Positions 1 to 64,000 of a DNA stretch of 64,000 bases are shown one piece after another. The position numbers and the translations under genes were made by a program. A model generated the notes under the pieces. The model was not told where the DNA came from. It made no database searches and saw only the letters and a list, made by a program, of their open reading frames with translations. Position 1 is the stretch's first letter. Each line of letters begins with the position of its first letter. The stretch is from Octopus vulgaris. Lineage: Eukaryota. The stretch covers positions 66,650,001-66,714,000 of the forward strand of contig OX597819.1 of the NCBI GenBank assembly GCA_951406725.2, read 5' to 3'.

Positions 1-89
1 GTCCCCATGTGAGATTGCAATGTGATATTTTTTAGTTTATGACTTAAGTAATTCAGTTATACAGAATTGTAACAGAAAGATAATACTGT

Positions 90-445
90 AAGGTGGTGAG
101 CTGGCAGAAACTTTAGCACGCTGGGCGAAATGCTTAGCAGTATTTCGCCTGTCTTTACGTTCTGAGTTCAAATTCCGCCGAGGTCGACTTTGCCATTCAT
201 CTTTTCGGAGGCGATTAAATAAGTATCAGTTACGCACTGGGACCGATGTAATCGACTTAATCCGTTTGTCTGTCCTTGTTTGTCTCCTCTGTGTTTAGCC
301 ACTTGTGGGTAGTAAAGAAATAGGTATTTCGTCTGTCGTTACATTCTGGGTTCAAATTCTGCCAAGGTCGACTTTGCTTTTCATCCTTTCGGGGTCGTAT
401 GCACTGGAGTCTATGGTAATCGACTAGCCTCCTTCTCCAAATAAT
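90..445 (+). mobile_element. tRNA-derived SINE family A, dimeric form
   Basis: Head AGGTGGTGAGCTGGCAGAA, B-box-like GAGTTCAAATTCC, core GTCGACTTTGCC.TTCATC.TTTCGG.G.CGAT..AATAAGTA.CAG, linker, then a second partial unit with the same core. More than a dozen copies occur in the window. Confidence 0.85.
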
Positions 446-571
446 TTTGTGTATCTTTATTCAAGTGTCTATATTTCTGAGATTACCGTTAAAGAACTGG
501 TGTTGGTGTGTGTACGACCACATAAATTACAAACACGCACACACAGAGCCACACGCGCGCACACACAGATG

Positions 572-654
<83 letters not shown>

Positions 655-1462
655 TATATGTATATATATATGACGGGTTTCTTTCAGTTTTCGTCTACCA
701 AATCCAGCCACAGAATAAGCGTTTGGTGTAGATATCGATAAAAGGAACTGAGACACAGATAAGGCGCTGCAGCATAAACGTAAGCGGATTTGAAACCTGT
801 AAAATAATTAAACAAAATGGTTCTTGATTTTAAACAATATGGAATTCTTATACACATATATACGTGTGTGTGTATGTGTGTAAGTATGTGGACAAAGGTT
901 GGCTCTCCGACGTTTTCCTCAATCTATTCCCATATGTTGTACATATTTGAACAGTAAATCCACCATTTTGAAAACAGTGCCATGGGTTCTTTTATAGCAT
1001 TTCTTTACATTTTGGATATATTAGGATTGAATTTTATTTCCATTACATTCATTTCAAAATTATAATTGGTCTCCAATTGATTTGTCTCTCCTCCTTTTAC
1101 CGTTGAACATTTTATTGTTTCATATATACTGTCTACGTGTATATTTCTGTCCATTATATTTATAACATTATATTACTCGTAAATACCAGATTGTTATACA
1201 TTAATATAGTTCAGTGAATATTAGCTAGAATTCTGTTTTACAAATCCATTTAATATTAGTGTATATTTTCCGACTGTATTTTTCAATACTTTCTCTCGTA
1301 ATGTCTATTTCTGCCTGATCAATCACATCTCTCGCTAGAACTGTTCAATACAAAACATCTCAAATCAGTGCAATTTATTGCTATTTTATTCAAATATATG
1401 AACAATTAATACATAAATACAGCCATCCCTATACATGCACACACACACACACACACATACAC

Positions 1463-1511
<49 letters not shown>

Positions 1512-2144
1512 AGCATTTATCTATCTAGGTTCTATCTATCTATCTCTCTGTCTATCTATCTATCTATATATATAACATTCATTTGGCTTGACAGTTCCCA
1601 CTTTCCTTGACTTTGCCTCTAATATCAAAGTATCAGAGAAAGGTTAATATTCGATATATTACGGTCATGGTAAATATATTATTGCGTGAGAATGGTTAAG
1701 GAATTTGGTTCGTCATCCTGTATTCCTCAGTGTATGACATTTCATGGCATCTTCTGCAAGCATGTTAACTCGACTCGCGATTTGCTTATTGAACATTCAG
1801 CCATTTTGCACGTTACGATCATGATGTTAAGCATGGTCATTACTATCGTCAATGTGGTCACAGTTGCCATCATCATCATCATCATCATCATCATTGTCGT
1901 CGTCGTCGCCGTCGCCACTATCATCATCACCACCACCTCTACCACTACCACCATCGTTATCATCATCATCATCATTATTCCCATCATCACTACTAATACC
2001 GCCGACACTACCATCATCATCATCATCATCATCATCATGTCTCTGGTCATGTCAATCACAGGAATAATTTGAGATTTCATGGTTTGTAAGCGACCGACAT
2101 TACAACATTGCCCCTGTCGCAGAGTTTGTCATTCAGATCATTTA

Positions 2145-2250
2145 CTGGAGTAAGGTAGAATGAAATGTCTTGCATCATAACACAACGCACCACACGGTGT
2201 TGGAATCGAAGCTTCTTGACGTCTTAGGTACAACACTCTAACCAACTGAA
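2145..2250 (-). mobile_element. Degenerate SINE fragment (tRNA head plus CORE-like segment)
   Basis: Minus strand reads tcagttggttagagtgttg...ttcgattcc...gcgttgtgttatgatgcaagacatttca, resembling A/B boxes followed by a CORE-like GCAAGACA. A similar fragment lies near 6990-7080. Confidence 0.4.
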
Positions 2251-2855
2251 TTATTAAATCATACAAATGGTTTAACAGCAAGTCGTTTTAAGGACACAAT
2301 CGACGAAAGAGCCCATCATTCAACCATCCATTTGTTGGAATGCTTTGTTTATGATAATGCTCGACGGTATTTTAACATTAAAACCTCTGCAAGAACGATA
2401 AAGCTTCTTAGTTTTCTGTGTGTATTCTCATCTTTCTACGCGCCTTACGATGTTAATTCTCGGTAAATTACTTACATATTAAAGTAAAATTTTGACAAGG
2501 GCAGAAATAAAATACGGATGTATGTTGACAAATCTCGAGTTATATATATGTTTATTTTTCAAAAAATGTGTTATGGATTGTATACATCATGGTATTAATG
2601 TTTCTTTTAGACTGAGCAATATAGACAATGTCCAGTAATTCTTGTAATTTATCTCCTCATTGACTGATAACTATATTGTAATGCAGTTATCTCGCATGAT
2701 GTTGGGAAAAGTTGTTTAACGAGTTACTACAGCAAGAAAAATAAATTTTGTTGCGGTTGTTACTGGAATATCCGACTCAAAATTTGACATTTCACTTTAA
2801 ATAACATCAAAGTTAAAAGCACCGACAACGATTGGGTGTAAGTGGGATGCAAAAA

Positions 2856-2910
<55 letters not shown>

Positions 2911-2911
<1 letters not shown>

Positions 2912-3638
2912 GACCAAAGCCTCCCCACCAGAAATTACCAAAAACATGTAATGAAAAGAAATATAACAAGTAACTGCAGAATATGTGGAGATGGACAAGA
3001 AATAATAAATCATATTATCTCTGGCTGCCCAGTCCTGGTTAAGAAGGAATATATTCACAGACATGACAGAGTTGGAACCTACATACACTGGAAGCTATGC
3101 CAACATTATGGAATAACAACAGAAAAAAGATGGTATAGGCACACACCAGAAAAGGTCAAAGAAAACGAGAAAGCAACCATACGCTGGGATATGACGATAC
3201 ACACAGATAGAGAAAGTAAGGCCAACAGACCAGATATAGTTATCAGAGATCACGAAGAAAAAAAATGCTTTCTAATTGATGTATTAATACCGGCAGATGA
3301 CAACGTGTCTCTAAAAGAAATGGAGAAACTTTCAAAATACAAAGACCTGGAAATAGAGGTAACCAGAATATGGAATCTAAAAACAGAAACAATTCCTATC
3401 ATAGTAGGTGCATTAGGCATGATAAAAAAATATTCAGACAAATACATAACAAAAACACCAGGACTTACAAACACATATAACATGCAGAAAATTGCACTAC
3501 TAGGCACTGCACATATCCTACGCAGACCACTTTCCATACAATAACAATCAGAGCATCACAACAAATCACAGCACATACCCAAGGCACACAGAGCTGCGCT
3601 CGGTAGTGAAGTGAAAGCACGCTATAAAAATAAAACTA

Positions 3639-3641
<3 letters not shown>
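2911..3641 (+). mobile_element. 5'-truncated R4/Dong-type non-LTR retrotransposon inserted in (TAA)n
   Basis: Flanked by (TAA)n on both sides (2859-2910 and 3642-3715). Contains an RLE ORF and a ~100-bp 3' UTR ending directly in TAA repeats. Confidence 0.9.
2951..3544 (+). CDS. C-terminal CCHC zinc knuckle plus restriction-like (PD-D/ExK) endonuclease of a non-LTR retrotransposon
   Basis: CRICG...HIISGC, RHD, WD, NRPDIV, IDV, EKLSKY and IPIIVGALG motifs in an uninterrupted 197-aa frame. The RT is missing because of truncation. Confidence 0.88.
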   Translation: MKRNITSNCRICGDGQEIINHIISGCPVLVKKEYIHRHDRVGTYIHWKLCQHYGITTEKRWYRHTPEKVKENEKATIRWDMTIHTDRESKANRPDIVIRDHEEKKCFLIDVLIPADDNVSLKEMEKLSKYKDLEIEVTRIWNLKTETIPIIVGALGMIKKYSDKYITKTPGLTNTYNMQKIALLGTAHILRRPLSIQ

Positions 3642-3689
<48 letters not shown>

Positions 3690-3715
3690 ATAATAATAAA
3701 AATATAAATAATAAT

Positions 3716-4268
3716 GCCCTGATGCAGTACCGGGCAGTAGCTCTCGTAGCTTCTGATCTTAACTGATTTGAAGTGTTATCATGTACATTGTTTTGTCATG
3801 GTATAATATATGGGCTACAGCAAATATTCTGCTCAATACCACAGACTTGTTTGTCACCTGTTTGACCTTAGGCAGTTCAGCATGTCCCTTAGTGGCTGAC
3901 GATATGTGCATTTCGGATCACAATTAGATGTAGTTGAGGAGCATCAGAGTCATGTGTTGAGAGGGATTCTTTGGGGTTTGAATAAATCACATCTGGAAAC
4001 ATGGGTGTTTCATTCAACATCCTTAAACAACCTTTATTCAGGGACCTTTTGAGTGGGATGGGCTACTCGACCAGAAAAATGTTCTAACTGGGCCCCAACT
4101 GAAAGGTCATGTGCTGTTTATCTTGATATGAGATCACCTTGCCGTGCACACATAGTTGTGATCATGTGCCTAGTGTACATTTATCAGACAGGTAATCATG
4201 ATGGGTATACTGGGCTTCGTATATTTTACTCTAGTGTCACATTGATGGCATGCGCTTTTCCCTCACTG
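3716..4268 (+). mobile_element. Non-coding (TAA)n-targeted repeat, copy 1 (longest)
   Basis: Homologous to 9049-9523, 55337-55846 and 55894-56345. Every copy is bounded by (TAA)n, with a shared 3' end and variable 5' end. Confidence 0.8.
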
Positions 4269-4290
4269 AATGATAATAATAATAATAACG

Positions 4291-4349
<59 letters not shown>

Positions 4350-4795
4350 CATGGGAGTGTCAAAAGAAAAGATCCATGGTGAAGAAGAAGAATCCAGGCA
4401 GGGTTAGACATGCTCTCGAAGGAAATCTCTGTGTTAGACCGAAAAGAGAAAGGGGACCTTAAAAGCGAGCAAAAATACAGAGCGCTGAAAAGGAAGTATA
4501 AAATTGAAAGGAAGGGCCTGAAAGTAGTAGTGGAGGAACTGAAACAGCAGCTAAATGCAGAGAAAGCAAAGATGGTAAGATAAGACCAAACAATGAATGT
4601 TTACCATCAGAATAGTTTATTCAGTCTAGATCGGAAGAGATTCTATAAAGAAATAAATGGATATGTACACATGAAAAGTTGATACCGGATAACATTGAAA
4701 GTCAAAGGTTTTGGAGTGACATCTGGAGCAAAGACAAGGAGCACAAGAAGGATGCTGAATGGTTGCAAGAACTGAAACAAACAGTAGTCCTGGAG
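4350..4795 (+). pseudogene. Fragment of an R4/Dong-type ORF, region upstream of RT
   Basis: Translates through stops as KDPW*RRRIQ...VVEELKQQLNAEKAKMVR*...YHQNSLFSLDRKRFYKEING...FWSDIW...HKKDAEWL, typical of the pre-RT region of this clade. Follows (TAA)n. Confidence 0.7.
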
Positions 4796-4904
4796 TTGGA
4801 CTAAATGCAGCGCTCCAGCATGGCCGCAATCAAATAACTGTAACAAATGAAAGAATGAAACAAATATTGCACAAAATAGCAGATTCACATTTTACTGCGT
4901 TATA

Positions 4905-5290
4905 TATAACTCGTTTCAGTGTTTAGGCTGCGGCCATGATGGGGCATCGCCTTGAAGAATTTTGCCTGTCCGAATCGACCCCAAAATTTGTTTCTTTTTA
5001 AATTCTGGAACTTATTCTTTCGGTCTCTTTTGCTGAAACCCCTAGGTTACAGGGACTTAAACACACTGATACAAAACACAAACACACACTCACACACACT
5101 CGCACGCACACACATACACACGCACACACACATATACACATACACAGCCATACGACAGGCCTCTTTCAGCTTTTATCTTCCAGATCCTCTCACAATGCTT
5201 TGGTCGGACCAGGTCTATAGTTGAAGACACTCACCGAAGATTTCACACGCGTGACTGAACCGGGAACAATCTGGTCGGGAAGTAAACTGC
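4905..5290 (-). mobile_element. tRNA-derived SINE family B (degenerate)
   Basis: Plus-strand signature TTTCAG...CTGCGGCCATG...GGTCTCTTTTGCTGAA...(CA)n...CTATAG..GAAGACAC...GACTGAACCGGGAAC, as in the copies at 17.8, 44.6 and 50.9 kb. Confidence 0.75.
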
Positions 5291-6110
5291 ACCTATTATA
5301 AATTAATTTTAATTGAATAAAATAAATACTTTACTTCATAATCTGTACCACGTCCGAAAAACATGGCGCTGTGAATCACTCCAAACAATTATGAAAACCA
5401 GTTCGTGCATAAAATCTCGCTCTCGTATTCCTAGTAAGCATTTAATGTATTTGCTATAAAATTTAGCCGACGGTGTAATCGGTAGCTTAACTGATAAAAG
5501 AACACGTATTGTTTTAGACAACATTCATATGCTAAGATCAAATAACATTAGATTTGTCTTTGCTGGACGTCAATAAACAAAATAAAGTATTATTATCTAT
5601 TGACTCAGCATTTATACAAATTCTCTGGATATATATCTCTTGCATTGTCGTAAATAAGTTAGTAATCATAAACGTAGGACGCAGGTGTGCTGGGAGGATC
5701 TGAATAATAAGAGATTCTGAATAATGAAGTAAAGTTACAAAAGCTAACGTCGTCATAGCTATATTCTTTCTAAAACCTACAGCATTACATAGATTACAAA
5801 CAATTGTTTTACATCTTATTTTGCAGTTGGTTCGGTTATTGAACAGAGGCCATGCTGGGGATTAATCCTGAAGACTTAAGTCCTTCGTGATACATTTTAT
5901 CATTTTCTTTCTTTGCAGATGGTACTTATTTTACTGATCTCTATTATGAAATCTATTTACTGGCTTGGATTTTTAAATCTCACTCTGTCAGTTTATATAT
6001 TATGCATGCTTGTACATGACCCACGCTTAACCTTCGTCTATTCATACCACTTACTTACCGTTTACCCGATACCTTTTGGGTCATCCAGACACTAATACCT
6101 TTCATACCAT

Positions 6111-6208
<98 letters not shown>

Positions 6209-6225
6209 ATATATATATATATATA

Positions 6226-6796
6226 TACGTGGATGAGTCGAAATGTAATGCTATTTTGTTTATGACAAGTATAATTACCAACAGAAAAAACATGTATCAT
6301 ATACCAAATGAAAGCTGGTCTTCTGTGGATCACATCCTTACTTCTCACCGTAGTCACCGTTTCTCTCAATAGCAATGTTCCACCTCCGAATGAGAGCATG
6401 TATCCTGCTCCGTAAAATTCTGTTGACTGTTCTTTGAGCCACTTCTTCACTACAGTATTTCCCTTCCTTGTCACTGGAATAATTTAGCGCCTTCAGACTA
6501 TCATCTCTTCGGCCCCATGAAAGAGGGTTTGAAGGGCAAACATTATTGCAGCGACGAGGAAGTAAAAACTGCAGTGAAGAAGTGGTTCAAGGAAGAGTCA
6601 ACATTTTTTTCGGGGCAGGGATACATGCTGTCATTCGAAGGTGGAACATTGCTATTGACAGAAACAGTGACTATGCTGAGAAATAAGGATGTGATCCACA
6701 GAAGACCAGAGTCATTTTGATGTATGATACATGTTCTTGTGTTGGTAAATACACCTGTCATAAACAAAATGGCATTACTTTTTGACTCACCCTCAT
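6226..6796. mobile_element. Mariner-derived foldback element made of two inverted right ends
   Basis: About 6226-6478 is the reverse complement of about 6545-6796. The plus strand encodes NLAPSDYHLFGPMKEGLKGKHYCSDEEVKTAVKKWF (mariner YSPDLAPSD region) and a C-terminal RWNIAIDRNSDYAEK*. TA lies at both ends. Confidence 0.85.
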
Positions 6797-6947
6797 ATCT
6801 CTCCTTGTTTCTTTCTGTGTTCCTTTCTGTGGAAGAGCGTAGCCTCGAAACGTTAAAGACTTTTTCAATTCCAAAGCGTTATACTAATACATCTGTTTGT
6901 TTCCTACACCACCTGTCTTAGTCTTTTGTTTTTTTAAAATTTTCCCT
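6797..6947 (+). mobile_element. Penelope-like terminal repeat with variant minimal HHR, family S copy 1
   Basis: CTTT-CTGTGGAA-GAGCGTAGCCTC-GAAA-CGTT-AAAG, then GCGTTATACTAATACATCTG...ACACCACCTGTCTT, ending at (TA)n. Five copies in the window. Confidence 0.65.
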
Positions 6948-7578
6948 ATATATATATATATGCCTGTCACGGGGTTTACTGACTTACAGCATGGTGAACA
7001 ACAGCAATTGGAGATAAAGTGTTTCTCTTAAGAACTCACCCACGACTTGGTGCAGTAATCCAGACCACCTTCTCCCGAACGTGATTGGATCATCGTATTC
7101 AGTATCGTAATAGCTGCTGCTATTGAAACAAATAACTTACGAGCACGATTGGTTCGGTCCTAAGTCAGCATATAGACCTGCATACATTCGTTTTATATTT
7201 TTACATTTTTAAGGTAAATTATCAGGAAAAATTCACACACAGCATTCTGTATTATACTACAACGGTGTTATTTGTTCATAGAAATGAACCAAAGAATGCC
7301 AATACAAGAAATACATGGCGTGGTGAAAGAAAAAGTTGCAAAACTTACATAAAAGGTTATTGTTGTCTGGTGCTTGGCTGTGGACTTTCGATGTTACATG
7401 TTTGCTGACATCATCCGCAGACGGGTTAATTTCCAAGAAATAAAACCAATTGGATTGCAACTGGACCATTTATCATTGCTGCCGGGAGATGTTGAGCAAA
7501 TTATCGTAAAGTCAATCAGTCTTAAATTGAAGACGACCTGCATATATACACTCATACACGCATGCACACGAGCCCAGC

Positions 7579-7618
<40 letters not shown>

Positions 7619-7804
7619 TATATTATATACGAAATAATAGTTTCACCATTCCTTAGCGAAACGTTAGCACTGCGCTTTGACAATTTTTGATGTCTTGGCA
7701 TCTATATCGACTGGAGATGCGATAGTTTACCCACAATAAAAATTGAAAAAAAAAACGCATTTGGCCAAAGTTGGACATACATAATAGCAGTGATATATAT
7801 ATAG

Positions 7805-7847
<43 letters not shown>

Positions 7848-8561
7848 ATGTATGTATGTATATACGTACGTACATGCATACACATGCGTAGATGCTTAGA
7901 TAAGTTACACTATACTATTCATATAAATGTATTTAAACATAACTGAACCTACATTTTAAACTGCCGAGTCATACCTCTAATAATTCGAGCATTCATTAGC
8001 TAACAGGAAAATTATAGAATAAGCAATTATAGTATCTATTTGTGCATGCATCACAAGATCTCTTCCACAAATAACCGACGGAATTGTAACAAAAAAATAT
8101 GTTGAAATGTATACATTGTGTCCAATTAAATTATAAATTTGGATGCGTTGCTCTTTCGTCACGTGGTTCACATTCAAATTAATAGGAAAATGCAAGTGTA
8201 GGAGGTTTACTAAATTATTCACCTGGGAGAAATACATTTGCATTCATGTATTGAAGTATATGATACACACACACACACACACACACACACCTGTGTGTGA
8301 CCGTGTGTGTGCGCGCGTTCATATGCAAATATAAATACACGGACACACGCAGAAAAACGAAGAAATATATATATATATATATATGTTAGTAATATGTATA
8401 TATATATATATTCTTTTACTCTGTTACTTGTTACAGGCATTTGACTGCGGGCACATTAGAATATAAAAATATGCACATGCAGACACTCACACATACATGC
8501 ATGCATACATACATACATACATGCATACATACGTACATACATATATATATATACATATGGG

Positions 8562-8603
<42 letters not shown>

Positions 8604-8905
8604 TTATGTATACATGCATAACAGAAATGAATCTAAAGTTCTAGCCGGATATTTTATAATCAAAAGGGATGAAGCGTAGCTGCTTAAGTTGCCCAGACAT
8701 TGTTTTCCTCACCGGCCGTAAAAACCTCTCCTTACCCTCTATCCAGTTTCCAAATTTGAATTTCAGGTACAGACGTGCATAGAAAGGGAACAAAAATAGA
8801 GAATTATACATTCTTTAATTCGCATATGCACTTTTCTCATAGGCTGGCTTTTCAAAATGCTGCGATGCAGTATTCATTCATATCGATCCGATAATAATAA
8901 TAGTG

Positions 8906-8996
<91 letters not shown>

Positions 8997-8998
8997 TG

Positions 8999-9048
<50 letters not shown>

Positions 9049-9523
9049 GTACATTGTTTTGTCTTGGTATAAATGATGGGCTATAGCAAATATTCTGCTC
9101 AATACCACAGATTTGCTTGTCAGTTGTTTGACCTTAACCAGTTGACCGTGGCTGACGATATGTGCGTCTCTGATCATGAGCAGAGATGGTGGAGAATCAT
9201 AGCCCTGTTTTAAAAGGAATTCTTAGAGGTTTGGATTATTCCCCTTTTGAAACATAGGTGGTTCGTTCAACATCCTAAAAACAATCCTTATTCAGGGACC
9301 TTTTGAGCGCGATGGACTACTCGACCTGAAGAAAAGTCTAACTGGGCCCCATCTGCAAGATCATGTGCTGTTTTACTTGATATGAGATCACCATGTCGCG
9401 CACATATGGTTGTGATGCGTGTGCCTGGTGTACTCTTATCAGACGTCTAGTCATGATGGGTATACTGGGCTTAGTAAATTTTACCTCAGTGTCACTTTGA
9501 TGGCATTTACTGCTCTCTCACTC
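9049..9523 (+). mobile_element. Non-coding (TAA)n-targeted repeat, copy 2
   Basis: Colinear with about 3780-4268; flanked by (TAA)n. Confidence 0.8.
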
Positions 9524-9542
9524 GATAATGATAATAATAATA

Positions 9543-9610
<68 letters not shown>

Positions 9611-9657
9611 CGTAATAATAATAATAATAATGATAATTGTTATTATTTTTATTGTTG

Positions 9658-9704
<47 letters not shown>

Positions 9705-9751
9705 ATTATTATTATTAATATTATTATTATAGCAATTTTTGTAGTTGTTGT

Positions 9752-9965
9752 AGAGCGTCGAGCATGCAGAATTCTTAGCACACCTATGAAAATGCTTAGT
9801 GGTATTTCGTCCATCTTTACATTCTGAGTTCTCCATCCACTGAGATGGACGTTACATTACACTTTTGAGGCGGATAAATTAAATAAGGCCTCAGCACTGG
9901 TTTCAATGTAATCGGTCAGCCCCCTTTCTCAAAACCGTTGGCTTTCTGCCAAAAATTGAAACCAT
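9752..9965 (+). mobile_element. SINE family A, degenerate monomer
   Basis: GCAGAATTCTTAGCAC...GAAAATGCTTAGTGGTATTTCGTC...TTCTGAGTTC...GCACTGG...ATGTAATCG. Confidence 0.6.
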
Positions 9966-10654
9966 AAATATAATTTAATTTCTTTTAAGATATCGCACTC
10001 CGATAACTTAATAATCACTTTTAATTGTTTTAATAAGTTTCAATTTCATTTTTTAAGTTTCCTGTTAATATTATTTCAAAAATCATTTTAGCCAATTTTT
10101 ATCTTGACATTTATACCTTTATCATAATTATATCAATATTATTCGATATCGTTAGGCTTATTTTGTAGGGGAAATAATTTGTGTGATATTGAATATCTTC
10201 TTGATAAATAATACATCGTATACTTTCCTTTAGAATTCTTACTAACTTTTCCTCCTATTCACTCATAGTTCATATTTTGATTTTATGCTGATCAAATGTC
10301 ATCTTCATTGAGATTTTATCATTAACTACTGAAAAGCTTTATTCAATATACCTCCTCTTCCTAATTGAATCAGTCAGTTATACTTTAAGCAAGTTATGAA
10401 TGGATGCCATAAATATTCTTCAAGCTGACTGGTGTGATTTAGGAAATTAAGAATTGTGTTATATTTCTGGAAAGATCTGATGAATAGAATTCCCAAGTAG
10501 CTCTGCTGAAATAATTTCCTTACATTCTATATAGGTCAAATATTGTTAGTTCTACTCCTAAATGTTCCCATTTAAACGTTCCCCATTCCAAGCTCTGAAG
10601 TAGATATAAATATACATATTTCTTTCTAACCTTTTTTCGCTTTGTCTATAATCT

Positions 10655-10742
10655 TGTCGTGCCTGATGATTGTACTAGGATACCAGATGTGTTTAAATAT
10701 ACTGCTTGGTATGCTCTCAGCGCATGAAACCAGTCGTAACAC
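10655..10742 (+). ncRNA. Degenerate type I hammerhead ribozyme with long stem II
   Basis: CTGATGA at 10663, stem II containing ATACCA/TGGTAT, then GAAAC-CA-GTC (10726-10735). Stem I pairing is weak. Confidence 0.5.
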
Positions 10743-11379
10743 ACATATCGTATTTGTTAAATAACATTTATCTCTAATCAGGTGGAATGCATTTTGGTTA
10801 ATATTACAGGGGCTATCCAGACTCCCGTTTGCGCCGTGAACAGGGATTAATCTTCTCTCTTCGCTCCTTTGCGCCTCATGGGTTCAATTCGCCTCCCCTC
10901 TTCATCTAACCTCCTCCCCTCTCATCTCCCCTACTTCCTCCCACCCACCTCTCCTCTCTTGCTCCGACTCCTACTTCTCTTAACTCCTACTCTCCTTCCC
11001 TCTGCTCTTTACTCCTACCCACCTTCTCCCTTCCTCTACACAATCCAAACCCACCTTTCCTATACATACCATCACACCCCACCCCATCCCTTAAACACAC
11101 TCCCATATACCCCGCCCTCAGCCTAACCCACACCTCGATCTTGCTTCCCCCACTCTCGCCTCCCCGACCTCCCAACACCACACACCACACCACACACCAC
11201 TACATCATGCACCACCATACCACACAACACAACATCACCTCACACCACCACGCACACACTAGTGCTTACCATTTCCCAGTCCCACACACCTTCACATACA
11301 CACATTCATACGTCATGGTCACCAGCCCTCTTCCACACGCACATACCCTCTTCCACACACATACATACTCTCTTATACA

Positions 11380-11670
11380 GACGCACGCACACCTTCGTTT
11401 TGAGATCATGACTACTTTATTATCTCCCCTTTTTCCTAGCTGCCCTGTGTGACCCCTATGTCCGGCATTCGCCATGATAGCTCGCTAGCCAATACATATT
11501 CTTTATTTTCTCTCCTTGTTTCTTCCTGTGTTCTTTTCTGTGGAAGAGCGTAGGCTCGAAATGTTAAATACGTCTTCACTTATCGAACATTAAAGTAATA
11601 CATCTGCTTGTTGTCTACACCACCTGTCTTCGTGATTTGTTTTTATTTTTGTGAATTCTACACGTATCTA
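11380..11670 (+). mobile_element. Penelope-like terminal repeat, family S copy 2 with upstream part
   Basis: CTGTGGAAGAGCGTAGGCTCGAAATGTT at 11538. The upstream segment ACGCACACCTTCGT...TGTGTGACCC...ATGATAG.TCG.TAGCC is shared with 39510-39630. Confidence 0.65.
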
Positions 11671-11953
11671 TATAGGTATTTAGTTACTTCATGCTTATTA
11701 ATATTTTTTCAGTTTATCACTTCCTGTGCTACGTCTTTCTTTATGCCTAAGCGTGCGCACGCGTGTATGTGTATGCATGTAATTACATTTATGTGACCAG
11801 GTGAGACACCGCATATATTTTAAATGTGTCATTAGCTAAAATGTCCTAAGATTTCTACACTTCTATCTCATTTTATTGTCATGAATATTAAACAAAGTTC
11901 CGTCTCCAATATTAACAAAAATGTACACAAACACACACATACATTTATTATAT

Positions 11954-12026
<73 letters not shown>

Positions 12027-14105
12027 CATATCTGTGTATCTGTGTGCGTGTATCTGTTTATAGGTGTGTGTGTGTGTGGAGCAATTTATGCGTCTGCAAT
12101 TTATACGCGTCTAGTAATTCGTCTCTTTTTCATAAATGTTAAATTTCTCTCGAGTTTCAATCAAACGTATCAACAAATACATCTTGCTTATAAATTCAGC
12201 AAAAAATTTCGAACAGGAAGAAAAGTGTAAATGTGCAATGCATATACAATTTGTAATTTAATTGGCCACTAACACAAATTTTTGCAGTTCATAATGTTTT
12301 ACCGAAATAAATATCATTTAAAATTATTGGAATTTTCAATAACATTTCTTTATCATCGATATGTGTGTATATATACGCACATATATATGTGTGTGCATGA
12401 ATATATATATATATATGCGTGTGTGTGTGTGTTTATCTGTATATATATTTATACATATATACTTATATCTCTATATACATATTTATATATATGTGTATAT
12501 GTATATATACACATACATATGTATATATATATATATTTCCATATATATGCACTCACGCTCATACATGAGTATATGGCTGTGAATGTTTGTGTGTGGCTTT
12601 GTAGTTGTCTATACATACGCCTTCATATAAATATACATATGTATGCACCTATATATATATATATATATATATAGATAGATAGATAGATATATACATATAT
12701 ATATAGATTGATAAATATATACATACATATATATATATATATTTGTTACATATATATATATATATACTATATATATATATATACTATATATATGTATATA
12801 TATCAATATATTTATAAACGACACAGTCGCATATTCACTTGCAGAGACACCTATATATATATTATGGAACATGTTACGACGCTAATGGTTTGAAGGTGAG
12901 AAATAGCTGAATACTTATTTGAGTAGTGATTTACAAAACTACGCTAATCATATTTTCTTGCATAGAACCTAGATCAGACATTTAGTTCTAGCAGTTCGTT
13001 GATTATATCGACCACATTAGTCATTCTGTACTCTATTTGATTGACCCCGGAACAAAAATATGCATTGGCTGTTACTGTTCGAAATTGAACTAACAACTCA
13101 TAGCATTAAATGACATATTGAATGTATCATTTGAGACAGTTTCGCCCATTAAGACATACGTATTAGGTATTGATATATAACCACTCGCATCTAATTTTCA
13201 TTCTTCCGACCAAATCGGCCACGCTATTTATTTCCTAATATGTAATACTTGTTCCTTTGGTGTCTCTTGCCGAACTGTTACGAAGGCGTAAAGCAGTCAA
13301 GCAGACAACCATAAAGGCAAAACTGAACTATACATAAACAAACACACATATGTATATACGAATGATGTTTATATTCTAATAAAACACAGATTCATGTTGA
13401 GTTGAATAATTACTCAATAAACATGGAAGAGTACAAACTTACTATTCTTTAACAAGAATATTATTGAGAGTGACTTGGATGCCATCATCCTAAACACAAA
13501 ACGGCATATTACATCTTAAACAGTTTCTAAAATGAATGCGCGCGCACACACACAAAACATATACACATATATACAAATAGGATAGCAGAATAACCTGGCT
13601 TAGAATTACTTGCACAATTTTTATATTATTCATTTTCTTCATATTTTTATAAGTGAAATGATATATTATAAAATACACATGCTTATAGCCAAATAAATAA
13701 ATAAATAAATTAATTAATTAATAAACACCACAGATTTCACTTCCTTAAACACAAAAATTAAAATTTCTCAGTCGCCAAGCATTCAATTTACAGAACAATT
13801 ATCATCTGATCACGAATATGCTGACCAGCAAACTTCAAACCTACTTACATATTCCTGAGAGAATTAAAACATTTGCAAATAGCGCCATTACATGCTTCAG
13901 TAATGAACAACACCTCCTAATACAAACTAGTGAAATACAGGCCTGCTAACAAATCATCTTCACTCGTGAAACCTTGAAAACACATCACCTAAAACCTGAG
14001 ATACTTTGTGAACAAGCCTAAATACAAAAGTTAGAATGCTGGACTGAACTCCTAGTTTTAAAACCTACATTCTCAACATACAAGGTTAAATGTTCTAATA
14101 GTATC

Positions 14106-14140
14106 CAGGTGTGGCTGTGTGGTAAGAAGCTTGCTTACCC
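14106..14140 (+). mobile_element. Truncated head of SINE family B
   Basis: CAGGTGTGGCTGTGTGGTAAGAAGCTTGCTTACC matches the reverse complement of the family B ends (e.g. 18185-18216) and stops abruptly. Confidence 0.7.
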
Positions 14141-15210
14141 AGAATGCAACACTAGTTGGTCTGGACTGTTACAGTGAGCAGATGTGAGTTTCGGCTCCGC
14201 GAATAGAAAAAAAAGAACAAAAAGAAAATTGTCAATTATGGCTCGCTATAGTGAGCAAAATACTGGGTTCTCATCGCCGTAACGGTGAATTGAGAATTTT
14301 TTGAAAATTCCTCTTGTGAATTCTAGTGGGCGTATCCCGCCAGAAAAATAAGAATAAGCCATTTGGATTACCTTTTGGATTACCTTTTTGGAGTATTATA
14401 CAAAGGATTCCCTGTCTGTGCTATTTGTGAGGTGTTTCTTTTATTTTTCCCTTCTTCTATTTTTTCTTTCTTTCTAAATTTTGGTTCATTCCTTTCATTA
14501 CTTTAATTTCAGTTTCCTCCCCTCCTCTTTTATTTTGTTTTATTTTTATTCGGTTTAATTTTTTGGCAGACTGTCTTTTGAACTACTTTTGAACTGTTTT
14601 TTGACATGGCAGAAAAACTCTATCTTAGAGTGGGAAATTAACCCGCCTAAGCAATGGTTAAAAGATATGGAGGAGAAGACGATGTACTTAGAACGTATTC
14701 TAAAGTTCCATCACAGTCTTCCCAAAACAAGTCATAAAAAATTAACTTAAAGAACATTTGTCCTCTGTAAAATATATATCCCGTGGTGTCAAACATGCAA
14801 CCGTATGGTTGATGTTTGACAACGGGGAAAAGGCTCGCCAGTTTGCGAGTCAGACTTTAGAAGGCAAGGAAATTCTGTTTCTGCCGTCATATTGTGGAAG
14901 AAAATTAATACGAGCCTGGGTATGTGGGCTCCCCCCCCCCGGGTACCGAAGCGGATTGGATTGAAGATACCATTCGACGGGGACTGGGGGATGGCGGGCC
15001 CAGACTCTTAAATGTAAGAGTATTGCCGGCGGTCGATTGGGAAGGGTCAAAATCGATTTTGACCCTATGGACCCCATCAGCCGCAACAGAACTGGTTTTT
15101 CCAGACTTCTTGAAAATGGCTGGCTGCAGGTATCTGGTGATACTTGAGGGACGTCCCCCAAAGTGCCACTCGTGCCTGCAGCCAGGCCACATTAAAAGGA
15201 ACTGCCCCCA
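14141..15210 (+). mobile_element. 5' part of an L1/Tx1-like non-LTR retrotransposon (5' UTR plus ORF1 remnant)
   Basis: A T-rich leader is followed by a disrupted ORF ending in a gag-type zinc knuckle; truncated by SINE A sequence at about 15210. Confidence 0.6.
14607..15210 (+). pseudogene. ORF1p-like protein (RRM-like region plus CCHC knuckle), disrupted
   Basis: ORF 14758-14964 (...IRAWVCGLPP) joins ORF 14924-15334 by a frameshift in the C10 run at 14931-14940. It ends in GRPPKCHSCLQPGHIKRNCP (CX2CX4HX4C). Confidence 0.7.
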
Positions 15211-15595
15211 AATTCCGCCGAGGTTGACTTCGCAATTCATCCTTTCGGAAATCGATAAATTAAGTACCAGTTGCGTACTGAGATCGAACAAATCGACTGG
15301 TCCCCTCCCCAAGAATCTTGTGTTATGTGCATAGATTTGAAAAGAGTAATTTTCTTAAGGCGGCGTGTTAGCAGAATCGTTAGCACACCGGGCGAAATGC
15401 TTAGCGGTATTTCGCCTGCCGCTACGTTCTGAGTTCAAATTCCGCCGGGGTCGACTTTGCCTTTCATCCTTTCGGGGTCGATTAAATAAGTACCTGTTAC
15501 GTACTGGGGTCATTATAATCGAATTAATCCGTGTGTTTGTCCTTGCTTGTCCTCTCTGTGTGTAGCCCCTTGTGGGTAGTAAAGAAATAGGTATT
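15209..15595 (+). mobile_element. SINE family A, partial unit followed by a head-core-linker unit
   Basis: AAATTCCGCCGAGGTTGAC...core...tail to about 15345, then AAGGCGGCGTGTTAGCAGAA...GGGTAGTAAAGAAATAGG. Confidence 0.85.
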
Positions 15596-15840
15596 TTATT
15601 TATATTTCAATATCGTTGTTCCTCAGAATCATGGGGCCTTCATTAAAGTGGCGCACCGTATCAACAAAATTAGACCAGCCATAAACAAAAGGAGACCAGC
15701 CATAAACAATAACATGAAGAAGAGTTGTTACTATAGCAATTCCAGTTCGCATAAGTCACCATCTTCCTCCTTCTTTTTCCGTCTTCCTTCTTCCTCCACA
15801 CATATCTAAGCGATGACCTTTTCCACACCCGTTTTGTCAT

Positions 15841-15886
15841 ATGTTTTGAAGAAGGGGTCATAACCCCGAAATATAGAAATATATAG
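15841..15886 (+). ncRNA. Decayed minimal HHR-like motif (Penelope-type terminus)
   Basis: TTTTGAAGAA-GGGGTCATAACCCC-GAAA-TATA-GAAA. The stem II hairpin is intact but C3 is lost. Confidence 0.35.
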
Positions 15887-16042
15887 TAAACCTACAACTT
15901 TCTTTTCGCTTCATTTATTTATTTTTATTTATTATTATTTTTTATTTTTTGTTGCTTACTTCGTATCTTCTTGCATTGATCCGGTCTCACACAGCAAGTC
16001 TCTTTAAAGTAATATCGCACAATTCTTCACCGAACCTACTCC

Positions 16043-16091
<49 letters not shown>

Positions 16092-16684
16092 ATATATATA
16101 TACATGCATACATATATACATACATAAATACATACAAATAGATAGATAGATAGATTTCCTGTTACATTTTCTAAATAGCGCTATATTGCTATCTATATAT
16201 ATATGTAGAAGGAGAAGAAAACAAAACATACGTTCAGCGTTGTCATATATTGATTATTAAATTGCTTTTTTTCTTACACTTATGGATTTCTGAGATATTC
16301 ACTAGTAAAGAAGAGTTACAGAATTCCTAGCGATATATCATCTCTTTCATGACTAGAAGAAAAAGCAAAACAAAAAACATAGAGAAGGCACATAAATAAT
16401 ATCCAGTCCATTTTCGATGACAGGAATATTTCACAGAATATTCCCTGTAACCATTAATCTCGAGCCTATCGCTAGCCAGCATTACTAAAAATGTTCTGTA
16501 CTAATCGGATCTATAGTCACACATTTTGTACAGAAACTACAAACGAATTGCATAAAATAGAATGGATGTGCCAGAAAGTTAGTTTGAATCTTGAATGCAG
16601 ATGCTGGTCACCAGTGAATGCTTTTCACAAATTTGTCGCGCACATTAACACACATACGCATGCACACACTTACAAACATATTCT

Positions 16685-17490
16685 TTTATACTCTAGGCAC
16701 TAGGCTCAAAAGTTTTGGGGAGGGGGCCAGTCCATTAGATCTATCCCAGGACACAACTGGTACTTAATCTAACGATGCCGAAAGGGTGACAGGCAAAGTC
16801 GCCCTCGGCGGAATTTGAATTTAGAACGTAAAGATAGACGAAATACCGCTAAGCATTTTGCCCGGCGTCCTAAAGATTCTACCAGTTACCCGCTTTATAC
16901 TTATATACATATTCTTTTCTACTGAAAGCACAAAGCCCGAAATTTTTGGGGAGAGGCTAGTTGATTAGACCGACCACAGTACGCAACTGGTACTTAATTT
17001 ATCGACTCCGAAATGATGAAAGGCAAAGTCAACCACGCGCAATTTGAACTCAGAACATAAAGACAGACAAAATACCTATTTCTTTACTACCCACAAGGGG
17101 CTAAACACAGAGAGGACAAACAAGGACAGACAAACGGATTAAGTCGATTATATCGACCCCAGGATGAAAGGATGAAAGGCAAAGTCGACCTCGGCGGAAT
17201 TTGAACTCAGAACGTAGCGGCAGACGAAATTCCGCTGAGCATTTCGCCCGGCGTGCTAACGATTCTGCCAGCTCACTGCCTTTAATATATTCTTTTCTAT
17301 TCTAAGCACAAGGCCCGAAATATTTTTTTGTTGCGGGGAGGGCCATTTGATTAGAAGATCGACCCTAGTATGCAACTGGTAATTAATTTATCGACCCCGA
17401 AATGATGAAAGGCTAAGTCGACCACGGCGGAATTTGAACACACAACATAAAGACAAACGAAATCCCGCAAGGCATTTCGCCCGGCGTACT
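16685..17490 (-). mobile_element. Tandem array of SINE family A units (monomer, dimer, monomer)
   Basis: Repeated AAAGGCAAAGTCGACCTCGGCGGAATTTGAACTCAGAAC cores at about 16790, 17020, 17175 and 17410, separated by TATTCTTTTCTA tails. Confidence 0.85.
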
Positions 17491-17829
17491 CTTACATACT
17501 TAGTGAAGTACTCACGCGTATAGGTAAGTACATACGAATGTAAGAATGACATCATTTTACATTTTTTGCGATACAGCATCAAGAAGAGGTGAATTCAAAT
17601 TAGTTAAAATAAAATTTAATGAATTATTTGATTAGATAACAATTTGTAATTTCCTTACAACGCTATCGACATTTTTACGTGAAGGAAATCCATCTCAAGT
17701 GTCGACTCCAGTGCAAAACAAAGCACTTGATTACAGTAGATTTTGAAATTAGAATATAATGACCTACAACGTATAACCAGCAAACTGTGGTATTTTGAAA
17801 TGCCAACCATTACATTTCGTTACGTTTAC

Positions 17830-18217
17830 TTTTTTACTCTTTTATTTGTTTCAGTTATTTGAATGCAGCCATGCTGGAGAACCACATTTACTTGAAAAAT
17901 CGACCCCAGTACTTGTTCTTTGTAAGCATAGTATTTATTCTATCGGTCTCTTTTGTTGAACCGCTAACTTACGGGGACGTAAACACACCAGCATCGGTTG
18001 TCAAGCGATGGTGGGGAACAAACACAGAAACACAAACACACACACACACATATATATATATGCGATGGGCTTATTCAGTTTTGTCTACCAAATCCACTCA
18101 CAAGGTTTTTGTCGGCCCGGGGCTATAGTAGAAGACACTTGCCCGAATTGCCATGCAGTAGGACTGAACCCGGAACCATGTGATTGGTAAGCAAGCTTCT
18201 TACCACATAGCCACGCC
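17830..18217 (-). mobile_element. tRNA-derived SINE family B, near full length
   Basis: Minus-strand head GGCGTGGCTATGTGGTAAGAAGCTTGCTTACC...CCGGGTTCAGTCC (A/B boxes), CORE-like GGGCAAGTGTCTTCT, internal (TG)n, and tail ...GCATGGCTGCA...CTGAAACAAATAAAAGAG. Confidence 0.85.
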
Positions 18218-18907
18218 GAAATTCAGGTATACATTTTTACAAGAGATGCTTTAAATATAGTGCATTCTCAATTAAACCAGTTCGATACTTTCTTCATGCA
18301 CAGATATTCTGCTGTACCAAAAATAGTTATTCTGATACAGTCTAATTTAAATATATAACTATTCTACATTAGCATACTTATTCTAAAGTATTATAATTCT
18401 TTCAGCGATATATAATCCTTCCACAGTAGCGACAATAGTTCTACGGATACATGGTGTTGCTCTTATATAAAGATTATACTGCAACACACTTACCCTGCAG
18501 TAGCAAAAATAATTGTTCTACTCAAGAATTATTGCAATGCATTGTTATTTTAATAAATATTTATTCCATTCTGGCATTCTTATTCCATTACATACTCGTG
18601 CAACGTTGATTTTTCTACTACAATGTTATTCCAAAGCATAATTATTCTGTCACATCGTCATTCGAATACATATTCTATTGTGGTATACATTACTACTATA
18701 CCAAAATACATTCTGTGGTATATGGTCATTCTACTGCATGGTCATTCCGCTCTAAGGGAACTTTAAGTCGACCACTTCACGTCCTCAAAATTGTATAAAA
18801 ACGACAGTGACATTACAGTCTGAATAAAATAAAGGACGTCTTATATTCCTTTTTTAAAGTATTATTTGTCAGTATCTCTATTCTGCTTTGAATATCTTAA
18901 TTCTGTA

Positions 18908-19075
18908 TAAGGTAACTAGCTGGCAAAAATGGGTTGCACACCAAGCAAGATGCTTAGCTGTATTACTACCTCCGTCTGTACGTTCTGAGTTCAAATTCCA
19001 CCAAGGTCGACTTCGCTTTCTAGTCTTTCGGGCTCGATAGAATATGTACTGCCTTTGTGTCAAAATTTAAAACTA
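18908..19075 (+). mobile_element. SINE family A, degenerate
   Basis: AAGGTAACTAGCTGGCAAAA...TACGTTCTGAGTTCAAATTCCACCAAGGTCGACTT. Confidence 0.7.
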
Positions 19076-20425
19076 ATTTTAAATTTGTACATTTTGCATT
19101 CATCAAAATATAAACGAATGTTTATATTCATCAATTGCCGAAATTGTAATTAGTTCTCAGTTATTATAAGCATCAGTATAGTCTCGTGTAAGCTGATCAA
19201 GTTATATGTAGTCTTGGAGTTGTGGCAAAAAAGGAAATCTCGCCGTATTATTGGAAAGAAAGTATAGGCAGCTTGAGTAATGCTGTCCAACATATAATGA
19301 GGAGGATCACAAGTAGAACGGGCCTTGACATATACAAATTCGATCAATGGTAAGCAATTCCTCAGCAGTATTAACAATAAACAACATAATCATTTGATAT
19401 AGAACTGATAGGAGACCTTGTTTCTCTGGAATTCGTATTTCTGGCCGAAAATCAGTTCCTAAAATTGATTAAGAATGAAGGATCGATATAAACACAGTAG
19501 CTTGTCTACAAAAATATCAGGCTATTTATTTTCAAATCGCATAATCTTTAAAATCATAAGCGGAATGCCTATTTGCTGACGTATTCTGAGACAAGCAATT
19601 TTAAAGGAAGGGTTCGCTCTGGGTATGAAACCGCCACCACAACACCAGCATCACAATCACCACCATCAAAACCACCACCATCACAACCACCACCATCACA
19701 ACCATCACCATCACAATCACCACCATCAACTACTATTAGCATTGATACCACTCTTAGTAATATTAAAGCATAAAAGAAATCGTGAACACCCTTGGGAAGC
19801 GAACTCCAAATACAAGGAAACGTATATAAACATTTGTAGACATTTCATCTGGGAGCCAGCATTTCTGTACGATTTGATTGCCCTGAAGTGTTTTAAATAA
19901 AATATTTAGCTAGACATGAGCTTAGAAGATCGAAAATTTAGAAAAATAACACGGCTGCAGAACTAAAAAGTCAATTGCAAAATAAACGCATGATGAAGAT
20001 AAGAAACAGTAAAATAACGAACACAGGAAGGAGTTAGACTAATATATAAGACTGATCATAATGTCGGAAATAATATAATAGGTCTCAATACAACAGCAAG
20101 CCCAGAAATACATTATAGCTAGAAGGTAATGTATTAGAACTTTGGTGAATTGAAGAGGTTAGTTAGTAGAAGCAGGAAGTTACTGTCTGCAGTTCATATT
20201 GATCATCCCAAGAGCCACATTTAAAATAGCTACTGCGTATTGAGAGCGAAGGAACTTAATAACTGTAGAGAATTATGGTAAATTGGATACGTATAATGAC
20301 ATCTAAATTTCTAACTGGAGTGCTTGTGCCCGTATATAAATAAAAATAACTAAATAGATAAAAAGCAACAACAGCAACAACAGCAATGATGATGAAGACG
20401 ATGACGATGATGATGATAATAAATT

Positions 20426-20475
<50 letters not shown>

Positions 20476-20532
20476 ACTAATAATAATAATAATAATAATA
20501 ACAATAATAATAAACCTTTTTACTAAAGGCAC

Positions 20533-20653
20533 AAGGAAAGAAAGAAGGAAGATTTAACGTTTGGAGAGGATCTCTTCGTCTGAAGCATAGGAAAAGGAAA
20601 GCTCCAAGGAAGGGAAGACGGAGGAAAAAAATCGTCAACGTTACATACGAGGT

Positions 20654-20655
<2 letters not shown>
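20533..20655 (-). mobile_element. Penelope-like terminal repeat fragment related to 25335-25445, decayed HHR
   Basis: Minus strand TTTCCTCCGTCTTCCCTTCCTTGGA...CAGACGAAGAGATCCTCTCCAAACGTT aligns with TTTCCTCCGTCTCCCTTTTCTCTTGGA...CTGACGAAGACTTTTGCTCGAAACGTA. Confidence 0.55.
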
Positions 20656-20719
<64 letters not shown>

Positions 20720-20911
20720 TTGAGTAGTTGAATGAATTATCTTATTATGGATAATTCGGTTAACCGATACCTGGGTAGCAAATTCACGTCAGAAAAACAT
20801 GGTTGAAGCTATATGCCTGGGGCAGAGATCACGTGCTATCGTGTGGAAATTTGTGTGTGTTTTTCTTATACAAATAAATGAAAGAATGGAGTTGAACGAC
20901 GAATTATCAAA

Positions 20912-21016
20912 ATTCCTTTATTTTATTTTCGACATATGTTTCGAAGGCTGCATATTCCTAATTTCGAAGGAATAAGGGGTGCATTATGCCGCCTTCTCAT
21001 CAGGAAAAGTAAGGAA
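20912..21016 (-). ncRNA. Type I hammerhead ribozyme, intact core
   Basis: Minus strand: TTCCTTAC-TTTTC-CTGATGA-GAAGGC...TATTCCT...AGGAATA...GCCTTC-GAAAC-ATAT-GTC-GAAAA-TAAAATA-AAGGAA. Stems I and II pair, stem III is the palindrome ACATATGT, and the cleavage triplet is GUC. Confidence 0.85.
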
Positions 21017-21570
21017 CTTATGTCAGCATCAAGATGCATAAAAACGTTTAGATGACTGCCCACACGAAGCCCATAGCGGTAATGAGTGTTTCTTTAAAAT
21101 ATTCCGTTATAAGCAGTGACGTCAAAAATGGTTGAATGTAGAAGATTCTAGAAGGTTCAAGGGTTCAAACAAGGTTGGAGGAGAGAGACCTAAGAATAGG
21201 AAGGTAGAAAGGTGCAGATCAAATGAATGGTGATTTTGTTGTTTTCTTTTGTGAATGAATGCCTATGTGTGTGTATGTATATAACTGTATTAATGGCTAT
21301 GTGTGTGTATGTGTGTGCGTGATTGTGTGTGGATGGGTAGATGCCAAAAACAGACAGTGGTGAAGTGACAGGTTTGTGTCTGTGTGTTTGATTGTGCTTA
21401 CGATAGAGAGAGGGAAAGAGAGAGAGAGGAGGGCGAATTAGAGAGACAAAGGTAAAACACACCTCAATGGGTTGGGTAGTAGTCCTTTAAGAGTATAAAA
21501 ATTGACTATGAGGGCGATATATAAATGGGACTATATTACTAAAATTCAAGGAGGTTATCTATATTAATCA

Positions 21571-22413
21571 TTATTCATATGAGTGAAAGGTGTGTTTTTG
21601 CCAGTGCATGCATCTATAGGATTTCTCGACCATTGTATTTATTAAAGGGACTTTGGCGAACAAAATATGGAAAAGTTCGGAATAACAGACGCCACAAAAT
21701 TTTCTGCCTTTATCAAACGGAAAGGATACAGACAATATGGACCATTCCAGCTTGAAAGTTGTATTACTGTCCTTAAGACGCCAAACTATTTTACTTAGTC
21801 CTGTGCTGTGTTGTTTTCTCTTATCTCGGAAAGTTGAATAATGGTCGGAGATCCTGTGGGCTAATTTAGAAGTAGTTGCCCCAATGTAGAAGACATCGGT
21901 ACCGGAAGAAATTTTGCACTGGTAAATGGAATTTCTAATTTTGGTATTGCTGGATAAGAACTTTAATCTGTTAGGGTTTACCTCCGAGACTAAGACGGAG
22001 TTTTTATTATGATTGGTGTTAATATTATTGCTAGCATTGACCACAATACTATTCATATTATTATCATTACTATCAATTGTACTATCGTCGGTAATTTCCC
22101 TGACTATAGGAATGCTGGGGTTGTTATCATCAATACTACCACTGCTATTATAAATGCTGTCGTTATAACCACTAACACTACCACTGTTAATAATCCGACT
22201 AATATTATTATTAATATTACTATTGTTAATGCCAACGCTGCTATGAATATTGCTATTATCAATACTATTTCTATTATTATTATTATTGTATGTTTGGTTG
22301 GAATTGTTAAGGGCAGTGTCGCTACCTGCGGGTGATGCATCTTGATGCTGACATAAGTTCCTTACATACAATAATAATAATAATAATAGAAATAGTATTG
22401 ATAATAGCAACAT
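21571..22413 (-). CDS. Penelope-type GIY-YIG endonuclease preceded by an Asn/Ile/Ser low-complexity region; no RT
   Basis: SIYQCKI...FYIGAT...HRISDH...TGLSKIVWRLK...WSIL...CGVCYSE...LINT..E...CMH: GIY-YIG motifs with the conserved R, H, E and N plus C-terminal CxxC...CxH. The start codon is uncertain. Confidence 0.75.
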   Translation of the reverse strand: MLLLSILFLLLLLLLYVRNLCQHQDASPAGSDTALNNSNQTYNNNNNRNSIDNSNIHSSVGINNSNINNNISRIINSGSVSGYNDSIYNSSGSIDDNNPSIPIVREITDDSTIDSNDNNMNSIVVNASNNINTNHNKNSVLVSEVNPNRLKFLSSNTKIRNSIYQCKISSGTDVFYIGATTSKLAHRISDHYSTFRDKRKQHSTGLSKIVWRLKDSNTTFKLEWSILSVSFPFDKGRKFCGVCYSELFHILFAKVPLINTMVEKSYRCMHWQKHTFHSYE

Positions 22414-22965
22414 TCATAGCAGAGTCGATTCGAAAATGTAGATGATGTATACCATTTTTGATAAATAATGTTATTGTCTGTTATTATATATCTGTCTTTT
22501 TATAAACATAAATCTATCCTCAAATATCTTACGCACCCTGTATACTTATGTATGTTTATATAGATGTCGCTGTTCAGATTTCTTGCCAATAAAGAGCCAG
22601 TTTCTCGCCTAGATCATCTTTACGGCAGGATTCTTTAACTTACCGAGTGCCGAAGGTGCCACGCAGTGTGACTGAACCTGAGAAAATGTGGGAAACCAAC
22701 GTCTTACCACAGAGTCGCGCTTGTATTTATATTAGAGAAATATGTTATATAATGGACGTACAGCAATGAATTCATAATTATCTGGAACAGTTTTTAACCA
22801 TTTTCTGTCATCCAATTAAATTTCAATTCTAAGAATTTTTCTATAGAATATTTCATGTTACATCTTTATTGAAATCTTTTGGATACTTGGTAAATTTAAA
22901 ATTCTGAGTAATGATCGATTAATATTCTGCAACTGGTACAACAGCTAATATAAAAACTAGTACTC

Positions 22966-23385
22966 AGGCGGGGAGCTAGCAGAATCGTTAGAACGCTAGG
23001 CGAAATGCTTAGCGGCATTTCGTCAGTCCTTACGTTCTGAGTTCAAATTCCGCCGGGGTCGACTATGCATTTCATTCTTTCAAGGTCGATAAATTAAGTA
23101 CCAGTTGCGTACTAGGGTCGATCAAATCGACTGGAACCCTCACCCAAAATACGGGCCTTGTGACTAGAGTTAAAAAGAATCGCTACAACACCGGGCACAA
23201 CGGCTAGCGGTATTTCCTACGTCTTTATGGTCTGAGTTCAAATTTCGCCGAGGTCGACACTTCCTTTCACCCCTTCGGGGAACGATGAGGGAAGTACCAG
23301 CCGGATTCTGGGGGTCGATGTAATCGACTTATACCCTCACCACGAAATTGCTTTCCTTGTGCCAAAATTTGGAATCAATATTGTA
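22966..23385 (+). mobile_element. SINE family A, two tandem monomers
   Basis: AGGCGGGGAGCTAGCAGAATCGTTAG...core...GGGCCTTGTGACTAGAG, then a second unit to CCTTGTGCCAAAATTTG. Confidence 0.85.
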
Positions 23386-23419
23386 ATTAAATACTGCCGC
23401 TACTACTACTGCCGCTACA

Positions 23420-23473
<54 letters not shown>

Positions 23474-24009
23474 GCTGCTGATGCTGCTGCTGCTGCTTCT
23501 GCTGCTGCTGCTGTTACACTTAGTTTAATCATTTCTCTATAGAACAAGAGGAATATTTTGGTGGCGAGTGAAATTTGGAGCCTATCGCGCTATATAATTG
23601 GTGAGTTCGAATTTGATCAACAAAGGAAAGATGAATGGGAACGCAGAATTTGAACACAAGGAAAGATTAAAAGGCCATAAACTATTGCTAAATTCATTTT
23701 ATCTGAAGCTCTAATGTATCTGACAGTCCATCGCTATATAATACCGTCTCATATACTGACATACATGTATGTATATGTTTGAGCGTATATTGTCGACAGC
23801 AAGCATATACACCGCATCAACGCACAAAGAAACACACACCACCCACTCATATACATGCATATATACACACATACATACATATATATATATATATATACAT
23901 AAATACATACACACACATACACAGACACACAGACACATACAAAGGCACACACACACTTACGCGTACATACAGACACAGACATACAAACACACACGCACAC
24001 ACACACACA

Positions 24010-24089
<80 letters not shown>

Positions 24090-24829
24090 CACATATACAG
24101 AAAAATCTATGCATATATGTAATGAATGCTTCATTGACAAACTTCTGATGAATAGGTATTTTATTAGATCATGTCTTTTAAAGTGTCAAATCAGAAATAC
24201 ATTAAGAGTATAACCATTTAAATGATGAAGATATCCGTTTCTCATTATCTGTGCAAATGCCGAAATGAAATGGTTTTGGAGTAAACATTCGGAAATTCAT
24301 GTGTACCGAATGAAGTTTGCATAATGTAGAAAGAATCACCAATGAGAATGTAATAGATGTTTCGGAGGTTATTTTCGCAATGAATAATTAGCATTATATT
24401 GTTGGTTCAATGAAAACGAAATATAACATTTCACTTGACAAAAGATAGCCATCTTTTGGGACACAACTTAATTCTCTGGTGTTGTGTGTATCAGATTAGG
24501 AGAAGAAAGACCTGTCAATGTTTGTCGTCGAGAGAGTTAGAAAGACAGCGACACAGGGGTGAGAAGAACACGAAAGATGACGGACATTTCTTGACACAGT
24601 AAATGGTGTCAGTTAATTCAGCTCGTTTGAATGTGACACACATGTAAACGGGGAAGTATATACAGACATAGACAACAACTTTATCTGTAAATATACAAAC
24701 ATATGTAGATATACGCAGAAACAAAAGAACAGAAACACGTTGTAAATAATACACGCTCACACACATACACAAACACACACACTCACACACATATGTATAT
24801 ATATATATGTATATATAAATATATATATA

Positions 24830-24891
<62 letters not shown>

Positions 24892-25072
24892 CATACACAC
24901 ACATATATGTATATATATTCACGCATATGTATATAAGTGTGTATAGATTGTATGAGTGATGTGTAAATGTTATATATTTAGGAAAGCTGATAAAAACTAC
25001 TTATTTAGCGCTTTCGCCAATATACACGCAGATGGATACATACATACATACGTACATATGTATATATACATG

Positions 25073-25140
<68 letters not shown>

Positions 25141-25171
25141 TGAGTGTGTATGTGTGTGTGTGTATTATGAC

Positions 25172-25646
<475 letters not shown>

Positions 25647-25659
25647 GTATGTATGAATA

Positions 25660-25842
25660 TGTTTGTGTGTCAGTGTTTTTCCCCTCAACATCGCTTGGCA
25701 ACAGATGCTAGTGTGTTCCGTCCCCGTGACATAGCGGTTCGGGAAAAGAGACCGAGAGAATAACTACTAGTCTTATCTCTTTGCTCGACTAAAGGCGGTG
25801 CTCCAGCATGGCCGCAGTCAAATGCCTGAAATAAATAACAGG
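25660..25842 (+). mobile_element. SINE family B, 3' half
   Basis: CATCGCTTG...GTCCCCGTGACATAGCGGTTCGG.AAAAGAGACCGA...AAGGCGGTGCTCCAGCATGGCCGCAGTCAAATG.CTGAAA. Confidence 0.8.
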
Positions 25843-26417
25843 AGTATATATGTGTGTGTGTGTGTACAGAGAGAGAGAAAGAGAAAGAGAGACAAAGAAT
25901 GAGGGAAAGAGAAAAGAAAGACGTGTACGCCTGTATATGTATAGGCATGGGTATGCCTCTCTCTCTCTCTCTATCTATCTATCTTTCTCCCTCTTTTACT
26001 TCCTTCTTCACAACAGCATACCCAAAAAATAAAATACCCACGCTCTCTCTCTCACTCCCTTTCTACCACACACAAACACACACACCTATAACCATGACGT
26101 TAATATAAACTTGCAGTTGAATGCAGAAGACTTCTTTTGAATTCAATAGAATTTCTGAAACTTGACATCTGGAAACCCATTCCAGACCTCTATATATACA
26201 ACATACATCAGAAGAGATTCCAAGATGAAATTTCACCCATTTTCTTAACAATGAATAAAATATAGCAACAACATTTTAATTTCCATGTTTTTTCTTATTC
26301 CCTAATTTTTGTCTTTCAGGTCTTAAAAATTGAATATGATCGATAAATACATCGAAACCGATAATATTTTATTAATATCACTCAATGTAACAAATATGAA
26401 ATACATTTATTTTATAG

Positions 26418-26464
<47 letters not shown>

Positions 26465-26467
<3 letters not shown>

Positions 26468-26965
26468 GTAAAATATATAGGGTAGTGAATATTTAAAAAA
26501 ATTTCACTGCCAGTGGCCTAGCATGTATAAAAGGTCAATAGACAACATATTCTCAATATAAAATAGTGTACATTTAAACAAAAGAGAAAGTACCTTTAAC
26601 ATGTAATTTTACACGCTACAAGAAGCAGTCAAATCGACCAAAACCACATTTAAATGTAATTTCGAAGAGAATAGAAAATAAAAACTTTTACCATGTTATT
26701 TTTTTACGGTTATAACTAGGTTTCAATTCTTTTTAACAAATAAACTAATTTGCTAGGAGAAATTCTCATGAGTAACCGCGTCATAACATTAACATATAAT
26801 TTTGAAATAAATAAGACGTGTCTAATCATTCTATTTTATAGTTTTTCACATTCACTGCGGAAGCGCAGTTACAGTCGGCAGTAAATGAAAAATGCTGAAC
26901 TGACTGATTGTTCTAGCGTGTAAAATTACCTGTTAAATGTAGTTTCTCTTGTGTTTAAATGTACA

Positions 26966-26967
<2 letters not shown>
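26465..26967 (-). mobile_element. HHR-containing non-coding element between (TA)n tracts, with a long internal inverted repeat
   Basis: Inverted repeat 26565-26632 / 26900-26967. Carries the family motif ATGCTAGGCCACTGG...ACCCT on the minus strand near its 3' end, and a decayed HHR. Confidence 0.7.
26707..26778 (-). ncRNA. Decayed type I hammerhead ribozyme
   Basis: Minus strand CGGTTA-CTCATGA-(stem II with TAGCAAAT/ATTTGTTA)-GAAA-CCTAGT-TA-TAACCG. Perfect 6-bp stem I, but core G5>C and a stem III mismatch. Confidence 0.65.
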
Positions 26968-27041
<74 letters not shown>

Positions 27042-27044
<3 letters not shown>

Positions 27045-27665
27045 TGCTTTGGTTTTGTGCTGAGTTTGATTTGAGAACATAATCTTTTTGTGGAGAATGG
27101 CGATTTGACGTCTATATCTAGCATGTTGACTGTCCACTTTTCGCGTTCAGTCCTTAATTGGTATATATAAATATTTTAATCTTCGGATTCTTTTTTAATA
27201 TGCTAGACCACTGGTTTTAATTGACAAATATCAATTTCTACCCTTAATTAATTTTATATAAATAAATATGTTCTCTAACCGATAAATTGACTGCTGCTAA
27301 TTATTAGCTGCATGCTGGTTTTTTCGGGTCTCAACGCGCCAAAGTAAAGGCATTTGAAAGATACATTCGAATGTAATAGGTTGAACTCCATGCACGCGAT
27401 ACTCCGGTATCGTTTTTGCATCTAGTCCAGCAAATTGCATTCATAACGGACCATGCTGATGAATGTTACAGTTATCCTTGCGGATAATAATAACCGAAAC
27501 TGATCGGTACATGGGTAATTATTTTATTTCGTATATTTTCACTTGTTTATTGCTTTGGTTTTGTGCTGAGTTTGATTTGAGAACATAATCTTTTTGTGGA
27601 GAATGGCGATTTGACGTCTATATCTAGCATGTTGACTGTCCACGTTTCGTGTTCAGTCCTTAATT

Positions 27666-27667
<2 letters not shown>
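27042..27667 (+). mobile_element. Retrozyme-like element R1: 506-nt unit as a ~1.2-mer in (TA)n
   Basis: 120-bp direct repeats 27042-27161 and 27548-27667 (2 mismatches), an internal intact HHR, no credible ORF, and (TA)n on both sides. Confidence 0.8.
27451..27514 (+). ncRNA. Type I hammerhead ribozyme, intact core
   Basis: CCATG-CTGATGA-ATGTTA...TTATCC TTGC GGATAA...TAACC-GAAA-CTGATCGG-TA-CATGG. GUA cleavage is predicted after 27509; stem III is near-palindromic. The base of stem II is imperfect. Confidence 0.82.
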
Positions 27668-27738
<71 letters not shown>

Positions 27739-29479
27739 ACATACTGAAACAGAGAAAGAGAAAGAGTGAAACTAAAAATCATCTACGTTTTACAATGCGT
27801 GAGTATTTTTCTTTTGTACCATCATTTGGTTTGAAATAAATCTAATTAGGAAAACCTGAAATATTTTTTTGCCTCAAATCCAACAAGAGCTAAAGTGAAA
27901 AACATAGCATATTGTTATGGTGGTGCACTGTCACCAGCCGTATTTTTATCTTGACCGTCTGACAAAACTCATTTCCATTTTATATGTATTTAGATGTTGC
28001 TTTCAATACAGCATGTTACTTTGTTACTTACCAATGTTTTTGCAAATTTCATATCACCTATGCAGCAATCGTGGTCATTTAATCAAGGTCAAAAATGGCC
28101 ATGGTCAATGAAGGTGTACAAGGATACATTATTCAGACATGCAGTAAACCAAAGTAAAGAGAATCTCCAATTTAAGTGACACCTAATTTTCATCAACTTG
28201 CAATCATGGTTTTAATTCTATCTGTTATCTGCACCAAATTACGATTTAATTAGGAACATTTCCCTTATTCATAGCAATGAAGCTTAAATCACCCAAATCA
28301 ATATAACTAACTACAAGTGAAATAAAAATATAAACAACAGGGATAATATATATTTTTATAATGAGAAAAACATCTTATCAAACAATCTAGTGTGTTTACT
28401 CAATTTTGAATTTTAAGAAACATCTTTCCTTGAACACTTAATTTTAACTTAACTTTGAAAAATAAAGAAGTACATTCTCCTTTTTTTTTTCTATAGTTAG
28501 AAAGAAGGAAATTCATTAATCCTGCATGGTTGGAGTTTGTTATATTTTCATTAGAAATCGCTTATCCAGTTTACGTCTACGAGAAAGCGTGTGGTTTATA
28601 CTATTCAATGATATACAATTTCGAGCAGGGCTAAATTTGTCATTTTCAATTAATAACCACTGCGATGTATAATATTTGAATAATGTTGGTCGTAGTGTAC
28701 ACAAAACAATTTAAATTTTAACATAGAAGTTTGATTGTTATAATATTTGTACGCCAAAAGTTGTTATAAAGGGCAATTCTCTGCGAGTAGAGAACATGAG
28801 TAATTGGTTTGTAATGAATGTTTAGCAAAGCATGACATTTATTACAAAGACGTTTTTCTGCTTACGCGAAAAAAAGATTTTTTGTTTAATAACTTTACTT
28901 TACAAATTGGGAGATTTAGCTCCGTGCTAAAAGTGTCTTCTTTTAGAGAAGTCACTTTCCATGCTTATGATTAAATGTGAGTGCACCTTACCATCGTTGA
29001 AACGCATTCATGCACATTCGTCATATTACCTATATTAGACTTTCAGCACTTTCTATAAAGAACTAGAAACTTCTATTCTCCATGGATGGGAAATGGTTAA
29101 AGGTATTCGAACACTAATTTCACAAAATGTGATTCTAACCAGATTGGTCCCTTATAATGAACATTATGTGATAAATTATGGGTTTATCACTTTTGCTTCC
29201 TTTACTCAATAAAGATGGTACTGCGTGTTTAATAGCACTAAAAATACATAAGCCCTAATGAACATATCAAATATGGTCTTGTCATGACCCTCATCAGTAT
29301 CGTCATTGTCATCATATTTACGTATTAATCATTTTACGCCTTTAAATTATTCCTACTTTATAAGTGCGTAATCTCATTTTGGTAACTTTATTAGTTGTAA
29401 ATTTATTGTTATTACTAATGTACAGTGAAAATAGAGGTGAACTGGCAGGAAAAAAGCAGGCACACGAGTAGTAATATCA

Positions 29480-29660
29480 ATTTCAAATTTTGGCACAGGT
29501 CCACCAATTTGAAGTGAGGGTTAAGTCGATTACATCGGTGCAAGTGCTCGAGTGGTCCCGAAAGGATGAAAAGAAAAGTCGACCTTCGCGCAATTTGATC
29601 TCATAACATAAATGCTACTGAGCTATTTGCCTTTCGTGCTAACGAGCCTGCCTGCTCCCC
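29480..29660 (-). mobile_element. SINE family A, degenerate
   Basis: AAATTTTGGCACAG...AAGTCGATTACATCG...CCCGAAAGGATGAAAAGAAAAGTCGACC. Confidence 0.65.
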
Positions 29661-29989
29661 CACCACCACTTCATAAACGATAATATTATTAATTAACTGA
29701 GTCTGAGACGGAGCAGGAGAGAAATACAGACTTTAAAGCATTATGCAGTTGAAGTTTGGATTACTAATAAGAAATAATTGTACAGAAGAACGAGGAAAAC
29801 TAAAATATATAACATTTAATAACTTGATTCCCTTCATCTACATTACCATATATATTTATCCATATATATATGTATATATGTATGTATGTATGCATGTAAT
29901 CCTTAAAAATGTTTTAGCCCGAAGGCCGCGGCCATGCTGGGGCACCATATATATATATATATATATACATATGTATGTATGTATGTATG

Positions 29990-30052
<63 letters not shown>

Positions 30053-30076
30053 ATGTGTGTGTGTGTGTGTGTGTTG

Positions 30077-30267
30077 AAGGCGGTGAGCTGGCAGAAACGT
30101 TAGCACGCCGGGTGAAATGCTTAGCGGTATATCGTCGAGGTTGACGTTGCCTTTCATCATTTCGGGGTCAACAAATTAAGTACCAGTTACGCACTGGTGT
30201 CCATGTAATCGACGAAATCGGTTTGTCCGTCCTTGTGTGTCCCCTCTAAGTTTAGTCCCTTGTGAGA

Positions 30268-30270
<3 letters not shown>
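30077..30270 (+). mobile_element. SINE family A with internal deletion
   Basis: AAGGCGGTGAGCTGGCAGAAACGTTAGCACGCCGGG...core...linker. Confidence 0.8.
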
Positions 30271-30306
<36 letters not shown>

Positions 30307-30309
<3 letters not shown>

Positions 30310-30528
30310 GCTTGGCCCAAAGTGAACTGTCAGTAAATCAAAGCCATCTAAATCCAAGATTTATTTCTGTTTAACAACTGAATGAATTTAAAGAAAGCAT
30401 CGAAATATGAAACATCATGAAAATTGTTCAAGCTGAAATCCTTCTTGTAAACATTTATAATTAGAATAAATAAATCTGTATATTACTTATTGAATATTGA
30501 CTTACTGTCGTGTGACTTTTGGCCAAAA

Positions 30529-30531
<3 letters not shown>
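30307..30531. mobile_element. Tc1/mariner-type MITE, plus an extra TIR copy at 30570-30606
   Basis: Left end CAGGCTTGGCCCAAAGTGAACTGTCAGTAAATCAA is an imperfect inverse of the right end TTGACTTACTGTCGTGTGACTTTTGGCCAAAAGTG. Embedded in (TA)n. Confidence 0.6.
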
Positions 30532-30571
<40 letters not shown>

Positions 30572-30606
30572 TTTTGGCCAAAAGTCACACGACAGTAAGT
30601 CAATAT

Positions 30607-31282
30607 GTCTTGCCCTGCCAATATACACATATATTAGAATTTTCTCTGACTTCTCAGATTTTTGTATGCTAGACTACTGGTTTTAAATTGATATTAAAAT
30701 TAATATTAATTTATCTCCCTCATTATTTAAATATTGAAATAAATATGTTCTCCAGTAGTAAGCACTAACCGCAGTGAATTATTTACTGCAGTCCTTCGCT
30801 TCAGGAATTTCTTAGCGCGCCAGAACCAAGACATTTGAAATTTTATCCCTAATGTAATCGGTAAAACTAAACACGTGTCTGTCTTGGCACAGAAAGCTGG
30901 GGTTAGTTTTTTCAGATTGCATTTACACTGAACGAATGCACTGATGAAGCCACGGACATTTGAATTATGTAAGTAATTCTTTTGTTAAAGGCCGAAACCG
31001 AGGTATGCATTTAATTCTGTTTTTTTTATATAAATGTTTCATCTGTCCTGCCCGCCAAATTTGGTTCTGGTGTTCGCTGAATTTTTCCTCTAGAGAATTT
31101 CCTTTGTAGTTTGATCGTTGATGATCTATTTCTGGCATACGGCCGACTACCTAGCAGTCTTGCCCTGCCAATATACACATATATTAGAATTTTCTCTGGC
31201 TTCTCAGATTTTTTGTATGCTTGACTACTGGTTTTAAATTGATATTAAAATTAATATTAATTTATCTCCCTCATTATTTAAA

Positions 31283-31286
<4 letters not shown>
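30607..31286 (+). mobile_element. Retrozyme-like element R2: 550-nt unit as a ~1.2-mer
   Basis: Direct repeats 30607-30735 and 31157-31286, an internal intact HHR, blocks colinear with R1, and a 3' end at (TA)n. Confidence 0.8.
30935..31011 (+). ncRNA. Type I hammerhead ribozyme, intact core
   Basis: AATGCA-CTGATGA-AGCC...GAATTAT GTAA GTAATTC...GGCC-GAAA-CC GA GG-TA-TGCATT. Perfect 6-bp stem I; GUA cleavage predicted after 31005. Confidence 0.85.
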
Positions 31287-31334
<48 letters not shown>

Positions 31335-31347
31335 CATACATACATAC

Positions 31348-31390
<43 letters not shown>

Positions 31391-31633
31391 GGGTTTAGAT
31401 CACTGGTGAGCTAAACAAAGAGGTACGTTGTGTATATGCTATAATTGGTAAGTCGTTAGGTTCCAAGTTCAAAGCTGAGCCCGGAGCTAGAGATCTGTAA
31501 TAGGATTTCGAGTTAGTAGGTATATATGAGAAGGAAAAGGACAAGAAAAACCATGGCAGGACAAATACCTTCTATCTGCCATTTTATTCTTTTATAAATT
31601 GTGAATTTTCTGTCTAGAACATTCATACATACT

Positions 31634-31934
31634 ATGTCTCTGATGACGGAATACCTAATGAATGAGTTGGCAGAATCATTAGCACGCCGGGCAAAATCCT
31701 TAGCAGTATTTCTTCTGTCTTTACGTTCTGATTTCAAATTCCGCTGAGGTCGAACTTGCTTTTCATTCCATCGGGATCGATAAATTAAGCACCAGTTACA
31801 TACTGGGGTTGATCTAATCGACTGGCCGCCTCCCCAAAACTTTCGAACCTTGTGCCTAGAGTAGAAAAGGAATGCCCGGTAAATGGAGATGCCAACCTGT
31901 TACTTGGAATATCCTAGAAACAGCTGTAAGGCAT
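31634..31934 (+). ncRNA. Type I hammerhead ribozyme split by a SINE insertion in stem II
   Basis: ATGTCT-CTGATGA-CGGAATACC...[SINE]...GGAATATCCTA-GAAA-CAGCTG-TA-AGGCAT. Stem I has 6 bp and stem III is the palindrome ACAGCTGT. Confidence 0.72.
31663..31870 (+). mobile_element. SINE family A monomer
   Basis: TGAGTTGGCAGAATCATTAGCACGCCGGG...CCTTGTGCCTAGAGTAGAAAAGG; GAATG on both sides may be a target-site duplication. Confidence 0.85.
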
Positions 31935-32057
31935 CCAATAATTAATTAATTAACTAATTAATTACTGAACTACCACGAATTCAACCTCCTCTAATTAAAC
32001 ATTCTAAGTGACTTGAGATATTCGTCCCGTCATTGTTTTCTGGTCCTTTTCCCTCTA

Positions 32058-32098
<41 letters not shown>

Positions 32099-32107
32099 TT
32101 GTGTAGT

Positions 32108-32308
32108 CTTTTACTTGTTTCAGTCATTTGACTGCGACCATACTGGAGCACCGCCTTTAGTCGAACAAATCGACCTCAAGACTTATTCTTTATAAGCCTA
32201 GTACTTATTATATTAGTCTCTTTTTGCTGAGCCGATAAGTTACAGGGACGTAAAGTCACCGAACATCGATAGTGAAGCGATGTTATGGGGACAAACATAG
32301 ACACACAA

Positions 32309-32310
<2 letters not shown>
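32108..32310 (-). mobile_element. SINE family B, 3' half
   Basis: TTTTACTTGTTTCAGTCATTTGACTGCGACCATACTGGAGCACCGCC...GGGGACAAAC. Confidence 0.8.
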
Positions 32311-32381
<71 letters not shown>

Positions 32382-34065
32382 ATTCTTTAATTGATATTAC
32401 AATTACATTGCAATGATTTTAAGATTCTACGGTTCCAATTCGTGATCAGCCTATTCCAGGTTCAATCAACAAACTATTTTATCACTCCCGTGCCTATATT
32501 TTAGTCAAGCCTATGCTCTCATAAACGGATCCCGTTATCCAATATTATATTCATGGTAAAATTTCCTTGACATTGGTGCAAAGGTTATTGATTTACATTG
32601 AGGAAATTCTAGCGATTTCCGTTCTTGCGTAAGATTTCAATGAATGGAATTGCTGTCTTGTTGACTAAATTTTGTCGTTTCTATGCGTGTGCGTATGGCT
32701 TTGGAAGATTATGGTTCATAAAGTAATAATGGGCTTATGTCTATTTACGGTTCAATAAAAGTACATTGGGATGAATTCTCTCTTATTTTTCTTATTTCTT
32801 GTCCTTTAACTGTTTCTTTGTCTTTCTCTTTCTCGCCTCCTCTATATACACGCTGACATATAGGCATACATATATATATATACACATTAATACTTACATA
32901 TCCACCACTCACATAGATGTATCTATATATATGTGTGTGCGTGTATCATTACACACACATATATTCCTGACTTCTGTTTATTTCTCACCTATAATGGAAT
33001 TTAATTTTCAAGTGCTGAAATGTAAAAATAACACTCGATACGAAAATTGGAACCTTTTAATATTTTGACAGTTAAGAATTCGCAAGAATGCTTCGAGATG
33101 TCTTCTTCAGCTGATGCTAATTGTGATAATAATTGTCTTCAAGCGGATGACTATTATTATGAACAATATGGTATCGGTGCTGCAGAAAGAGATGCTGGTG
33201 AATTCCAATGTTCTGCTAGTTCTTCTTGTTACTATTTTCCCGTCGTTTCTTTTGTTGATTTCTTATGTTATTTCTCGTTGTTGCTGTCACTGTCGAACGT
33301 ATTTGTTTTCTGTTTGTTTTTTGTAGCTGTCGCCTTTTTCATTGCTCTAGTATCAGTAGCTTTCTTTATTGTTATTGTTGTAGTAGTTTGCGCAGTATTT
33401 TGGTGTTGGCTGTTGGTGGTGTTGCTGCTGATATAATTTTTGTTAGTGGCGTTCAGACTCAAAACGTCTCATAAAAGCATTGTTCTAGAAATCTCAAAGA
33501 TCACAACAAGACGAGTGGGCGCAGCTGTTACGACGCTGACGATCTGAACCGGCTGGATGTACAATCAAGCTGATTTAGCGACGGTATTTATCGGCGCAGG
33601 AGACAAATGCATAGATACACAAATTCTCTATCTCCGTCTCCCCTATCTCTCTCTCCTACACACACTCACACGCACACATACACACACTAACATACGCAAA
33701 CATACATGTACTTGCGCGTACAGTGGCAAAGAATAAGTGAACGAAAGAAACAGAGAGAGAGAGGAAAAGGACGAGAGAGAGAAAGAGCGAGAGTTTGGTT
33801 TAAAAGTTTGGCACAAGGCCAGTAATTTCGAGGCATGGTTGCTAGAATCAACTATTTTGAAATTAGTGCTGAACGGGTGTTTATTTTATCGACTCCGAAA
33901 GGATGAAAAGCAAACACGACTTCGGTGGAACTTGAAATCAGAAGGTACAGACAGACAAAATGCCGTTAAGTGTTTTACCCGGCGTCAGATCTCTGCGTTA
34001 TAAGAGCAGAGAAATATTACAATTTAATAAATGAACTGGAATATTATATATACTTCCACTTCCCT

Positions 34066-34109
<44 letters not shown>

Positions 34110-34849
34110 CAGATGCGTAAGAAAACAAGAGAAACATCTAAAAGTCTGATGTCAAATTAGTCAGCGTGTAAACATCAATTCCAGATAAATGGCTACAAAT
34201 ATCTGTACGATACTTCATACGTGTCGAAGATGATTATCATCATCATAAAAAATTCTTTCACTTTTAATAGCTTTCGAGCCCTAGGTAAACCTTGTTGTAT
34301 ATTTAATACATTATCATACCAAGCCTCCTTATTTGTGTTGTGAGATTATGATTTGGACAAGTAAAATCGTTTGCTATTTCATACTTGTGCGGTACAAATT
34401 GAAAATATCTGTGTGGCCCATAGATGTTCATAATGGCATTGGAACAGTTATGAATGTAAATCACCAATGCTCAGTTAATTTCCAAGGCCCAAATCTTAGC
34501 CGAAGAAGGCAAGTCGATTACGTTGACCCACGTGCTTAATTGCTACGTATTTTAACGAATCGAAGGAATCGGAGGTAAAATCGACCTCGGCGGATTTAGA
34601 AATCAAGCGTAACGATGGAGGACATGCAGCTAAGCATTTTGTTCGGCACACAAACGATTTTGCGAGTACAGCGTCTTAATATCAGAGTCGACATCGTCGT
34701 ATCATGGTTGCCTGTTTAATTATAAAAAATAGCCGACATCATTGTAAACGCTGCCGTCGTCGTCTTCATCATAATTATCACCATCGTCTTCGCCAATATT
34801 ATCATCGACCTTGTCGTCATAATTATCGTGGCCGTCGTCATGAAGAGTA

Positions 34850-34926
34850 TACATGATGACGGTGATGATGATCACGAGCAAGGTAAGAATGATGATTAGA
34901 AATGAGGCTCCTGAAGAGGATGACGG

Positions 34927-34978
<52 letters not shown>

Positions 34979-35485
34979 GATGACGATGATGATGACGATG
35001 ATGATGATGGCGATGATGAGGACGATGTTGATGATGATGATGTCGATAATGATGATGATGATGATAATGAAGATGATGCTGCTGCTGCTGATGATGATGG
35101 TGGTTATGACAAGGATAATGACGATGATGGTGATGACGATGGGGGCGATGATGATGATGACGACGACGATGATGATGATAATGACAATGATGAGGACGAT
35201 GATGATGGTGATGATGATGATGATGATGATGATAACGATTATAACGATGATAACAATCTGAATCATGATCATGACGACGCCGTCGAAGACGAGAACAACT
35301 ATGTTAGCGATGACAACAGCAACGGCAACGGGCATGACGATTGTTGCGATAACGTTGATAGATGAAGACGACAACGATGACAATGGTGATGACAAGGATG
35401 ATAATGCCGATGACGACGGCGACGACTATGACACTGATGAAGATGACAACATTGTTGCTGTCTCTGCTGATAATAACGATGATTT
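34850..35485. repeat. Degenerate (GAT/GAC)n trinucleotide tract
   Basis: More than 600 bp of GAT/GAC/GGT triplets, with open frames on both strands. Confidence 0.85.
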
Positions 35486-36599
35486 TTCGTATTTACTCAC
35501 CAGAAGCTATTCACGCGTTTTACATTCTCCATCTTTATTTTCTTTAATATCCGTTTCGTTTTGTATTTTCGCTTAAATGTGCTTTATTCGTTATTTTAAT
35601 GTTTTAAATTGTTATCTTTCCTATATTTACATACTCGTTTATATTGTTTGCTTTTTTTGTTAAATTTTAGATTATTTCTTATTGTATATGTTTTGTTGTG
35701 TTTCCCTTAATCTGACATTTTAAATGATTCCATAGAAATGTGAAGCAACGAACATGTAAATAAGTAAATAAATAAAATAAATGTTAAAATAAAATAAAAC
35801 AAACAAAATAAATTGTTGATTTCTATCAGTTGCTACAATTTGCAGAGGGCGGGTAAGAGAAACATGGCTATAGGCGAAACAAAGGAAGTTGACCAAACAT
35901 ACGCACGCACACGCACACGTACACGCACACGCACACATAATACGCACTGGCACAATTACACACACGCTCTCACTCACAGACATATACACATACATACACA
36001 TATGCATTGACTTTTTCTTATTTTTTGTTGATTTTATTTCCCCTCATCCCCCCCCCAGCAGCCATTGTATAATCATTTACATTTACATTCATTTCTGAAA
36101 TACTTTTATCGTGTACTGAATATGCCAAGTCAACTGCTCCTGCTGCTGCGGCTGCTACTACTTCTATTACTACTACTGCTACCAAAACCACCACCACTAC
36201 TACCACCACCACCACTAATATTTCTACAACTACTACTACCACTACCACAACTTCTACTACTACTACCACCACCACCACTACTACTTCTACCACTACTACT
36301 ACCACCCCCACCTATACTACAACAACTACTACTACTACTACTACTACCACCCACTACTACTACCACCACCACCCACTACTACTACCACCATCACCACCAC
36401 CCCTACTACCATTGCTACTGCTACTGTTGCCGCTACCGCTACTGATCCTGCCTTTATACCAATAATAAAATTGTTGCTGGCACTAACTTCTAGACAAAGA
36501 AACAATGCAGGCTCTCCACTATTTACAGCTCTTTGCAGGCTGACTTCCTGCACATTTCCCCGTGGAAACGCATACGAATTGTGAACTTGCGTCAGGACA

Positions 36600-36970
36600 C
36601 ATGTGGTATGAAGATGTACGTAAAGACGTAACTGAGAATGGCGAGGTTAAACATCCTTGAGACTGTCCTGTCCAACCGAATCATGGTATAAAGTATAACG
36701 AAGCAGATATCTTGGGCGTTTGAGATGAAGAAAGTGACTGCCTACACACATGATGTAGATTGTCAAATTGATAGAAGAATAAATGTTAAAGGAATCAACA
36801 AGGCAGATGCGTAGCAGGACCTAGAGAGAGAGATAAGCATATTTTCGGGTTGCAATGAAAGTAGTAATAACAATTTTTGTTGGAGCCTTCGGAACAACAG
36901 AAAAGGGGCTGAAAATGAGGACAGAAAAATTGGCTGCGAGGAATGATGAAAAATCATTCGGAAGTTCTTG
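36600..36970 (+). pseudogene. Old RLE endonuclease remnant of a non-LTR retrotransposon
   Basis: Fragmentary translation HGIKYNEADIL...NKADA*QDLEREI...VITIFVGAFGT parallels NRPDIV...KYKDLEIEV...IPIIVGALG of the 2951 ORF. Confidence 0.5.
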
Positions 36971-39139
36971 GATAGTTGATGTCAGAGGTGGTGACTTGTC
37001 ATACAAAACTGAACCCACTAAAATTTCTTCACAGGGATAGGCTATAAAAAACCTTCATTCTACAGCGCCCTCAGGGCTCAACTGGTACTTGTTTCATCTG
37101 GTGATCTTTCATGACGCAGCTGTGATGAAAGTGTCTGCGTATACATAAGTACAAAGCAATAATAGTTACAAAGGTTATTCGAGAGATTCGTTAAGAAATA
37201 GAGCATTTGCACAATACCTTATGAAGACAATTAACTCGTGTAATGTCTTTGTATAAGGTTAATAAGATAGAAAGTTAATAAGATACCAAAACTTGCAATG
37301 TGAACGATGAATGCCAATGACTTAAGAAGATATACTTACTTTTACCATCGCTTTCAGTTCAACATCCGTATTATTTTAATAGCTTGATACAGTTTTCTGT
37401 AATGTACTGGTAAATCCAGCAATACAGAGCTTTAGATTCAATTACTTTTACGACAGCCAACATAAATACTGATATTTTGCTTCGAATTTTTCACTAAATC
37501 AATTATTATGCAGAACCAAGAATAACAAGTTACATTCACATCATGACACTACTTTCTCAATATTTTCATCTCTTGGATTCAAATCATGAATTTTTACATA
37601 AGTAGTATAGGAATATCATTCTTAGCAACCAAGTTGTAAAACTATCACCGTATCTTTAATATGTTAACCATAAAGATAATAATTTCCAAAATACGAGACA
37701 ATTACTCGATCTGAAGGACACATGAACACATTATTATATATTTCGGTACTTAAATTCACGCAGGAGTTAGAAATTAACAGAAAAAATAGAAAGAATTCTC
37801 TTCACATAACTTAACAGTCACTCGCAACAGAACACGACAATATAATTTATACCGAACACACACGAATGTTGAGTTTATCTCAAATAATGAGTAAAGCACT
37901 GACTATAAAACATCAGGAATTAAATAGCTTCCCGCGTGAGCAAATTTTATGTTTCGACTTAAAATTTCTTCAAACTCAACTTCCAATAATACCTAAATTC
38001 CTGCAATAGCTGTTGGCACAGAGATGTTAGCATAGCATAGGCTATGAGTTGAAATAAAAAGATATTACGATAGCGCCAAACCACATAAAGCAGGTGCAAT
38101 AAATTTGAAAGTTGAAATTTCGGAGCTCTTTCGCTACGAAACTTAGGGAATATTCTGAGGGATTCCTTTGAACTAAGGAGCACAAGCGTTATAATCATTA
38201 TATAATCGTAAATAATAGTTTTGAATTTAGGCACAATGCCAGCAATCATGAAAGTAGGCGTTAGTCGATTAGATCAAAAGTAGTGTTAGACTGATACCTT
38301 AATTTATCTAGATGAAAGACATTGGTCTTAGCCGAGTTTGAAGTCACAATATAAAGAAGAAACATCTGCGAAGCGTTTGTACCATTGCATGAATATAATA
38401 AATTAGAATAATGCTATAAGAAATTAGAATATCTTCATAGTATTGAGGCACCAAATTTGTTATGTGGACAACGTTATCAACAAACTTACAAATTCTTATA
38501 AATGTTTAAAAAGCAGAAAGATGATCCTTATTTGCAATGCTGTGAAACATAACTAATGTACATTTCTTGGTAAAATCGATAAAAAGAGTACAGTGAACAT
38601 GCAGTGGGGTGGGGGGATTTCTAACCTTGCAGATAGAGTCCCACTTCATGGAAAAATTGACAGGAAAGTAATTAATAGGTTAATAGGAGCCAGTAAAATT
38701 TTTAGAACCTCTTCATAGGTGAAAAGACAGTAATAGGAGTGACGTCATGCTATACCTCGATTTCGGTGACGGAAATAGAATAAATTTCACTTTGAATATA
38801 TAAAGAAAAAACTCAATCCATGAAAAATATCAAATACATGGGGATGATAATCATTTTAAAGTTAAAAGTTATTTTCTCTTCCTAGAAATTTGTATTCAAA
38901 TGTGATCGCTAATTACCTTTCTACTACAATAGATTTGCACCAGCTCAAGCCAGTTCCAGGAACTGATAAGCCTATGTAAGTCAGAGACTCGAAGCAATTA
39001 TAGAAGTGTGGATATTTAATACTTTCTTTTCTCATATTTCGCCTTATTTTAAGAGAACATGATGTCGGAGTCATTCTTGATGACTATATTGATCACTAAT
39101 CCGGTCCTCATCGATCGTTTTTCAAATACCCAAGCCAAA

Positions 39140-39290
39140 TTTCTTATTCCATCGGTCTCACTTGCTGAACCGCTAACTTATGGGTACACAAATACAGCAA
39201 CACCGTTTTTCAAGCGATAAAGGCGGAGGACAAACGAAGAAGAAAAAACACACATATATAAGATAGGCTTCTTTGAGATTCCGTCTACTT
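39140..39290 (-). mobile_element. SINE family B fragment
   Basis: CTTATTCCATCGGTCTC...GCTGAACCGCTAACTTA...GGCTTCTTTGAGATTCCGTCTAC. Confidence 0.6.
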
Positions 39291-39504
39291 ATAAAAACTC
39301 TAATACACTGTGTCTATATACATGCTATCGTCCTATGAATCAAGATTATATGCACCAAACCTTCCCTTATATATGTGTTTATGTGTTTGTTTGTGTGTGT
39401 ATATATACATATACACATATACATACATATGAATAACACATACTATAAGCACGCGTCTCGAAGCAAACTCACAGAAATTTCTATCACATACACACTCTCT
39501 TATA

Positions 39505-39760
39505 CACACACGCACCTTCGTGTTGGGGGTCATATTTACTTTGTTATATACCCCACTTCTTCCCTCTCTTGTGTGACCCTTCTGTCTGGCAGTCGCAATG
39601 ATAGATCGTTAGCCACTACACACATTTTTTTTTCACTCCTTGTTTTTTCTGTTTCCCCTTCTGTAGAAGAGCGTAGGCTCGAAACGTAAAAGACTTCTAT
39701 TCCTGAGCGTTATACTAATGCATCTGTTTGTTTTGTACACCACCCGTCTTCGTCTCCCCA
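39505..39760 (+). mobile_element. Penelope-like terminal repeat, family S copy 3
   Basis: CTGTAGAAGAGCGTAGGCTCGAAACGTAAAAG at 39661; ends at (TA)n. Confidence 0.65.
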
Positions 39761-40099
39761 TATATATATATATATTAATAAAAAGAATTCCAACCTTGTC
39801 TGATTTTCACGTTTTATTTACAATCTTATAATGATATATTATAAGATAATATATATATATATATATATATATGCATGCTAATACAAAACCCAGATTAAAC
39901 TCCTCATTCCTTTCACTACCAAACCAAGAGTTTTACTGTGGTCTCTATCTTTAGCACTTAATTCGCATTACCCGCCACTCATTGGGTCTTCTAGATACTA
40001 ATATCCTTTACATCTCTCTATCTATCTACCAATATATATATATATATAACATATAGGATGGATGTCCACGTACTGGTCATCCCCATTTATGCATGTAGT

Positions 40100-40222
40100 A
40101 TAATTTTTTTGGAATCTTCAGATTATAAATACTCTAGACCACTGGTTTTAAATTGATATTAATCACAATAGTATTCAATTTTTCACCCTTATTATTTTAA
40201 ACTGAAATTTTAAAATACACAT
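40100..40222 (+). mobile_element. Fragment of the R1/R2 retrozyme-like family
   Basis: AATCTTCAGATT...CTAGACCACTGGTTTTAAATTGATATTAA...TTCACCCTTATTATTTTAA matches 27178-27255 and 30652-30735. Confidence 0.65.
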
Positions 40223-40227
40223 GCTTT

Positions 40228-40394
40228 AGTTTCTCTCCCTTGTTTCTTTGTGTCTTCCTTTCTGTGGAAGAGCCTAGGCTCGAACGTTAAAGACTTTCCC
40301 GCTTCCCGAGCGTTAAACTAATACATCTGTTTGTGTCTATACCACCTGTCTTCCTGTCTTCGTATTTTGTTCATTTTTTGTGAATTCTTCCCTA
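40228..40394 (+). mobile_element. Penelope-like terminal repeat, family S copy 4
   Basis: CTGTGGAAGAGCCTAGGCTCGAACGTTAAAG at 40262; ends at (TA)n. Confidence 0.65.
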
Positions 40395-40793
40395 TATATA
40401 TGTATATATATATATATATATATAAAGTCCAAGTGTTTGACGCATTAAGAATTTTTGCTGTTATATGTAGAAGAACGTGCGAACACGTAAAAGCTTATTC
40501 GGTATATCACAAATGTATACAGTGTAGCGGAAAGTGAAAGCACTGAAACATTGTATAGATATGGCCTTAGAAACTTTGGTTCTGGCTTGACACTTATATT
40601 AAGAAATGTATCCGTGATTTACAAAAAACCAATATGAAATATATTAACCAGATTTATTTTCCACGTATGATCTAATGCTCTGCCATTCCCGTCTTTCACG
40701 CTCTCACTCCCCTCGTTGCCCCTTCTTTCTCTCTCTCTCTCTATCTCTTACTCTTTATTTTCATCTATCCATCTCTTCCATTCACACTTCCAA

Positions 40794-40868
<75 letters not shown>

Positions 40869-41468
40869 CGTGTGTATAGACAGATTGATATAGATATGTT
40901 GATAATAATGCATACATATGTGTGTGTGTGTGTGCCAGCGTATATGCGACTTGACTAATGGAGAGGGCAGTTATATTTGATTAAAGAAAGTGTTGGTCCT
41001 ATGAACAAGACGTATATTATACTAACTATTACAGTGTCATGCCATACATTGCTCTTGTTCATATATCATATCCACAGTATAAGCATCTGTTTCTGACAAA
41101 ATAATTAACGGTGTCTGATATCACACTGCTCCGTATTGAGCTAGTGGACTTTCAGCGACATCTATCGATAATTGATCAACGAATGATGTACAGAGGTCTT
41201 AAGACGACTTTCTATCAATCTCTCCCACCACACTTTATCCACGTCTCTATGAATATCTCTCTGTTTCTTTGTTTCTATCTATCTCTGCCTCGCAATTTAT
41301 CTCTATCCTCCCTCTTTTCCTCTCCGTCACTCTCTGTTCTCTCTCTCCCTCTCTTTCCCTTCACCCTCTCTCTATATATATATATCCAAATAGTTTTATG
41401 CATATATATGTATATATATATATAAATACATATGTATGAATATGTGTATATATGTGTGTATATATATA

Positions 41469-41523
<55 letters not shown>

Positions 41524-41899
41524 CTTGTCTGTGTGTACATAAGTACATAGATATATATAGAGGTAAACGCTCTCACACACACACACATAAATATATATAT
41601 ATGTAGATAGAAATATAGGTTGACACACTCATGTCTGTAACCATACAAACTCACATAAGTAAACACACAGTTCCATGTGTATGTACATTTTATGTATATA
41701 CATATGTATGCGCATATGTATGTACATTTTAACAGCAAAACGTCTCAGACAACAAGGTAGACGAGCTTAATTCGAGGATCTCTTTAATTAGGTTAAAAAG
41801 AAGACAAGATGGAAAACAAAGCATATGATGGAAAAGAGTGTTCGCTTTCCAGTTGACTGGGCAGAACGATTGTCTGAGGTAAATACATACATAATACAT

Positions 41900-42282
41900 C
41901 GCGGCACTCCGTCGGTTGCGACGACGAGGATTCCTGTTGTCCCAATCAACGGAATTGCCTGCTCGTGAAATTAACGCGCAAGTGGTTGAGCACTCCACAG
42001 ACACGTGAAACCTTAGCGTAGTTCTCGGGGTGAAGCGATTCAGCGTGAGAGAGTGTGACAAGACTGGCTTCTTTGAAATACAGGTACAACAGAAACAGGA
42101 ATAAAGATTGAAAGTTGGGGTGAAAAGTACGACAGGGTTTGTCACCACCACCGCCGCAGGAGCCTCGTTCAGCTTTAGGTGTTTTGCTCAATAAACATTC
42201 ACAACACCTGACCTAGGAATCGAAACCACGATCCCGCAACCGCCAGTTCGCTGTCCTTATCACTGGGCCATTGCGCCTACAC
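41900..42282 (-). mobile_element. tRNA-derived SINE family C, near full length
   Basis: Minus-strand head GGCGCAATGGCCCAGTGATAAGG...GGTTTCGATTCC (A and B boxes), then TTGAGCAAAACAC; tail ...CCTCGTCGTCGCAACCGACGGAGTGCC followed by (ATGT)n. Confidence 0.75.
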
Positions 42283-43576
42283 ACATAATACATAGATACA
42301 TACATAATATTAACATACATAATATATATTATCAAGATAAAAATTAAAAGACATATCACTGTGTAATATACAAATTTTGAAACATTAATTTATGTCGGAC
42401 TAAATTTTAAAATAACCGCAAAGCATTTACTTGGTAAAAATATACTAACGCATTTCTAATTATTTTCGCTAATTTAAAATATTCTCGTTTAAACCGACGT
42501 TATGCAATGCAACACGCGAACACTAATTCAGTATTTAAAACGGAAAGACGGAAGATGCAAGGAAAAATCTTCTCCGTATATAAACCAAGTAGTATGCGAT
42601 GAAACGAAGGAAAAGTTCTATCCTAATATATTAGATTTAGAGATTAATTCTATGGAATGTCCTTAATTCACCTCGTAATGGTTGCTGCTAATTTCCAGAT
42701 TTATGTAATATGGTAGCTATAAGCACTTTACATCAATATTTTATGTAGATAAACGGTTTAATGCCATAAAATGTCGGAGCCATTAAAGTCATATTTAGAA
42801 TACCTCACATCATTTGAGTTCTCCGTTCAAAACCCAGTGAAGACCGTCCTCTTCTTTCATTCTTTCGACTTGTATAAAAAAGTAAAAATCCATAGATTTG
42901 AACTGGCGAAGCTTTTTGAAGATGGATAAATTTCTTTTGATATCTCTTCTAGCTTCTCCATTCTAAGTCGCTTTCAAAGATTCTGATTTCGGCTTCTTTC
43001 AGACTAAATCTGTGGCTTGACATTTCTATTGATTAAAAGCTTCTGATTTTCAGAAGAGAGACCTTTTCGTATAAGCAATTGCCAATGCTACTCAGAAAAC
43101 TTCAACTCCACAAACCTTTGCAGTTGCATGGTTTACAACAACCAACCAAAACAGGCTTTTTGCGTTGCCACCATAAAATTTTTTTTGTGCATACGCATTA
43201 AATAGTTGCTGCATACGATTATGTATCAGTTCACAGTTGCTCAGGGTTCCACGCAGTGGGACTGAACCTGCAACCATGGGATTGGGAAGCAATCTTTTTA
43301 CCCCACAGCCATATTAAGAAAAGAATATTGATAAGAAATTTTGGCAAAAGGCCAGTAATTTCGGTGGAAGGGGTAAGTTGGCCACGCAACCCCAGGAAAA
43401 GAGTATTGGTAGGCTCGAAAGTGAACATACCATTCGCTGTTGTATTTCATCTCCGGAGGATATCACCCTATAAATGAAACGTACTAACTGTAACGCAATA
43501 ATTATTTAGAGCAATGAACCAAATGTGTTCTGAACATTTCATCTTAAGGGGCAAAACGCTAAACAACAGCTGCTAG

Positions 43577-43700
43577 TTATTTACATCATTTACATTTGAC
43601 GGATATTTGTCCTCATCTTGTTTGTTGTTAACACAACGTTTCCTCAAATGTAAATAATGTAAATAATGTACATAATTCCTCATCTCATAAATATAGAACA
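43577..43700. repeat. Foldback fragment of the repeat at 57985-58165
   Basis: TTATTTACATCATTTACATTTGA...TCAAATGTAAATAATGTAAATAA inverted pair; both arms match the 58 kb element. Confidence 0.65.
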
Positions 43701-44099
43701 ACTGTCAGCATATGGCAGAAATTATTGAGAATATGTAGATACGTCATTAGTTCCATTCTGACTGTTTTGCTTGAACGTGGTGGTGTTTGCTTTCGTACAT
43801 CTAAGAGAAAGCGAGTGGTGCAGCATAGAATGAGCATCGAGGATCATAAAAACACCTGCCCTAGAGTAACAACAACTGACTCAGGGAAGCCCGTGCTCTT
43901 TTGTGGGAACTTTGTTGCTTACATTACTGTGTGATCACCGGGCAACTTTAGTACCGTAGTAGAAGGGGCCGTAACACCAACAGAAGTGGTTTCCTATCTG
44001 ACTAGATATCGACTCTTGCATTCGGAGACAGAACGCAGCAGAAAACAAGAGACTGCCTTAAATGTTTGCTGATGGAGATTTATTTCCCAAGAGCAAATA

Positions 44100-44490
44100 A
44101 TAATCCTTTCTACTATAGACAAAAGGCCTAAAAATGTGGGGAGGGGTAAGTTGATAACATCGAACCCCGTACTCAACTGGTACTTAATTAATCGACTCCA
44201 AAAGGATAAAAAGCGAAGTCGACCTCGGCGGAATTTGAACTCAGAACGTAACAATAGACGAAATACCTATTTCTTTACTACCCACAAGGGGCTAAACACA
44301 GAGAGGACAAACAAGGACAGACAAACGGATTAAGTCGATTATATCGAACCCAGTGCCTAACTGGTACTTAATTTATCGACACCGAAATGATGAAAGGCAA
44401 AGTCGACCTCGGCGAAATTTGAATTCAGTACGTAACGGCAGACGAAATACCGCTGAACATTTCGCCCGGTGTGCTATCGATTTTGCCAGG
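44100..44490 (-). mobile_element. SINE family A dimer
   Basis: Two cores separated by the linker CCTATTTCTTTACTACCCACAAGGGGCTAAACACAGAG...AAACGGATT. Confidence 0.88.
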
Positions 44491-44624
44491 TCCACGGATT
44501 TCAGCTGCAAAAAATAATATTACCGGAAGTAATATATCAGTGTAGGGAACCGAAATTGTGCTCAAAATTAAGATGCGGTGTTTGAAGCGAAATATTAACT
44601 TAAATGTATCTTTCTATTATTCTT

Positions 44625-44982
44625 TTATTCTTTTACATGTTTCAGTCATTTTACTGCGGCCATGCTAGAGCGCCAACTTTAGTCGAACAAATTGACACCA
44701 AGACTTATTCTTTGTAAGCTTAGTACTTATTCTATCGGCCTCTCTTGCCGAGCCACTAAGTTAAGGATAGATAGACACAGCATCATCCGTTCTCAAGCGA
44801 TGGTGGGGGAGGACAAACAGACAAACACACACATATATATAAGACGGGCTTCTTTCAGTTTCCACTAACAAAACTTTGGTTGGCTCGAGGCTATAGTGGA
44901 AAGACTTGCCCAAGGTGCCACACAGTGGGACTGAACCTGCAACCATGTGATTGGGAAGCAAGCGTCTTACCCAACAGCCATA
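44625..44982 (-). mobile_element. SINE family B, near full length
   Basis: TTTCAGTCATTTTACTGCGGCCATGC...CTTGCCCAAGGTGCCACACAGTGGGACTGAACC...CTTACCCAACAGCCA. Confidence 0.85.
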
Positions 44983-44994
44983 TTCGCAATTGAA

Positions 44995-45592
44995 TATTGG
45001 AAAGAAATTTGGCAAAAGGCCAGCAATTTCGGAGGAAGAGTTAAGTTGGCCACAGTGACCCCAGCACTCAACTGGTACTTATTATATGAACTCCGGAAAG
45101 GGGCATTTGTTCTCGGAGTGTAGAGACGGATGACATCCTACTAAGTATATTTTCCAGCGTTCTAACTATTCCACCAGCTCGGCGTCTTATATTCTTTTCT
45201 ACTCTAGGCACAAGGCCAGAAACTTTTGGGGAGGGTGCCAGTCGATTAGATCGACTCCAGTACGCAACTGGTACTTAAATTATCGACCTCGAACGGATGA
45301 AAGGCAAAGTCGACCTCGGTGGAATTTGAACTTAGAACGTAAAACAGACGAAATACCTATTTCTTTACTATCCAGAAGGGGCTAAACACAGAGGGGACAA
45401 ACAAGGACAGACAAACGGATTAAGTCGATTAAATCGATACCAGTGTGTAACTGGTCCTTAATTTATCGACCGCGAAAGGATGAAAGGCAAAGTGGGACAT
45501 CGGCGGAATTTGAACTCAGAACGTGACGGCAGACGAAATACCGCTAAGCATTTCGCCCGGCGTGCTAACGTTTCTGCCAGCTCATCGCCTTA
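44995..45592 (-). mobile_element. SINE family A: degenerate monomer plus dimer
   Basis: Dimer at about 45192-45592 ending CTGCCAGCTCATCGCCTT; older unit at 44995-45190. Confidence 0.85.
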
Positions 45593-46037
45593 TATTTAGA
45601 AAAAAAGATTACAAGAAGGTACAACGGTTTCTCTGATCCCAGCCAGAAACATTCCCGTTCGCGTAGACGTCTAGTATACATATGAAATAAAACCACTCGG
45701 GCAATACTATCAGCATGAATGGGAACACGGTATACGTTTGCTGTCTTTTATATCAGCCAAACATGGCGCGCACGACATAGCGTCGTGTGCAGACGTAATT
45801 ACAGCGTTCGACAACTGATACTAGAGATGGTTAGGCTGGCACAGATAGAGCACAGCGTCGGATATTACTGTCTTGATTATATAGATGCAATTCAATTGCT
45901 ATGATAAAGACACATTCTTATACATACATAAACATACGTATATATATATATATATATATATATATCTGTATGTATATATGTGTGTATATATATGCATACA
46001 TATGTGCGTAAGTATGTATATGCGTATCTATCTATGC

Positions 46038-46080
<43 letters not shown>

Positions 46081-47129
46081 TGTACAAAGAGAGAGAGAGA
46101 GAGAGAGAGCGACAGACACACAGAGATAGACAGAGACAGAGAGAGTCAGAGCGATAGATACATGTTGCAGTTACGCACACATACACATTCATACATTACA
46201 TACAGACACATATGTACTTATGTGTGTATATGCGTGTATGGGCTTGTATGTGCGCGTATGTGCGTGTGTTACCGTGTCTGTGTTCAACTATAATATCTAT
46301 CTTTATTCTCCAGAAATTATGTAAAATTAGTCGTAACCAGTCGGTCGGCGGCAATAGATCATAATTAACCTAAGCTGTCTTGGTTTTTCCACTGACGTAC
46401 GCTGCTCTAAAATGGAATTATCCGAAATTAGATGAGTCATTATATGTGCTCACCGTTTCGTTTTCTTATTAACTATTTCCTTTCTCTTAGTTATCAAGAT
46501 CTTATCTTTTTTTATTAGTTTTACCTGTTAGTACTTTATTCATATATATTTTTTCTTTCTGATGTAATATATCTCTTTCTTCATGCTCGACTGCGTATTA
46601 TAATTATTTTAGTGCATATCTCTGAACAAATAATAATAATAAGACAAAGCGTTCTATACTTATGTCGAAATTGCACATCTTTTAGACAACTGGGTGGGTA
46701 CTGTACACATTCTTTCGGTCATTTTCCCCCCCAATTTTATAATAATATCTAGAATTATCGAAACGATCATATCAAAACATTACAACATTAAATCAATACG
46801 CTGTTACATTTTTTATTGTTTTTCACTACTTAAAAAAAAACATTCAAAATTTTTATTAATGACTTTTCGTGTGAGTGTTCTCAGATAAAACTGAATATGA
46901 CTGCATAAAGTTCGCGTTATGTGATGAAGAACAATTGCCCTTTCGACAAACGTTTATAAGTTAGGGATAACGCAGTACAAAAAGACAATATGTCTGATAA
47001 ATATCAACCGTATGTACCGCGCTGTAAATGTCTACGTCTGTTTTCTATCTGATCGCGCATGACCTACAAGAGTTAACCTACACCCACAACACCAAGAAGC
47101 GGCCCTAATTGCCGCCGCTGCTGTTGCTG

Positions 47130-47247
<118 letters not shown>

Positions 47248-47710
47248 ATTTATTGAACACATTTTTTTATCAATCCGTGACTGAGTGTTCTCTACACTCG
47301 TAACGATTTTCAAACATGCAGTTAAACAGCCTAAGTGTGAAATATCGGTTGTCAGTAAGGCACGCCTCCTTGACAGCTCGTTTCCACTTGCCAACTCGTA
47401 ACTTACATTAATTTTAATTCATGTGGTTAATGACTTAAAAGTTTTGAAAGCCATGGCTATTGTAATTCGAAGAATTTTGTTTCGGTAATTACGGATAACT
47501 ATTCTTGATTTCAAATCCAATTTTTAAACACATCACATTCACGAACGCAGCAATTTGCTAGCAGAACAGCGGAAAGTAGTTTCTAAGTTTCAGAAGACAG
47601 ACAAATAGTTATATAGATCGATCGATCGATATATATATATATAGAGAGAGAGAGCGCGAGATATACATACATACATACATACATACATACATACATACAT
47701 ACATACATAC

Positions 47711-47773
<63 letters not shown>

Positions 47774-48306
47774 TACTAGAGGTGTAAAGAGGAGAGAGTA
47801 TGGCGTCAGTTGGTGGAGTGCGTGTAACCAAGCTATCAATTTGTCAAAATATTTTTAGGGTTAACTGTTCACGTCAGATTTCATGTAGGTTGTAATGATT
47901 CATCTTGTCAAAATCCGTATTTCTAATTACGTTGACTGGGAGATTTAGAGCAAGGTGATCTTGCCCAATGAATTTCTTATAGATATTTCATGACATTAAC
48001 CGATTCAGCCGCCATCTTGTTTGTTCATCTATGTAACTTATTATTTAAGAAATATTTCATACATGTAGTAAACAATATCTTAGGATAACATGCACGGTAG
48101 CATCAATAATAGATAACGTATGGCAGCCGGTAGACACATTTGATGCATCTTAGAAATGTCTTTTTGAAGTTATCGAGACAAAAGTTATATCCATTTTTAA
48201 ACTAAAACTTTTAACTGCAAACATAGTAAGCCTGAAGGGCAATATTTTATATTTGCCAAACGTGACAGCACAGAATATTCTCTCTCCCACACATTCTCAC
48301 TCCATA

Positions 48307-48718
48307 TATTGGGTCATCCCATAAATAATGCTGTTTTTTCCATTGCGTGAACTAAAAGAGGAGGACGGGATAAACTACCAGCATCAACTTGCTATAAAAG
48401 CAGGTAGTAATTTCACCTTGTACTTATTCTTAGTATAAGTTTTGATGAGTGCAGTTCAAAGATATAATGGAAGTGACAAAGAAGTATATTCGGCATATTT
48501 TACTGGCAACCACGCATTGAAAGTCTTAGGAATATCAATGCAGTATATGGGGATCGAACAATAAGTGTAAGGCAATGTCAACAGTGCTTCCAGAATTTCT
48601 GAGCCAGAAACTGCATTCTAGAAGATGAGCCTCTCCTGGAAGATCTGTAAAGATCGACGAGGACGTTCTGCAAACCCTTGTGGAACAAAATCCAATAGTA
48701 ACTGCTGAAGAGCTTGAA
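48307..48718 (+). mobile_element. Mariner 5' fragment (TIR plus transposase HTH pseudogene)
   Basis: TIR-like TATTGGGTCATCCCATAAATAATGC. Translation MEVTKKYIRHILL...RNINAVYGDRTISVRQCQQCFQNF*ARNCILEDEP...GRSVKIDEDVLQTLVEQNPIVTAEEL resembles the Mos1-type N-terminus. Confidence 0.8.
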
Positions 48719-48719
48719 T

Positions 48720-48955
48720 TTGGCCTCTCTCAAAAATTATGTAAGACAAAACAGAAAACTTAATCCATAATCCTTGTCCGGAACTGGATCGATCCCAAAA
48801 TCTAATCATTTCGTGCCAGTTATGTGGCCAAACATCCCTGAAGGTTTCATTCGAATCCATGGAGCGGTTCTTGAGATATCTTGTCCAAAGTCAAACAAAC
48901 AAACAAACATGACTGAAAACAATACCTCCATGTCTTCGCTAAGGCGGAGGTAATA
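48720..48955. mobile_element. Non-autonomous Helentron/DINE-like element end
   Basis: ...GAAGGTTTCATTCGAATCC...TCTTGAGATATC...(CAAA)n...AAAACAATACCTCC...AAGGCGGAGGTAAT: subterminal inverted repeat TACCTCC/GGAGGTA next to a tetranucleotide microsatellite. Confidence 0.55.
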
Positions 48956-49504
48956 AGCCCACTCCGTTAAGCAGAGTTAATAAATGTTTGAGAGCAGCAA
49001 AGGATCTTGAGGCCGAGATATTCGTAACGTATTAGCATTAGTGAACCGAAATCACACTATTCTGGTTGGAATATTTGTGCACACATCACAATCGTGGCGA
49101 ATTTATTCCTTGCTGTATTCCATATTAAAAACTGAATCCATCACAGCCATGTTGTCGTGTATTATTGTTTTATTTTTTTCCTCTTTTGTTTTGTGAACTG
49201 TTCCTGTTCATTTCATATTGCCAAATGCATTGTTGTAGTAATAGTGCGTTGTATTTTAATATTGTCGGTTTTTTCATTGTTATGTATTTTATGCAATGTG
49301 TTGTACTTCCTCTCATTGTTTTTCATATTTATACTTGTTGTTATCACATTTATTGTCGTTGTAGTTGTTCTTTATTAATCCAATAAATTAAAGTTATGAA
49401 ATCACCATTGCATAAGCCTATTCATCCATCGTTTTCTCTTTCTTTATCTCTTTCACTCTGAGTGCCTCTCTATCTGTATGTATATTTACCTACTTAACTA
49501 TGCA

Positions 49505-49574
<70 letters not shown>

Positions 49575-49638
49575 CCTACCTATATACCTATATACTTATC
49601 AATCAATCTATCTATATATCCATTTATCAGTCTATCTA

Positions 49639-49701
<63 letters not shown>

Positions 49702-49778
49702 CTATCTATCGGTCTCTCTATCTATAAAACCATTTTCCTCTAACCACCTCTGTATAAATCCATCTACCTACCTGTCTG

Positions 49779-49847
<69 letters not shown>

Positions 49848-49865
49848 TATCTATCTATCTATTTA

Positions 49866-49901
<36 letters not shown>

Positions 49902-50177
49902 CATGTATAGCTTGCTAAATCCAATCTACCTGACCATCTATCAATCAGTCTCCCTGTCTATAAAATCACTATATCTATATCCATCTCTATATTAATCTAT
50001 CTACCCACATATCTATCAACACATGTATATCCCTATATATCAATCTATACACACATACATGTGTATATAAACTATATATATATATATATATATATATGTC
50101 TAACTCCTATCTACATGTCAACCTGCCCATATATCTGTCTCTCTATAAAATCATTATCTCTCTATCCATGTTTATAA

Positions 50178-50272
<95 letters not shown>

Positions 50273-50852
50273 CATTTATTCTTCTATCTACTAGCTCTTC
50301 TTCATCATGTGAGTGCTCCATTATCCGAATACAAATATTAAACATTTTTTTTTTAACTTTAAGAATTTTATTTATGTTATTGGCTGCGCATTTTAAACGG
50401 CAGCTATTATATTTTTACTTCTTTCAAATAATCTTATATTTTTTTAAACTATATATTTGCCTATTGAATGCTTTTCTTTATTTTTCTAGCTAGGCGGGCA
50501 ATTAATTTACATTTACAGTGGATGTCACCAGAAAAAAAGCAGGAAGAAAAAAAACATATTCTCGGTTTAAAATAGCTTACTGATAATTTTAGAAGTTTAT
50601 TGAAGCGATATTTTAGCAAATGCATGAAGAATACCATATTTATTACCTTATGGTCCTTCGTTTCGTCCCATTACCTTGTGAGTTCAATTTATTGCAGAGT
50701 TTATAATTTCCTGTCCTAGAATGATAAAAACAATGAGGGATACGCCTCAAATAAATTCGTTTGGCTCTGTATACGGCACATGAATAGATTTAACATGTGC
50801 TAAAATGAAACATAGCCCAGCTTTCACGTTCTGAGTTCAAGTTCTGCTGATC

Positions 50853-51190
50853 TTTTTACTTTACTTGTTTCAGTCATTAGATTGCGGCCATGCTGGGGCA
50901 TCATATTGAATTTTGATTTTAATAGAATCAATGGATCGATCCCAGAAATTCTATTTTTAATGCTGGTAATTATTGTATCAGTGTCTTTTGCCGAACTGAT
51001 AATTTACGGAAACGGGAACACAGCGACACAGACTCAACACAGACACACAACTACACACACACTTTTTTCAGTTGTTGATAGGCATAAGGCTATAGTAGAA
51101 GACACTTACAAAAGGTGCAACGCAGTAGGACTGAACCAACAACCATGTGGTTAAGTAGCAACCGTCTTACTGCACAGCTACACCAGCGCC
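50853..51190 (-). mobile_element. SINE family B (degenerate)
   Basis: TTTACTTGTTTCAGTCATTAGATTGCGGCCATGCTGG...GGCTATAGTAGAAGACACTT...GGACTGAACC. Confidence 0.8.
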
Positions 51191-51438
51191 CTCTGAGGTT
51201 GATAGAAGAAACTTCTCATCAGGGCCTATCTCGACATTATTGAATTGCTATCCTTCTGCCTAAGCTGAAAACGAATTATATTATCATTATTATCACCTTG
51301 ACCCATCACTGGTCCTATTCCGAATAAAATTATGTCTGTAGAGGGTTACACCCTCTAAGCCTTATAGGTATATATGTGTCGTTTACGTGTGTGTGTGTGT
51401 ATGTGTGTATATATGTGTGTGTGTATTATGTATATATG

Positions 51439-51476
<38 letters not shown>

Positions 51477-51477
51477 A

Positions 51478-51660
51478 GATCACTACGCACATGTTTTTCT
51501 TTCCTTGTTTCTCTCCTTGGTTTTTCTGTAACCCCTCTGTAGAAGAGCGTAGGCCCGAAACGTAAAAGAATTTTTCTATTGCTGAGCGTTATACTAATAC
51601 ATCAGTTTGTTTTGTACACCACCTGTCTTCGTCTTTTGTTTTTTTCGTAAACTCTACTCA
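51478..51660 (+). mobile_element. Penelope-like terminal repeat, family S copy 5
   Basis: CTGTAGAAGAGCGTAGGCCCGAAACGTAAAAG at 51537; flanked by (TA)n. Confidence 0.65.
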
Positions 51661-51769
51661 TATATATATATATATATATATATACAACACACACACACAT
51701 ATATATGTATGTATAAATGTATATTTACAACACAAATATATACATATATTTATACATATGTAAACGCAA

Positions 51770-54425
51770 ATTATCTATTTGGATGTCTTTTTGTGTCAAT
51801 TTGCCGTCTACACCCGTTAACGGATTTCCTTGAAACTTTGCAGACATGTTAAAGTAAAATCCAGTTTGTTACTAGGCTCGTTGGTGTTTAATAAAAATCT
51901 ATAATTGGATGGCTAGGGCCTCTAGACTGGGTCCACATACATGACCAATATATTTTTCTTTAACAACCAAAGGAAATAACCTATTCATTTTCCTAGCGAA
52001 AGGAAATAACCCATACATTTTCCTTTGATGGCCCTAAACACTGCCAAGCTAAAATTTAATAGTTAAGGGATGCAAACTGACGACTGGGGGATCGTGTCCT
52101 ATAATTCATTGCTCTCCAAATCATTGCAGGTCCATGTTAATGTTGAGTCATGCAACTCTGTAAAAAGTATTAAATATGTATGTAAATACATCAATAAGGG
52201 CGCAAATATGGCGCTATTTTGGACATGAACAAGAGGGCAGGCTGATGAAATTCAGCAATATAAGTTGAGCAGATATATTTCCTCTAATGAGGGCTTCGAA
52301 ATCCACAAGCGGCAACCAACAGTGGTGAATCTATCTATACATCTTGAAAATGGCCAGCGTGAAAACTTCACACAACGCTCGAAACGTAGTTCTGAATCTA
52401 TGAGAATTCACTTTAACAGCTTTCTTCAAATTATGCTAATGTGATCTTTTGCCCGAACACTGTTGTATGTTGAGGATCCTGTGTATTCTACCTGGACACA
52501 CAGTAGATGGGACAGACGCAAGCAAGGAGCTTGGGAAGAACATGCAGTCTTCAGAAGCGGGGGGGGGGGCATCTGGCGAGTGTACACTCTGCACTCTCAT
52601 CAATAGAAAAGATTTTTTTCTGCATCTCCTGCTGCACCTGTCAAACCTTTGAAGGCACAATGGGCAAGTCTGCAAGAAACCTACAGAGAAGCCTGCGCTA
52701 AACATGGACTGCTTGAGGACGATGCTCACTATGACCAAACACTGGAGGAGGCAGCAGTCAGCAGAGCACCAAGTCAACTGTGCCAGCTATTTTCTATCAT
52801 GTTGATGACATGTGACTTAGGTGAAACTCTAAAGCATTGGGCAACCAACAAAACAGGCGTTGGCAGAGGATATGCTACAAAGGATTCAAGGGCGATCCTT
52901 AGCGGAAATTTCCACATTCAATAACGCCCCTTACAATGAAGCATTACTTGACCTGGACACACTTTTGTAAGCTATGGGAGGTCAAGGCATTGCCACATTT
53001 GGTCTGCCTCAACCGGAGCAGGCAACAAACAATCTCGCAATTCAGTACCTGTGAGAAATCAGCTGTGACATAGAGGAAATGACGGCGTATATAGCTGATT
53101 ATGAAAACAAACTGATGCAGGGCAAATTGTACATTATTCCGAGCATTGAAAGTGGAAGAGGAGGTCTTTTCTTTTGGATGCACCAGGTTGAACTGGCAAG
53201 ACATTTTTCATCAACCTACTTCTGGCTAAAATGCACCAAATGAAAGACATTGACATAGCATTGGCGTCAAGTGGAATATTTGAAACTCTGCGAAGTGGCG
53301 GCTACACAGCTCATTCCTGTCTCAAACTTCTTTTGGACCTGTCGAAGGAGGAGAAGGCAAACTGCAAGATCAGTCGTGATTCTATAAAAGGCAAACCTCT
53401 GGGTGAATGCAGGTTGATAATCTGGGATGAAGAGACAATGAGCCATAAGGTTCCCTTTGAAGTTCTTGATATGGCCCTTCAGGATCTGAGACAGAACACC
53501 AGCCTCATGGGAGGTGCCAGAGTCTTGCTTGCAGGAGACTTTACTTTAGAAAAACCCTTCCCGTGGTTCCAAGGGAGACAACAGCTGATGAGGTAAATGC
53601 CATACATAATAGAAATGGCAGAATATCCGTGCCATTTTAGCTCCAAAGAATGCGGCAGTTGATGATTTGAACATTCAATTTGTGGAACAGTTGCCAGGTG
53701 AGCGTCACATCTACAATTCCAGTGACACTGTACTCAAAATCAATTAAGCTGTGAATTTTCCAGTTAAGTTCTTGAAAAGTGTAACACCACCAGGCCTACC
53801 ACATCACAACTTGCACCTCAAGATTGCGGTACCAGTTTTGCTGCTTCGAAACCTCGGTTCACCAAAGTTTTGCAATGGCACACGACTTATAATTAAATAA
53901 GATGATGCTAACAGTCTTGGAGATAACAATTTTGACTGCTAAAGCAAGCGCTGAGCCAGTATCTATTCCTAGAACTCGAATATGCCTTTCCCTTGAATAT
54001 GCCATTCCAGTACAAGCGCCCGCAATTCCCGTAGAAACTGTGGTTTGCAATGAACGTTAACAAAGTCGAGGGGAAGTCCTTGGATGTCGTAGGTCTGAAC
54101 CTTGCGGAATCAGTTTTCTAACATACCCAACTTTATGTCGGATGCTGAAGAGTCAGCAATCCTAATCATTTGTTTATTTATGCCCCACAAGGAAAGATAA
54201 AAAATGTTGCTCATCAAGAAGCTCTGAGAATTTAATAAGATTCACCAAATCATCAGGTATTTATTATTTAACTGTAATATTTGTAAGTGATGTAAATGTT
54301 ATTTTATTTCTAAATCTGTATACACATTTATTTGTATGTCTACTGTGAAACTAAATGCCAGTCTGTTTCTACATGCATTGTCAATCTGTTTCAAGACTAA
54401 CGACCCTAAGGGTTGTAATCTCTAG
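51770..54425 (+). mobile_element. Internally deleted, decayed Helitron
   Basis: Contains a RepHel pseudogene. Candidate 3' end is the hairpin ACGACCC-TAA-GGGTTGT (54400-54416) followed by CTAG (54422-54425). Boundaries are uncertain. Confidence 0.8.
52091..54230 (+). pseudogene. Helitron RepHel (Rep motif 3 plus PIF1 helicase) with many stops and frameshifts
   Basis: IVSYNSLLSK...HVNVESCNSVKSIKYVCKYINKG (YxxKY), DEIQQY..SRYISSNE, DAPG*TGKTF (Walker A), ASSGI...GGYTAHS, LIIWDE, GGARVLLAGDF, LLRNL, CNGTRL and QLYVGC*RV. Confidence 0.92.
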
Positions 54426-54680
54426 GGACGCACAAAATGCCTTTTGAGGGTTATTTACTTTGAATTGTTATTATCTCATACCTAATTAGACTGTTATTAC
54501 GTAACATGCTTCAGGATTTTGGTATACATACCTAATTAGTATATCCTCCTAAGTTCTATATACTATGGGAATGCACTAAAGCCCTTTTGGGGGTCTACTT
54601 TATTTGAATTCTTACTATCGGGTAACTAATTTCATATCATTACGTAACTGACTTCACGATTTGGGTATTCATAACATACT
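54426..54680. repeat. Diverged tandem duplication, ~143-bp period
   Basis: GGGA.GCAC...GCC.TTTG.GGG...TTTGAATT.TTA.TATC...CTAATT...ATTACGTAAC...CTTCA.GATTT.GGTAT.CATA occurs twice. Confidence 0.65.
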
Positions 54681-55261
54681 GGGATTTCCTAAAAACAAGA
54701 TCCTACATGACACAGTTCAGTTTTCTCTTTAAATGCACAAAAACTGTTTTATGGGCTACATACTTTTACCCTGATATTATTTATATACTCAATACTTCTT
54801 TCTATTTTATATCTTGCATCTCCTTCTATGGAACCGACTCTATTTGTTATGTGATAAGGTATAGGTTCTTATTCCTTGGTATATTAGAGCTTTTTCAGCT
54901 ATGCGTGGTTTCTGTAATATCGAGTATTCATCATGTATGGTATATGTTGAACGAGCCATCTTGCTTAAAATCATTAGGTGCATATTACGTAATGTGTGTA
55001 CCCTGTATGAAGATTGTTCTGTATGAGCTCTCCTATTGAATACATTAATTGGATGCAAGATGTAGACTGTTCCTAGCAAAGCTATTTTAAACAACATTTA
55101 GTTTTGTGAGACGTTGGTATGACAACAATGTTCCCTATTTACTGTCATTTCGTTATATGTAACCCTCGGCACTTTATGTTTGCCTCAGTATTGTCTCTTA
55201 CATCCGTTGCCCCGAGGGTAAAGAAAAGCAATAATTATTGCTGTTGTTGTTGTTGTTGTTG

Positions 55262-55335
<74 letters not shown>

Positions 55336-55336
55336 T

Positions 55337-55846
55337 GGTGAAAGAGAGAGAGTAGTGCATGCCATCAAAATGACACAGGAGTAAAATATACGAAGCCAGT
55401 ATACCCATCATGACGACCCGTCTGATAAGGATACACTATGCACATGCATCACAACCATATGTGAGCGACATGGCGATCTCATATCAAGACAAACAGCGCA
55501 AAGCCTTGCAGGTGGGGCCCAGTTAGAATTTTCTTTTGGTCGAGTAGTCCATCCCGCCCAAAAGGTCCCTGAATAAGGATTGTTTAATGATGTTCAACGA
55601 AACATCCACGTTTCCAAAGGTAAATTATCCAAACCTCTAAGAATTCCTGTCAACACACGGCTATGATGCTCCCCCACTACTTCTGCTCGCGGTCAGATAT
55701 GCACATATCGTCAGCCACTAAGGGACATGGTCAACTGGTTAAGGGTCAAACAATTGACAAGCAAATCTGTGGTATTGATCAGAATATTTGCTGTAGCCCA
55801 TCTTTTCTACCAAGACAAAACTATATAGATGATAACAAATTACAAA
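55337..55846 (-). mobile_element. Non-coding (TAA)n-targeted repeat, copy 3
   Basis: Reverse complement of about 3765-4268, in (TTA)n. Confidence 0.8.
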
Positions 55847-55892
<46 letters not shown>

Positions 55893-55893
55893 T

Positions 55894-56341
55894 AGTGAAA
55901 GAGAGAGAGTAGTGCATGCCATCAAAATGACACAGGAGTAAAATATTCGAAGCCAGTATACCCATCATGACGACCCGTCTGATAAGGATACACTATGCAC
56001 ATGCATCACAACCATATGTGCGCGACATGACGATCTCATATCAAGATAAACAGCGCAAAGCCTTGCAGGTGGGGCCCAGTTAGAATTTTCTTTTGGTCGA
56101 GTAGCCCATCCCGCTCAAAAGGTCCTTGAATAAGGATTGTTTAAGGATGTTGAACGAAACATTCACGTTTCCAAAGGTAAATTATACAAACCTCTAAGAA
56201 TTCCTGTCAACACACGGCTATGATGCTCCCCCACTACTTCTGCTCGAGGTCAGATATGCACATATCGTCAGCCACTAAGTGACATCGTCAACTTGTTAAG
56301 GGTCAAACAACTGACAAGCAAATCTGTGATATTGATCAGAA

Positions 56342-56345
<4 letters not shown>
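55894..56345 (-). mobile_element. Non-coding (TAA)n-targeted repeat, copy 4 (tandem with copy 3)
   Basis: Highly similar to copy 3, shorter at its 5' end, and separated from it by (TTA)n. Confidence 0.8.
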
Positions 56346-56414
<69 letters not shown>

Positions 56415-56996
56415 GATATATTTGTTATTTTCGTCTGTGTTGTCATTGTCCTTCGAGATAGCAAATGTGCCTGTCTAGGCCCACTTGTGAAACTACACGA
56501 AGGAAAAGTTTTAATGGAGGACATTTAAAAAAAATCAGAAATACAAATTTAATTAGTTCCCTCAATTCTTCCCATTCCGGTTAAAAACAAACCTTTATTT
56601 TGTAAAGATATTTTTTGTTGCTTCTTTGTTACTCGTAAACAAGCAAAATGGCAGCCAGCACTTTATAACCGCCTCCACAAAAAGAAAACCAATGAAAAAT
56701 AAATAAAAGTTTTTTTTAAATAAATGAAATCAAACCCAGTTTAGCAGACACATGACAGAAGTATATATATATTTATAAAAAAGAATCAATTGAGTTTCTT
56801 GCGGAGCACATTTATCTTTATAATATTAAATAACGATTTTTCAGTGGAAAAAAGAAACCAAAAATGACAACACAACAAATGCCATTGTGGACGAGGGAAA
56901 CGATTCAAATAATGATAAAAGTGGAAAAACGGCGACATGAGGATACACGCAACACATATATATATATATATATACATAAATACATGCATACATTCA

Positions 56997-57027
<31 letters not shown>

Positions 57028-57032
<5 letters not shown>

Positions 57033-57262
57033 CAACAATTGAGGGTAAAATTAATTAATTATTAATCAATTTCACCAAGTGTTCAGTATGCAAAGGGACC
57101 AAACTTACCCCCAAACTTTTGTGAGTTGAATTAAGCAAACACTATATATGAGAGAGATTTTCTTTAAGTATTAGAAATAGCTTTAAAAAAGTTTTTTAGC
57201 TGCTATTTCTAATGAGTTCAGTATGCGGTAAAGTAATTTATTTTACTAAGCCCTTTTATATA
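57028..57262 (-). mobile_element. Probable fragment related to the R1/R2 family, between (TA)n tracts
   Basis: Minus strand ATACTGAACACTTGGTGAAATTGATTAATAATTAATTAATTTTACCCTC resembles ATGCTAGACCACTGGTTTTAAATTGAT...ACCCT. Confidence 0.4.
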
Positions 57263-57405
57263 ATATATATATATATATATTGCATAAGTACACTGCATAG
57301 AATAACTGTATACACTTCATAATAGATGTTATATATATGTGTGTATATTTATACATGCAGACGCGCACGCACACATATATACAAATATGCATATATATAT
57401 ACACA

Positions 57406-57450
<45 letters not shown>

Positions 57451-57984
57451 CTCTGTGTGTGTGTCTGTTTGGTATTCGCTCACTTTTGCATGAATGAAAG
57501 CGTATGCGGAATGGATGTCAAAGAAATTAATCGCTCCCAGTCTTTCTACTGTTAGTGACGCTACGTCAAGTGTGAGGAGTACGCCGGGCAGTGTTTGGCG
57601 ACGGGTGAATTAGCGCTCATACCACTGCTTCATATCGAACTAGAACGGAAAATAAAATTTAAAATAGCCAATGGAAACACATTAACTGAAGGGAGTCTAA
57701 AATGTATTCATCATTGATCGAAGTCGGTTTTAGAGAATCACATGATTGATATACTAAAGGTATAACGATTCCAAACCAGGCTGACCTTGTCAGTTAGAAA
57801 CTTTTACAAGAACGCGAAAAGGGTGTGACAAAGCGTAGGTTTGGAAAAAAAATATTTTGGGAAAACGCTGACATTGGCGATTTTACATATTTGTGATGCT
57901 ATGTATATATATATGTTCTTTATAACCGCCTCCACAAAAAGAACATATAAAGGGTATATGTTCTAATGTAACTAATACATAAAT

Positions 57985-58165
57985 ACTGTTGTATATTTTA
58001 GAGATGTGGAAGTCTGTACATTATTTACATCATTTACATTGGATGGGTTTGTGTCCTCATCTTTGTTGTTACCACAACGTTTTGGCTGATTTACTATCCA
58101 GACTTCATCAAATGTCTCGGTAGAATTTTGGACCCGACGCTGGGTTCAAATTCCTAAGGTATTTT
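57985..58165 (-). mobile_element. Penelope-like terminus with a dead HHR
   Basis: Minus strand GACAT-TTGATGA-AGTCTGG...CAGCC-AAAA-CG-TT-GTG at 58070-58116, with core C3 and G12 mutated. Related to 43577-43700. Confidence 0.45.
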
Positions 58166-58204
58166 TTGTTGATATTATTATTATTATTGTTGTTGTTGTT
58201 GTTG

Positions 58205-58269
<65 letters not shown>

Positions 58270-58304
58270 ATTATTATTATTTATTTTTTTTTTTTACTTA
58301 TTCA

Positions 58305-58790
58305 TGATGCCGAGTTCAATTCCAGGTAGTGCCTGATTTTCAGCTGTATCTTAACATCCGCTAGGCAGCTAATTTCCACAACTCTACACAGTTTCACTTC
58401 TCTATCCCAAATCATTATATCAGATCTGTTGTGCTTATACTTTATATAGGTCGTCACTTAGACATTCCACCAGTATTTCTTTTTATTATGAGTGGTTATG
58501 ACATACTGTGGGTTATTTTATCTTTGTCCTGAGAGCAATCCTTTCGACGGATTTCATTATATGCTTTCCTAGTTACAACCCCATGTCTCATCGGTAGTTA
58601 ATACCGCGATGACATTTTCGCACAACTGCTTATGATGTGGGAGATATCTTCGGTGTTAACTCCACAAGGTCTGCATCGGTTGTCATATTTTACTGCTCTT
58701 CCTGCATCTCTGTCCCTGTTGCACATTAGGCATTTAGTCCAGACCAAACTTTAATCCAACAACATATCTGGTTACTCCCTCGGAAACGTT
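58305..58790 (-). pseudogene. RLE non-LTR retrotransposon fragment (CCHC plus endonuclease)
   Basis: Minus strand NRCRPCGVNTEDISHIISSCAKMSSRY*LPMRH...KKYWWNV*VTTYIKYKHNRSDIMIWDREVKLCRVVEISC; adjacent to (TTA)n. Confidence 0.8.
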
Positions 58791-59497
58791 ATTACCAAAG
58801 TTTGGCATCGAATACATCAGAAAAACTAATCACCATAGGCACACGCCAGACGACAGAGATATATATGCAGACACATACACCACACGCACATACAAACACA
58901 TATACCATACGCATATACACACACATAAAACAGACACATACAAACGTATAAAAGAAAGCCATACGCCACACGCACATGCAAAAACATAAAACACACACAT
59001 ACACCACAAGCACATACTCATAAAACAAGCACATATACGAGGCGCATATACACACACATTAAACAGACACATACACCACACGCACATACATACACATAAA
59101 ACAGATACATGTCCACTGGCTCAAAAATGAACATACACACAGGATACACGATCGCACGCTCAACACACACAGAGTAAGCAGTTATACACGCATACACTTA
59201 ATACACACATTTGCATATCAAGTGCACACATACAAACATACAATGGAAATGATGTCTCTAAAATACCGTACCGCACTTTTCAGACAGGGGGTCGCAAAAT
59301 AATTACCAAAATGTTGTACTAGCACTGGTCCTAGATAATAAGCATTCAACTAAACATCATTAGTTTCTCAATAATACCATATGTCCTGCGTTGTTTAGTA
59401 GTGGCCCAGTATCTAGATGCTAGCTTGGATTTCTCTCATTCGGTCACAAAACGTCTGGTGTGATAAGCGAACTTAGGGCCGAGTCAAACTTTTATCA

Positions 59498-59710
59498 AAT
59501 ACAATGGAGTGCATAAAAGTTCCTGGTGTTGGGTAACATATAATACAGCACAGTTAGTTAATTATGATTGTATCCAACATGTTTCCCTCTCAGATTCACA
59601 CATTTATTGCAACTGCCCTTCAGTTTTTCTAAGCCCTGTAAAAGAACGCGTAATGTTGGGCCTCAAACCAGGCTTTCGCAATTACCTTCAAGGAGAGAAA
59701 ACTTCAGCAT
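59498..59710 (-). mobile_element. Mariner 3' fragment
   Basis: TIR-like TACAATGGAGTGCATAAAAGTTCC. Minus strand AWFEAQHYAFF/QGLEKLKGSCNKCVNLRGKHVG resembles a mariner C-terminus. Confidence 0.6.
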
Positions 59711-59784
59711 CGATTCGTATATATAACTGCTGCTAAATGTGTTGATTATCACTTTCTTTCGCTTCTTCTCTCCTTGCTATACAA

Positions 59785-59820
<36 letters not shown>

Positions 59821-59886
59821 TAAGAAAATGGAGCAGGAGAATTCCGATTATTCCCACCGGGTGAGTTGTAGTGAAATATATATATA

Positions 59887-60114
59887 TTTCTTTATTGCCC
59901 ACAAGGGGCTAAACACAGAGGGGACAAACAGGGACAGACAAACGGATTAAATCGATTACATCGACCCCAGTGCGTAACTGGTGCATAATTTATCGACTCC
60001 GAAAGGATGAAAGGCAAAGTCGACCTCGGCGGAATTTGAACCCAGAACGTAACGGCAGGATAAATACGGCTACGCATTTCGCCCGGCGCGCTAACATTTC
60101 TGCCAGCTCGCCGA

Positions 60115-60116
<2 letters not shown>
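59887..60116 (-). mobile_element. SINE family A, head-core-linker unit
   Basis: TTTCTTTATTGCCCACAAGGGGCTAAACAC...CTGCCAGCTCGCCG. Confidence 0.88.
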
Positions 60117-60163
<47 letters not shown>

Positions 60164-63100
60164 TTTTGTATGTCAACCGGTTTCACTTACGCGAATCATG
60201 ACATTGAAATTATTGAAATTTCGTGTTTCCTTATGAAGATATTCGTCCATGTTTCGTATGGAGTTTTGTGAATGAAGTGAACCAAGAGGTAGAAAAATCT
60301 AAGGGGAGGCAATTGGTGATTGTTATTGGTGATCTTTTAATTTTACTTTTGTAGTCACAACTCAGAGCTGCGACCATGCTGTTCGATAAGCGAACGAAAG
60401 TTGCTTAGGGCCAAGTCACACTGTTATCAAATACGAATGTGTACCCAAAAATTATATATATATATATATATAATATGTGTGTGTGTGATTGGGTGTGCTT
60501 GTGTATGTATATATAACTTACAAACTTGCTTCGATGCGTATTTTCTATTTACCTTAACCTACTTCAGAAATATTACATATTTCTGGTTATAATTGCAGAT
60601 CATGTGTAAGTTGAAATGATATCTAGTTCTCTCAAAGAATCTAGCTTTTCTGAACATGATACAGTGACGTGACACATCTTTCAATAAAGTTCGTGCCGAG
60701 AAAACTATCATCATTCATTCCATCTCCGTTGGTAATTCTCAATATGAACTAACAGCTTTGCAACTTTTGTGAAAAACCTGTGATATATGGATGTTATTTC
60801 AGCCCTTGCCCCGAAGGACATGCAAGATGTTATAAAAAGGTTTTCTTCCTTTCTTTTCATTTTGTTTTTATTTCGTGGTTATTTTGTATTTTTGTTCCTA
60901 ACCTAACGATTTTATTCCAAAACAAATGGAAATCAATGATAGAATAAATACCACAAGAAATATGAATTCTGTTAAAGAAAATGATGAATTGAATGATGTT
61001 TCCGGAACATTGCATTTTTGGATAGGGCGACTTACATATTAGCCCTACTTGATACTATTGCGCTTCAATTTGAGTTTGAAATCCCACAACTATATCTCTC
61101 ATTACCTCTTTCTCTCTCTCTCCCTCTCCCTCTTTCTTTCTCTCTCACTCTATCCCTCCTCCCCTTCTATCTCTATCTATTTGCGTATCGTTCTCGCTGC
61201 CTCCAATCGAAAATATAACACACAATTTACTGAAAGAGAAAAGCAACAACATTTTTACCTTTAATATTTGAAGGAAATAAATGTTTGAGGGAGGTGTTTA
61301 ATATATTAATGAAATTAGTATGATCGACATAAAATTTCCATAATTAGAAAATATACAAAATGGAATGAATTTAAATGCTTCTTTCTCTTTATAAAAGGGG
61401 AAAAAGGGAGACATTTTTTTGAAACTCGCCTTGTCCATTCTATTAAGAAGCAATACGACACTCTTTAAAAGGATATACTTTCATTCTGTAGGATGATACT
61501 GAGCAAAAGTAATGTGTTATTTTGTATGCTGGAAACAATTATACAGAGAATGTAGAAAAACTGCGACGTGCTAGATAAGCTCTGACAGAAAATCGGCTTT
61601 ATACATATCTTGGTCGTGTCATATGAAAGAAAAAGCATTAAATATGTGGTGGTACAGAGTAAACTATCAGTAATGTGATTGAAATTCAGATTGACATGAT
61701 GTCAGTAGTTTCTAGGTTCAATCTTAGAAGAGTCTCTTCTGCTGGTAATCGATCACTTGATGAAAAAAGGTCTGAGTGAAACACGGATATAAGCCGAGAG
61801 GTTCCATATGCGTCATACATTTTGACATCTTGGTTTATAATCATACCTGTGCATTCATATATGTGCGTGTGTGTGTAAGCATACATAAGTATGCATATTA
61901 ATGTTTATATATATTGGCAGCACTGTATTCTCATGCTTGTACCTCTTTATTAGAAAATGTATTCACTAATTTGGTGAATTTTGTCCTCAAATTTTTTTCC
62001 TTTTCTTTGGTTATGGTCTGATATTCATATTTCAGTAACAATTTGAAGAAAGGGAGATGATTAAACTTGTCATTTGCTTCATCTAAATTATCTCTAAACC
62101 TAATCACGGCTGTTTCCCTCTTTTCTCAACTTTTGTTTCGTATATTAATTTGACTAAGCTTCTTTTGGGCTTGTCCGGTCTTTTAAACTGTATGATTTTT
62201 TTGCTTCCATTATCACGTTTTTAATAATTATCAGTGTTAGTACTCATCTTTCAAGAGCTTGTTTAATGTATGTTTCCCAACAGAATTCTGTCAATGAATG
62301 CTTTTATATTCGCAACGAATTCTGTTAACGAATTTTCTTATATTTGCAAACAATGTCAGTATATATTTTTGACGATGCTCGACACTATCGGAAGTAGTGA
62401 TGTATATTCAAGGTGTTGAAATCCTGATACGAATCGATTTGCAACTGACGAGGGGAACTCCACTGTTAATCTATATGAGTGTTCGTTATCACAGCAAAGT
62501 CTCTTCTAAGTGCATCCTTCCTTAGATGCATTTACATAAACAAATTAATGCAATTTTTTTATTGATCGTTGGTTTAAGATGAATTAGAATTTAATTTGAA
62601 GTATTTTACTACACCGTTACCATTTTCATAAATGGTGCATCATGATATATATTTATGCGTGCGTGTGTGTGTGTATGTGTGTGTGTGTGTGTGTGTCTTT
62701 GCATATATAACTATTTAATGCATACACATACTTATCTGTTGCCAGGTTCTGTAGAACTTCACTTTCTACATTATACACGTGAGATTCTGAGTTTCTCAAA
62801 GCTACACGAGAAAACGTTTGTTGTAGGAATGGTGCAACCTAGCAACACAAGGAAATCTCTCGACCAGACGGTATTTCCCGCGTCCATGTTAAACACACAT
62901 ATATTTATTATACCTTTATCAACAATGTTTTTGCCTTTTAGAGAATTCGAAGTATTATCGCAATATTATACAGACGCAAAACAAATACATTTGGGAAATA
63001 AGTATGGTGAAGAAAGAAATGAGTTAGGATTAAACTGATAAAAGTTATACCGATATGTGGTGATGAAACCCTGTGATAGACACAAGTTTTCAAGAGAGAC

Positions 63101-64000
63101 TGCCAATGCATTTTTAGTTGTTTCATTCACATTTCTAATATTTCGAAATTTATGTTGATTTCTAACAAATGTCACAAACTCATAAAGGTGAGTACTATTA
63201 ATTAAATCGGATTGAATATGTCACTGGTAAATATATTTTTCTGTACATATGAGAAATAGAAATATGCACCTTGGGAATATATTTGATCTGCTGTATCTCA
63301 TTTCAATTCGGCATAACTATAAATCTGTGCCCTCATATACCCCTACCTCACACGCCGAATTTCTTTCCTCATAACGTTGTGAGAATTCGATATTTTTTTA
63401 ATAAAATTTTAAACATACACGTTTCAGTTGGTGAAGATTAAGTTTTTATCGGAATTTAATGCAGGGAAATGGGCGTGGTAGAAAATTTACAAACGCTGCA
63501 GAACATATGATGAAAGTCAAGATATGTGAATTATTCGATCCCAACTCGATAGATCTTCATATCAAATTCAGACATAATCGCAATTTACACCATCTGAAAG
63601 GTATTTGTAGAAAATATTAAAAACTAACCAGTTTTCGGAATTTTATGACTGAAAAAGTCGAGATTTGCCAATTATCAGAAACCCCTCCCGCTCCTCTCTG
63701 AAAAAAAATGTTCATAACAAATTTACACATTATCTAAAACATCTCCGGAAATTTTCATTAAAACTATAGTCATATTTGTGAGTCCTATGTCTTAAATCTT
63801 TCGTCACACATCCCGTGACCTCTTCAGCAATACTCCATTCCACGTGTATTCTTTTGTTCGGAGTGCACACGTCTGAAGTTATGTCTTGTAATCTATACAC
63901 TCTTTTAATCTAGACGCTCACCAATATTGTCGTCATATTTGTAAAAAAAAAAGAAAAAAAAACAAACAAAAAATACTGGTGAGATTAAAATACTTATACA

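Follow-up and report, generated by a model that had tools for sequence, protein, structure and literature searches.

The window analysed here is a 64,000-nt stretch of Octopus vulgaris contig OX597819.1 (positions 66,650,001 to 66,714,000, forward strand), composed of microsatellite-rich DNA that is non-coding in appearance. It contains two related insertions, R1 and R2, and a remnant of a third family, R3:

26968..27044: (TA)n/(TG)n run, left flank of R1
27045..27668, plus strand: R1 insertion, consisting of a 506-nt unit (27045-27550) and, after it, a partial repeat that stops at the putative short start site S
27668..27734: (TA)n target run, right flank of R1 and its 3' junction
30607..31287, plus strand: R2 insertion, consisting of a 550-nt unit (30607-31156) and, after it, a partial repeat that stops at site L in (TA)n
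40085..40215, plus strand: decayed 3' (tail) fragment of family R3
27451..27514, plus strand: type I hammerhead motif of R1, with stem I at 27451-55/27510-14 and the core at 27456 and 27496

The units of R1 and R2 have a GC content of 0.34-0.36, and the longest ATG-initiated ORF in the units of R1-R5 spans 30-64 aa. Their ends join (TA)n directly, without an LTR, and the units close head to tail with no RT-EN ORF, which is the feature expected between the terminal repeats of an autonomous Penelope-like element (PLE). Each unit carries one type I hammerhead motif on the plus strand; its predicted cut in R1 lies after 27509, and the core in R2 is found at 30941 and 30994 (plus strand). The 5' end of R1 is truncated at a helix designated P1 below. 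We identify R1 and R2 as copies, in the genome, of non-autonomous non-LTR retrozyme units of about 500-550 nt that bear a hammerhead and contain no ORF.

Several other repeats share the window. A repeated element between (TAA)n runs (2912-3544, 3624-4352, 8906-9607 and 55220-56429), which we take to be of the R4/Dong type, has a reading frame resembling the end of a restriction-like-endonuclease LINE (weak zf-RVT match). A frame at 21571-22413 on the minus strand ends in a segment that looks GIY-YIG-like by eye, for which Pfam gave no match, and a PIF1 helicase fragment at 53192-53596 (plus strand; E 1e-24) is likely a Helitron remnant. Another dispersed repeat is present at 25400-25430, 6798-6961, 11491-11673, 39485-39755, 40214-40407 and 51505-51684, and its copy at 25400 contains a minimal hammerhead-like core of the PLE kind. 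Finally, a self-inverted segment of about 570 nt (6225-6798, 82% identity) adjoins a (TA)n run.

Relatives of the two units were collected within the same genome assembly (2.8 Gb, 227 contigs), which holds at least six related, dispersed retrozyme families (R1-R6). First-look candidates numbered approximately 2000-3000 per query for R1-R5 and 298 for R6, figures that do not represent copy numbers. The 200 loci sampled yielded 109 full, non-identical units for R1-R5 (35, 28, 10, 20 and 16, respectively), which are 88-95% identical within a family and 57-80% identical between families; the distant family R6 contributed 22 units, 20 after two duplicates were dropped. Tandem arms of R1-R5 reach 5.3 units, and the units of one arm are almost identical, as illustrated by 14 mismatches in 5640 sites over 5.3 units. 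A scan of metagenomes using a conserved motif of the tail returned no matches. No description of these families was found in the accessible literature; repeat databases such as Repbase and Dfam may already contain them. A seventh variant (L314:1766-2522, minus strand) sits within the TA run that borders a truncated Neptune-like copy on its 5' side, so that the two share a target; this locus had been considered as a PLE-retrozyme chimera, a reading that was discarded as the TA run separates the two.

After removal of edge-cut and duplicate arms, 280 of the 321 arms in the 200 loci were retained, and 241 of them end at one of two fixed sites or their homologues (119 at S, 122 at L), the other 39 ending elsewhere. 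A TA run is present at the junction of 200/241 arms ending at S or L, compared with 8/39 of the others. In R1 these sites are as follows:

27161..27174, plus strand: putative short RT start site S, AU-rich and TA-like, within the loop closed by helix P5
27253..27269, plus strand: putative long RT start site L, AU-rich and TA-like, just before the 3' strand of helix P3

The distance between homologous S and L sites is 95, 112, 120, 111 and 96 nt in R1-R5 and about 104 nt in R6. Insertions exhibit partial tandems, 5' truncation with scattered 5' ends, and inversion. Among 86 head-to-head inverted pairs, both ends could be classed in 59, comprising 54 L+S, 2 L+L and 3 S+S (p=2e-11), and the remaining 27 had an unclassed end. 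Family R6 behaves likewise, its inverted insertions having two kinds of 3' end and a tail at just one side. When the two arms of one locus are compared with a view to a possible origin in one molecule, their distance falls below the median distance to other loci in 44/53 cases and usually not below that to the nearest locus. By analogy with what is described for PLEs, S and L ends combined with L+S inversions amount to the Penelope-like 'tail' signature, that of RT starting at two internal points, the tail being longer here. Other TA-like 8-mers of the unit are unused as ends, so fold position, and not sequence alone, is likely to select S and L. In the predicted fold both sites are framed by conserved nested helices and are modestly more unpaired than the average (0.42-0.63 versus 0.37-0.41). 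The left flank of R2 (30494-30606) contains an inverted duplication with arms of about 40 nt around a (TA)n run, which looks like the outcome of the target end folding back before cDNA joining. Such duplications are clear in just 2/106 non-inverted arms and are not general, being detected in 5/106 arms and in 9/240 random cases.

The fold in question was first proposed in the first-pass annotation, which described 27042-27350 as a nested, rod-like structure of five helices with compensatory changes between R1 and R2. All of its 10 named segments in R1 (27044-27347) and 8 in R2 (30664-30829 and 31061-31140) lie at the expected places, and the region folds better than its shuffles (-71.9 kcal/mol, z -3.21, 0/100 shuffles as good). 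Circular monomers, folded as that annotation had advised, gave the same outcome (z -4.03 for R1 and -4.52 for R2, with 0/60 shuffles as good in each case). Their minus strands score alike (z -4.24 and -3.70, respectively), so the z-score does not fix the strand. Four of the five helices (P1, P2, P3 and P5) hold, having a mean pair probability of 0.76-0.96 over 16 R1 copies; they are recovered in R1-R5 by separate per-family RNAalifold folds with RIBOSUM scoring and have equivalents in R6. The fifth, P4 (27092-27107/27225-27242), fails: with its register set by hand, its mean probability is 0.00 in 5/5 families tested, just 5-6 of 14 positions pair in R2-R4, and in the window copy part of it is present in the MFE structure and absent from the centroid. 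It is replaced by a helix of 4-5 bp, P4', together with local hairpins. The compensatory changes claimed between R1 and R2 are real in P1 and P2, while P3 and P5 are almost invariant among R1-R5. The term 'rod-like' proved wrong, as the folds of the six families contain 8-9 hairpin loops and 3-5 multiloops, with 60-67% of positions paired.

A single architecture is predicted in all six families: a hammerhead arm, a nested arm of the form P0-P1-P2-[P8]-P3-[P4', P7]-P5-[P6], and a long hairpin, P9. It is based on mean pair probabilities from as many as 16 copies of each family (74 of the 109 units) and on separate RIBOSUM RNAalifold folds in six families. In R1 the predicted elements, all on the plus strand, are the following:

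27044-27052/27339-27347: nested arm P1, covarying
27057-27064/27330-27337: nested arm P2, covarying
27073-27081/27267-27275: nested arm P3
27090-27093/27208-27211: helix P4' of the inner domain (27090..27211)
27117-27127/27197-27207: P5 of the inner domain, near-invariant
27128-27152: hairpin P6 of the inner domain
27213..27243: hairpin P7, within the tail that separates S from L
27279..27325: hairpin P8, covarying
27369..27442: long hairpin P9, covarying

R6 keeps this topology with a different sequence, and MAFFT misaligned it around P5. With default parameters RNAalifold was inconsistent on the decayed families, only 6-54 pairs being common between families and R6 giving near-zero energy. 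When 11 natural stretches were folded automatically, 26 pairs were retained, 6 of them with two-sided change; these covered P2, P5 and portions of P7 and P8, and P1 and P3 were missed.

Selection on this RNA was assessed by covariation, with pairs taken from R1 only, with a sequence-only alignment and 2000 permutations. R2 keeps 99 of 137 R1 pairs (null 74.2 +- 4.1), and 28 of the 137 are changed on both sides yet still pair (null 10.3 +- 2.6). In R3, R4 and R5, two-sided changes kept at R1 pairs number 23, 20 and 13 against null values of 6.3, 6.5 and 2.6 (p at the permutation floor). The families are related, and these tests are accordingly non-independent; of the 20 directed comparisons between families, 6 failed to reach significance for two-sided changes, and in every one of these the source was R3 or R4. 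Two-sided changes are kept in 36/50 cases in ensemble stems versus 296/774 in decoy stems. The signal resides mostly in the hammerhead and the local hairpins: held-out two-sided changes in non-hammerhead local hairpins amount to 17 vs 6.9, 13 vs 3.8, 11 vs 3.6 and 6 vs 1.3 (p=0.0003, the permutation floor), and those in hammerhead stems across families to 8 vs 3.1, 7 vs 4.0, 6 vs 2.6 and 6 vs 2.1. Long-range pairs are kept in 37/49 cases against a null of 31.9 (p=0.015), and in 41/52 (p=0.075), 37/50 (p=0.087) and 46/51 (p=0.004) cases in the other comparisons; two-sided changes in the long-range class alone are not significant under the sequence-only alignment (3 vs 1.5, 3 vs 1.0, 3 vs 1.3 and 1 vs 0.1). 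When registers were set by hand across the six families, at least five of them showed pairing at 34 of 42 long-range positions (15 with compensatory change, 14 invariant), a count that is fitted to the structure and whose P3 changes come mostly from R6, where P3 is not alignable by sequence.

Taken by class, RNA structure outside the ribozyme is supported as being under selection, with the evidence for covariation in long-range helices alone being modest. The suggestion of viroid-like RNA selection beyond the ribozyme is thus borne out as regards selection, given the strong held-out covariation in non-hammerhead hairpins and the retention of long-range helices, and fails as regards the comparison with a viroid rod. 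The level at which selection acts is indicated by private substitutions, which occur at 595/34756 paired and 313/18736 unpaired sites (p=0.75) and, at paired sites, break the pair in 424/595 cases; of the pairs that differ between families, 41-62% are kept. Since private mutations ignore pairing and between-family changes often keep it, selection acts on the copied lineage and not on inserted genomic copies. This neutral decay of inserted copies argues against a host function for typical copies.

Candidate helper proteins are encoded in the same genome. A GIY-YIG search produced at least 148 matches (150 scored of 6136 candidates), many of them in open frames of 781 aa that combine RVT_1, a C-x4-C-x2-C linker and, at the C-terminus, a GIY-YIG domain; judged from sequence, i.e., by the description of Craig et al. 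(10.1101/2021.04.23.441226), these would be Neptune- or Nematis-type elements. Intact RT + GIY-YIG elements terminate in (TA)n at either of two positions separated by 40 nt. In three autonomous families, whose ORF1 is about 50% identical, both sites are enclosed by a predicted helix that has a GCAU/AUGC core and closes at the ORF1 start codon, and a second, varying helix is predicted to surround the L site. Autonomous Neptune-like copies (L234:1205-1315, L323-L334, L310-L322) have an upstream ORF1 of 437-479 aa, and their predicted two-helix domain, which encloses both RT start sites and the ORF1 AUG, shows apparent covariation across three Neptune-like families. The retrozyme helix P5 also has a GCAU/AUGC core and is near-invariant in six families, but it encloses S only; this likeness is short and may have arisen by chance. 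It is conceivable, though doubtful, that the nested arm mimics in structure, without sequence homology, the domain in which RT starts in Neptune-like elements. In that case a protein dimer would be loaded onto a single circular RNA at two sites about 100 nt apart, each priming one strand of cut (TA)n. That idea derives from the GCAU/AUGC-cored helix lying 5' of the first AU-rich start site in both kinds of element, the flanking pairs of which covary in the autonomous families.

Our preferred reading, to which we assign a probability of roughly 0.8, is that these retrozymes, with their conserved, predicted branched RNA fold, are copied into (TA)n by a Penelope-like RT/GIY-YIG protein from two fixed internal sites. 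The unit anatomy, the six families, their covariation, the two 3' ends, the (TA)n junctions, the L+S inversions, the tandem units and the read-through of the ribozyme site are all shown by the analysis. Under the proposed sequence of events, units would be transcribed, cleaved by the hammerhead and ligated into circles, after which the nested arm P3/P4'/P5/P6/P7 would bind the helper protein and present the two AU-rich sites. The endonuclease would cut both (TA)n strands, and each 3' end would prime at one site, aided by TA-like microhomology. Tandem units may result from running round the circle or from re-use of the template, and inverted forms from head-to-head joining of two cDNAs. The fold would be selected only in RNA lineages that get copied, with inserts decaying neutrally. 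Against this reading, the tail measures 95-120 nt, compared with 40 nt for the candidate helpers, whose helices are also arranged differently around the two start sites; the PLE terminal repeats examined share no sequence homology with the retrozyme profiles; Rfam does not recognise the hammerhead; S and L are only modestly unpaired relative to the average; and default RNAalifold folds were inconsistent on decayed families.

The hammerhead core and covarying stems I and II are present in six families, and the core pattern is intact in 32/35, 25/28, 1/10, 10/20, 12/16 and 6/20 units of R1-R6, respectively; in the window copies, stem II has a non-canonical pair at its base. This base alternates between G-C, A/C and U/U among families and subfamilies (R1, R4, R5 and R6 hammerheads), and loop III is often palindromic, which, together with the stem II switching, may hint at dimer-dependent cleavage. 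Rfam reported nothing at gathering threshold in the window, and at E<=5 the interval 26000-29000 gave only microsatellite or chance matches. Of 24 sequencing-run rows, 20 contain part of the stretch (the kind of run being guessed), and none is on record as RNA. The four runs compared with it consist of contigs, which carry no information on RNA ends, strand or level. Two contigs of one of them (X1) end exactly at 27510, the predicted cut, but a 31-mer branch at a T insertion near 27535-27540 would produce this, and it was rejected as evidence.

A linear, uncleaved multimeric or read-through template could also have given rise to the insertions, with circles being rare or irrelevant, tandems arising from template jumping or tandem sources, and the fold still serving RT loading; we consider this possible and distinctly less probable than our preferred reading. 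The ribozyme site is read through in 183 of the 185 arms that reach it, a figure biased by the choice of loci, and in 16/19 arms of tail-selected loci. The 5' ends are not robustly enriched at the cut site (6/280 within 5 nt; 2/185 stop there; 3/19 within 8 nt in tail-selected loci). In the accessible text of Frangieh et al. (PMC11167929) ribozyme cleavage is unnecessary for insertion in vitro, and in that of Li et al. 2026 (10.64898/2026.07.22.740005) eight of nine Xenopus retrozymes failed to cleave. Against this, the hammerhead stems covary across families, which places the ribozyme fold under selection; helix P0-P2 joins the post-cut segment to the pre-ribozyme segment, as suits a cut-to-cut monomer; and circles have been demonstrated for other animal retrozymes (Cervera and de la Pena 2020, PMC7229834).

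A question of origin, compatible with copying by a Penelope-like protein, is whether the unit is a detached pseudo-LTR of an unsampled autonomous PLE family from which the fold was inherited, a derivation that we regard as tentative. As far as the accessible text of 10.64898/2026.07.22.740005 reports, for 24 of the 57 retrozyme families of Xenopus there is a match to known elements, 21/22 of these being PLEs, at their termini, and just 148 of the 6136 GIY-YIG candidates in the octopus were among those listed. The PLE loci examined, on the other hand, have no homology to the units, which as tandems are self-closing without an ORF: retrozyme profiles matched no PLE terminal repeats in 42 loci and in 70 loci, the only hits being neighbouring retrozyme insertions. 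No hammerhead core was seen in the one autonomous copy checked.

Much of the covariation might instead be a DNA-level by-product, generated by template-switch correction of local palindromes and not by RNA selection. The strongest two-sided signal indeed falls in local hairpins, two-sided changes of the long-range class do not reach significance by themselves, and about 40-60% of changed pairs break between families. This explanation is nonetheless improbable, given that P1, P2 and P4' show compensatory changes across 120-300 nt, that R6 keeps the topology with a different sequence, that hammerhead stem I covaries, and that homologous hairpins occupy the same places in six families. Least probable of all is a viroid-like replicon whose rod is selected for RNA-to-RNA rolling-circle replication and occasionally reverse-transcribed: stable folding of both strands, covariation round the whole unit and the hammerhead would suit it, but the fold is branched, the minus strands of R1 and R2 contain no hammerhead core, the insertion ends are of retroelement type, and at varied pairs the plus strand has more G-U than A-C in five families, weakly (19:12, 22:10, 11:5, 18:8 and 24:11).

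Viroids and viroid-like circles resemble the units described here in being small, non-coding, hammerhead-bearing and strongly self-paired; the retrozyme differs from them in being branched, genome-encoded and retrotransposed, with a ribozyme of single polarity. Viroids feature an unbranched rod and ribozymes on both strands, neither of which is found in R1 or R2. The resemblance to animal non-LTR retrozymes, as far as these are covered in the accessible text of PMC7229834 and 10.64898/2026.07.22.740005, is closer and includes a type I hammerhead in each low-GC tandem unit, the lack of an ORF and LTR, thousands of dispersed copies, a strongly self-paired predicted circle and a proposed PLE helper. 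The testable features of this class were found here, and by analogy with other animals, in which cleavage and circles have been demonstrated, the octopus units would presumably also be cleaved and circularised. Unit length is 500-550 nt here versus 170-400 nt in PMC7229834 and falls within the range of 51-972 nt in 10.64898/2026.07.22.740005. In both sources the PLE link of retrozymes derives from co-occurrence and terminal-repeat homology, whereas here it derives from insertion junctions. In the accessible literature nothing was found on cross-family covariation of whole retrozyme units or on tail or L+S inversion signatures in a retrozyme, and the accessible text of these two papers likewise mentions neither two fixed RT starts nor (TA)n targeting.

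Among EN+ PLEs, insertions have been reported to form partial tandems with an inverted 5' copy and a 30-40-bp tail on one end, with a bias for microsatellites that takes the form of (TA)n in Naiads (Craig et al., 10.1101/2021.04.23.441226, accessible text). According to Frangieh et al. (PMC11167929, accessible text), the tail corresponds to the sequence lying between two internal points at which RT starts, and both DNA strands are cut and extended. EN+ PLEs such as Neptune and Naiad (insertion of (TA)n type) and Poseidon (the PAc mechanism) share with the octopus retrozymes partial tandems, 5' truncation, an inverted 5' copy, a tail confined to one end, RT initiation at two internal sites and an AT-rich or microsatellite target. 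They differ in that the retrozyme has no ORF and a tail of 95-120 nt versus 30-40 nt. Furthermore, the retrozyme start sites resemble the (TA)n target, whereas the PAc start site is non-homologous to the cut DNA; TA-like start sites are used by this genome's autonomous elements as well, unlike PAc.

These results bear on how retrozymes are mobilised in animals and on which RNA element is recognised by a Penelope-like RT. In the octopus, the insertion junctions of a protein-free element carry the Penelope two-start signature. Six diverged families provide a covariation-backed model of an RNA domain that frames both start sites, and intact candidate helpers reside in the same genome; an in vitro test of cis-recognition and of the use of circular templates is thus straightforward.
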